DNA of 61,362 nt, the filler included. It is 8 parts of 8 records of this genome, joined end to end, with 100 filler letters (N's around TTAATTAATTAA, not from the genome) between each part and the next. Parts side by side here need not be neighbours in the genome. Positions count along the whole stretch, not along the records: positions 18,071 to 23,535 come from SRR31147125_23109; 7 more parts are not named here. One strand, written 5' to 3'. Both the position numbers and the translations under genes were made by a program. This document shows positions 1-61,362 of the stretch, in pieces (within the stretch, counting starts at the first letter, position 1; each line of letters starts with the position of its first letter). The notes beneath the pieces were generated by a model. The model saw only the letters and a program-made list of their open reading frames with translations. It was not told where the DNA came from and made no database searches.

Positions 1-1108
1 TTTTGAAATCGATAACACCAAACTTACTTAGACTTTTGATACAAGATAGTGTCACATTCTCTGTAATGCTTTTTTCCAAAAGCAGCCCTGTACGTTTTCT
101 ATCCTCCGGCAAAAGCGCAATGCCATTTTCTATTGCATTCCACGGGTACTTACCCTTAAAAACTTTTTGATTAATTTTCATTTCCCCAGATTCCTTTGCT
201 ACATCAGCAAATATCAAAGACATGAGTTCTGTTCTGCCTGCTCCTACTAAGCCAGCAAACCCTAAAATCTCGCCTCTGTATAAATCGAAAGAAACATTCT
301 TGATGCCATTGCCTGAAATGTTTTTAATGCTCAAAACAACATCTTCAGTAGTATGATTTTTGTACTCAGGATAATATTTCTTCAGCTCTCTGCCTATCAT
401 CATTTTAATTAATTCTAGACGATTTGTTTGCTTAACTATCTTTTCGCCAACCATTTTCCCGTCTCTTAAAACAACTATGCGATCACAGATTTCAAATACT
501 TCTTCCAGACGGTGTGAAATATAAATGACCGATACGCCTTGCTTTTTAACATTTTCTATTATGCTAAATAAAAGTTTTGTTTCATTTGTTGTAAGCGGAG
601 CAGTTGGTTCATCTAAAATCAAAACTTTTGCCTTCAGTACTATTGCCTTTGCTATTTCAACAATCTGCATCATAGCAGGAGACAATGTACTTACATTATC
701 TTCAATATTAATATTAACACAAAAAAAATCAAAAATTTCCTTTGCCCGCTTAAGCATCGCCTTGTAGTCTACTATAAAACCGTTTCCTGGGTTATTACCC
801 ATAAAAATATTTTCAACTATTGGCAAATCAGGAACCAAGTTAAACTCCTGATAAACTGCACTGATGCCTAGCTTCCTAGCCTCCTTAGGATCCATCGAAG
901 TGTAGACTTTGCCAAAAACTTCAATGCTGCCGGAAGTGATAGTATGTGCGCCTGTCAGGCACTTAATAAGCGTCGACTTACCAGCTCCATTTTCCCCAAG
1001 GAGAGCGAGAACCTCGCCCTCCTCCAGAGAAAAGCTGACATCATCTAAAGCTATAACACCTGGAAAATGTTTGCTTATATTATTAAATGTCAGTATGTTT
1101 TTATCCAT
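1..1108 (-). CDS. Sugar ABC transporter ATP-binding protein (RbsA/MglA type); 3' end runs off the window
   Basis: Not in the ORF track because it has no stop. Manual translation from ATG at 1108 gives MDKNILTFNNISKHFPGVIALDDVSFSLEEGEVLALLGENGAGKSTLIK (Walker A), later LILDEPTA, ISHRLEEV and PEDRKRTG. Confidence 0.95.
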   Translation of the reverse strand, partial: MDKNILTFNNISKHFPGVIALDDVSFSLEEGEVLALLGENGAGKSTLIKCLTGAHTITSGSIEVFGKVYTSMDPKEARKLGISAVYQEFNLVPDLPIVENIFMGNNPGNGFIVDYKAMLKRAKEIFDFFCVNINIEDNVSTLSPAMMQIVEIAKAIVLKAKVLILDEPTAPLTTNETKLLFSIIENVKKQGVSVIYISHRLEEVFEICDRIVVLRDGKMVGEKIVKQTNRLELIKMMIGRELKKYYPEYKNHTTEDVVLSIKNISGNGIKNVSFDLYRGEILGFAGLVGAGRTELMSLIFADVAKESGEMKINQKVFKGKYPWNAIENGIALLPEDRKRTGLLLEKSITENVTLSCIKSLSKFGVIDFK

Positions 1109-1128
1109 TTCTCTACCCTTTTTTCCAT

Positions 1129-2136
1129 CTACTCTATGTAATCTGCAACGTTTCTGATATCAACCAGTATACGCTCTGCAACTACATCTTCAATTTCTCC
1201 GTTTTCAATCCAGTTAATTAGTTGAAGTCCTGTATTATATCCGCTTGCTTCAATATCTTGATATGCACATCCACGATACGGGCTGTCATCTGATGATATC
1301 ATTCTGAAGCTCTCTGCGTCGCCTTCACTTGAGAATACAAAATATTCACTTGTATCCATAACAGCAGCACTTATTTCATTTGCTGCTGCCAATGCATAGC
1401 CGTTGTTAAAGCAGAAAACATATTTTAAATCAGGGTTTGCGTTCATTAATTGTTCAGCTATATTTGAAGCGTCTTCATCTGTCTCTGCAAATTGATCGCT
1501 TACATAGTTGATCCCTTCTGCTTCACAGTAAGGTTCGATTACGCCTTTGATTGTCATCATAGCACTGTAGAAATCACTGTCTTCAACTTCGCATGCTGTC
1601 AGCCATATGCAAGCTAGATCACCTGAATCCAGATTGTTTGCTTCTCTGAAATATGCTAGAGAATCAACAAATTGTTCTCCCAGAGCTTGATAATCATTTA
1701 AAATGAAAGCATTTGCTTCAACGTCCATTGCTTGTGAGATTGTACCTATTTCAGGGTTCTCTTTGATTTTTTCTGAGTCTGATACTGCATTTATAAAGAT
1801 ACCATAGTATGCTTGTACTCCTGATGCTACCATAGTTTCAATACCACTTGCTTCAAGTTCAGCATCAAAATTATAGTCTATTTCTTGATAGTCATATCCA
1901 AACTCTTCTGCAGCTCTTTTTACGCCTGCAGCCATTTGTGCTTGGAAATCAAAAGATAAACTTGGCAATAGAACACCTATTTTGCCTTTTGGTGCTGCGT
2001 CAACAGCAGTATCTTCATTTGTGTCAGCTGTTACTTCTGTATCGTTTGTTGATTCTGTTGCAGTATCACTTTCGCTACATGCTGCAAATGAAAGAACAAG
2101 TAATAAAGATAATACTATTACAATTAGTTTTTTCAT
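1129..2136 (-). CDS. Sugar ABC transporter substrate-binding lipoprotein (RbsB-like)
   Basis: Lipobox SFAAC, acidic Thr/Asp linker, type I periplasmic-binding-protein pattern (KIGVLLPSL...FCFNNGYALAA); lies upstream of the ABC ATPase. Confidence 0.9.
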   Translation of the reverse strand: MKKLIVIVLSLLLVLSFAACSESDTATESTNDTEVTADTNEDTAVDAAPKGKIGVLLPSLSFDFQAQMAAGVKRAAEEFGYDYQEIDYNFDAELEASGIETMVASGVQAYYGIFINAVSDSEKIKENPEIGTISQAMDVEANAFILNDYQALGEQFVDSLAYFREANNLDSGDLACIWLTACEVEDSDFYSAMMTIKGVIEPYCEAEGINYVSDQFAETDEDASNIAEQLMNANPDLKYVFCFNNGYALAAANEISAAVMDTSEYFVFSSEGDAESFRMISSDDSPYRGCAYQDIEASGYNTGLQLINWIENGEIEDVVAERILVDIRNVADYIE

Positions 2137-2266
2137 GATCTTTCCTCCATACTGTTTTTAGGACATTGTCCCTTTGATATAATTAAAGCACATTTTCTTT
2201 TTAACAAAAAGACAACAAATTTTAAAAAAACCGCTCATTTTTAACGTAATATTAAAAATAGTCATT

Positions 2267-3688
2267 TTATATATCTATGATTTCTTCACATATTTCCTCT
2301 AAATAATCTATATTCGATGCGATAATAATCAATATTTTTCCTTCTCTGCTCAATGTAAGCTGCAGTTTTCTATAAATTTCTGCATTTTTTATATCGTGGT
2401 TGGAAAGGGGTGCATATATTATTAGAAATTCCGGATTAATTGCCAGCCATTTAGCTACCATTAATTCGTATTGCTGTTCATAGGATAAATTATAGCAATG
2501 ACTTCGGTTTTCAAGCCCAATACAGTGCCTTAAATTATCATACTTATTAATTACTTTATTGTACAGATATTTTGCAGTTCTCTTATTATATATAAATTTT
2601 TTTCCGAAAATTCGATTGGCATGCAAACAGACATTATCAACTGGTGATAAATTATAAAAAATAAGGTCATCTGCAAATTCTTTTGTAATAATTGAAATTC
2701 TATTTTTAACTAAATCAGAAACATTTTTTATTGATATTTTTTTGCCGCCAATATATAGTACGTTTTCATCGTTAAATTGCTTAATTAACTCACCTAATGT
2801 TTTAGGAAGCTTTTCATCAGGATCAAATATACCAATCACAGAACCTTTTGAGAACACCATAGTTCTTTCACTACTCAAATTATATATCTTTGCATATTCA
2901 TATTCATTTTTCTTATTTATAATTCTCTTTCCGTTATCCGCTTGATTATATGCATGTCCAGCGATGATATGCCGAATAATATTTTTGTCAAAATGACCGT
3001 CTCTGTTTTTATAAACAGTAGTACTTATCATGCCGTTTCTTATTACCATAATCCTTTCAATTATCTCTTCATAAAGAATTACATCATTATCGCTTTCAAA
3101 TATAACAGAAACACCAAAACCATTTAGATGTCTTATAATTCTAGATAGTTCTTTTGTCTCCTGTTCGTTTAAATACATAAATGCACTGGAAAAAATTATA
3201 ATTCTCGCACCGCCATAAATGACCTTTAAAAGTTCTAGCTTTGTTATTTCAAACTTTGAAATTGAAATAATATCCTTTTTAAATACTTCAGGATTAATTT
3301 CATTAAACAGCCATTTTGTTAATGGATCATCTATTACATAATCCATAACAGAAAACAGCTTTTTATCCCCTTTAGGAAGGCAAATATTATCAAATACACT
3401 TAAATTGTCAAACAAAAAAGGATTATCACCTATACTTGCAATTCCAAAATCATTAACAACTGTATCACTGGATAGTCTTTGCTCTTTCCCAAAAAGAAAG
3501 GTTTTACCTTCATAGTTGCTTAATTCCCCTGCCAACACTGATATCAGGCTTTTTTTGCCTGAGCGCAGCAACCCAGCTAAAGCTATAGTTTCACCTTGAT
3601 ATAAGCAAAATGTTGCATTAATAAGACCTCCATAGCGAAAATCTTCTACACTCACTCCTTCAAATCTCAATGCTTCACTTTTCATCAT
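2267..3688 (-). CDS. Degenerate double-domain sugar ABC ATPase-like protein
   Basis: RbsA-like layout, but Walker A is GLLRSGKKS, Walker B positions read IIIFSS and LIIYAP, and there is no LSGG signature. Its start overlaps the kinase stop (ATGA). Confidence 0.8.
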   Translation of the reverse strand: MMKSEALRFEGVSVEDFRYGGLINATFCLYQGETIALAGLLRSGKKSLISVLAGELSNYEGKTFLFGKEQRLSSDTVVNDFGIASIGDNPFLFDNLSVFDNICLPKGDKKLFSVMDYVIDDPLTKWLFNEINPEVFKKDIISISKFEITKLELLKVIYGGARIIIFSSAFMYLNEQETKELSRIIRHLNGFGVSVIFESDNDVILYEEIIERIMVIRNGMISTTVYKNRDGHFDKNIIRHIIAGHAYNQADNGKRIINKKNEYEYAKIYNLSSERTMVFSKGSVIGIFDPDEKLPKTLGELIKQFNDENVLYIGGKKISIKNVSDLVKNRISIITKEFADDLIFYNLSPVDNVCLHANRIFGKKFIYNKRTAKYLYNKVINKYDNLRHCIGLENRSHCYNLSYEQQYELMVAKWLAINPEFLIIYAPLSNHDIKNAEIYRKLQLTLSREGKILIIIASNIDYLEEICEEIIDI

Positions 3689-4641
3689 TCACCTGTTGAT
3701 ACCGGCAGGGTTAACGTCATCTCTGTGCCCACTCCCAGAGTACTGGCAACAAAAAGGCCGAATTCCTGTCCACAGTAAATTTTAATTCTTGTGTTTATAT
3801 TGGAAAGAGCAATACTTTGAGGGAAGGCTTCATTCATAGGATTAAAATCTATATTGTTCCCCATGAAAGAATTATTCAACGATATTATCATATCCTCTGG
3901 TATTCCCGAGCCGTTATCACTGACTACTATTCTAAATTGTGTATCACTTTCTATAAAGCGAATCGTAATCATTCCATCTTTTATTTTATTTTTTAGTCCA
4001 TGTGTCAGTGCGTTTTCCACAATTGGCTGTAAAGTCAGCTTTGGTATTGTGACTCGATGCAAAGATTCCTCATCGCATTCGTATATCCACTCTACATCAA
4101 ATCTGTTTTTAAACCTTATTCTCTGAATTTCAAGATATTTTTTTAAATGAGCTACCTCGTCACTTATAGCTACATTTGTGCTTGCATAATCCACGCTATA
4201 TTTGAACATAGATGCCAATGCCGCTACTGTGTTGGCTATATCCATAGAGTCCTTTTCTATAGCCATCCCTCTGATAGTATCTAAAGTATTGTAAAGAAAG
4301 TGAGGATTTATTTGGCTTTGCAGAGCATTTAGCTGCTCCTGCCTTTTTTGAAGCTGTATCTGCTGCATATACGTTTTGGTTTCGTTTAGCTCCTGCATCA
4401 GTTCGTTTCTTTGTGTTCTAGGCTGCTCATATGTAATTATCATTAAAATTACATATACAAAAATACCAGACAAAATTAAATATACGATAAAAAGCCAGCT
4501 TTTAGAATTAGCAAAGAACCATATGAGAACCAGCACAATTGATACAATAAGAAAGATTATAAAGTATATTTCTGCAGCCAAGATTTTTTTTTGCTGTTTA
4601 CTCATCCTATCGCCAGATGTGGATTTTATTTTTCTTGCCAT
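3685..4641 (-). CDS. Sensor histidine kinase, YesM/LytS family
   Basis: LQSQINPHFLYNTL H-box, LQPIVENA N-box, DNGSG and GVGT G-boxes; two N-terminal TM helices. Confidence 0.95.
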   Translation of the reverse strand: MARKIKSTSGDRMSKQQKKILAAEIYFIIFLIVSIVLVLIWFFANSKSWLFIVYLILSGIFVYVILMIITYEQPRTQRNELMQELNETKTYMQQIQLQKRQEQLNALQSQINPHFLYNTLDTIRGMAIEKDSMDIANTVAALASMFKYSVDYASTNVAISDEVAHLKKYLEIQRIRFKNRFDVEWIYECDEESLHRVTIPKLTLQPIVENALTHGLKNKIKDGMITIRFIESDTQFRIVVSDNGSGIPEDMIISLNNSFMGNNIDFNPMNEAFPQSIALSNINTRIKIYCGQEFGLFVASTLGVGTEMTLTLPVSTGE

Positions 4642-4643
4642 GT

Positions 4644-6230
4644 CTATTCACCTATATTGTTTTGATGCAATCTTCTGTACTCGAGCGGCTTGAGACCTAT
4701 ATGCTTTTTAAAGAGTTTGCTGAAATATGTAGCGCTGTCGTATCCAACAGCGTTTGCTATTTGAGTTAGATTTAAATCACAATTTTTTAGAAGCTCTTTA
4801 GATTTTTTAATCCTTACAGATGCTAAATATTTAATGTAATTCATTCCGGTTTCGCTTTTGAAAACAACGCTAAGATAAACAGGACTAATAAATAACTTTT
4901 CTGCGATTAGTTCCAGAGTTATTGTCTCTGCATAATGTGCATCAATATAATTTTTTGCCTGCTGTGCATACATTGATATGTTCTGCTGCTTTTCATAAAG
5001 CCTTTTGTTAATCTCTTCATCAATTATCTTAATTAACGTTGCCTTCAGATTCATCAAGGAACTACAGCTGTCAAACATCATCTCCGCATGTTTTCTGAAT
5101 GCATCTTTATCCTGAATGCTGACATTTAAATCATCAAATGCTCTTATCATCATATCTACTACAGAAAAACAAAAATCAAAAGCATAACATGGACTGTTTT
5201 CAAAAAGCTTATACTGCAAAGAAAAATAATTGTTTATCCAAGTTCTGATACTTTGCATATCTATAGCTTCAATATGACGTAAAAACTCCTGCTTTGTTCT
5301 GTTATCAATCAAGCCTTTAGTTTCTTTAACATTATTCAGATATTTTGCGTAGTAGATCTGCTTGTTCTCTGTACTTACTCTGCTGTAGCACGCAATCCTT
5401 GCAGATTTCCAGCTATTTTTAAAGTCTTGTATACGATTAACTTCAACTCCAACACCCAAATAGCATTTGTACTGTGTCTTGCCGCCTAATTCCTCCAACG
5501 CGCTTCTTAAAACTTTATCTAGTACTGGTTCAAGCAGATTATTTTTTTTATCAATATAGTTTATTACAGCCAAAAATGTAATGGCGGAGGTTCTGAATGT
5601 TTCTGTTTCGATACAAAAGTCTGACAGTTTATGCTTTAGAGATTCAGAAAACATCATTGTTAGTTTAGGTAAGAATTCTAAATCTGTTGCAACATCACTA
5701 AAGACCACTTTGATTACTGCAAATTTGCCTTCTTTAAAATTATATTGATATTTTTTATTTATAGAAAAAATGGTTTCGTTCTCAATATCCGTTTTAATTA
5801 CATCCAAAAGTCCCTGACGCACCGACTGCTTTTCCATTAGGTTTGTGAGATTTCTGTTTTCTGTATCATCTGTTATTATAGACTTAAGAGCAGCATTCAG
5901 CTCGTCCCCATCTATTGGCTTAAGCAAATATTTGGTTACACCATACTCCATTGCAGAGCGTGCATATTCAAAAACACGAAAGCCGCTTATAACAATGCAC
6001 TTACAGTGTGGATAGTTAGTGGCAACGTGCTTAATTAGTTCATTCCCAGACATGTTTGGCATCTCAATATCACAGATAAGAATATCCGCTGGATCGTTTT
6101 CAAAATGCTTAACAACATCTAATCCGTTATAGTATTCACCAACAAGACTTAGATTTAGTCCCTCCCAATTTATTAAGTGTTTTAATAAAGAACAAACATG
6201 GATTTCATCATCTGCTATGACTACTTTCAT
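4644..6230 (-). CDS. Response regulator with AraC DNA-binding domain (YesN type)
   Basis: Receiver motifs IADDE, CDIEMP and YLLKP; C-terminal AraC HTH (ISPVYLSVVFK...VGYDSATYFSKLFKK). Confidence 0.95.
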   Translation of the reverse strand: MKVVIADDEIHVCSLLKHLINWEGLNLSLVGEYYNGLDVVKHFENDPADILICDIEMPNMSGNELIKHVATNYPHCKCIVISGFRVFEYARSAMEYGVTKYLLKPIDGDELNAALKSIITDDTENRNLTNLMEKQSVRQGLLDVIKTDIENETIFSINKKYQYNFKEGKFAVIKVVFSDVATDLEFLPKLTMMFSESLKHKLSDFCIETETFRTSAITFLAVINYIDKKNNLLEPVLDKVLRSALEELGGKTQYKCYLGVGVEVNRIQDFKNSWKSARIACYSRVSTENKQIYYAKYLNNVKETKGLIDNRTKQEFLRHIEAIDMQSIRTWINNYFSLQYKLFENSPCYAFDFCFSVVDMMIRAFDDLNVSIQDKDAFRKHAEMMFDSCSSLMNLKATLIKIIDEEINKRLYEKQQNISMYAQQAKNYIDAHYAETITLELIAEKLFISPVYLSVVFKSETGMNYIKYLASVRIKKSKELLKNCDLNLTQIANAVGYDSATYFSKLFKKHIGLKPLEYRRLHQNNIGE

Positions 6231-6441
6231 AATTACCCTCCGTCTTTATATCCATTACTTATTATAGCACATCGTATCTTTATATATAACATAAATCAGC
6301 ATAATAATAACTAACCATTTTTATGATTTTTAGTACAATATTATGCAAATTGACTAAATGAATTGACTGCTAAATAAAAATTATATAAATTAAAAATATA
6401 TTTTCATCTAGTTTTAATAAATAAACTGATTTGAGGTAAAT

Positions 6442-7638
6442 ATGAAATACTATCTTTACACAGGTACATATCAAGATCAGCATTGGTTCAGCGATACTCG
6501 CAGACCAAATATTGAGTTGCTTGGAGCGATAGCCCACGGCATAGGAATAGGAAGGTATTCTTTTGATACTAAATCCGGCGAAGTTAAGCTTCTAGGGTAT
6601 ACACCTGCAAATAACAACCCAGCTACTTTATGGGTTTCTCCGAACCAAAAATTCCTTTTTGCGGCACATGAAACCAAAAATTTCGACGGAAAATTAGGCG
6701 CAGGCGGCGGAGTATCTGCATATAAAATTAATCCTAAAAACGGAGATTTATCCTTTATAAACACAGTATCTTCATGCGGCACCTTTACCGCATATGTAAC
6801 AACAGATAGAAAAGGTGAATATGTAATAGCTGCAAACCACGGCTCCTTCTTCTACACAACAGAGTTTGCAAAAACTGCAGAGGGTGATTATACGCCAAAA
6901 GTTCGCTACGATGACGGCAGCCTTGCTCTATTTCGTATAAATAAGTACGGAGGGCTTGAAGAAGCATGTGACTTGGCTGTATTAAGCGGAAAAGGACATG
7001 ATGTTTTCAACCAAAGAAGTGCTCATCCTCACGCTGTGGAAATAACAGAAGATGATTTTGTAATCGCTCCTGACAAAGGTGCAGACATTATAGATATTTT
7101 TAAACTAGACAGAAAAAATCATAAACTGGAATTTGTACAATGCCTGAGGGCAGAACCTGGCTCAGCACCAAGGCATATTGCCATACACCCAACAGAGCCA
7201 CTGTTTTTTATAATGAATGAATTTAACAATAAAATAGTTTCCTATAAGTGGAATAGAACAGGCATTGCAGAGGAAATTCAGCAAGTTTTTACAGTTCCCA
7301 TGCAGTTTGTAGGCAAAACCTATACGTCATGCGATATAAAAATGCACCCATCGGGCAAATTCATCTACGGAACAAACCATTCTTTTAAGTCCATTGTAGC
7401 CTATGAAGTACTAAAATCGGGCAATTTGAAGCTGATTGGCAATTTTAAAGAAGAAATGGGTATTTATCGGGAAATTAATATAGACCCTACTGGCCAATAC
7501 CTGTTAGCTGGTGATATAGGGACTGATTCTATAGATGTTTTTGAGATTAATCAACACACGGGACATATTAAGAAAACAGAAAACACTGCAGATGCAATCT
7601 ACCCTAGCTGTATTCACTTTGCAAAAAAAGGAGAGTAA
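6442..7638 (+). CDS. Lactonase family beta-propeller (6-phosphogluconolactonase/cycloisomerase type)
   Basis: YTGTY start, AHPH, PDKGAD, GSAPRHI, HPSGKFIY and IDPTGQYL motifs; RBS GAGGT. Confidence 0.88.
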   Translation: MKYYLYTGTYQDQHWFSDTRRPNIELLGAIAHGIGIGRYSFDTKSGEVKLLGYTPANNNPATLWVSPNQKFLFAAHETKNFDGKLGAGGGVSAYKINPKNGDLSFINTVSSCGTFTAYVTTDRKGEYVIAANHGSFFYTTEFAKTAEGDYTPKVRYDDGSLALFRINKYGGLEEACDLAVLSGKGHDVFNQRSAHPHAVEITEDDFVIAPDKGADIIDIFKLDRKNHKLEFVQCLRAEPGSAPRHIAIHPTEPLFFIMNEFNNKIVSYKWNRTGIAEEIQQVFTVPMQFVGKTYTSCDIKMHPSGKFIYGTNHSFKSIVAYEVLKSGNLKLIGNFKEEMGIYREINIDPTGQYLLAGDIGTDSIDVFEINQHTGHIKKTENTADAIYPSCIHFAKKGE

Positions 7639-7642
7639 ATAT

Positions 7643-8782
7643 ATGAATTCAGATAAAACAATTTTACACGTCGGCAGTTTTCAACCTCAATTCAAAACAT
7701 CTCTTATGGCCGATATGGATGTAAACGGCGAGGGTAACGGCATTTACTCCTATTTGCTGGATGAATCTACTGGAGAATTAGAGCCCTTCAATCAATTATA
7801 TGGTATAATTAACCCAGCAAAATTCTGCTGCAATAATAAAAATATGATTTTTGCAGCCAGCGATACAAACGACTTTATAAACTGGAATGCTGGCTCCGGC
7901 GGAGGTATCTATTCATTAAATCAGGATAAAAACGAGCTGAATCTAAAAGATTTCAGATCATCCTGCGGAGTAAGGGCAGTAGATGTATGCTGCGATATGA
8001 ACGGCGAGTATATTATTGTGCTTAATCAAGGCAGTTTGTTTTGCACCACTCAATTTGTAGAATCTGAATCCGGCAAATATACTGCAGATATCCACTTTGA
8101 CGAAAAGGCTGTAGTGTTGTTTAAAATGGATGATAACGGCGCATTGAAGGTATGTGACCGCTACATTCTGCCAGAGAGTGAAAGCGCTGTTCCTCAATCA
8201 ATAAAAATTGATAAAGATAACTACATATACATAGTTTCATCTAATACAGATAATATTACAATAATGAAACTGGATACTAAATCCGAAACTCTATTGCCTG
8301 TTACAGTATTGTCCAGCGATACAGCAAGAGGCTTGAAAGACATTGAACTGCACCATCAATTGCCTGTGTTTTATATTTCCTGCAGTGAAAGCGGAGAAAT
8401 ACTAGTATATTATTTCGATAAAGAGAAAGAGCAGATTAATCTGCTTCATAAAGCTGAAGAAGAAAAGAAAAGTAATCCGGGATATATCGTAATAAACAGC
8501 AATAATAATCATCTTTATTCATTTGACAGCAAGCATAAAGAAGCCAAAGTATATGCTATAACACAGGAAGGAAAACTAGTTTTAAAGCAGAGAAAAACTA
8601 TAGATGCAAATATTGAACACAGCTTTTTCAATGTTGCAGTATCCAAATCCGGCAAATGGCTTTTATGCACTGATATGTTGTGCAGCAAAATATATATTTT
8701 AGAAATAATGAACGACGGACAATTAGGCGAAAATATAAAAACAGCAGATTCTAAAACGCCAACAGGGATGATATTAATTTGA
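7643..8782 (+). CDS. Second lactonase-like beta-propeller paralogue with eroded catalytic motifs
   Basis: ATG at 7643 follows AGGAG, 4 nt after the upstream stop. Collinear with 6442..7638 (GSGGGIYS, SSCGVRAV, QGSLFCTTQF) but lacks HPH and PRH. Confidence 0.75.
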   Translation: MNSDKTILHVGSFQPQFKTSLMADMDVNGEGNGIYSYLLDESTGELEPFNQLYGIINPAKFCCNNKNMIFAASDTNDFINWNAGSGGGIYSLNQDKNELNLKDFRSSCGVRAVDVCCDMNGEYIIVLNQGSLFCTTQFVESESGKYTADIHFDEKAVVLFKMDDNGALKVCDRYILPESESAVPQSIKIDKDNYIYIVSSNTDNITIMKLDTKSETLLPVTVLSSDTARGLKDIELHHQLPVFYISCSESGEILVYYFDKEKEQINLLHKAEEEKKSNPGYIVINSNNNHLYSFDSKHKEAKVYAITQEGKLVLKQRKTIDANIEHSFFNVAVSKSGKWLLCTDMLCSKIYILEIMNDGQLGENIKTADSKTPTGMILI

Positions 8783-8795
8783 AAGGAAACAAATA

Positions 8796-10484
8796 ATGAT
8801 TAATCTGAAAGAGAAACCTTTTTATTTATCAGACGATGATATTAACTGGGTGTCAAGTACAATTAAAGAAATGACTTTAGAGGAGAAAATCGGGCAATTA
8901 TTCTGCCCTATCGGTGATTATATTGATGTTGATACTCTGCTAAAACTAAATGTCGGCGGTGTTATGTATCAGCCTATTAATGCTAATGAATTAAGAGGCA
9001 AATATATAGCTATACAGGAAAAAGCTAAAATACCGTTCTTGTTAGCTGCAAACACTGAATACGGCGGAATAGGCGTAACTACTGACGGCACAAATTTTGC
9101 AAAGCCTATGCAAGTGGCTGCTACTGATGACGAAAAGCAAGCATATAGGCTAGGCTACATAGCCTGCGCTGAGACTGCTGCAATGGGTGGAAACTGGTCA
9201 TTTGCTCCTGTAATAGACATTGATTATAACTTTCAAAACCCAATTACCAATATACGCACCTACGGCAGTAATCCTGATAAAATATTAAAAATGGCAAGAC
9301 AATTTATAAAAGGTGCCAATGAATCAAAAATTGCAACTACCATAAAGCATTTCCCAGGTGACGGCATGGACGATAGAGACCAGCATCTGCATATTACAGT
9401 AAACAGTCTTTCCACAGAAGCATGGATGAAGACTTATGGTCATCTATATAAAGAATTGATATCCGAAGGAGCCCAGACAGTAATGGTAGGACACATAGCA
9501 CAGCCTGCTTGGGCAAAAAAAATCAATCCTAATATAAGCGATAAAGAATCATATTGGCCTGCAACGCTATCAAAAGAATTAATGCAAGGGTTATTAAGAG
9601 ACAAATGCGGGTTTAATGGCATGATAGTCAGCGATGCTACTACAATGCTGGGCTTTACAAGTGCTATGCCTCGCTCGCAAGCTGTTCCCTACAGTATCAT
9701 GTGTGGTATTGATATGTTCTTGTTTAACACAAATCTAAAAGAAGATTATGGTTTTATGCTTAATGGCTATAAAAATGGTATATTAACTGAGAGTCGTTTA
9801 ATTGAAGCATTACAAAGAATATTAGGATTAAAAGCCTCTTTGAAATTGCATAAAAAGAAACAAAAAAATTCATTGATTCCAGACATCAAAAATCTTGAAA
9901 AATTAAAATGCCCTCAATTTACAGAGTGGGCAAAAGAGTGTGCCGATAAATCCGTAACTTTAGTTAAAGATACTGCATCATTGCTGCCGCTAAATCCAAA
10001 AACTCATCCCCGAATTGCACTCCTTTCTATGGAAAGTGAAGGCCGTGCTGGAGATTCTGGCGGCTGTATCGTGGATTTTAAAAAAGCACTTCAAGCAGAA
10101 GGTTTTATAGTGGACGAACCTAAAGACTTGTCTATTCTTAAACCTAACGGATCAACTATAAGCGAAATAAAGCAGCGCTATAACCTTGTCGTTTATTGTT
10201 TTAACTTGCAAACCATATCAAACCAAACTTCTGTAAGATTAAATTGGAAACAGTTCCCTGATTGTGTTTTTCCTTGGTTCGAACCAGAAGTTCCTACAAT
10301 AGCTGTAAGTTTTGCTAACCCTTATCACCTTTATGATGCGCCAGAGTTTAAAACATTTATTAACGCTTACAACCATAACTTGTATACCGTTAACAGTGTA
10401 GTTGAAAAAATTGTAGGAAAGAGCACGTTTATGGGTAAAAGCCCTATCGATGCGTTTTGCGGAATGAAAGTAAGTGAATTTTAA
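8796..10484 (+). CDS. Glycoside hydrolase family 3 (beta-N-acetylhexosaminidase/beta-glucoside phosphorylase-like)
   Basis: MTLEEKIGQLF, FAPVID, KHFPGDGMDDRDQH and FNGMIVSDA (nucleophile Asp); no signal peptide. Confidence 0.92.
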   Translation: MINLKEKPFYLSDDDINWVSSTIKEMTLEEKIGQLFCPIGDYIDVDTLLKLNVGGVMYQPINANELRGKYIAIQEKAKIPFLLAANTEYGGIGVTTDGTNFAKPMQVAATDDEKQAYRLGYIACAETAAMGGNWSFAPVIDIDYNFQNPITNIRTYGSNPDKILKMARQFIKGANESKIATTIKHFPGDGMDDRDQHLHITVNSLSTEAWMKTYGHLYKELISEGAQTVMVGHIAQPAWAKKINPNISDKESYWPATLSKELMQGLLRDKCGFNGMIVSDATTMLGFTSAMPRSQAVPYSIMCGIDMFLFNTNLKEDYGFMLNGYKNGILTESRLIEALQRILGLKASLKLHKKKQKNSLIPDIKNLEKLKCPQFTEWAKECADKSVTLVKDTASLLPLNPKTHPRIALLSMESEGRAGDSGGCIVDFKKALQAEGFIVDEPKDLSILKPNGSTISEIKQRYNLVVYCFNLQTISNQTSVRLNWKQFPDCVFPWFEPEVPTIAVSFANPYHLYDAPEFKTFINAYNHNLYTVNSVVEKIVGKSTFMGKSPIDAFCGMKVSEF

Positions 10485-10770
10485 GATTAGAGTAAGTGGA
10501 AAATAGTGTACACTTTTTTCGCATCTTGTATCGTATGTATACAGTGCACCGCGTCATGCACTCTACAACATGTACTATGCTTTTTAAATAAAATGATTAA
10601 TGGGTTGTACGGGAAAAAAGGACAGCCCATTAATCATATAAGGAAACAAAAAACGAGCTATATAAATTATTGTTCTGGTAAAGAACCCCCGTTATATTAT
10701 TATAGATATTTGATAAAAATGAAATTGACCTCATGATTTTTTGAAACGGTCACTATATCCAATTGCAATC

Positions 10771-10800
10771 AAAAAAAGCGGCAATCCTAGAAAAGCCGCT
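10771..10800 (-). terminator. Probable intrinsic terminator downstream of the RidA-family gene
   Basis: The minus strand reads AGCGGC-loop-GCCGCT followed by a T run. Confidence 0.5.
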
Positions 10801-10942
10801 ATAAAATTTTTATGTGTTAGATAAAACAAAGATGCAAATAAGCTACGAAAATATTATTTACCTTGTAGATGATGTATATCCAATTGATAAAAATATCTCC
10901 ATTATTCCTGCTGATTTAAAATGCAAAAGTGTTATCTAGTTA

Positions 10943-11323
10943 TTATGATACAGCCACAACAGCCTCAATTTCAATCTTCACACCAAGAGGCAGTGCACTT
11001 ACCTCTACAACTGCTCTTGCAGGGTAATTATCTATAAACACTGTTTTGTATACTTCATTAATATCACCAAACTTCGTCATATCTGTAGTAAATATATTTA
11101 CCTTAATTACATCAGATATAGTAGCATTTGCTTCCTCTATAATCGCCTTTATATTAGCAAGAGATTGAGCAGTCTGTTTTGATATATCGTCACATTCCAC
11201 TTTTCCTGTTTTAGGATTTATTGGCACTTGCCCAGATATATACATAAACCCATTTGATATAACTGCTTGATTATATGCACCAATTGCTGCAGGTGCATTT
11301 TTTGTTGCAATAATTTTTTTCAT
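10943..11323 (-). CDS. ridA: RidA/YjgF/UK114 family imine deaminase
   Basis: APAAIGAYNQA, YISGQVP and PARAVVEVSALPLGVKIEIEA. Start moved to ATG 11323 after AAAGGA. Confidence 0.93.
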   Translation of the reverse strand: MKKIIATKNAPAAIGAYNQAVISNGFMYISGQVPINPKTGKVECDDISKQTAQSLANIKAIIEEANATISDVIKVNIFTTDMTKFGDINEVYKTVFIDNYPARAVVEVSALPLGVKIEIEAVVAVS

Positions 11324-11410
11324 TCTTATTCCTTTCAATATTTAATATTACTTAAGCTGGCTAATTATAAATATTTTATCTAGTTTTTGCTAAAATAATG
11401 ATGAATATTT

Positions 11411-11895
11411 TTAATCTATACATTCATTTATTGCTTTAAAAATAAGCATACCAACTGTTGCGCCACCGTCTACATTACCAATTGATTTCTCTTGATAATA
11501 TGCTGCTCTTCCATGTACAGCCATCATCTCTTTGGTTTTTTCCATTCCTGCATACGCACCGTCTGCCGCCTTTTGTGCAGCTTCTTTTAGTGACACATCG
11601 TCAGCACATTCATTAAGTGCGTCCAATGCTCCACCGATTGAGTCAAGTATGGTTTTTTCACCGCGTTTAGATCCTGCACGTGAGCATATACCATCTAAAC
11701 CACCTTGTACAAAATCTCTATACTCTGCAACGCCAAGGCTGTCTTTCCCACTTATAGCCTTTGCTCCACCCATCATTGCAGCACTTAAAATAGTACCTAA
11801 AGATGAAGGTGAATGCTCATTTATTGCCATTGCTGCTTTTAATATTACTTTTTTAGGTTCAGCTGTTGCAGTGTCCATTCCTTTTAGCTCATCTA
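11411..11895 (-). CDS. dhaL: Dihydroxyacetone kinase subunit L (DAK2 domain); 5' end truncated by contig end
   Basis: GEKTILD, GRAAY and DGGAT DAK2 motifs. Confidence 0.88.
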
Positions 11896-11995
11896 NNNNN
11901 NNNNNNNNNNNNNNNNNNNNNNNNNNNNNNNNNNNNNNNTTAATTAATTAANNNNNNNNNNNNNNNNNNNNNNNNNNNNNNNNNNNNNNNNNNNN
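11896..11995. other. Artificial contig spacer
   Basis: N44-TTAATTAATTAA-N44, which places stops in all six frames. Confidence 0.99.
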
Positions 11996-12475
11996 ATCTC
12001 GGCTCGGATCTTCAATTTCGAGCTCTGATTTTATAGAATTTTACAGCCTGTAAGATGTTGATATGTCTAATGTTTTGCGATTCTCGGCGTTTTTGCTGTT
12101 AAAAATCAACCTGATTTTTATGCCCTATGAATGCATAGCTAGTGCAATAAAAATACCACTGGATGACATGTAAGTGACATGGAAATACACAACAAAGTAC
12201 AAGAAAAAGGACAACAAATCCGGGGGTAAAAGTGTAAAGATTCTTTACACTTGTGAGGCTGGAAACCTCTCCGAATAATGCTAAATTGCGCTTTTTTAAA
12301 GTTGGGGCAATGTTTCCGACTTGCTCCAGCACAAGCATTTTACAGGAGGGGTTTGAAGCTCAAAAAATAAACAGAACTTTTTAGCAATAAGAACTTGATT
12401 TTAATTCGCTTTTTCATTAAATCTGGTTTGCCAACTCGGCGTTATTAAATCTGGAACCCAAAAAAGGAAATAGCA

Positions 12476-14122
12476 TTGAAAAATTCACAAAATCGTATTC
12501 TTGTTTTGCTGTTCGTAATTCTCCTCGTATTTGGCTGCGAAAGCAGTTCGGATGATAAAAACCAAAGCGATGGAGATGTGGAATCAGGCGAAACATCAGA
12601 TGGTGACATTGACATGGAATCGGATGGTGATTCTGAAAATGAATCCGATATCGAGCTATTGCCGAACAAGCTTGCTTTTCATGTAGAACGTAAAGCCGCC
12701 GGTGAACCTCTTTCCAAACAAGAGCTGGAACAAGTCGCCAAAACTGTTACCGGATTCTGGAATAAAGTGAATTATTTTGAATGGGTCGATTTGACAAGTT
12801 ATGGAATGGCAAAGGAAAACGAGTGGAATTATCCGGACTACAAAATCTGGTGGCAAAACACAGTTGCTGTAAAAAAAGATGATCTGGTGACTTTCCGTCA
12901 TACAGGTGGAGCCGATAATGTAATGCTTCGTATGGCCAGATTGATGACCTACACAATGGCCGGATATCACGCTACCGGAGAAGAACGGCTTAAACAAATA
13001 AGCATTTCGTATCTGCGCGGAATCAGGGCTCTTTTCGATGCCGGTGTCTGGGGTGATGAAGATCCTGTAATCGATACAATTATGCTCAGAGCAATTTTCA
13101 ACCACAGTCATGGATTTGTTCAGGAAGGCGATCGTAAAACCTACATAGATTATGAGCCTGTAAAATTTGAAGATATTGCTAGACGGCACGACACTTTGCA
13201 TAACCCCAAAAATCCGACATGGGGCGACATCTGGGTACGGACGAAAAGATCCAAAGACGATGTTCCGTTTTTATACCGCATGACACCTCTGATGATGCGA
13301 ATTATCGAACAAAGTGACGATGCCGAATTTGTAAATGAAGTGGAAATGACTTTGAAGATGATCGAGGCTTTTGCTAAAGATATTCTGGATCATGATTACG
13401 TTATTCGCACAAAAGATGGCAATGGAAAACCGTTTTCTCCTATGTATCAGGATAAGCCGGATGACTACTCCACCTTTACGAATTACGATGCTATCTGGCC
13501 TCTTGCCGAGTGTAACGCAAAACTGGTAACAGCCTTGATTGCAGAAAAAAATGATGGTGGCAATAAATGCGAACAGGGAAGTGGTGGCGGATATGAACCG
13601 GTTACGATAGCATCGCATTATTGGTCAACGGCAATTATTCAATATTTTCATATCGCCGCTGTTGCCAGCGCACTTATTGAAGGTGAAAACGATATCGCAT
13701 ATGAACTCGTCAAAGGACTCGCAACCAGAGGCGATATTCAGATCCATGACGATGAGGGAAGAAAAACCACAGAAGAATGGGATGCCGATGCTGCAATGTT
13801 TCTCATTACCAGTGCTTCTTACGGATTGCCTTTGACGGCTGAAGAAACACGCTTTATCAAGCATGAACTTGAACGAGGAATAGCTCATTATCTGGAATTT
13901 CCATATTGGGATCTTTGGAGCAAATCCATACCTGATGGAGAATATGATTATCTGCCAAGCAAAGTAATGCCGACCGAGCAACCACAATCACAAAACAGGG
14001 TATTCCGACCTATTGAAATTCCGGTTGTTTTTGAATACTGCGAATCTCCATTCAGAGATCCGAAATCCGAACAATTCATTGATTGCGATATAGTTCTTGA
14101 TCCTGAAAAATGGGGTAAATAG
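12476..14122 (+). CDS. Hypothetical lipoprotein, 548 aa, with an acidic DGD-repeat linker
   Basis: TTG start after AAGGA, signal peptide ending VFGC, then SDGDVESGETSDGDIDMESDGDSE; long ORF with no family I recognise. Confidence 0.8.
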   Translation: MKNSQNRILVLLFVILLVFGCESSSDDKNQSDGDVESGETSDGDIDMESDGDSENESDIELLPNKLAFHVERKAAGEPLSKQELEQVAKTVTGFWNKVNYFEWVDLTSYGMAKENEWNYPDYKIWWQNTVAVKKDDLVTFRHTGGADNVMLRMARLMTYTMAGYHATGEERLKQISISYLRGIRALFDAGVWGDEDPVIDTIMLRAIFNHSHGFVQEGDRKTYIDYEPVKFEDIARRHDTLHNPKNPTWGDIWVRTKRSKDDVPFLYRMTPLMMRIIEQSDDAEFVNEVEMTLKMIEAFAKDILDHDYVIRTKDGNGKPFSPMYQDKPDDYSTFTNYDAIWPLAECNAKLVTALIAEKNDGGNKCEQGSGGGYEPVTIASHYWSTAIIQYFHIAAVASALIEGENDIAYELVKGLATRGDIQIHDDEGRKTTEEWDADAAMFLITSASYGLPLTAEETRFIKHELERGIAHYLEFPYWDLWSKSIPDGEYDYLPSKVMPTEQPQSQNRVFRPIEIPVVFEYCESPFRDPKSEQFIDCDIVLDPEKWGK

Positions 14123-14135
14123 AGAAGAATTCTGG

Positions 14136-14561
14136 CTAGTTATTCGTTTCCTTGATGGTTTCCGTATTTACATGCTTGAAAACGTGTTGAAGTCCTTTGG
14201 AAAGAAATTCGCCTGCAACATACATGTAGGCCTGTAATTTGTCGCCCACAGAGGTTTCGACTTCCTGAACAATGCGAACATATCTGCTTTCCTGTGGATT
14301 GTCGTGATTGAAATCCTCAAGATAATCGAAAATCGGCAGCAGAATATCAAGCTCGTCATAAAAACAAAGCTCGCCTTCGATAAGGTCTTTGCCGTTTGCT
14401 ACTATTTCCGAATAGCCGTGAGAATCAAGAAAGAGAGTGCCTTTGGTAGTGGCTTTTACGCTGTTGGTTGAATTTGCCATCAAGTGGCTTATAGAGCCAT
14501 CTTTGTTGGCAGGTCGATAAACAAAAACTCCAACAGGCAATTTACTTTGATGCTCGGACAT
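14136..14561 (-). CDS. Gamma-glutamylcyclotransferase (AIG2-like) family protein, divergent
   Basis: VFVY start motif, KGTLF, IEGEL, FDYLED...YVR and AYMYV; GAGG RBS before ATG 14561. Confidence 0.6.
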   Translation of the reverse strand: MSEHQSKLPVGVFVYRPANKDGSISHLMANSTNSVKATTKGTLFLDSHGYSEIVANGKDLIEGELCFYDELDILLPIFDYLEDFNHDNPQESRYVRIVQEVETSVGDKLQAYMYVAGEFLSKGLQHVFKHVNTETIKETNN

Positions 14562-14698
14562 AATTATCCTCATTAAGAAATGCAGCCATCCTACATACTT
14601 TGCATATTAACATGACATTTAAAGGGATTTTATAATTAATTGCAAGCAAAAAATTGACTTTGATGTAATATTTTGTTTGAAGAGATATTTGAAGCATG

Positions 14699-14734
14699 AA
14701 AAAAGCCACTCTCTGTAATTTGAGAGCGGCTTTT
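14699..14734 (-). terminator. Intrinsic terminator after the M32 carboxypeptidase
   Basis: Inverted repeat AAAAGCC(A)CTCTC...GAGAG(C)GGCTTTT with flanking A/T runs, about 25 nt past the stop. Confidence 0.7.
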
Positions 14735-14758
14735 ATTATCTGGTTTTCCTGTGTATTT

Positions 14759-16264
14759 CTACCAGCTTACATTATAAAGCTTCTGGAAACGTTCCTTGAG
14801 GTAATCACCGAAATGTTCAGCATTCAGTGTTTCACCGGAAATCATTTCTGTTAATTCATTTGCTGTATAACGTCTTCCATGCTGATGGATTTTTTCTTTT
14901 AGCCAATTGCGGATTCTAAGGAAATTGCCTCGCTCGATTTCAGCATCTACATTGATATCTTTCTTTAGTGCCGACATCCACTGAGCGGAATAAAGATTTC
15001 CAAGTAAGTAAGTCGGGAAATAACCGAAGCCACCGAATGACCAATGAATATCCTGCAAAACTCCATGTGAATCTTTATCAGGTCTGATGCCAAGATAGGC
15101 TTCCATTTTATCGTTCCAAAGCTCTGGCAATTCGGAAACCTTTACGCTGCCCTCGAAGAGAGCTTTTTCTATTTCGTAACGAACGATAATATGCAAATTG
15201 TAGGTGACTTCATCTGCTTCCACACGAATGAAAGTAGGTGTTACGTTATTTATTGCAAAATGGAAATCTTTCAAACTTACATTCTTGAGAGCTTCCGGGA
15301 ATACTTGCTGAAGTTTGGGATAATAGTAACGCCAGAATGGCAAGCCTCTACCAATCTGGTTTTCCCAGAATCTGGATTGTGACTCATGAAATCCGAGTGA
15401 CAAAGCAGATGCGAGTGGTGTACCCCATTTTTCCTGATTCAGTCCAAGTTCATAAAGTGCGTGACCTGCTTCGTGAATCGAACCGAAAAGCGCACCGGGT
15501 AGCCAGTTTTTGTCATAACGAGTAGTGATACGTACATCATTAATGTCAAATGAAGTCGTAAACGGATGAACAGCTTCATCAAGACGACCAGCTTCAAAAT
15601 CATAACCAATATCTTCAACAACCATTTTGCTGAATTTCTTTTGTCCTTCGACATCGAAGTTTGCAAGAATAATATTGATGTCCGGCTTTTGATCCGACTC
15701 TGTTATCGCTTTTACCGCAGGAACTATAATATCTCTTGTTTTGCTTAAAACAGGATCAAGTTGTTTGGTTGTTGCACCAGGCTCGAACTGATCCAGCAAA
15801 GCGTCGTATGGAGAACCATCGCTTGCATATCCAAGAGCCTCGGCTTCACGTTTTTTAAGTTCGACCAATTTTTCGAGCAATGGAGCAAACTTCGCGAAAT
15901 CATTCTCTTTTCTCGCTTCAACCCAAACCATATGCGCCTTGCCAGATGTTTCGGCAATTTCCCGAACTAGATCGGCAGGAACTTTAACGGCTTTGTCATA
16001 ATCCCGTCTTGCTTCCCGAACGAGTGCTTTTTGCTCATCGTCGAGACTCGCTTCGGCTTCACAATTGGAAATCAATTCACCAACCAAATCTTCACTGGCT
16101 TTTTGATGTGCTAAAGCTGTCAAAAGTGCCATTTGTCTCGAACGCGCGTCGTTGCCTTTGGGCGGCATATTCGTTTGCTGATCCCATTCCAAAACCGCTT
16201 CGGCATGACGTAAATCGCTGATGCCTTGAAGGCGGGCAACTAATTGATCGTAATTTTCGCTCAT
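14759..16264 (-). CDS. Carboxypeptidase Taq (M32 family)
   Basis: WDQQTNMP, HPF, DVRITT, HEAGH, HESQ, IRVEADE, QDIHW and GYFPTY; RBS AGGAG. Confidence 0.97.
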   Translation of the reverse strand: MSENYDQLVARLQGISDLRHAEAVLEWDQQTNMPPKGNDARSRQMALLTALAHQKASEDLVGELISNCEAEASLDDEQKALVREARRDYDKAVKVPADLVREIAETSGKAHMVWVEARKENDFAKFAPLLEKLVELKKREAEALGYASDGSPYDALLDQFEPGATTKQLDPVLSKTRDIIVPAVKAITESDQKPDINIILANFDVEGQKKFSKMVVEDIGYDFEAGRLDEAVHPFTTSFDINDVRITTRYDKNWLPGALFGSIHEAGHALYELGLNQEKWGTPLASALSLGFHESQSRFWENQIGRGLPFWRYYYPKLQQVFPEALKNVSLKDFHFAINNVTPTFIRVEADEVTYNLHIIVRYEIEKALFEGSVKVSELPELWNDKMEAYLGIRPDKDSHGVLQDIHWSFGGFGYFPTYLLGNLYSAQWMSALKKDINVDAEIERGNFLRIRNWLKEKIHQHGRRYTANELTEMISGETLNAEHFGDYLKERFQKLYNVSW

Positions 16265-16492
16265 CTCTTCCTCCTGGAAAGGAGTTAAACTATATAAACT
16301 TTTATAAAATTATATAATTAATTCATAAAACTTATCAAGAAATATTTAATAAAAACAACATTTTAATTATGTTTGCTTTTATCAAACTATGTTTCGTGAT
16401 ATAAAAATTGACGATTCTTGCTGAAATATCCGACAACATTAAAAATTTTACACAAAATATTTTTATCAATCTATATCGATATGGAATTGAAT

Positions 16493-17970
16493 ATGTCTTA
16501 TAATATCAATATCTTACGAGCCTTGAGTTTGGCGGTTTCTCTTCTGATTTCCTGCTTTTTATTGGCAAATTGTACCAGTGAAAGCACAGACAATGACACA
16601 GATGGTGATGTGGATGTACCTGATAATGACATGAAAGAGGAAAACAATTACGCAACAATTGACATGAAAAATCTGAGCTTTGTTCGCTCTGAAAAAGGGC
16701 GGTTAATCGATGAATATGGAAGACAAATCATTCTTCGTGGGATGAACGCTCGCATCAATGGCGTTTTTGATGTGAGCTTCGATGATGGTCGAAAAACCCT
16801 CGAACCTATCCCAAAGTTCGACGAAACCGATATCAAGCATATGCAAAAACTAGGCTATAATTTTCTGCGTCTTTGCATGAACTGGAGTGGCTTGGAACCA
16901 AAGGAAGGCGAGTTTTCGGAAGACTACCTAAAAGAAGTAGACAGGATAGTGAAGCTTGCAACTGATGCCGGAATCTATGTCCTTATTGATTTTCATCAGG
17001 ATGCATATTCCAAGGAAATCGGAGAAGATGGCGCACCGCTTTGGGCGATAGTTCCAGAACCAACCGAACTTCTCGAAGGGCCAATGCATGATTTAAATAG
17101 CAGACGTCAATCATCACAGGTGCTTGAAGCTTTCAGGAGCTTTTTCGATAACGTAGATAATTTGCAGGACAGATTTTTGCCTGCATGGAAAAAGATGATT
17201 GAAATTTACAAGGATCATCCGGGAGTAATCGGATTTGAAAACATGAACGAACCGGTTGCATTGCACATAAGCAAAGGCAACGAAAAACTTGAGGCTTTTC
17301 ACGAAAAAACTGCCAAAGCGATGCGGGAAATCGACAAAAAGCACATTTTTTGGCTGGAACCGGAATCCGGGATACGAAATCAGTTTTTGTATTATCCTTT
17401 GCGAGAAGAACTTTTTCCTGACGATAACATCATTTATCAACCTCATTTGTATCCTCGCGGAGATTATCGAAGCTATGATGAATGGGTTTCTTTCCTCACG
17501 GAAACTATCGACCTGATGATAACAGAAGGCAAATCTTTTGGCGGCACCGTTATAGTCGGCGAGTGGGGAGTGCATCCGGAATATGAAAAAGCACCATATT
17601 ACATCGAAGCTGTGCAGGATATGTTTGAAGAAAGACAGATCGGTTTTGCCTGGTGGGTCTGGAAAGAAAATAGTCAGGGAAGCTGGGGACTTTTCGATTA
17701 TGACGAAACAAGCGACAAGTGGACACTTAGGGAAGGAAAAAGCATGGACTTGCTAATTCGCCCCACAGCCTTGGCAATCGGCGGAAAACTTGAAACACAA
17801 AAATACGACGATGATAGTAAAACTTTGACGATAAAATACGAATCCAAAGGTGATGAAGAACCGACTTTACTCTTTTTGCCTGAGCGACATTATCCTGGCG
17901 GATTTTCTATTGAGATGGATGGAAAAGCCGTCGAGTTTACATTCGATAAAGATATGGATCGGGCACTTTT
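16493..17970 (+). CDS. GH5 endoglycoceramidase-like lipoprotein; 3' end truncated
   Basis: Lipobox LANC, DEYGRQIILRGMN, WSGLEP, IDFHQD, NEP (acid/base) and VGEWG (nucleophile). Start is uncertain (16481 or 16493). Confidence 0.88.
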
Positions 17971-18070
17971 NNNNNNNNNNNNNNNNNNNNNNNNNNNNNN
18001 NNNNNNNNNNNNNNTTAATTAATTAANNNNNNNNNNNNNNNNNNNNNNNNNNNNNNNNNNNNNNNNNNNN
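17971..18070. other. Artificial contig spacer
   Basis: N44-TTAATTAATTAA-N44. Confidence 0.99.
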
Positions 18071-18282
18071 GATATGGGAGAGTAGGGATAGCCTTTCTTT
18101 ACAAAATGTTGTATGAGGGGGAACTTGAAGAGAAATATAAAAACGAATTTGATTATTGGTTATCAGGTTATGATGCATTAGATATTAGTGTTAGAGATAA
18201 CTTAAATATAAAAAATAATTATTCAGAATATGTTTTCGGTTTGTTGGAAGGTTATGCCGGAATCATTTTAACCACCCTGTAA
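18071..18282 (+). CDS. C-terminal end of a LanC-like (lanthionine synthetase C-like) protein; 5' end truncated
   Basis: Not in the ORF track. The frame from 18073 reads YGRVGIAFLYKMLY...FDYWL...FGLLEGYAGIILTTL*. GLLEGxAGI is the typical last LanC alpha/alpha-barrel repeat. The stop is 1 nt before the next ATG. Confidence 0.7.
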
Positions 18283-18283
18283 A

Positions 18284-19465
18284 ATGAGTAAAGTTAATTG
18301 GATTATTTTGTCAAGTAAAGATCGTGGAAATGAATATGGAGTAGGGTCATTTATTAAACATTTTTCAATGGGTCTTGCAGAAAGAGAGGATATTAATGTC
18401 TACATTCTTGATATTATTAGTAACTCAAGTCATGATTTCAAAATCCAACTAAAAGAAGGCGTTCACATATTAACGTTTCCAATTGCATCAAGCCTTGAAG
18501 GAATTGATTACGTTGGTAAGCAAGAAAAGATTGCAAAGGGAATTGCCGTGGTTGTTTCTTTAATTATTCCAAGCGGAGGTTCGAATGTAATCCACATGAA
18601 CTATTTGTTCCAGTTTTTTATCGCTCGTGAATTGAAAAGAATTATAGAAGGAAGAGTTTTGTTCACTCAACACGTATTTCTTCTGGATGAAAAGATAAAT
18701 AAGGATGTATTTGACATAGAATTTGCTACTTATGATTTGGTAGATGTAATTGCCACTGTTACTAAACATGGAAAAGATCATTTGGTAAAAAAAGGAGTAT
18801 CTGAAGAAAAAGTCAAAGTTATTTATAATGGGATTGATCCTCGCCTTTTTGATTTTGATTCGTATGGAGAAATCAACATCTCAAAGAAATACGGGTTATC
18901 ATCCAACGAAAAGATCATTTTATATAGTGGTCGAATAGATGGAATTAAGGGACTTAGGTTTTTATGCTCTGCAATGGATCTATTAATTAAGGATTATCAG
19001 CAAGTAAGACTACTTATAGCTGGGAGCGGTGATTTTGAGAAATTAATTAGCTACTCAAGTTCATTCTCTTCTAATATTTCATTTCTTGGATTCGTTCCTT
19101 TTTCTGATCTGTTGATATTATATAAATTAGCCCATGTCGGTGTAATGCCTTCACTTCAAGAACATTGTAGTTATGTGGCCTTGGAGATGCTACATTGCGG
19201 ACTTCCGGTTGTTGCTTCAAATATCGGAGGCTTAAAGGAAATTTTTATTCACAATAAAAATGCACTTCTAACAGAAATGATAGAGGATAAATCAAATCTA
19301 TTTGGGGTTTCTCCAGATGTTTTAACGTTGAAGAATCAACTATCCAGACTCTTAGAGGATGAGAATTTACGCAGGAGCTTTGCGAAAAGATCAATAATTC
19401 GTGCATTAGATATGTTCACTTGTGAAAAAATGATTGAAGGGTACATTCAAACCCTTAAAATTTGA
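18284..19465 (+). CDS. GT4 glycosyltransferase resembling the Bacteroidales GG-peptide system glycosyltransferase (TIGR04157-like)
   Basis: N-terminal YGVGSF, IHMNY, VIYNGID, YSGRIDGIKG and PSLQEHCSYVALEM (EX7E); RiPP context. Confidence 0.88.
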   Translation: MSKVNWIILSSKDRGNEYGVGSFIKHFSMGLAEREDINVYILDIISNSSHDFKIQLKEGVHILTFPIASSLEGIDYVGKQEKIAKGIAVVVSLIIPSGGSNVIHMNYLFQFFIARELKRIIEGRVLFTQHVFLLDEKINKDVFDIEFATYDLVDVIATVTKHGKDHLVKKGVSEEKVKVIYNGIDPRLFDFDSYGEINISKKYGLSSNEKIILYSGRIDGIKGLRFLCSAMDLLIKDYQQVRLLIAGSGDFEKLISYSSSFSSNISFLGFVPFSDLLILYKLAHVGVMPSLQEHCSYVALEMLHCGLPVVASNIGGLKEIFIHNKNALLTEMIEDKSNLFGVSPDVLTLKNQLSRLLEDENLRRSFAKRSIIRALDMFTCEKMIEGYIQTLKI

Positions 19466-19469
19466 TGTT

Positions 19470-21110
19470 ATGAAAGGTGTAAAAGAAGACAATGCTATTT
19501 ATATCGTTCAAAAAGCGATTGACCATTTTAAAATTAAAGTTAGTGGTACAACGATAAGAGAGACTTTACAAAACCATCCAAATTATCCTTCATTGAAATG
19601 TATTTGCGATGCTTTGTCTAGTTGGAATATTGAATGTTATCCTTTGAAGTTGCAGTTTGATGAAATGGTGGAGTTGGGTGGAGGTTTTATTGCCCATTTA
19701 AAGATTGCAGGAGGGCAGCTTGCCTTTGTAAAAACTTTTAATACCGATAAGATTACTTTTTATTTGCAAAGTGATAAGGAAATCACAGTCGAATTTGATG
19801 ATTTTATGAAAATATCATCGGGAGTTGTAATTGTAATTCAGGCCAATGCCGAATCCGGGGAAAAGGATTTTCGAATTAAATTTCATAAGGAAATCCTAAA
19901 TAAAAATCTATTTACAATTGCTGCAATATCTATAATTGCGATACTTCTACTAGTATTTAATACTCAGGTCTTTGGGAGACAGTTGCTTTCCTCTAAAATA
20001 TTTTTCGGTTCACTTGTGATAAACTTGTTGGGGATTGTAACTTCAATATTGTTGATTTTACATGAGTTTAAGATAAACATTGCATTAACTGACAAAATTT
20101 GTCATGTCCATTCAAGTTTTGACTGCAATAAAATATTAAACTCCAATGCGGCAACATTATTTGGTTGGATTAATTGGGCAGACACTGGACTTATTTATTT
20201 TCTAGGAACGTTAGTGTATTTGGTAGGTTCACCTGAGAAAAGCAGGTTTGTCCTTTTGGCTTTAGTTAGTGTATTTCCAATGCCAATATTATTTTATTTA
20301 GCCTATTCACAGTTGGTTGTGCTAAAAAAAATATGCCCGTTATGTTTGGCGACTCAGATACTGTTACTAGCGCAATTCGCAATTTTTTTACCTTTGATAA
20401 ACCATGTGGAATTTCGTCTTTTTCCAGTAATACGGCTCTTGACTGGATATGTGATTGTAGCTTCAATTTTGCTGTTGTATAAAGCTTATTATTTAAAAAA
20501 TAATGAATTTGAGAAGGAACATAAAAAGCTTTTGCAGTTTAAAAGCGATTCAAAGACCTTCCTTTTCCATCTTGAATCATCCAGGTATATCGATTTTAGC
20601 GAGATCAGAGGAAATATTACAATAAGAACTATCGCCTCAAAAATTGATTTAGTAGCTTTCCTGGGATTAAACTGTAACCATTGCGGTAAAGTTTTTGATC
20701 AAATAATTCAACTTAGCGAGCAACTTCCAGTAAATGTTGAGATCTTCTTTCCAAAACCTACTGACCCGGTTTCTAAAGACATAATTTATCAGATAGAAAA
20801 CTTAAATGAGGCTAGAGAATATGATGCTTTATTTTCCATGATTCAAAATTGGTATAATGATGATCCCAGAGCTTTTATTAAAAAACTGAATGCTTATGAC
20901 TTAGGTGATAATGAAACGACTGTTCTTGATGGCTGTGGTGACGAAACTGATTATTTCAATATTTACGAGATTAATACAACACCTAAGGTCTTTCTGAATG
21001 GGTATCAATTGCCAGGTATTTATGAACTCAATGAAGTGATCTATTTTACAGACGAAATAATCGCACTAACACAAAGGAAAAGGCAGGAAGCACACATAAA
21101 GGTTGGATAA
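19470..21110 (+). CDS. C39-like (non-catalytic) / VKOR / thioredoxin-fold fusion membrane protein
   Basis: N-terminal HPNYPSL...FIAHL C39-like domain with no QxxxxDC motif; VKOR Cys pairs ICHVHSSFDC and CPLC among TM helices; C-terminal CNHC and TPKVFLNG. Start taken as ATG 19470. Confidence 0.88.
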   Translation: MKGVKEDNAIYIVQKAIDHFKIKVSGTTIRETLQNHPNYPSLKCICDALSSWNIECYPLKLQFDEMVELGGGFIAHLKIAGGQLAFVKTFNTDKITFYLQSDKEITVEFDDFMKISSGVVIVIQANAESGEKDFRIKFHKEILNKNLFTIAAISIIAILLLVFNTQVFGRQLLSSKIFFGSLVINLLGIVTSILLILHEFKINIALTDKICHVHSSFDCNKILNSNAATLFGWINWADTGLIYFLGTLVYLVGSPEKSRFVLLALVSVFPMPILFYLAYSQLVVLKKICPLCLATQILLLAQFAIFLPLINHVEFRLFPVIRLLTGYVIVASILLLYKAYYLKNNEFEKEHKKLLQFKSDSKTFLFHLESSRYIDFSEIRGNITIRTIASKIDLVAFLGLNCNHCGKVFDQIIQLSEQLPVNVEIFFPKPTDPVSKDIIYQIENLNEAREYDALFSMIQNWYNDDPRAFIKKLNAYDLGDNETTVLDGCGDETDYFNIYEINTTPKVFLNGYQLPGIYELNEVIYFTDEIIALTQRKRQEAHIKVG

Positions 21111-21134
21111 ATGCTCCCTGCCGGCTCTTTCCTT
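21074..21134 (+). other. Extended stem-loop spanning the VKOR stop codon
   Basis: AAGGAAA and GGCAGGAAGCA pair with TGCTCCCTGCC (1 mismatch) and TTTCCTT. Confidence 0.5.
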
Positions 21135-21255
21135 AAAAAAGAAAGGAGGTACTGTGACAAAGATAAACCATTAATTCATTAAATGATTTCATCATTAACC
21201 TTTGAAATGATAAATAAGGTAATACCACAATTTCTAAAATTTAATTTTAAACAAA

Positions 21256-21488
21256 ATGAAAAAATTAATAAACTAAGTATTAGTCCTGATAAAATTTTGA
21301 AAGAAGATCAATTAGTAAGTCTTAAAGGTGGTTATGCATATTGTTCATGTGTTACAAAATATAGCGTAGGAGGAGGAGGTGGTGACGTTGTCGGTCATAT
21401 TTATGGAGTTACTGATGCTTACTCTTGTAATTCACGATGTCAACAATCTTATGGATCCAATGTCTGGGGATTTATAGACACAATGTAG
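21256..21488 (+). CDS. Double-glycine-leader RiPP precursor with a 4-Cys core; apparent 1-nt frameshift just after the likely ATG
   Basis: Leader ...NKLSISPDKILKEDQLVSLKGG, core YAYCSCVTKYSVGGGGGDVVGHIYGVTDAYSCNSRCQQSYGSNVWGFIDTM. ATG 21256 (ATGAAAAAA) is one base out of frame; in-frame ATGs exist at 21183 and 21207. Confidence 0.8.
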
Positions 21489-21492
21489 AAAT

Positions 21493-21540
21493 ATAGGGAA
21501 CATTCCTTCAGCTTAGTGGAATGTTCCTTTATTTATTTTT
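21493..21540 (+). terminator. Hairpin/terminator between the precursor and the exporter
   Basis: Perfect 10-bp stem GGAACATTCC...GGAATGTTCC followed by TTTATTTATTTTT. Confidence 0.7.
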
Positions 21541-21602
21541 CATTGTGATAATAATAGCATCTTTATTTCTCAGTAGTCAGCACTATCCCAAAAGTATCAT
21601 AA

Positions 21603-23535
21603 ATGCATAGAAACAGGTTTCCTAGCTATAAGCAACTAGACTCGATGGACTGTGGTCCTACTTGTTTGAAAATCATATCAAAATACTATGGTAAGAACTA
21701 TAGCATTAACTATCTACGAGAAAAATCACACATTACTACAGAAGGAGTCTCGTTGTTGGGTATCAGTGAAGCGGCTGAAAACATTGGATTCAGAACAAAG
21801 GGTTATCGTTTAACCTGGGAAGAATTGAGGGATGAAGTACCTCTTCCATGCATATTACACTGGAAGCAACGCCATTTTGTTGTGGTGTATAAAATCCAAA
21901 CAACGAAAGGAAATCGCTTTCGAAGAAAACTAGAACCAGGGAGTAGTGATGATTTAAAAACCACGGTATATATATCGGATCCGGCACATGGGTTGCTCCA
22001 ATACCGTAAAGAAGAATTCTTAAAGTGTTGGTTAAGTTCAAAACAGAACAATTACGATGAGGGCACAGCTTTACTTTTGGAGCCAACACCGGCTTTCTAT
22101 AAGATTGAAACAGACCGAAAAATTCATTTGAATTTTGTCTATTTGCTAGGGTACCTTAAGCCTTATAAGAAATTTATTATACAGTTAGGGCTGGGGATGC
22201 TGACCGGTAGTATCATTAGCCTGATTTTTCCGCTCCTCACGCAATCAGTTGTTGACTATGGTATAGGAAATGGAGATTTTGCATTTATTGTTCTGGTGCT
22301 TGTTGCTCAAATGATACTTACTTTCGGGCAAGTTGCAAATGACATTATTCGTAGCTGGATTTTATTGCACGTGACAACAAGAATCAGTATTTCCCTAATT
22401 ACCGATTTTTTGATAAAGATAATGAAATTACCAATTTCATTCTTTGATACAAAGATGGTTGGTGACATTATGCAACGTTTGCAGGATCACAATCGTATCC
22501 AATTATTTTTAACAAAATCTTTGGTTGATATACTTTTTGCAGTTATTACTCTGGCTATTTACATATTCATCATGGCTTCCTACCATTTAAGTATTCTTTT
22601 CATTTTTATTTTGGGAAGTTCCATGTATATAGGATGGGTTTTACTCTTTTTAAAAAGAAGACGAGAAATTGACTACAAACGTTTTCAGGAATCTTCGGCT
22701 AATCAAAGTAATATAGTCCAGTTAATAAATGGGATGCAGGAAATAAAACTAAATGCCTGCGAAAAACAAAAACGTTGGGAGTGGGAGAGTATTCAGGCAA
22801 GATTATATAGGGTTAGCATCAAAGGTCTTAGACTAAGTCAGAATCAACAGATTGGAGCCACTTTTATAAATCAATCAAAGGATTTGCTAATATCATTCTT
22901 ATCTGCAAAAGCTGTAGTTACAGGCGATATGACACTCGGGATGATGATGGCTGTTCAGTATATAATTGGACAATTAAATGCTCCTGTTCATAAATTTATA
23001 GGGTTCACTCAGGAAGCACAAGATGCTAAAATAAGCCTGGAAAGGTTGGCAGAAGTTCATAACCAGGATGATGAAGAGAAAGTTGAAGAAAATAAGATAT
23101 CTGAGATCCCGAAGAATGTGAACATTGAAATCAAAAATCTGACATTTCAGTATGAAGGACCCAAATCCGAGAAAGTATTGAATGAAGTAAACCTGACAAT
23201 CCCAAGTAATAAAATAACTGCTATCGTAGGAACAAGTGGAAGTGGTAAAACCACACTTATAAAATTGATGCTTGGATTTTATAAACCTGCTGAGGGAGAA
23301 ATAGAGCTTGGAGGCATTGACTTGAAGCGATTCAGTGAATCAAACTGGCGAAAAAAATGTGGTGTAGTTATGCAAGAGGGATATATTTTTTCGGACACAA
23401 TTGTAAACAACATTGGAATAATGGACGAAATCTCAATTATAGAAAAAGTGGAGCATGCGGTAACTACGGCAAATGTTGATGAGTTTGTAGATAAGTTGCC
23501 ACTTCGTTACAATACAATTATTGGGGATCAGGGCA
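21603..23535 (+). CDS. Peptidase C39 domain-containing ABC transporter (PCAT, SunT/LanT type); 3' end truncated
   Basis: QLDSMDCGPTCL, CILHW..RHFVV and ISDPA; ABC TM domain; GTSGSGKTT. Confidence 0.96.
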
Positions 23536-23635
23536 NNNNNNNNNNNNNNNNNNNNNNNNNNNNNNNNNNNNNNNNNNNNTTAATTAATTAANNNNNNNNN
23601 NNNNNNNNNNNNNNNNNNNNNNNNNNNNNNNNNNN
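23536..23635. other. Artificial contig spacer
   Basis: N44-TTAATTAATTAA-N44. Confidence 0.99.
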
Positions 23636-23664
23636 GCCACTGCTCCACCAATTAACGTTTTCAT
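23636..23664 (-). CDS. First codons of a gene running off the contig (MKTLIGGAV...)
   Basis: Strong RBS AAGGAGGA upstream of ATG 23664; only about 9 codons are visible. Confidence 0.45.
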
Positions 23665-24007
23665 AAAGAATCATCCTCCTTCGCAACCTTATTAAGTTAG
23701 ACAGATTAAAATGGCTTCATCGGCCCATCCGTACGCGTGACGACAGGATGGCTCGACGGGGCAAACCTTCTTTGTAGCTCTCTCCGGCACCTGCCGGATG
23801 GTTCACAACTATTTTGATGTCATGGGATTTCAATTAGATAGCAACTTGTGGTGACGCTATCAAGTTCTATGGCAATAACATAGAAGCCCAGGCAGCGCAA
23901 GCATATTTTTCCCCCTGAATATGGCATTGCAAAGGATCAAGGCATCTGTTATTTTTTCTAAAATATTATCAACTTCCGTTGTAATTGGAATCTAACATTC
24001 TCAAATC

Positions 24008-26644
24008 ATGAACAATCAAAAAAAACATCCGGTTTTTGCGGTCACGCTGAAGATTCAACGCTGGATTGAACGGTTGCTTAAAAATTGCCATGACCATTAT
24101 TTCTGTTTTCTGCCCTCATCGACCGGCGCCCTTTCGACCCTCTTCCTAGAACGCCTGTTCTCAGGAATCTTTATGGGCGGTGAGCAGGCCGACATCATCA
24201 CCAACATTCCCGATAAAGCAATCGTCGTTTATACCACCAAGTATAAAAGTCGCTTCAAATTTCTCTTCGCCCACACCCGCTACCGAAGGCAACGACTCCC
24301 GGTACCGCAATTGGCCTTTGACTACGAAATTTATTGCTGGCAACCCGTATCACGGATATTTCGCACCTGCCTTGCCTATCTGGATGAGTTGATCCGTCGG
24401 CGCCGCATCCCGACCCCCTACGGCTCTGATTACTACCAACGCGCTCTCGCCGCGTCAGGATGCGGATTCCTCTCACTGGTGGAGAAGAAAGGGTTTTATC
24501 GCCGATTCGTCAAGCAGCGCATCGACCCCCTGGCCTATCTGATCGAGATGCAAAAGAAAATCGACCGTCCCATTTATCTGGTGCCCCAATTAATGTTTTT
24601 CAGCAAAAAACCGCTGCCGGCATGGCCCAGTTTGATCGACACCCTTTTCGGAACGTCGCAGCGCCCGGGAACGCTCAGAAAAATCGTTACCCTGTTCCGC
24701 CACCCGGGTAAAATATTCGTTGAACTCTCCCAACCGCTAAATCTACGCCAATGGCTGAGCCAGCGGGTGGATGTGGATAAAGGTGCCGATCACCTGGCAC
24801 TCCAACTCAGGCGCCAGCTATTGCTGCAGCATAATCGCCACCGTCAGAGTATAACCGGCCCGATCGTAAAATCCAATGAAGAGTTGAAAGAATCGATTCT
24901 TACCAGTGACCGAATACGCCCGTTTATTAAAAAGCACGCGGCGGCCCGTCAGGAGCCCATCCATAAAATAAGGAAAAAGGCCGACGACTATCTCGACGAA
25001 ATCGCCGCCCGCTATAGTCCGGTGATGATTCGATTAATGTCATCGGTGGTCGGTTGGATCACCAACTCCATGTTCGACGGAGCCGTTATTGACAAGGCCG
25101 GCCTGGCCCGCGTCAAGGCCATGTCACAAAAGGGTCCCCTGATTCTCATTCCCTGTCACAAGAGCCACATCGATTATCTGATTCTCTCATATGTACTATA
25201 CAACAATAACATGCCCTGCCCTCATATCGCGGCCGGCAAAAACCTCTCCTTCTGGCCGTTGGGTCCCATTTTCCGCGCCGGCGGCGCCTTTTTTGCGGCG
25301 CACCTTCAGAGGGGCGGTGCTTTATTCGCGCGTCTTTTCCGCTTATGTCTACAAGCTGTTGGAAGAAGGGTTCAATATCGAATTGTTCATCGAAGGCGGC
25401 AGGAGTCGAACGGGCAAACTGCTCATGCCTAAGCTTGGCCTGATTTCCATTTTGCTGGATGCCTACCGCAATGGCGCCTGTGAGAACATGATTTTCGTTC
25501 CAGTATATATCGGCTATGACCGGATCATCGAGGAACACGCCTATATTCATGAGGTAGAAGGGGGAAAAAAGGAGGACGAAAATCTCAGTCAGGTCCTTCG
25601 CGCACGTCGTTTTCTAAAAAAACGCTACGGCAAGATCTACATCAACTTTCACGATCCCATTTCCACGCGTGAACTATTGGCTGAATTTGGAACATCCTTG
25701 GACCGCATGCCGCAAAAACAGATCAACGCCCTGTGCCGGAACCTGGGCTGGCGGATCATCAATTCGATCGACCGGCAGACCGTGGTCACTCCCCGGGGCT
25801 CATTGCGGCCGCCATCTTGAACATTGTCCGGCCACGATTTAGCCATGAGGAACTGATGGAAGCGGTGAATACCTACCTGATCTTTGCCACCAGTCAGAAC
25901 GCCAAGCTTGCCGACACGATTATTCTTAATGCGGACGCGGCCATGGATAACGCCATCGACCATTACCTATCACGCAAATTGGTTGAGAAAGCACCGGGAG
26001 ACACAGACCTGCCGGACGGCCAGGTCGATTATATGGTCAATCCGGCCAAACGCAGTCTGCTGGAATTTTACAAGAACAATAGTATTTCCTATTTCGTGCC
26101 GGCTGCCTTTACCGCCCTGGCCATCCTCAAGAAAGACGCATTCCAGTTCAGTACCGTTGATCTGCACAAAGAGTACACGTTTTTACAGGATTTCTTTAAG
26201 TATGAATTTGCCTTTGATCTGGAAAAGCCACCGGTGCGGTATGTGAGAAAAACCATCAAGTCGTTTATCGATGATGCCATGCTGATGCCCCATCAAACCA
26301 TTCCGGACAACTATCAGATCACCTCCTCGGGCTACCGGAAACTAAAAATGTTTGCCGCCTTTTTGAAACCGTATTTGGAATCCTACCGCGTGGTGCTCCA
26401 GTTTTATCGGGTCAACCGCAAAGAGACCTCCGACCCCAAGGACAAGCTGAAAAAAATTCAACAATTAGGCCTGCAGATGGTGAAAAACAAGGAAATCGAC
26501 CTGATTGAATCCGTTTCCAAAATCAACTACGCCAATGGCCTGAACTATTTCTCCACCAACGGAATCAAGGATCATACGGATGAGGCCCGAATCGCCCACT
26601 TTGACATACTTATTCAGCATTTTCTAAATCTATTGAGCCCATGA
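24008..26644 (+). CDS. plsB: Glycerol-3-phosphate acyltransferase split over three frames by two indels
   Basis: HKSHID, AAGKNL and GAF|LRR, then FIEGGRSRTGK in a second frame and GLIAAAIL... in a third. Breaks lie at the T run 25289-25294 and CCCCGGGG 25791-25798. Confidence 0.88.
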
Positions 26645-28356
26645 AGGCGTTAATCCTGGCTGCCGGGTTCGGTACCCGGCTGGCGCCGCATACCCAGAAA
26701 CTCCCCAAAGCCCTGTTCCCGATAGCCGGGATTCCGGTATTGGCACGCATGATCGCCAATCTGAAAAGGGCCGGCTGCACAGCCATTGCCATCAACACCC
26801 ACCATCTTGCCCACCGGATTCAGACCTATTTTAAAGAACATGACTTCGGGGTCCCAATCACGCTCAGTCACGAGTCCGAAATATTAGGCACCGGCGGAGC
26901 CATTCGCCATCTGACAGGCTTTTGGGATGGGCCCCCCTTCATCGTGGTCAATGCCGATATTGTCACCGATATCGATATGGCCCAGGTATACCGGGCCCAC
27001 CTGTCCAATCCGTCGCCAGTGACCCTGGTCCTGCACGACCGCCCACAGTTTAACAACGTGTGGGTCGATAATGCCAATCGCATCACTGGATTCGATCGGT
27101 TCGCCGATACTGCCGACCATCGTGGACAACGTCAATTGGCCTTTACCGGCATCCACATCATGGATCCCGAAATCATAGACTGGATTCCATCTGCCGGGTT
27201 CTGTGATATTATCGCCGTATATCGCCAAATCATCGACAACGACATTACCATTCATGCCCACGTGGTCGACGGCCATTACTGGCAGGACATGGGCAACCCG
27301 GAACATTTTCGCGACGCCGTGGTGGATGCCATGGCCCCCCGGGTGTTTGAATCAGCCTTGTCCGACTGTCAACCGGATCAGATCGAGCGCCAGGCACTGA
27401 GTGGCGATGGCTCTGACCGCCGCTGGTTTCGCCTGACCTGCGGGGATCAGCACCTGGTTCTGGCCGACCATGGCCTCACGCCCATCCTCGGAGGCAGCGA
27501 AATCAATGCTTTTGTCAGTATCGGCGATCATCTTTTTCGATGTGGGATTCCCGTGCCACGAATTGTAGCCCACGATGGTTTCAGTGGCCTGGTGTTCCTG
27601 GAAGATCTGGGGGACTGCCACCTGCAACAGACCATATCCCGAGCCACCCACGGAAACCAGGTCAAACGCCGCTACCGTCAGATCATCGATACGTGGCTTG
27701 ATCTGACCGAGCGGGCCGCCGGGGGATTCGATCCGCAGTGGACCTGCCAAAGCCGAACCTACGATGCCGCGCTGATCATTGAAAAGGAGTGCCGATATTT
27801 CGTAGACTCGTTTTTAAACGGCTACCTGAATCTGGATGCCAATTTCAATGACCTGGCCACCGAGTTTGATTGTTTAGCCCGACGTACCATCGTCAACGGA
27901 ATCCATGGATTGATTCATCGCGACTTTCAATCCCGCAATATCATGATCCGTGATGGTCGTCATTATCTGATCGACTTTCAGGGTGCCCGCGAAGGACCGA
28001 TACAGTATGACCTTGCATCCCTGTTGATCGATCCGTATGTGAAACTGAGTCAGACGGCTAGGGAGCAGCTGCTCATCTATGCGGCAAATCAGGCCGCCGA
28101 GCGCCTGCAATGCACGTCCGACCAGCTTATCCGCGGGTTTCGCTATTGCGCGGTGACGCGCAACCTGCAGATGCTTGGCGCTTTTGGGTTCTTGAGCCGC
28201 GTTAAGGGGAAACGCGTCTTCGAGACATGGATTCCGGCTGCGGCCGGCATGCTGGCCACTCACATCAATTTGGCCGATGAAGCGGCCTTTCCCCGACTGT
28301 CCGCCATGGCCGATAGAATCGGGAAAAACGGGCTGTATCACCAGGAGATCCGCTGA
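26641..28356 (+). CDS. Fused nucleotidyltransferase (MurU-like) and sugar phosphotransferase (AmgK-like)
   Basis: N-terminal ILAAGFGTRL..T..LPK, GTGG and WQDMG; C-terminal GDGSDRRWFR, LEDLG, HRDFQSRN, IDFQ and YDLASLL. Confidence 0.88.
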   Translation: MKALILAAGFGTRLAPHTQKLPKALFPIAGIPVLARMIANLKRAGCTAIAINTHHLAHRIQTYFKEHDFGVPITLSHESEILGTGGAIRHLTGFWDGPPFIVVNADIVTDIDMAQVYRAHLSNPSPVTLVLHDRPQFNNVWVDNANRITGFDRFADTADHRGQRQLAFTGIHIMDPEIIDWIPSAGFCDIIAVYRQIIDNDITIHAHVVDGHYWQDMGNPEHFRDAVVDAMAPRVFESALSDCQPDQIERQALSGDGSDRRWFRLTCGDQHLVLADHGLTPILGGSEINAFVSIGDHLFRCGIPVPRIVAHDGFSGLVFLEDLGDCHLQQTISRATHGNQVKRRYRQIIDTWLDLTERAAGGFDPQWTCQSRTYDAALIIEKECRYFVDSFLNGYLNLDANFNDLATEFDCLARRTIVNGIHGLIHRDFQSRNIMIRDGRHYLIDFQGAREGPIQYDLASLLIDPYVKLSQTAREQLLIYAANQAAERLQCTSDQLIRGFRYCAVTRNLQMLGAFGFLSRVKGKRVFETWIPAAAGMLATHINLADEAAFPRLSAMADRIGKNGLYHQEIR

Positions 28357-28398
28357 TTCATCACGTTTAACAAACGATACAAATTAGGAGTTATTCAC

Positions 28399-29226
28399 AT
28401 GCAAACGATACAAATCATGATCAATGGTCTTCCTGGAAACGTCACCAGCGCAATTACCGCCAATCTCTTAAGGGATCCTCGCGTACGGGTGTTACCACAC
28501 TCCCTCACCGGTCCGGAAATCGACGCCGACCAGCATACGGTCGGCGACACCGTTTTTGAGTTGATCAAACCCACCGAACGGGAGCCACGCATCGCCGAGA
28601 TCATCGAGCGTTACCATAATTTCATCAGTATTGATTTCACCCACCCACTGGCCGTTAACGACAACTCTCAATTTTATTGCCGCCACGGATTGCCGTTTGT
28701 CATGGGAACCACGGGCGGTGACCGGGAGGGACTGACCCGTGCGGTAAGCGCCTCTTCCATATGTGCCGTCATTGCCCCCAATATGGCCAAGCAAATCGTC
28801 GGATTCCAGGCCATGCTGGAATATGGCGCCGCCACATTCAACACGCTTTTCAGTGGCTATAGCCTAAATGTGCAGGAAAGCCATCAGGCCGGGAAAGCGG
28901 ATACCAGCGGGACGGCCAGGGCGGTGGTCGACTGTTTCAACCGCATGGGCATCGATTTCTCGTCGGATGGAATCCAGAAAGAACGTGATCCGGAGGTTCA
29001 AATGAAGCAATGGGGTATCCCCGAAGCCTATCTATCCGGGCATGGATGGCATACCTACCGGTTGACATCTCCCGATCAGACCGTGGTCTTTGAATTCAAG
29101 CACAATGTCAATGGACGCGAAATCTATGCCGGAGGGACCTTGGATGCCATCATCTTTCTAAACCAAAAACAGAGCGCCGGAAAACGCGGCAAGGTTTATT
29201 CGATGATCGATGTGCTCAAAGGATGA
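28399..29226 (+). CDS. dapB: 4-hydroxy-tetrahydrodipicolinate reductase
   Basis: NGLPGN, IDFTHP, FVMGTTG, IAPNM and ESHQAGKADTSGTA; RBS AGGAG. Confidence 0.92.
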   Translation: MQTIQIMINGLPGNVTSAITANLLRDPRVRVLPHSLTGPEIDADQHTVGDTVFELIKPTEREPRIAEIIERYHNFISIDFTHPLAVNDNSQFYCRHGLPFVMGTTGGDREGLTRAVSASSICAVIAPNMAKQIVGFQAMLEYGAATFNTLFSGYSLNVQESHQAGKADTSGTARAVVDCFNRMGIDFSSDGIQKERDPEVQMKQWGIPEAYLSGHGWHTYRLTSPDQTVVFEFKHNVNGREIYAGGTLDAIIFLNQKQSAGKRGKVYSMIDVLKG

Positions 29227-29276
29227 CATGCAGATGGGTGATGGGGGGAAAATTAGTTGTTTTTGTAAATCAATGG

Positions 29277-29303
29277 TAAAGTTGACAAAAAAGCAGCCGA
29301 TGA
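29277..29303 (+). promoter_or_regulatory. Sigma28 (FliA)-type promoter upstream of cheX
   Basis: TAAAGTTG-N11-GCCGATGA against the consensus TAAAGTTT-N11-GCCGATAA, with exact spacing. Confidence 0.72.
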
Positions 29304-29431
29304 TAAGCCTGTACGAACAAACAGCACAGCAGCCATAAACTTGCGGCAATTGATGATGCCAAGCCATGCAGCAGCATCACCGGCCGCATCGCTCGCCTTC
29401 AATGGTGGATCAACCTCGTTATGGGGGAAAG

Positions 29432-29768
29432 ATGGACGTCAAGTATATCAATCCATTTATCAATGCCGTTAAAAAGCTCTTCGATACCATGATCGAGGTG
29501 CCTTTCAAACTGGGCAAGCCCAGCCTGAAGAAAGGCAACGTCCCGGAATACGAAATCAGCAGTATCATCGGTCTGTCAGGTACGGTAACCGGCTGCGTGG
29601 TGATCAATCTATCAAAGGAGATCGCCCTGCAATTGGTCTCCGCGCTCATCGGTGACGAGGTTACCGAACTGGATGATGATTGCACCGACGCCATCGGCGA
29701 AATTGCCAATATGATCGCCGGCAACGCCAAAACGGATTTTCCATCCACCGGCACGTCGATCAGTGTGC
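29432..29768 (+). CDS. cheX: Chemotaxis phosphatase CheX; 3' end truncated
   Basis: MDVKYINPFI, SSIIGLSG and DAIGEIANMIAGNAK (ExxN). Confidence 0.92.
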
Positions 29769-29868
29769 NNNNNNNNNNNNNNNNNNNNNNNNNNNNNNNN
29801 NNNNNNNNNNNNTTAATTAATTAANNNNNNNNNNNNNNNNNNNNNNNNNNNNNNNNNNNNNNNNNNNN
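29769..29868. other. Artificial contig spacer
   Basis: N44-TTAATTAATTAA-N44. Confidence 0.99.
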
Positions 29869-31331
29869 TTTTTGATATATTAGAAGACATCAGAAAAAAA
29901 TCTATGGTGCTTGCTAAAACAGAATTTTTGCATTACTGTGTTTACAAGATTGGATTTCAAGAATTTTTGCCAGCAACCGATGTGGTTAGTTTTGATCTGT
30001 TGCTTTCGTATGTTTCTAAGCTGAGTCAACAAACGGCTAAAACAGCAGGGCTTTATAGGATAGTAGAATTTATTTTAGATAGTGAAAAAACTGGGCATCA
30101 TATTGAGCTTTCTGCTATAAACAACAGCAAAAATTCGGTTAAGATTATGACAATACATAGCTCTAAAGGGTTGGAGTTTCCCATAGTTATTATGGGTGGT
30201 TTGGATAAAAAGCTTACGATTGCAAACAGAAGAGCTATGAATATAGATAAAACCTTGGGGATTGGACTTAAGCTAATAAATCCTGAAAAAAACTTATCCA
30301 AGAACGGAATAATATTAAGTGCAATAAATATGCAAAGAGCTAAAAAGGATATACAAGAAGCTGTTAGAATTATGTATGTTGCTATGACAAGGGCAGAAGG
30401 GTCATTATACTTTGTTGGAGCTAATAAAGCATTGAAAAACAATATATATATTTGGCTAACATCAGGAAAACACAGGATGGCAATGACGGATTCTTTTATT
30501 GACTTTATTGCGCCATCTTTGATTTCAAAATCTAGGTTTATTGAAAGCTTTGAAATTTCATGCTTTATGCCAAATACAATAAAAAAACATGAGGATATTG
30601 AAGTAAGGTTTTTAGAAAAATCTACAGCCAGAAAAGAGATGATTAGAAATAATGCATCTGTTTTTAACGAATTTTTAGCTACTGAAGCGCACAATGTTAA
30701 TATTGGATATAATTACGAGTACGAAAACAATAAAAACATACCGTCTAAAAAATCTGTTTCGGATGTTATAAAAATGGATGGAGATGAAAATGGTGATACA
30801 AAAAATATTCTACAGCTAGTGGACGAGCATAAGGATATAAAGCAAGCGAGCTTAGCGGGAACTGCTTTTCATAAATTTATGCAGCATGTGCCTTTTGATA
30901 AAACAGATTTACAAGGATTAACCCAAAAAAGGGATAGGATGATTGAAAATCATATTTTAAAAGCTGATATCGCAAAAGAAATTCCACTTGATAGAGCTTT
31001 AATAATGCTAAACTCCGATCTGTTTGATAGGATTAGATCTTCCAAGCAAGTTTATAGAGAAAAGAACTTTACAATTAAAATAGACTCTGGTGAGCTTTTT
31101 TACAACAAAGGTGAGATGATTGTTGTTCAGGGTACAATTGATTGTTGTTTTTTAGAGGATGATGAATTTGTTCTTGTTGATTATAAGACAGATAGAAAAA
31201 TAACGCCTGAAAAAATTAAAAAGTACACAAATCAGCTAAATTACTACAGTTTAGCACTTGAGAATTTAACAGAAAAAAGAGTAAAGCAGAGAATTATATA
31301 TTTTGTTTACAGTGGATATCATATAGTTTAG
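29869..31331 (+). CDS. addA: Helicase/nuclease AddA, C-terminal part; 5' end truncated
   Basis: MTIHSSKGLEFP and YVAMTRA (UvrD motifs); GTAFH, QGTID, VDYKTD and QLNYY (RecB-type nuclease). The frame is open to the contig edge. Confidence 0.9.
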
Positions 31332-31395
31332 ACAAAACATACATTTTTCGGACAAGGATTATTTTGTTTTTCCCACAATATGACAAAGTTCGTTA

Positions 31396-31425
31396 TTGCT
31401 GTAAAATAACCATATATGGTATAAT
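31396..31425 (+). promoter_or_regulatory. Possible sigmaA promoter for spo0A
   Basis: TTGCTG-N18-TATAAT with an extended -10 (TGGTATAAT); the AT-rich background weakens the call. Confidence 0.4.
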
Positions 31426-31566
31426 TTATATATAATTATAACAAAATGTTGAATTTGAATTTTGGAAGTATAGTGCAAAAAAAACAAAACAGTATTATTA
31501 ACAGCCCTGAATTTACCTTTTATTCTATCCTTTCAAAAATATAAAATATTAAAAGAGGTGTTGTAA

Positions 31567-32337
31567 GTGAAACAGGAGCTAAAGTTACTGATTGTAGAAG
31601 ACAACAAAGCCTTGTCTCTTTCTATCAGAGATCACTTTGAAAAGAAAGAAAAGGTTAGAGTTGTAGATGTTGCAGAGAACGGTTTGATTGGTGAGGAGAT
31701 GATAAAACTACATAAGCCAGATGTGGTTTTATTGGATATCATTATGCCTCAGTCCGACGGTTTTTCCTTGCTTGAAAAGATTAATGCTATGGACCTGGAC
31801 GTAAAACCGCATGTCATTGCACTTTCTGCTCTTAGTAATGAAAACATTATTCGTCAAGCTTGCGAACTAGGCGCAAGATATTATATGGTGAAACCTTTCA
31901 ATATGGATATTCTATATAAAAGGGTTTTAGATTTATTTAGCATGAGACATATAAAAGTTGCACAACCATTACCACAGGTTAGGAGTAAATCTTTAGATGA
32001 AAAGATAACGACAATTTTTTTGACAGTTGGTATACCAGCTCATATAAAGGGTTATCAATTTTTGAGAGAAGCTATAAAGCTTGTAGTTAAAAAACCAGAT
32101 ACTATAAACAGCATTACTAAAAGACTTTATCCAGGAATAGCTGAGATATATCAAACATCGCCATCAAAGGTTGAAAGAGCCATTAGACATGCAATAGAAG
32201 TTGCGTGGACAAGGGGTAAGATTGAAAATATTAATGGAATATTTGGGTATAATATTTATACAAAGAACGACAAACCGACAAATGGAGAATTTATTGCATT
32301 GGTTTCTGATAAATTAATTATGGAAGAATCGGCGTAA
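31567..32337 (+). CDS. spo0A: Sporulation master regulator Spo0A
   Basis: Receiver domain plus GIPAHIKGYQFLREA, ITKRLYP, SKVERAIRHAIEVAW and KPTNGEFIA; GTG start after GAGGTG. Confidence 0.97.
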   Translation: MKQELKLLIVEDNKALSLSIRDHFEKKEKVRVVDVAENGLIGEEMIKLHKPDVVLLDIIMPQSDGFSLLEKINAMDLDVKPHVIALSALSNENIIRQACELGARYYMVKPFNMDILYKRVLDLFSMRHIKVAQPLPQVRSKSLDEKITTIFLTVGIPAHIKGYQFLREAIKLVVKKPDTINSITKRLYPGIAEIYQTSPSKVERAIRHAIEVAWTRGKIENINGIFGYNIYTKNDKPTNGEFIALVSDKLIMEESA

Positions 32338-32420
32338 GACTTTTGTTTTTTAGAAATAACTTGCCATAACATAGAAAATAATTAGATTGTTAGATGCTCC
32401 CATCCCCCCTTATAAACTTA

Positions 32421-32469
32421 TCCTATGCGGATAGATTCGTTGCTAGTAATGAATCTATTCACATAGGGA
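32421..32469. repeat. Long imperfect inverted repeat (about 21-bp stem)
   Basis: CCTATGcGGATAGATTCGTTG-ctag-TAATGAATCTATTCaCATAGG pairs with G-U wobbles and one mismatch. Confidence 0.7.
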
Positions 32470-32655
32470 AATAAATTATTATATTCACCTACACAATTTT
32501 AGATAAATTAAACTCAATAAAAGCATAAAATCTTCAGTAAAAGGGAATAATAAGCAAGAAATAGTCATGCAAATCTGATGCTTTTTTTGTTTTTAACACG
32601 TTAAATCGTTTGTAAATATATTTGATTTGTAAATAAATTTGTGCGAGAAAAACCT

Positions 32656-32892
32656 ATGAATAGAGAAACCCTAGAGAAAATAAGAAAAACTATATTGGAA
32701 AAAAAGGGCGAGAACATTAATTTAAAAGCAATGTATGGTAGACGCGGTAAGCTTGTATGTCAAGGAGTTGTAGATGGGGTGTACCCTGAAATATTTACTG
32801 TTTTAGTTGAGAAAGATGATTATGTAAGAAAATATTGCTATACATATTCGGAAGTTTTAACAAATAACGTTGAAATAACTTCGATCATATAA
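32656..32892 (+). CDS. veg: Veg family protein
   Basis: GRR...GVVDGVYPEIFTV...YTYSEVLT. Start is ATG 32656 or GTG 32641. Confidence 0.85.
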   Translation: MNRETLEKIRKTILEKKGENINLKAMYGRRGKLVCQGVVDGVYPEIFTVLVEKDDYVRKYCYTYSEVLTNNVEITSII

Positions 32893-32893
32893 A

Positions 32894-33787
32894 TCAAGCA
32901 TCAGTTTTTGGTCCGCTCACTACATTTCCGTTTTCTGGGTCTGTAAACATAATCCAATATCCGCTAGCATATGGCGCGTCACAAACATAGTATCGGCTAA
33001 AACCATCAAGCCATGTTGGTGGTGTCATAGAATATTCGCCTGGCACTGCTATTGCTTTGTATACCAAATTGTTGTCCTTGAATATTTTACCTGAAAGATA
33101 ATGCCAATATCCGCTATTACCATGAAATTCTGTTTTAATCCATTCGGAGTTTGGAAAAGTATTTGTAAATGGATTGATTGTTTGTTTTGTTGGAGATTTT
33201 ATTTGCTTATCTTCCTTAGAGTTTGGCGGATTAGAAATACCATTAAAGTTATTCATCATGCTTGAAGCTTTGGAAAAAGTCTTCATTATGTCGGATAAAT
33301 CTTGAGTTTGGTTAGGGTTATTGATTTTTTCTTGTTTTTTTGAATCTTGCTTTTTTTGGTTATAATTATTTTTTGTTTTTTTACTGTCAGTTTCGTGCAT
33401 TTTGGATTTGCTTTTTGTCTGCTGTTTTTTCTTACTAAACGTTTTAAATCTATATACCTCAAAGTTTTTTATAATAGCCTGCTGTTTCTCCATTTGAAGA
33501 TACTCTAAACTACAGTTATCTTCTTTTTCTAAGATTATTGCAAAACAAAATACTCTATCAAAGCTGGATTTATCAATGGCCAAAGTACTGCTTATTTCCT
33601 TTTTAAAAACAACACTACCCTGTTTTTCGAACCCTAATAAAAACAAACTCTGTCTAACTTCTTTACCGTTAATGGTGATCTCTATATTTACATATCCGTC
33701 ATTATTATCTAAAGCCTTGATAGTTATAAACTTGCATCTATCGCTGTATGATTTTAAAATATAGTATTTTCTATAATATCTTTGCAT
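32894..33787 (-). CDS. Hypothetical protein with a K/Q/N-rich linker and a conserved-looking C-terminal domain
   Basis: 297-aa ORF with RBS AAAGGA; C-terminus NPF..FP.SEW...HYLSG...AVPG...GYW resembles clostridial hypothetical proteins. Confidence 0.7.
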   Translation of the reverse strand: MQRYYRKYYILKSYSDRCKFITIKALDNNDGYVNIEITINGKEVRQSLFLLGFEKQGSVVFKKEISSTLAIDKSSFDRVFCFAIILEKEDNCSLEYLQMEKQQAIIKNFEVYRFKTFSKKKQQTKSKSKMHETDSKKTKNNYNQKKQDSKKQEKINNPNQTQDLSDIMKTFSKASSMMNNFNGISNPPNSKEDKQIKSPTKQTINPFTNTFPNSEWIKTEFHGNSGYWHYLSGKIFKDNNLVYKAIAVPGEYSMTPPTWLDGFSRYYVCDAPYASGYWIMFTDPENGNVVSGPKTDA

Positions 33788-34013
33788 TTTATATTTGTTC
33801 CTTTAAAATTTTTTATTCTATTTTAATGACTAATTTTATATAAACTATTTATAATTAATATATATTTATTTTTTTAAAGGAAAATAACAGATTTAACAAT
33901 ACAATTTTAAATAATATGTAGAAATATATAAAAACGTTTATATATATAGGGTTACTTATTTAACAATACTATGTTAGAATATTATGAAAAAATATGTATA
34001 AAGGAAAGTATAA

Positions 34014-34946
34014 ATGAAGAAATTTTTATATGATAATTACTTAAATGATGAATTTTATAGATTAAATAGGCTAAGCGTTTCTTTTATTAAAGAGATGGAT
34101 ATGGGGCTTATGAAGCAAGGAAGTTCATCTTTGCTTATGCTACCTTCTTTTGCGATGGTGGATTCTGATATTACACTAAATAAGAAAATAATAGTTATTG
34201 ATGCTGGAGGAACAAACCTTAGGATTGGACTGGTTTGGTTTGATAGCCACGGCGAGTATAATGTATCTGACTTTAAAAAGCAAGCTATGTTTGGAACAGA
34301 CAAGACACTTGATAAGGATGAGTTTTTTGAAAGCTTTGCGCAACTTTTATTACCATATTTAGAGCAAACAGAATTGGTATGTTTATCTTTTGCGTATCCT
34401 ACTATGATAACAGAGGACATGGACGGAAAGATAATTAAGCTTGTAAAAGAACTAAAGGTAACGGGCGTTGATGGCTGTCTTATTGGAGATGAGATTTGTA
34501 AAAAGCTAAAAAACCATGGAAAAGAAGCAAAAATAATGGTGACTAACGATACAACCGCAACAGCTTTTGCAGGGATTGCTCAAACAATGAATGAAGATTT
34601 TGATGCTCATATTGGGGTTATAATTGGAACTGGTATGAACACGTGTTATCCTGAAAAATATCATAATATCAAAAAACTTGGTGACCAAGCATGTGACAAA
34701 AGAATGATGATAAACGTTGAATCAGGTAACTTTGATAAGGTTTTAAGATCAAAGGTCGATATTTCTTACGACGAAAGCACAATAGACCCTAATTATCATG
34801 TTTTAGAAAAGATGGTTTCTGGTGGGTATCTTGGTGGTATTAGTGCAGAATATATAAAGTACGCTTGCGAAGAAAAGTTATTTGGCGAAGATGCAGTAAA
34901 AAAACTGAAGGATATTGAAATTGCTTCTTTCGACGTTTCGGATTTT
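34014..34946 (+). CDS. Hexokinase (Hexokinase_1/2 family, eukaryote-like); 3' end truncated
   Basis: SSLLMLPS, IDAGGTNLR, SFAYP, NDT, IIGTGMN, INVESG and EKMVSGGYLG. Confidence 0.9.
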
Positions 34947-35046
34947 NNNNNNNNNNNNNNNNNNNNNNNNNNNNNNNNNNNNNNNNNNNNTTAATTAATT
35001 AANNNNNNNNNNNNNNNNNNNNNNNNNNNNNNNNNNNNNNNNNNNN
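34947..35046. other. Artificial contig spacer
   Basis: N44-TTAATTAATTAA-N44. Confidence 0.99.
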
Positions 35047-35282
35047 TTTTATCATATGAGCATCGTAAACCCTAATATAATCGTTGAATTTCCCACCCCT
35101 CTTTTTCAGCTCATAATTAAGAACTTCAACAAACAATCCACTTGGCGCCGTCATGAAACACAATGGGGTTGTTTTTAAAAAATTCCCACTTTCAACGGCG
35201 AATCCGACCAAGCGGTCATAGGGAACATGGAACAAATAAAAATGGAACGCATTCTCCGAATGAGCTTTTTCTTGTTCAACAT
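35047..35282 (-). pseudogene. Degraded N-terminus of a solute-binding (family 3-like) domain gene
   Basis: MLNKKKLIRRMRSIFICSMFPMTAWSDSPLKVGIF*, then in other frames PLCF...PSGLFVEVLNY.LKKR and GWEI. This resembles the LKVG...P...GLFVE.L....GWEI pattern broken by a stop and frameshifts. Confidence 0.35.
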
Positions 35283-35509
35283 ATACTTACCACTATATCA
35301 TTTCTTGTCTTGTTCCGAATCGAGCCTGAAAAGGCAACTCAAAAAGGTATACGGAGTTTCCCTGTCTGAAAAGACTTGTATCCATTTAAAAGCTTAACGA
35401 TACCCCAATTATTGATTAAAATCAAATTGGCGTTGCAATTGTACAAGATCTTTTTCATACTTCCTTTTGAAAAATGAAATTTTCAATAAGAATTTACGGC
35501 ACACCATAT

Positions 35510-35642
35510 TGATTCACAATCGAAATAAAACATTTAAGTATATATATTTAAAAGATAAAGAGAATATCAATTCGATTCAAAATCGATTCAAGTCAATCCA
35601 CGTATCTTTTCCCACTCTTATGTTCGAATCAAATGCGAATCA
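35510..35642 (+). promoter_or_regulatory. Three imperfect 18-bp palindromes, likely enhancer (UAS) sites for a sigma54 activator
   Basis: TGATTCacaatcGAAATA (35510), CGATTCaaaatcGATTCA (35573) and CGAATCaaatgcGAATCA (35625); consensus TGATTC-N6-GAATCA. Confidence 0.6.
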
Positions 35643-35738
35643 TTCTATAGTATCAAATAACACGCTATGCAATTCACAATTAAATTAAACCTTGAAATTA
35701 TTAATCAATTCATCACCCAAAGGAGCACCCGAAAGCAA

Positions 35739-35755
35739 TTGGCATAAAAATTGCT
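35739..35755 (+). promoter_or_regulatory. Sigma54 -24/-12 promoter
   Basis: TTGGCATAAAAATTGCT with exact GG-N10-GC spacing, about 85 nt before the ATG. Confidence 0.8.
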
Positions 35756-35840
35756 TAACACTGACAAATTATAACGAAATAAAAATCATTATCATATCGG
35801 AGAACGTTTTTGACTATAAGGGACTCAAAGTGAGGACGTT

Positions 35841-36644
35841 ATGATCGTTGTTGGAGAACTCATAAATGCCAGTCGAAAAGCCATTTCAGAAGCGATTCTG
35901 GCAGAAGACAAAGAGAGTATCCAAAAAATTGCCATGGATCAGGAAGCTGCCGGTGCAGATTATATTGATGTCAATGCCGGTATTTTTGTAAATGAAGAGG
36001 TCAACTACCTTAGATGGCTGGTGACCATCGTTCAGGAAGCGGTTTCCATTCCTTGTTGCATCGACAGCCCCAATCCCAAAGCCATTGAAGGGGCTTTGGA
36101 AGTGCACAAAGGGGATCATCCCGCCATGATCAACTTCATCTCCATGGAGTCAGATCGATATGAAGCGCTGCTGCCGATCATCGCCAACACCGATCTTAAA
36201 GTGGTTGCGCTTTGCATGAGCGATGGCGGTATGCCGGAAACCACTGAAGATCGCGTAAAAATTGCGTCCGATCTGATCAACGGCCTTGAAAAGAACAATG
36301 TCCCCAGAGAAAATATCCATGTCGATCCTCTGGTTCAGCCCATCTCTACCAATCAAATGTTCGGTATGGAATTCATCAACTCCGTAGAAGCCATCATCGA
36401 TGGGTTTGCCGGGGTTCACACCATGTGCGGGCTTTCCAACATCTCCTTCGGGCTTCCCAATCGTCCCTATCTTAACCAGATGTTCGCCGTGATGGCCATT
36501 GCAAGAGGGCTTGACGGACTGATCATCAATCCGCTGGATAAAAGAATGATGGCCAACCTCATTGCTGCTGAAGCGTTGGCAGGGCGCGATCTCTACTGCG
36601 GAAACTATCTCAAGGCATTTCGAGAAGATAAGTTTAATTTGTAA
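35841..36644 (+). CDS. Methyltetrahydrofolate:corrinoid methyltransferase (pterin-binding, AcsE/MtqA-like)
   Basis: VGELINASR, GADYIDVNAG, IDS, VDPLV, GLSNISFGLPNR and GLDGLIINP. Confidence 0.92.
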   Translation: MIVVGELINASRKAISEAILAEDKESIQKIAMDQEAAGADYIDVNAGIFVNEEVNYLRWLVTIVQEAVSIPCCIDSPNPKAIEGALEVHKGDHPAMINFISMESDRYEALLPIIANTDLKVVALCMSDGGMPETTEDRVKIASDLINGLEKNNVPRENIHVDPLVQPISTNQMFGMEFINSVEAIIDGFAGVHTMCGLSNISFGLPNRPYLNQMFAVMAIARGLDGLIINPLDKRMMANLIAAEALAGRDLYCGNYLKAFREDKFNL

Positions 36645-36828
36645 GGCGGTGATGACGGTTTTTCCACAAATACAACATATTTGAACAGAATTACATTTCG
36701 CCAAATTGTATAGAATACGAAAGCACAAGAGATAATTGTAGGAAACATATAACAGTCAGACCCCACTACTATCATCAGGTGTTACAACGATATCCATCGT
36801 TACCGACACCCCAAAAAGGAGAAAAATC

Positions 36829-38070
36829 ATGACAACCAATCAGGAACTTCAGGAACTTCGTACCAAGGTCATCCCCAACGGCCATGCCAGCGGCACCAAC
36901 TGCTACATTGAGTCTGCCAAGGGAAGTATTCTCAAAGATGTGGAAGGCAACGAGTATATCGACTTTGCCGGTGGTATTGCAGTAATGAACGTCGGACACA
37001 GCCACCCCAAAGTGGTTGCAGCGGTTAAAGAGCAGGCTGAAAAATTCATGCACACCTGTTTCATGGTGAACCCCTACGACACTGCGGTAAAACTTGCCGA
37101 CAAATTGTGCAACGCGCTTCCCGGAGATACCCCCAAAAAAGCACTTTTCATCAACAGTGGTGCAGAAGCGGTTGAAAATGCAGTCAAGATCGCCCGTTAC
37201 TACACCGGGCGTCAGGGCATCGTGGTTTTTGACAATGCTTATCATGGTCGTACCAACCTCACCATGGCCATGACCGCCAAAGTAAAACCCTACAAATGGA
37301 AAATGGGACCGTTTGCACCTGAGATTTACCGCGCCCCCTTCGGCGATATCGAAGCACTGAAGGCGTTCTTCATCACCGGTATCGATCCTGAAAGCGTCGC
37401 AGCCATCGTTGCCGAGCCGGTTCAGGGAGAAGGCGGATTCATCGCACCTCCGGAAGGGTACTTCCAGGAAGTGGCCGCCCTTTGTAAAGCGCACGGTATC
37501 CTTTTCATCGCCGACGAGATTCAGAGTGGAATGGGTCGTACCGGTAAAATGTTCGCCATGGAGCACTGGAACGTAGAAGCGGATATTACAACGGTTGCAA
37601 AGAGTTTGGCTGCCGGAACGCCTCTAAGTGCGGTTGTCGGTAAAGCCGAAATCATGGATTGCGTCCATCCGGGTGGTGTTGGCGGAACTTATGGTGCGAA
37701 TCCCCTGGCTTGCGCTGCCGGTCTTGCCGTCATGGAGATCTTCGAGACGGAAAACATCCTGGAGCAATCCGTAAAACTGGGCGACACCTTGCTTGAGCGG
37801 TTCAAACTGTGGCAGACTAAATTCAGCAGTGCCGGTGAAATCAGAGGGCTTGGTGCCATGCTGGGTCTGACCATTGTCGATAAAGATGGGAAACCCGATG
37901 CCGATGCTGCCAAAAAGCTTGCTGCCGTCTGCTTCGAAAAAGGTCTTGTGATTCTGGTTTGCGGTATCCACGGAAATGTTATCCGTGTGCTGATGCCGCT
38001 GACCATTGAAGAGAACGTTCTGGAAAAGGGCCTCTCCATCATGGAAGAGGGGCTGGCTTCCCTGGGATAA
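36829..38070 (+). CDS. gabT: 4-aminobutyrate aminotransferase family (class III PLP enzyme)
   Basis: DFAGGIAVMNVGHSHP, SGAEAVENAVK, YHGRT, EPVQGEGG, DEIQSGMGRTG, AKSL and GGTY. Confidence 0.9.
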   Translation: MTTNQELQELRTKVIPNGHASGTNCYIESAKGSILKDVEGNEYIDFAGGIAVMNVGHSHPKVVAAVKEQAEKFMHTCFMVNPYDTAVKLADKLCNALPGDTPKKALFINSGAEAVENAVKIARYYTGRQGIVVFDNAYHGRTNLTMAMTAKVKPYKWKMGPFAPEIYRAPFGDIEALKAFFITGIDPESVAAIVAEPVQGEGGFIAPPEGYFQEVAALCKAHGILFIADEIQSGMGRTGKMFAMEHWNVEADITTVAKSLAAGTPLSAVVGKAEIMDCVHPGGVGGTYGANPLACAAGLAVMEIFETENILEQSVKLGDTLLERFKLWQTKFSSAGEIRGLGAMLGLTIVDKDGKPDADAAKKLAAVCFEKGLVILVCGIHGNVIRVLMPLTIEENVLEKGLSIMEEGLASLG

Positions 38071-38278
38071 ATTAAAGCCGTCCGGCTTTCCCCCGATTCA
38101 CCCTTGGCTGTCTGTGTTATCCCTGATTGTCAGTGATCATCCCTGACGGTCCGTATGATACCCGACGGAAGGTATAGTATACACTCCACAGACAGCCACA
38201 AGTCACAACACAAAAATGGAAAACAACGTCATCCCCTCGTAGGCTCCCAACATCCCCGAGCATTGCGAGGCAATCTAA

Positions 38279-38560
38279 TTGGGCATGGGCCGTGATGTGG
38301 AGACCGACACCCTCGTCGAAAAAGCGGTTGAGGAAGATGGGGATGTCATTGAAACCAGCGCCCTTCCCCCCACTGCCATGAATCAGAAGAAAGTACTTGG
38401 GGAAGCACTGAAAAGTACCGGACACAAAGACAAATTCCTCACCGTTGTTGGCGGGGCTCCCTGTACTCCCGGATGGGCCGCCAGAATCGGTGCCGGTGCC
38501 TATGCTGAAGATGCTCAGGACGGCGTTGTCAAAATTAAGAAGTTGTGGGCTCAAAAATAA
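38279..38560 (+). pseudogene. C-terminal remnant of a cobalamin-binding (corrinoid) protein
   Basis: MGRDV, SAL, VVGGAP and WAARIGA.AYAEDA. The DxHxxG motif and the N-terminal cap are missing, and SALMTTT is degraded to SALPPTA. Confidence 0.65.
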
Positions 38561-38735
38561 TTTTTCACCGCCCCAGAAAAAAATTTTGTTTCATCTGGTT
38601 TTCCGGTTAAAAACCGGATCCCGGCAAGCCTATCTCCTCTGCCCACCTATTTTGGGTGTCATCTGATGAGCTGGGCTTCAGTGGCTTCAAAGGGGCTTTT
38701 CCAAAATCTAATTGCGAAGCGAAGGAGAAAAAGAG

Positions 38736-40511
38736 ATGCACGGTTTTTACGGGAAAATATTGAGAATCGATCTGAACGATCGATCGTTCAAAGTTGAAAC
38801 GGTTTCTGAAGAGATTTACAAAACTTACTTGGGCGGCAAAGGGTTGGCGTCTTGGCTATTGTACCGGAATGCCCCTGAAGGGGTCGATCCTCTGGCACCG
38901 GAGAACCCCATTATTTTTGCCACAGGTCCTGTGGGGCAAAGTTCCATTTGGGGATCGGCAAGATACGGCGTTTTCACCAAATCCCCGCAAACCGGATTCT
39001 ATTCCGAATCTTACTCCGGAGGAAAAACACCGGAAGCAGTGGATGCGGCAGGCTACGATGCCGTCATCATCCAAGGCGCTTGCGATACTCCGACGGTTCT
39101 CGGCATCGGACCGGAGGGTGTCAAATTCCATGATGCCGAAGCGCTTTGGGGAATGGAGACCTACGAAGCCGAAGATACCGTGATCAAGCAGTTTGCCGAA
39201 CCGTCGGGATACAAAAAGAAAGGGGCCGTGGTGATCGGGCCTGCTGCGGAAAATCTGGTAGTATTCGGTGTCATCGAAAACGACTATTGGAGATCAGCCG
39301 GTCGAACCGGTGTGGGAACCATCCTGGGCGCCAAAAAAATCAAGGGGCTGGCTTTTTACGGAGATGCCAAGCGTGAACCATTTTCAAAGGAGAAAGTCAA
39401 AGCGGTCACCAAAAAGATCACAACCCTATCAAAAGATCATCCCGGCGTAAACGCTTACAAGAGCTTCGGCACTCCCATAATGGTCAATATGCTCAACGAT
39501 GCAAAAGCATTTCCCACCCGATATTGGTCCGAAGGTGAATGCGAGCACAAAGAGAAAATCAACGCCGATGCCCTCCACTCCCAGTGCGACGTCAAAGCCA
39601 ATGCCTGCGCCAAATGTCTCATGGCCTGCGGACGCCTTACCACCGTCAAAGAGGGGCGTCATGCCGGGCTTAAAATTGAAGGGCCGGAGTATGAGACGCT
39701 ATACGCATTTGGCGGTCTTTGCATGATCGACAGCGTGGAAGAGATTTGCCACCTCAACGACATCTGTGATCGTTTGGGAATGGATACCATTACCGCCGGT
39801 AATCTGGTGGCTTTTACCATGGAAGCGGTGGAACGTGGAAAGGTCGCTTATGAGATCAAGTACGGCGATGTCGATGCTTCCGTCAAACTGCTCCATGAAA
39901 TTTCCAATCGTGAAGGCATTGGTGATATCCTTGCCCAGGGCATCAAACATGCCGCAAAAGTGTGGGATCTGGAAGACGTCGCCGTTCATGCCAAAGGCAT
40001 GGAGCCTGCCGGATACGATCCACGCGTACTCAAAGGGATGGGCCTTGCCTATGCCACATCCGATAGAGGCGCCTGTCACTTGAGAGCCACCTTCTACAAA
40101 CCGGAGCTGGCCGGAATGATCGAGCCTGACCAAATCGAAGACAAAGCAAAGCTTTTCTTGGATTTTGAAGATCGCCTAACCCTTTTCGACACCTTGATTC
40201 TTTGTCGATTCTACCGAGATCTCTATGGGTGGGAGGGGCTTGGAGAGATGATTCATGCCGTCACCGGAGTGGATGGAAGCCAGGAAAATTTACAGAAAAT
40301 CGCCAACTCAGTCAGCAATATTGTCCGTCAATTCAACTTACGGGAAGGGTTGACGCCGGAAGATGATCGGTTGCCCAAGGGCCTTCATAAAGCATTGAAA
40401 AAGAGCGGTGCCACCCTCACCGAAGATGAGCTTGAAACCATGCTGCAGGACTATTACAAACTCAAAGGGTGGAATGAGAAAGGTGAGCTGCCCCAGGAGA
40501 GCTGTGTATAA
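38736..40511 (+). CDS. aor: Aldehyde:ferredoxin oxidoreductase family (W/Mo-pterin)
   Basis: GKILRIDL, YLGGKG, KSPQTG, CAKCLMAC, GPEYET, GMDTI, DRGACH and FNLREG; ATG 38736 after AAGGAG. Confidence 0.93.
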   Translation: MHGFYGKILRIDLNDRSFKVETVSEEIYKTYLGGKGLASWLLYRNAPEGVDPLAPENPIIFATGPVGQSSIWGSARYGVFTKSPQTGFYSESYSGGKTPEAVDAAGYDAVIIQGACDTPTVLGIGPEGVKFHDAEALWGMETYEAEDTVIKQFAEPSGYKKKGAVVIGPAAENLVVFGVIENDYWRSAGRTGVGTILGAKKIKGLAFYGDAKREPFSKEKVKAVTKKITTLSKDHPGVNAYKSFGTPIMVNMLNDAKAFPTRYWSEGECEHKEKINADALHSQCDVKANACAKCLMACGRLTTVKEGRHAGLKIEGPEYETLYAFGGLCMIDSVEEICHLNDICDRLGMDTITAGNLVAFTMEAVERGKVAYEIKYGDVDASVKLLHEISNREGIGDILAQGIKHAAKVWDLEDVAVHAKGMEPAGYDPRVLKGMGLAYATSDRGACHLRATFYKPELAGMIEPDQIEDKAKLFLDFEDRLTLFDTLILCRFYRDLYGWEGLGEMIHAVTGVDGSQENLQKIANSVSNIVRQFNLREGLTPEDDRLPKGLHKALKKSGATLTEDELETMLQDYYKLKGWNEKGELPQESCV

Positions 40512-40792
40512 ATTCGCTCCGGTACTTATAGCTCATTTTATCGGTTCATAGATATCCAATGATAAAACGATAGCCCTGAGATCCATAAGTAACGATGAAC
40601 AAATGAATCTTTGGGCTATTTAAACATCGTAAAGATAATGACACACCCGACACCCTTCCGGGGCAGTCGACCAGCGCCTTTCCGGTACTATCTTTCGAGA
40701 CATTGGGAAAGAGTTTTCCCCATTCATTATAGGTTCGATCTGAGGATGGGGTGGGCTTACTTTTTACATAAGGAATCGGTTTTTAATAACTT

Positions 40793-40892
40793 NNNNNNNN
40801 NNNNNNNNNNNNNNNNNNNNNNNNNNNNNNNNNNNNTTAATTAATTAANNNNNNNNNNNNNNNNNNNNNNNNNNNNNNNNNNNNNNNNNNNN
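40793..40892. other. Artificial contig spacer
   Basis: N44-TTAATTAATTAA-N44. Confidence 0.99.
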
Positions 40893-42841
40893 TCTATCGT
40901 TTGATAGAGGCAAAGGGGCGCGAATCGGCAGCCACCAGGAGGCAACATAGGGATGTGGAACTACCGATGGTTAAAGAGATTCCCGCAACCAACCAAACCT
41001 TACAGCGCTATACACAAACTTACACTTACGACAATGTGGGTAATATTGAGAAAATGCACCATTCCATACCTGCCGATACAAGCAAAAACTGGATTCGTGA
41101 ATATAAATACGATGAACCCAATAGCCGCCTATCACGCACCAGCCGGTCAGGTGTCGCTGGGTTTGATACATACAACTACGACACCCACGGTAATATGCTC
41201 AACATGCCACACCTGCCAACAATGCATTGGGACTATAAAGATCAACTTTCCAAAGTAGACCGGCGTGTTTCCGAGTTGGAAGATGGAACTCAAATTATTT
41301 ATGAGAATATTTTTTATCGCTACGACAGCCAGGGCCAGCGGGTTATTAAGAAATATGTTCATGATAATATCACAGATGTTCGCATTTATCTGGGTAGCTA
41401 TGAAATTTATCGCCGCTATAACAATGGCAGCGGTGATCCAAAAGATGAATTGCACAGCCTGCACATTATGGATGATCAACAGCGCGTTGTTATGGTTGAA
41501 ACGCAGACCCGAAAGGACGGTTCATCAGTTTTAAATCCAACCAACAGAATTCGATATCAATTCAGCAATCACCTGGGTTCGGCCTGCCTGGAATTGAATG
41601 AAAATGCTATAGTTATCACTTATGAAGAGTATCATCCCTATGGCACGACAGCCTATCAGGCGCATTTGCAGGGAAGTGGAGTGAGCCAGAAGCGATACCG
41701 CTATACAGGCAAAGAGCGAGATGAGGAGTCCGGGCTTTATTATTATGGAGCGAGGTATTATGTGGCCTGGCTGGGCAAGTGGATAGCAGCGGATCCAGCA
41801 GGGATTGTGGATAGAAGTAACCTTTATGAATTTGTCATGGGTAATCCCATTACTAATAATGACTTAAATGGAATGGTAACAAAAATTATTAACCAGAATG
41901 AACTTAATTTTCCCCCAATGCTGATCGAAGGACATGTGAATTCAACAAGTTACCCCGAAAGACCACGAGAAAATGATTATGATTTTTCCCAAGATTGGGA
42001 TAGGGAAAACTGGAAAAATGATATTGAGGTATGGAAATCAAATTTAGCTGAAAAACAAGGCGAAGGCGTGTGGAAAAAAACTAAAGCTGCTCTTGGTTTA
42101 TGGTTTGGTACTGCTGTTGCGGCTGCTGGTTCAGTTGCAACTGGAGGTGGGGCCGCTGCATTTCTAGGTACCTCTGCAATTGAAGGCTCGCCAATTATTG
42201 CAAGTGGAGTCATTGGTGCATCCGCTGGTATTGGAGGTGAGGGAGCAAGTATGGTATATGAACGTGCTCTAGGGGCGGAGTTCTCAAGTAACGAAGTTGT
42301 TTCACGGCTTGCACTAGCTGGAGGCGTTGGAGGTGTTCTTGGTGCAATGGGTGGTGCTTTTACAAAGTATGGTAAGCACTCAAGTGCAAAAATGAATCGT
42401 GCGGTGCAAGCGGATGTAAAGAATCCAATTATAATATCAGGAGAGTCATATTGGGCACCTCAGACTTCCACTGGCGGAATTAAAGGAACTGCGACTTCTG
42501 TCAAATTTACAGAACCAACCATGATCCAGAGAGGTTCAGGTGGGACAGCAACTCCCTATGGGAGATATGCTGGATCGGGAGATGAATTTAGTTTAGCTGT
42601 CCTACCTGAATGGGGGAATAAAATGAATCCTGGATACGTGTATGTCAAAGCAGGTGCTCAGTCGACTGTTGAGGTTGTTGCACCACAATTTTCTAAACAA
42701 GCTAACAAATGGTATCCAGGAGGTAATTTGCAGTATGTATTTAAGCAGCCTTCTGTCTCAGTTGCAGGTGGCAAAAAGATATATTTACACCCAGATTATA
42801 TAGGTTATGGTGCCGCTGGTAAGAGTAGTTGGAAAAGGTAA
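40893..42841 (+). CDS. TcC-type Rhs protein: Rhs core plus a variable C-terminal toxin region of about 322 aa; 5' end truncated
   Basis: YRLIEAKGRE, YTYDNVGN, YQFSNHLGSACLEL, YEEYHPYG, KRYRYTGKERDEESGLYYYGARYY, DPAG...NLY and NPITNNDLNG, then unrelated sequence from 41873. Confidence 0.93.
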
Positions 42842-42867
42842 ATCAAGCTAAAACAGGAGAAAAAACC

Positions 42868-43092
42868 ATGGCAACAGAAAAAGTAAAAAAAGCCGCACAA
42901 CACATCATCGAAGACCGTCACGGTGCGGATTATTACCAGGATACAAAAGAATTGGCGCGTTACCTGAAAGGCGCGCTCAATCTGACTTCTGAAGAAGCGG
43001 AACGCACTGCCCAAGCCATACAGGAAGATCGGAATGGATCAAATTATTATGAAGATGTTGATGTCCTTGCAAACTTTTTAGATCGTTCATAA
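42868..43092 (+). CDS. 74-aa protein made of two tandem repeats; candidate immunity protein
   Basis: RBS AGGAGA; ATG 26 nt after the Rhs stop. Repeats are AQHIIEDRHGADYYQDTKELARYL and AQAIQEDRNGSNYYEDVDVLANFL. Confidence 0.7.
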   Translation: MATEKVKKAAQHIIEDRHGADYYQDTKELARYLKGALNLTSEEAERTAQAIQEDRNGSNYYEDVDVLANFLDRS

Positions 43093-43379
43093 TTCATTTC
43101 CATTTTTTATCAATAGCACACTCCATGTGGATGACCAAACTTGATAATTTTATCGTGATTTATTTTTATTAAATAGAAGTCGACAATTAACTTTTTTAAA
43201 AACAATCAGGATTTTTATCACATAATTTATATTTCTATTATCTGCCTGCTTGCTCGGGTATATCACCAACCAGATTGGCAGTGTGGATTTGGATGAAATA
43301 TATGATCACGTTAAACACAACCAGGATAAGCAACTGGAAGAGGTTAAAATGATGGAAATCAAAAACAGGAGCCACAATA

Positions 43380-43898
43380 ATGGAAAAATCAATGACGATG
43401 TTATCATTTGAATATAGTGGTCGTGCTACGAGCATTAATTCAGAGCCAGTATCAGAAGAAATTGCGCTTGGCGCGGCAGCGATGATGAATAAGTCCAGTC
43501 CAGAGATAATTGGATATCTCGAGACAAAAATTAAAGCCTACTTACCGCCAACTGTAAATGTTCAAGCACAAATTGAATTCCGAAGTGGAAGTTTAGTGTG
43601 GACAGGGCTTATTTTGGTACTCGATTGGAGTGGGCGTCTTTCGGCAGCTGTAGGATTGGCCCAATATTTAGTTAGAGTCATTAATTTCACTGTAAATAGG
43701 ATTATTCGAGAATCATCTCCAGAAAATTACACAATAGACAATCCTGAAACTGATACAAGTTTAGTTGAAGAATACGCAGATTCAAGGGTGGTTTCACAAC
43801 CGACGTTAATAAAACGTTTTGCTTACTTAATGGTTGGCAATCTGACATTATCTCTAGTGATTATCATTTTACTAATCGTAAAATATTTTAAACCGTAA
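43380..43898 (+). CDS. Hypothetical membrane protein, 172 aa
   Basis: RBS AGGAG; central hydrophobic stretch and a C-terminal TM helix (LMVGNLTLSLVIIILLIVKY). Confidence 0.7.
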   Translation: MEKSMTMLSFEYSGRATSINSEPVSEEIALGAAAMMNKSSPEIIGYLETKIKAYLPPTVNVQAQIEFRSGSLVWTGLILVLDWSGRLSAAVGLAQYLVRVINFTVNRIIRESSPENYTIDNPETDTSLVEEYADSRVVSQPTLIKRFAYLMVGNLTLSLVIIILLIVKYFKP

Positions 43899-43948
43899 AT
43901 CGACAATCAAGTCGATTGTTTTCCAAATAGAATGACTTGGAGGGACAT

Positions 43949-46900
43949 GTGAAATTTCAAGTAGAACAACTTAAAAAAGGACTCCGTAATTACTACACTT
44001 ATCAGCTGCAACGGTTGCTCAAACATGAAGCAGGACTCCTAATTACCGATCCGACAGGTCACTTCGGAGAATCCACGGACAAAGCCATAAAAATATTGCA
44101 GGGAAACAACCAACTTGACCAGACGGGCAAAATTGACCCGAAAACGCTGCAAGTCATTGAAGAACTATGGGTACGTTCCGGCCTTGACGATGACCTTAAT
44201 TATATTTTGAAAGGCAAGATTCTTGACAAGGATACACAAAACCCATTAGCTGGTATGCTCGTTGAAATCTGGGATGAAGATGGCCAGCGCTCTGAACTAG
44301 TCGGCTGTGACACCACAGATGTGAAGGGGAAATACGAAATTTCCTTCGATCAGTCCGATTACATGCATGATCCCACTGATTTTTTACCGGATGTTTATTT
44401 CATTATTCGCACTCCCTCCAGATTGGAAATCCAGAATACTAAAGATAAGCCTGAAAAGGAGCTTTTGCCGGGGAGTTATGTGTATAATCTGGCAGTTGAT
44501 AAATTACAGGCTAGTGAAGAAGATGATAAAAAACGGAGTGTGACTGGCCGAGTTTTGGATCCAGATGCCAATCCAATTGAAAATGTCAACGTTGTCACCT
44601 ACCACGAAACGATGGAAGAATTGAAAATTCTAGGTCAAGAGAAAACTGATGTTAATGGCCATTATACTATTGAGTACTCTATTCGGAATCAAAATGTCGG
44701 AATTGATCTACGGGTTCATGCCTATCAAGACCAAAATGATAAACCCGAAGCCATATCGAGATTAATCCTAAATGCGCGAAAAAAGGAATCTGTCAGTTTG
44801 GTTATTGGAGATCAGCCATTCAAAGGACAAACAGAGTTTGATATAGTCCATTCTTTATTAGCACCTCTTGTGAATAATATTGATCCTAAAAAAGTCAGAG
44901 ACAGGAATCTTGAGCTTTTAGCCCGCAAAACCAGACTCGCGCGGATCCAGGTGATTCATTATGTGAAGGCATTGCGCGTTTCAAAAGAAATTGATCTGTC
45001 GGCAGAATTGTTTTACGGACTTGCTTGTGAGAATATTTCTATTGCTTTGCCGTTGCTTATAAATCAGAATTTTACCGTTTTAAAGGAGGCATTAAATGCA
45101 GCAATTAAACGGCGTGTGGTTTCAAAAAGAGTGCTGAACCACCTCAAAAATCTCGAAAAAAAGCTTTTTTCAGCAGCGATTAAGACAGCGCAATTAAGTT
45201 CTGAAGATAAGGATCGTGCATCCATTTCTTCAATTCTTCGCATTGTGAAAATCCCAGATGAGTTACATGAAAATATTGTAACAAACGCTATAAAGTCAAA
45301 AAAGGAAAAGCAGCCTAGTGAGGCTTTTTGGAAGAGTTTACGGGATGATAACAATTTCGATGATAAGTATGTTGATGCAATTCAAGAAGGATTACAGCTA
45401 AGTATCATTGCCCAGAATCACAATCCAATGATTGTCGCGCTTTTAGAAATTCGGAGGCGGGGTAGTTTTGAAAACACATCTATCGGCAGACTATCAGACT
45501 TTGCCCAATTATCAAAAGATCAAATGTTAACGATGATCACGCGTGGTGTCGGTGATGGGCCTGTTGGCGTTCCGAAGCAGATTCACGGCGAGTCAGAGTC
45601 AGAAAGGGCTGAGACATATGCGGATAACATAGTAAAATTATTCGAAACCGCTTTTCCAACAGCAGTATTTGCTGAACGCCTTTCAAAATCAAACATGAAT
45701 TTTACTGCACAAAGTGATCTGTTGACCTTTTTCAAGAACAACCCAGCGTTCAGGTTCAGCGGTAAAAAAATAAATCAATTTTTCAAAACAGAAGGTCCGG
45801 ATTTATCAGGGATACAGGACGAGCAAAAACTCCGGAAAGAGTTGAAAAGCTGGCAAAGGATTTACCATCTTGCTCCATATAAGAATAGACACGATGTTAT
45901 GTTTGCACTCAAGGAAAACGGACTGGATTCTGCTCATGTAATCCATTCGCTTGGAAAGGCAGCCTTCCTGAGAAAGTGGAAAAAAATGTTCCCAGCCAAT
46001 GGTGGTAATGGCGCAGACATTGAAAAGGTTATAGAGAAGCAGGTATTGCAGATTTATTTCAAGTCAGCAATGATTTCTGGTGCTATTACCAATGTATTTG
46101 CAAAATATAGCTCGTGGTCTCGTGATAGCAATCCTTTTGCTATACAAGGAAATATCGATCCTCGGTTTATAGCGACACTGAGCAGTGAACTAGGTATCAG
46201 CGAAGCCAATCTCAATACACTTTTCGGCAATCAGGATTATTGCCAATGCGAACATTGTCGATCTGTCTACAGTCCGGCTGCCTATTTTACGGACCTCTTA
46301 CTATGGCTGGAAAATCGCGAGGCACTAGCACCGTTTGCAAATGCGTTGGAATCTCTCAAGTATCGCCGATTGGATTTAACGAAAATCCCACTCTCCTGCA
46401 ATAATACAAATACCATGCTTCCATATGTAGACCTTGTTAATGAAGTATTAGAAAATGCTGTGGCTCATGGGGCTACTTATGTAAACCCGGACGATCATCT
46501 GGAAGATGATGGAACTATTCATGATAATCCTTACATCGATTCGGGCGGATATATAAAAGATGCAATCCCTGATGATGTATTCACTACTGAATGGACAGCA
46601 AAAGAATTGGCCGCAAATCCTGAACACATGAATGAAGATGCGTACAAGATCCTGGCTAAAGCCCAATATCCCTGGGCTCTACCTTGGGATTTATGGCTTG
46701 AGGAGGGGAGAGTATACTTAAACCATCTCGGTGTAGGTCTCTATGAGCTACTTGAGATAGTTTGGGGCGAGTCGAGGCAGGAGCAGTTAACGGACGATAC
46801 AATTGCCCATGAAATCCTGGGCCTAACAGAATTAGAGTATAAATTAGTTACCAATAATTTAAGCTCGGCACTTGAGCCATGGGAATGGTTCGGATTGCTG

Positions 46901-49900
46901 GAGACAGGGAACGTTGTCCCAAATCCCGATGACCCTGTTAATCCTTTTGAAGATATTACGTATCAAGAAGCAACGCGCTATGTTACTGTTTTTATGAAGC
47001 AGGCAGGTTTGTGGGATGAGCATGAGTCCGGAGGAGCAGAAGGAGAGCGATTTAAAGTGCTGCTTGACATCCTGGATACGAATTTTATACAGCAAACAAC
47101 CAGCGATTCTGGCGAACTTATTCACGTCGAATGGATGGATGATCCATGTGATCTCTCCCGGGCAATGATCGTAAATATGACAGATATCACGCTGGAAAGA
47201 ACTGCCCGTTTTGAAATGCTTAGAAGAAACCTGGGGTGGACAGCCCATGAATTAGATTTGGCCATCAGCTCTTTCGGTGCAGATGACATTGATGAAGAAT
47301 TCATAAGGCAACTTTCACATGCTAAACGGTTGTTGGATAAATTTAAAAGGATTTCTATAGAAGAGCTTTTAGTCTGGTGGGGGAAAATTGATACGCGCCG
47401 ATGGATACCGCAGTACAGGGAGCCCAAGGCAAGATCTCTCTATGAGCAACTTTTTCTCAACAAAGCCGTTCAGAATCCAACTGAAACGGATTTTAATCTT
47501 AATGAGGCTAAATCGGAGCTGGCTACAACGGGGGCCACAATCAGCGACCACAGTTCAACGGTGACCGCTGCCCTCAATATTACTGAAGAAGATTTGATGT
47601 TGCTTCTGGAAAATGATGACGTAAGTAAACCAGGGCAAGTTGCTAATGAAATGAACTTGGCGAATCTTTCCGCACTTTTTCGAATAGTCTCCTTTAAAAA
47701 TGCTTTGAAACTCTCTGTTCGAGAGTATTTGTCTCTGCGCATGCTAAGCAATATGGACCCATTCGATGCTGCCAATTCATTTAACACTATATTGTTTACA
47801 GAATATGTCGATTCAATCAAAGAATCGGAATTCAGCATCCAACAACTCGACTATTTGTTAAGACACGAGTTTGAACCGACTTCACCCATAGCTGAATGGC
47901 CCGCGCGAGGGGAATCACTCATCAACGAAATGGCAGTTGGCTTACAACGGATTTTTACCGAGACAGCTCTTGTTGAAGATCCTACAGGCGAATTACTGAA
48001 AGATAGGTTGAGTCTGATCCTTCCAGCAGAAGCAATCGAACAATCTTTTGCGATCATCAATGGAACAGAAGATCAATTAGATGCAGATGAACAAAAAGCA
48101 TTTATCGATCAATATTTTAGCCTCTTCATATCAAATGAAGATGTTTTAAAAGAGATAAAGGATGCGTTGGTTGATCATCCACCTGCTCCTGAGGGCTTTG
48201 ATCTAACCGAAGCGAGTGCCCTTGTTTTGCAGCCATTGGTGGCGCATTTGCGCATCATGCTGAGTGAATCCCTTATTAAGCAGCTCTTGACTGATGTTTT
48301 AGAAATTGATGCGGACGTGCTTGTGTCATTGCTTAAGGAAGGGATTAAATCTCAGCAAGATGATAATATCCCGGTTATGCAAGACTTTATGGCTCTGGCC
48401 GAAAATGGGCTTACAGGTAAATATTATCACGGAATCACAGAAGGTGAAGGTACATTAAATACAAGTTCAAACACATATATTGATAAAAGAATTGATTCGA
48501 CTATAGATTTCGATTGGGAAACAAAATCTCCATGGCAGGATTTGGTGAATTCAGATAACTTTAGTATTATATGGACCGCGAAACTGAGGATTGAAAAAAG
48601 TGAAAAATATACATTTTATACACGTGTTGATGATGGCATTAGGTTATGGGTTGATGACAAATTGCTTATTGATGAATGGCGTGACCAGCCAGCGACGGAA
48701 TTCGAAGCGAAAATTGAATTAGAGGCAGGAAGATTATACGATATTCGGATCGAGTTTTATGAAAAAGCAGGTCATGCCGTTGCCCAACTCAGTTGGAGCA
48801 GTCCATCCATACCTAAGCAAATTATTCCTTCCGGCCAATTTATGCCATCGCATATCTTTGAGAATGCATTGAATTCGTTTATTCTTTTGCAAAAAACTGC
48901 CATGGTAATAACAGGCTTTAGTCTCAGTGTGGAGGAAATTGGTTATCTCGATGGAAATAACCTCCTGGATGATTTCGATTTTAATGATTTACCGGTAAAA
49001 TCAGGTGGTTATGATTCCAGATTATTCAGGCAATGGCAAAAGCTACAAAATTTGTTTGCTTTCCGTGATAGGTTTCCAAGGGGAGATGTACGATTTGTCG
49101 ATATCTTGAACGCCGATAGTTTTGCAGCAGCAAAAGCGCAGTTGGCAGAATTCATTGATTACGATATAAATGATGTAGAAAGTCTATTCAAAACTTTTGG
49201 GATTGACGATATTGATAGCCTTAAGAGTGATGACTTTTTTGTTAGGACAAGTCGTCTTTTGAACCTTCAAAAACGGCTGGGTGTCACCGTTGATAAATTG
49301 ATTAGTTGGGGGTGGCAAGACCCAGTAGAGGACGGCGAATTGGACTTAACTAAGACATATCTTGGCGCAGATATTTCTGAGGATATCCTTGAAGCAGATG
49401 AACGTGACAGACGACTTGAGTTTAAAAAACGCGTTTCTACTCAATTAAAAGAAGCTGCTAAAGCAAAATATGGTTCAGAGCAATGGCTTGAAATTGCCCG
49501 TTCTTTGCGGGATCCGCTGCGTGATTTGCAGCGTGATGCTCTGGTGGCTTACCTGCTGAACGAATTCAATTTTGATAGACCCAGTCAGCTATATGAACAC
49601 TATTTGATTGATACCGAGATGAGCTCCTGCATGCTCACTTCCAGGCTCAAACAGGCAATTAGTTCTGTGCAATTATTTATCCAACGAAGTTTAATGAACC
49701 TCGAGAATCATGTCATACTGGATGAAGAAGACGGTAGGGAGTGGCAATGGCGCAAGAATTACCGCGTTTGGGAAGCGAACCGTAAAGTCTTTCTTTATCC
49801 TGAAAACTGGATAGAACCGGAGCTTCGCGATAATAAAACACCATTTTTTGAAGACCTCGAGAGTGAACTTTTACAGAATGAAATTACAACAGATACTGTT

Positions 49901-61362: not shown

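Follow-up and report, generated by a model that had tools for sequence, protein, structure and literature searches.

Glycocins such as sublancin derive from operons in which a double-glycine (GG) leader precursor is combined with a glycosyltransferase, thiol-disulfide oxidoreductases and a C39 exporter, and the mature peptides hold two nested disulfides with paired C-x6-C motifs. The ten experimentally identified glycocins counted in the section consulted of a 2022 paper were all from Bacillota (PMC9576775). In Bacteroidales, a thiol oxidoreductase gene is required for full activity of the bacteroidetocins, and the portion of that publication at hand describes neither a glycosyltransferase nor a LanC-like gene for them, the string 'glycosyl' occurring 0 times in its text (PMC6671954). 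LanC-like proteins without a Zn motif, adjoining carbohydrate-active enzymes, were described in the accessible part of PMC10352776 and were read there as endoglucanase-like.

The locus described here lies in a window, the whole stretch of DNA analysed, of 61,362 nucleotides, which consists of eight contigs joined by N44-TTAATTAATTAA-N44 spacers. Positions 18071-23535 are exactly one of these contigs (5,465 bp, GC 0.34), which comes from an uncultured Bacteroidota bacterium and is cut at both ends. The five genes that the sequence-only reading had listed for it were confirmed by ORFs, Pfam/NCBIfam matches and alignments to related loci: the tail of a LanC-like gene, a GT4 glycosyltransferase, a C39-like/VKOR/DsbA-like fusion, a GG-leader precursor and a C39 exporter (PCAT), all on the plus strand. 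The order LanC-like, GT4, fusion, GG precursor(s), PCAT, HlyD is shared by dozens of Bacteroidota loci (L001, L002, L005, L008, L009, L014, L017-L019, L023-L025 and others). This recurrence across many genomes shows that the arrangement is not due to chance, and the contig is a partial, truncated copy of a widespread, uncharacterised Bacteroidota gene set. Genes, domains, conserved residues and conserved order are directly established. A characterisation of the gene set or a characterised product was not found in the literature; the sequence-only reading, too, knew of no characterised product of the GG-Bacteroidales system. The further assumption of that reading that an upstream radical SAM (rSAM) or LanB gene had been cut off was not borne out: in L001 and L002 the block begins at the LanC-like gene, and an rSAM pair occurs in few relatives only and at other positions. 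Judged from most relatives, such upstream genes are not expected.

The first gene is open at the contig start and encodes the last 69 aa of a LanC-like protein that lacks Zn ligands (18073..18282), its stop lying 1 nt ahead of the GT4 start. The Pfam LANC_like match of this tail stays below the cut-off (E 0.008, 15.2 bits against 23.2). Nevertheless, it aligns with the C-terminus of full-length LanC-like genes at the same position in related loci, for example with the L002 protein (tblastn 1.9e-5). As the contig itself holds the last 69 aa only, the L002 homologue was modelled (pLDDT 77) and the LanC alpha/alpha-barrel fold was found, with MadC, LanCL1, GCR2, CuvL and NisC as the best Foldseek matches (TM 0.50-0.60). 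In lanthipeptide cyclases, this fold serves as a scaffold that binds the peptide. A product of the lanthipeptide type, in which the LanC-like protein forms thioether rings, would agree with the fold and with the profile matches of the family, the best PDB sequence match being a class III LanKC (1e-5). However, the tail has Leu-Glu within the G-x-x-x-G-x-A-G motif, where LanC cyclases have Cys-His, and the family alignment contains no invariant Cys or His and no Cys-Cys-His zinc site. Among 117 near-full-length representatives, Cys-His was found in 0 of the 69 that bear the C-terminal motif and W-C-x-G in 0 of the 117. A dehydratase, kinase or lyase was found neither on the contig nor in the subset of ORFs examined among the relatives' neighbours, and the even Cys counts of the cores (see below) suit all-disulfide products and leave no spare Cys for a thioether. 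The 'possibly thioether-linked' peptide of the sequence-only reading is thereby close to refuted.

The second gene (18284..19465) encodes a glycosyltransferase of 393 aa of the retaining GT-B family GT4 (Glycos_transf_1 2.3e-29, Glyco_transf_4 9e-10). Its E-x7-E and G-R-x4-K-G motifs are conserved across 17 family members, and the catalytic motifs are intact. It is the sole glycosyltransferase on the contig, where no GT2 enzyme of the SunS/GccA type was detected. Its occurrence was counted in the 30 near-family loci whose upstream sequence extends over 2.5 kb or more. LanC-like genes are present in 24 of these and GT4 genes in 18 (adjoining the fusion gene in 17), there are 0 cases of a GT4 gene without a LanC-like gene, and six loci have neither. 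The two genes abut or overlap. Moreover, all six LanC-like proteins of at least 600 aa among the top 150 profile matches, plus the single match described as 'longer', are glycosyltransferase fusions (7/7), with GT4 in five, GT11 in one and Glyco_transf_7C in one. Other transferases are seen in the same slot: L040 has a GT2 gene in place of GT4, L044 a Glyco_transf_7C-like enzyme in addition to GT4, a Parabacteroides distasonis record a LanC family protein with a galactosyltransferase-related and a GT-A enzyme, and Spirosoma a GT-A enzyme together with a 446-aa protein annotated as a glycosyltransferase, which is GT1-like as judged by eye. The nesting of GT4 within LanC-like occurrence, the fusions and the exchange of transferases in one slot suggest that the LanC-like protein serves as an adaptor for the transferase. 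The exchange also favours glycosyl transfer as the selected function of this slot, in which different glycosyltransferase families would replace each other.

Whether the peptide itself receives the sugar has to be weighed against a second view, in which the product is a class II bacteriocin of the bacteroidetocin kind that carries no sugar and undergoes only disulfide bonding, cleavage and export. The LanC-like protein and GT4 would then act elsewhere, for example on an envelope glycan or lipid for self-protection of the producer, or on a small molecule. This alternative is unlikely but deserves serious consideration. In the wider family, the core set consists of the fusion plus PCAT without a glycosyltransferase: 54 more distant loci showed PCAT in 35, LanC-like genes in three, GT2 in four and GT4 in none, and all 19 loci of the Flavobacteriaceae/Kordia type are devoid of both GT4 and LanC-like genes. 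GT4 and the LanC-like gene are thus dispensable for the family. The closest solved relatives of GT4 (sucrose-phosphate-synthase-like enzymes, GlgM, BshA and MshA) use small molecules or glycans as acceptors and no peptides. Furthermore, bacteroidetocins were active as unmodified synthetic peptides, according to the part of PMC6671954 considered here. On the other hand, GT4 genes of the near-family loci are found nowhere outside LanC-like loci, LanC-like proteins are recurrently fused to transferases of three families, and in distant lineages, too, glycosyltransferases of several families are encoded between oxidase and exporter. The LanC-like model also resembles glycosidases less (TM 0.3-0.35) than the LanC fold (TM 0.5-0.6). 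Glycosylation of the peptide by GT4 is therefore considered plausible.

The third gene (19470..21110, with an alternative TTG start at 19434) encodes a membrane fusion of three parts: an inactive C39-like domain (about 19470-19890), an extra TM helix with the VKOR core (about 19900-20500; VKOR 1.2e-17) and a DsbA/BdbD-like thioredoxin domain (about 20560-21107). The C39-like part, which had been proposed from the sequence, remains sub-threshold in Pfam (Peptidase_C39 6.3e-4, 20 bits, cut-off 22), though its fold bears the proposal out. The model (pLDDT 82) matches PCAT1, ComA, LahT and the C39-like domain of HlyB with TM 0.69-0.74, and the best matches include a C39 domain solved with a leader peptide as well as the inactive HlyB domain. 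An invariant Asn begins helix 1 of this domain, the position of the catalytic Cys in C39 peptidases, and Gln is found at the His position. A C39 fold with Asn and Gln at these two sites indicates that the domain is catalytically dead and that it probably docks the leader. For the thioredoxin part, the window's own fusion has no Pfam match at E<=0.1; in the family alignment its CxxC and cis-Pro are conserved, and the family profile matches DsbA/BdbD-like structures (5e-9) and PDB 4NV2 (4e-4). The six catalytic Cys (loop pair, VKOR CxxC and thioredoxin CxxC) and the cis-Pro are invariant in the fusion alignments A1, A4 and A7, from Prolixibacteraceae to Parabacteroides, Spirosoma and Flavobacteriaceae.

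An extra helix ahead of VKOR TM1 was seen in nearly all of 54 fusion proteins. A crude hydropathy scan of these proteins gave six helices in 21, five in 27 (including the window's own), four in five and three in one. Six membrane helices would put the docking domain and the DsbA-like domain together on one side. In the 21 of 54 fusions with six helices, K+R per loop ranged over 1-7, 0-1, 3-7, 0-1, 0-3, 0-2 and 2-6, a count that is inflated by the long Cys loop, and this charge distribution suggests the cytoplasm as the side of both soluble domains. Peptide cores beside such fusion enzymes have an even number of Cys in 47 of 51 distinct cases (odd in 4 of 51), and in 26 of 29 representatives after clustering at 40% identity (one-sided binomial p 7.6e-6). 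Together with the invariant Cys of the fusion, the even counts support well the disulfide bonding that had been proposed, and an exported, disulfide-stapled peptide is the best-supported reading of the locus.

The precursor ORF as assembled comprises 101 aa (21183..21488), with a leader homologous to the 26-aa leaders conserved in relatives and at least as long as these. Its GG site (21327-21332) is followed by a core of 51 aa (21333-21485) with four Cys and 15 Ser/Thr/Tyr. The Cys occupy core positions 4, 6, 32 and 36 (C-x-C ... C-x3-C), and a Gly-rich stretch separates the two pairs. A weak match to Bacteriocin_IIc was obtained (E 0.056).

At the leader we made an observation that is absent from the sequence-only reading: the conserved leader ATG (21256..21258) is shifted by one base against the frame of the remaining leader, since a nucleotide that five homologous leaders have directly behind ATGAAAAAATT is lacking here. 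This copy may therefore be impaired or mis-assembled. A decayed, non-functional copy, in which the leader frame is lost and the contig is a remnant, would account for the missing base behind the conserved ATG. Decay is also visible in relatives, namely in the split LanC-like gene of L001, the fragmented fusion and PCAT genes of L018, L073 and L078, and the chimeric remnant L003. However, the ORFs of all four enzyme and exporter genes are intact as far as the contig ends, and the precursor frame continues upstream without a stop as far as two ATGs in the same frame, at 21183 and 21207, which could substitute for the conserved start and keep the conserved part of the leader. Single-base errors are common in A-rich runs of metagenome assemblies, and the available reads leave the leader site uncovered. 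Decay is accordingly rated as improbable.

The leader also bears on the relation to the GG-Bacteroidales system, which the sequence-only reading had drawn and which our profile comparisons support. TIGR04157 is the top NCBIfam match of GT4 (231.8 bits, under the cut-off of 400), and the leaders of five relatives come close to TIGR04149 (15.2-24.5 bits, cut-off 25); the window's precursor ORF gave no match to TIGR04149 at E<=0.1. L008 joins both: its GT4 scores 253.8 bits against TIGR04157 and its precursor 38.9 bits against TIGR04149, and the cluster has TIGR04148 (445.6 bits) and TIGR04150 (329 bits) genes, each exceeding its cut-off. In L049, TIGR04148 reaches 342.5 bits (above its cut-off) and TIGR04150 212.1 bits (under its cut-off of 250). 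From this relationship one could propose that the precursor belongs to a TIGR04148/04149/04150 system and is modified by rSAM enzymes whose genes lie in the missing flanks. Such rSAM-like pairs were flagged, however, in only 3 of 63 distinct loci (L008, L033 and L049), while L018 and L071 gave single candidates. The pair of L008 is inserted between the precursor gene and PCAT, which in the window are separated by 115 nt devoid of genes, and in L049 and L033 the pair accompanies a separate precursor of its own. A radical-SAM-modified product is thus very improbable here.

Directly 3′ of the precursor stop, a hairpin with a 12-bp core stem is followed by a T-rich run (21489..21541). Its RNA fold (-18.7 kcal/mol, z -3.46) was equalled by 0 of 200 shuffles, and a simple terminator scan did not report it. 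Situated between the precursor and exporter genes, it is possibly an attenuator or terminator. The exporter gene (21603..23535) ends with the contig at residue 644 and shows the domains of a PCAT (Peptidase_C39 1.4e-32, ABC_membrane 6.9e-25, ABC_tran 2e-18), together with the Walker A motif and the Gln, Cys and His of its C39 site. Its best NCBIfam matches are TIGR03796 and TIGR01193, both under their cut-offs, and it shares 73-84% identity with the PCATs found in related loci. In relatives, an HlyD adaptor gene stands beside PCAT, in some loci with an outer-membrane factor; here, these genes would lie past the contig end.

Taken together, we consider the locus to be a conserved Bacteroidota operon for an exported, disulfide-stapled peptide, with glycosylation, leader docking and export as proposed steps, and assign this reading a probability of roughly 55%. 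We infer the substrates, the sugar, the membrane side and the biological activity. The precursor would first be made with a TIGR04149-type double-glycine leader of about 26 aa. A cytoplasmic two-part glycosyltransferase, in which the Zn-less LanC-like protein would hold the peptide as an adaptor and the retaining GT4 would be the transferase, would then most likely attach an alpha-linked sugar to Ser, Thr or Tyr of the core. The fusion would dock on the leader by its dead C39 domain, and its DsbA-like domain and VKOR core would form two disulfides, passing the electrons to quinone. Finally, PCAT would cleave behind Gly-Gly and export the peptide, which by analogy is probably a bacteriocin-like competition factor. 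More tentatively, the locus can be regarded as a Gram-negative equivalent of the glycocins whose parts are unrelated to theirs, in which a Zn-less LanC-like adaptor and a retaining GT4 give an alpha-O-glycosylated peptide and a cytoplasm-facing VKOR/DsbA-like oxidase carries a dead leader-protease domain; this version is possible, though doubtful. If it were true, the LanC-like adaptor would serve GT2, GT11 or GT7C-type enzymes in relatives instead, and the oxidase would introduce the disulfides while the peptide still bears its leader, ahead of transport past the periplasm by a type-I-like exporter.

Several components have known counterparts. The inactive C39-like domain of HlyB (PDB 3ZUA), which serves in substrate docking, likewise has a C39 fold without the catalytic Cys. 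Bacterial VKOR-thioredoxin fusions of the Synechococcus type (PDB 4NV2) have the loop Cys pair, the CxxC and a fused thioredoxin-fold partner in common with our fusion. The Synechococcus enzyme has five helices, with the N-terminus inside and the thioredoxin domain outside, whereas in our crude hydropathy scan there is an extra helix and the K/R pattern favours both ends inside; in addition, a 140-aa docking domain is present here and the partner is DsbA/BdbD-like. Class III LanKC cyclase domains, the best PDB sequence match noted above, are not known to carry Zn ligands either. Unlike LanKC, the locus has no kinase or lyase domains or genes and hence no route to dehydro-amino acids.

With the GG-Bacteroidales rSAM system (TIGR04148/04149/04150/04157) the locus has in common the leader family and, as best match, the GT4 subfamily, and L008 unites the two, with TIGR04148/04150/04149 genes beside a LanC-like/GT4/VKOR block. 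That system uses an rSAM and a pseudo-rSAM enzyme, which occur neither on the visible contig nor in most relatives; in their place, the Cys-modifying enzyme here is the VKOR fusion. The rSAM+LanC(+GT) clusters BGC3-5 of Fernandez-Cantos et al. 2023, as far as the portion consulted covers them, likewise encode LanC-like proteins without a Zn motif (PMC10352776). In contrast to the endoglucanase-like reading given there, the LanC-like fold and the transferase fusions found here point to a role with transferases.

Bacteroidetocins (class IIf, Bacteroidales), in the sections available of PMC6671954 and PMC8546649, resemble our locus in the GG leader, the four Cys, the peptidase-ABC exporter and the phylum, and, by description only, in an adjacent thiol oxidoreductase gene. 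Their leaders are shorter (15-16 aa), their mature peptides have 42-48 aa with at least two and typically four Cys, and their unit includes a gene for a five-TM protein, which was found neither on the contig, cut at both ends, nor recognised in L001 or L002. No named Bacteroides or Prevotella bacteroidetocin strain was among the results of the scans for relatives.

With the glycocins of Bacillota (sublancin, glycocin F), finally, the locus shares the precursor with a double-glycine leader and the C39 ABC exporter, cluster-encoded thiol-disulfide oxidoreductases, a dedicated glycosyltransferase gene, and a small Cys-stapled peptide that is Gly-rich between the Cys pairs. However, where glycocins use an inverting GT2 (GT-A) enzyme of the SunS/GccA type, a retaining GT4 (GT-B) with a LanC-like partner is found here; the oxidases BdbA/BdbB are replaced by a VKOR/DsbA-like fusion that includes a dead C39 domain, the C-x6-C pairs by C-x-C ... 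C-x3-C, and the host is Gram-negative, with HlyD in relatives. The peptide system is thus glycocin-like and bacteroidetocin-like in kind and, as the sequence-only reading had suggested, follows glycocin-like logic with different enzyme families.

The 61-kb window is composed of eight contigs, which are separated by spacers of the form N44-TTAATTAATTAA-N44 and range in GC content from 0.31 to 0.52, and genes on either side of a spacer are therefore uninformative about each other. With a GC spread of this size, the underlying bin may be mixed. The studied cluster corresponds to precisely one contig (18071-23535, 5,465 bp, GC 0.34). Missing cluster parts were searched for within the window and are absent from the other seven contigs, so the context of the cluster was drawn from related loci elsewhere. 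An ABC ATPase encoded on the minus strand of another contig (404-1048) is 28% identical to the nucleotide-binding domain of the exporter, but is unrelated and lies outside the cluster.

All five genes that the sequence-only reading had listed were found on the contig, on the plus strand and head to tail. The first is the C-terminal fragment (69 aa) of a LanC-like protein (18073-18282; LANC_like E 0.008, sub-threshold). It is followed by a GT4 glycosyltransferase of 393 aa (18284-19465; Glycos_transf_1 2.3e-29), whose top NCBIfam match, at 231.8 bits where the cut-off is 400, is TIGR04157, the glycosyltransferase family of the GG-Bacteroidales system. The fusion gene, combining a C39-like domain, a VKOR core and a DsbA/BdbD-like thioredoxin domain, lies at 19470-21110 (VKOR 1.2e-17; Peptidase_C39 6.3e-4). 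The precursor ORF (21183-21488) carries a Gly-Gly site and a core of 51 aa with four Cys and 15 Ser/Thr/Tyr, and the peptidase-containing ABC transporter (PCAT; 21603-23535) ends at residue 644 with the contig. The genes are closely spaced: 1 nt separates the stop of the LanC-like gene from the start of GT4, and 4 nt lie between the end of GT4 and the ATG of the fusion gene. The stretch between precursor and PCAT contains a strong hairpin with a T-run after it (21489-21541, plus strand; -18.7 kcal/mol, z -3.46), which may set the precursor-to-exporter transcript ratio. A terminator scan returned 3 sites, with 2.6 expected, and none at the precursor.

This copy of the cluster is partial and possibly frame-shifted. 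The leaders of relatives have a conserved ATG start and 26 aa up to the Gly-Gly. The counterpart of this start in the window, the ATG at 21256, is out of frame, a shift overlooked in the sequence-only reading; when the DNA was aligned to five homologous leaders (region 21236-21345), one base proved to be missing directly after ATGAAAAAATT. The precursor frame is open upstream as far as the ATGs at 21183 and 21207, and therefore a longer leader is possible. An assembly error in an A-rich run is just as possible, and the missing base is either such an error or a real lesion. A public sequencing run containing 6% of the sampled words gave scattered short matches to the contig, none covering the precursor, and three 151-nt contigs from that run showed no differences inside the PCAT gene.

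Related loci were collected by searches with GT4, which gave three relatives of 45-56% identity, and with the fusion enzyme, which gave 30 and later 45 loci. The word-index search found only 6 homologues of the fusion enzyme and none of the precursor. ORFs of the related loci were called and labelled by BLASTP against seven reference proteins from these loci. Before counting, 16 locus ids were removed, namely 15 re-fetches of contig regions already included and L004, which proved to be an unrelated Bacillus GT4. The recurring gene order is LanC-like, GT4, fusion enzyme, at least one GG precursor, PCAT and HlyD, with an outer-membrane efflux protein downstream in locus L049. Carriers are mostly MAGs of Prolixibacteraceae and other Bacteroidales or Marinilabiliales; cultured ones include Draconibacterium mangrovi GM2-18 (L007), whose locus lacks GT4, and Puteibacter caeruleilacunae JC036 (L023). 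Since the PCAT of the window is 73-84% identical to those of related carriers, 'Bacteroidales' in the GTDB sense would be a fair guess for the source of the contig.

Some features of these loci deserve mention on their own. In many relatives a separate gene for a DUF5128 six-bladed-propeller lipoprotein stands behind every precursor gene (L002 13139-15887, L003 10202-17996, L005, L006, L007 and others), which looks like a toxin/immunity-style pairing; no such gene follows the precursor in the window, L001, L009 or L024. Inside the multi-precursor cluster of L003, a chimeric ORF of 178 aa (11387-11923) is a recombination remnant: its N-terminus is PCAT-like, and the rest corresponds to the C-terminal third of a GT4, 57% identical to the GT4 of the window. 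In L001, the closest relative, the LanC-like gene (4852-6020) is split by a frameshift or stop into ORFs of 154 and 226 aa.

The sequence-only reading had assumed that a radical SAM (rSAM) or LanB gene was cut off upstream, for which the relatives offer no support. Upstream of the LanC-like gene, L001 has genes for a VWA and a small SLATT-like protein, and L002 for a LytTR regulator and a propeller protein. Six large flanking ORFs were checked in relatives, without a lanthipeptide dehydratase among them; they encode an FG-GAP protein, a GH2, a CHAT protein, a regulator propeller, a polyphosphate kinase and an AraC/TPR protein. Pairs of rSAM-like genes were flagged in three of 63 distinct loci (L008, L033, L049), and L018 and L071 each have one candidate gene. 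L008 has a true TIGR04148 maturase (445.6 bits), the TIGR04150 partner (329 bits) and a TIGR04149 precursor (38.9 bits), whereas L049 scores above the cut-off for TIGR04148 (342.5 bits) and below it for TIGR04150 (212.1 bits, cut-off 250). An rSAM enzyme is thus absent from most copies and from the visible part of the window contig. The slot that the pair occupies in L008, between precursor and PCAT, is empty in the window. The system is thus related to the GG-Bacteroidales rSAM system in a modular way.

A disulfide-bonded product, as proposed before, is well supported by the conserved catalytic Cys of the fusion enzyme and by the even Cys counts of the cores. In the enzyme, the loop Cys pair and membrane CxxC of the VKOR part and the CxxC and cis-Pro of the C-terminal domain are kept in every alignment, down to partners of 18-25% identity from Parabacteroides, Spirosoma, Kordia and Flavobacterium. 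Against structures, the family profile matched DsbA/BdbD-like proteins (5e-9 to 1e-6) and Synechococcus VKOR (4e-4). The peptides encoded beside the enzyme are hypervariable and Cys-rich. Their Cys number is even in 28 of 29 distinct cores of a first set, in 47 of 51 of a larger set and in 26 of 29 representatives after single-linkage clustering at 40% identity (p 7.6e-6). This is consistent with products in which all Cys are paired, so that none would be left over to form a thioether or carry an S-linked sugar. For the bacteroidetocins, PMC6671954 describes that deletion of a thiol oxidoreductase gene attenuates activity and that migration of the natural peptides is altered on reduction; among the bacteroidetocin oxidoreductases it names EH213_01843.

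A Tyr was observed among the first four residues after the Gly-Gly in every core of the first set (29 of 29) and in 44 of 51 of the larger one. In the cluster representatives it stands at the core start in 23 of 29, compared to about 31% expected from composition (window 21333-21344). No link of this Tyr to GT4 or the LanC-like protein emerged, as it also occurs in loci where neither was seen, though many of these are on cut contigs.

Pfam support for the C39-like domain of the fusion enzyme is marginal. BLASTP of this domain against the C39 domain of the PCAT gave no significant match, and its profile matched a PCAT in the PDB weakly (E 0.65). The N-terminal 144 aa were therefore modelled (pLDDT 82), and the fold decided the matter: the model superimposes with TM scores of 0.69-0.74 on the C39 or C39-like domains of PCAT1, ComA, LahT and HlyB, of which LahT was solved with a leader peptide and the HlyB domain is inactive. 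An invariant Asn at the start of helix 1 stands at the position of the catalytic Cys in peptidases of the PCAT1/ComA/LahT type, and in a weak profile alignment to a PCAT a Gln aligns with the catalytic His position. We infer that the domain would serve for leader docking and not as a protease.

In a crude hydropathy scan of 54 distinct full-length enzymes, nearly all showed an extra helix before VKOR TM1. The scan found six helices in 21 of them, five in 27, including the enzyme of the window, four in 5 others and three in the last 1. A six-helix arrangement places the docking and DsbA-like domains on the same side. The K+R numbers per loop in the 21 six-helix cases are 1-7, 0-1, 3-7, 0-1, 0-3, 0-2 and 2-6, values from a simple scan in which the long Cys loop inflates its own count. 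Following the positive-inside rule, there is a somewhat better than even chance that both ends and the Cys loop are cytoplasmic, in which case the enzyme could act on the peptide while it still bears its leader. Cleavage and export by the PCAT would come afterwards.

Full-length LanC-like relatives comprise about 360-440 aa (LANC_like 1e-11), and their profile matches class III LanKC at 1e-5 and MadC, a cyclase of class I, at 7e-5. Similar Bacteroidales proteins were suggested in PMC10352776 to be endoglucanase-like. The model of the L002 protein (pLDDT 77), however, is nearest to MadC, LanCL1, GCR2, CuvL and NisC (TM 0.50-0.60) and reaches only TM 0.30-0.35 with GH105 and GH76 glycosidases; the fold is therefore that of LanC, and the endoglucanase-like reading was rejected. 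The family alignment contains no invariant Cys or His. The C-terminal motif, Cys-His in cyclases, is Leu-Glu in the window, and Cys-His is found in none of the 69 motif-bearing among 117 near-full-length representatives (best 150 profile matches). The zinc site is thus lost in this family. Since, in addition, no dehydratase was found among the neighbours examined, thioether formation is very unlikely, and the earlier suggestion of a possibly thioether-linked peptide, which would also require a spare Cys, is not supported.

Instead, co-occurrence, fusions and exchangeable transferases tie the LanC-like protein to glycosyl transfer. Co-occurrence was counted in the 30 near-family loci whose sequence extends 2.5 kb or more upstream of the fusion gene: 18 contain GT4, adjacent in 17, and 24 the LanC-like gene. 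GT4 never occurred without LanC-like, LanC-like occurred without GT4 in six, and six had neither. Following a lead from the ESM Atlas to clusters of GT/LanC-like fusions, the sole longer LanC-like homologue found (846 aa) combines LanC-like and GT4, and all six matches of at least 600 aa among the best 150 representatives are glycosyltransferase fusions (GT4 in four, GT11 in one, Glyco_transf_7C in one). The transferase slot is occupied in L040 by a GT2 of 559 aa, in which hhalign found no LanC-like fusion, and in L044 by a Glyco_transf_7C-like enzyme and GT4. A Parabacteroides distasonis record contains a LanC family protein, a galactosyltransferase-related protein and a GT-A, with a second such locus found, and Spirosoma a 446-aa glycosyltransferase (as annotated; GT1-like by eye) and a GT-A.

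The simplest reading of these sequences is a two-part peptide glycosyltransferase, in which the LanC fold would hold the peptide and the transferase would add the sugar. The E-x7-E and G-R-x4-K-G motifs of the window GT4 are intact. GT4 enzymes are retaining in the CAZy classification, and the product would therefore be alpha-linked. Glycosylation of the peptide is plausible; since the solved relatives of GT4 use small-molecule or glycan acceptors, an envelope component or a small molecule as acceptor is a live rival. The glycosyl module is an add-on to a base system of oxidase, GG peptide and exporter: in 54 distant loci with usable flanks (Chitinophagales, Sphingobacteriales, Flavobacteriales and others), PCAT was found within 5 kb in 35 and HlyD in 22, LanC-like in 3, GT2 in 4 and GT4 in none. 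Nineteen loci of the Flavobacteriaceae/Kordia type have neither LanC-like nor GT4.

In L061-L077, from Kordia and relatives, the gene surroundings of the three-domain oxidase are different and strictly conserved, with upstream ORFs of about 342, 273, 168, 627 and 430 aa. PCAT and GG peptide were undetected near the oxidase there, which may therefore serve another substrate. L079 and L081 are Parabacteroides distasonis records labelled as plasmids, yet they carry the housekeeping genes lysS, gmk, nadD and pgi and are likely to be parts of a chromosome. Both contain the oxidase, a small peptide and LanC-like/galactosyltransferase-type genes, and the system thus occurs in this human-gut species.

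If these readings are true, three features would be new to the ribosomal-peptide field: a LanC-fold adaptor in a peptide glycosyltransferase system, a retaining GT4 whose substrate is a bacteriocin-like peptide, and a leader-guided disulfide machine, probably on the cytoplasmic side. This machine would explain disulfides in peptides exported by periplasm-bypassing ABC/HlyD systems in hosts without general Dsb machinery, a point raised in PMC6671954. With 825 LanC-like representatives at a profile E<=1e-30 and a fusion enzyme distributed across Bacteroidota, human-gut Parabacteroides included, the family is large and widespread, and its products may therefore matter for competition in sediments and guts.

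The literature search, which covered the texts of papers, found no characterised product for the gene set, in agreement with the sequence-only reading, and no report was found that joins a bacteroidetocin or bacteriocin with VKOR or with VKOR, C39 and thioredoxin. A single-protein scan with the Parabacteroides enzyme revealed no link to bacteroidetocin loci, and no named bacteroidetocin strain was among the best 80 of 137 loci in a scan with the fusion alignment. In layout, the bacteroidetocins correspond to the base system, to which the window version adds the LanC-like/GT4 tailoring pair. Glycocins from Bacteroidota were not found in the literature; PMC9576775 counts ten experimentally identified glycocins as of 2022, all from Bacillota, and cites a survey from 2021 on such clusters outside the Firmicutes. 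The earlier interpretation holds in its disulfides and its overall logic and is plausible in its glycosylation; its thioethers and its missing upstream LanB or rSAM genes are not supported. Known glycocins employ inverting GT2 enzymes, whereas here a retaining GT4 is encoded, so the linkage would differ. The system can fairly be described as glycocin-like in its logic, with enzymes of other families.
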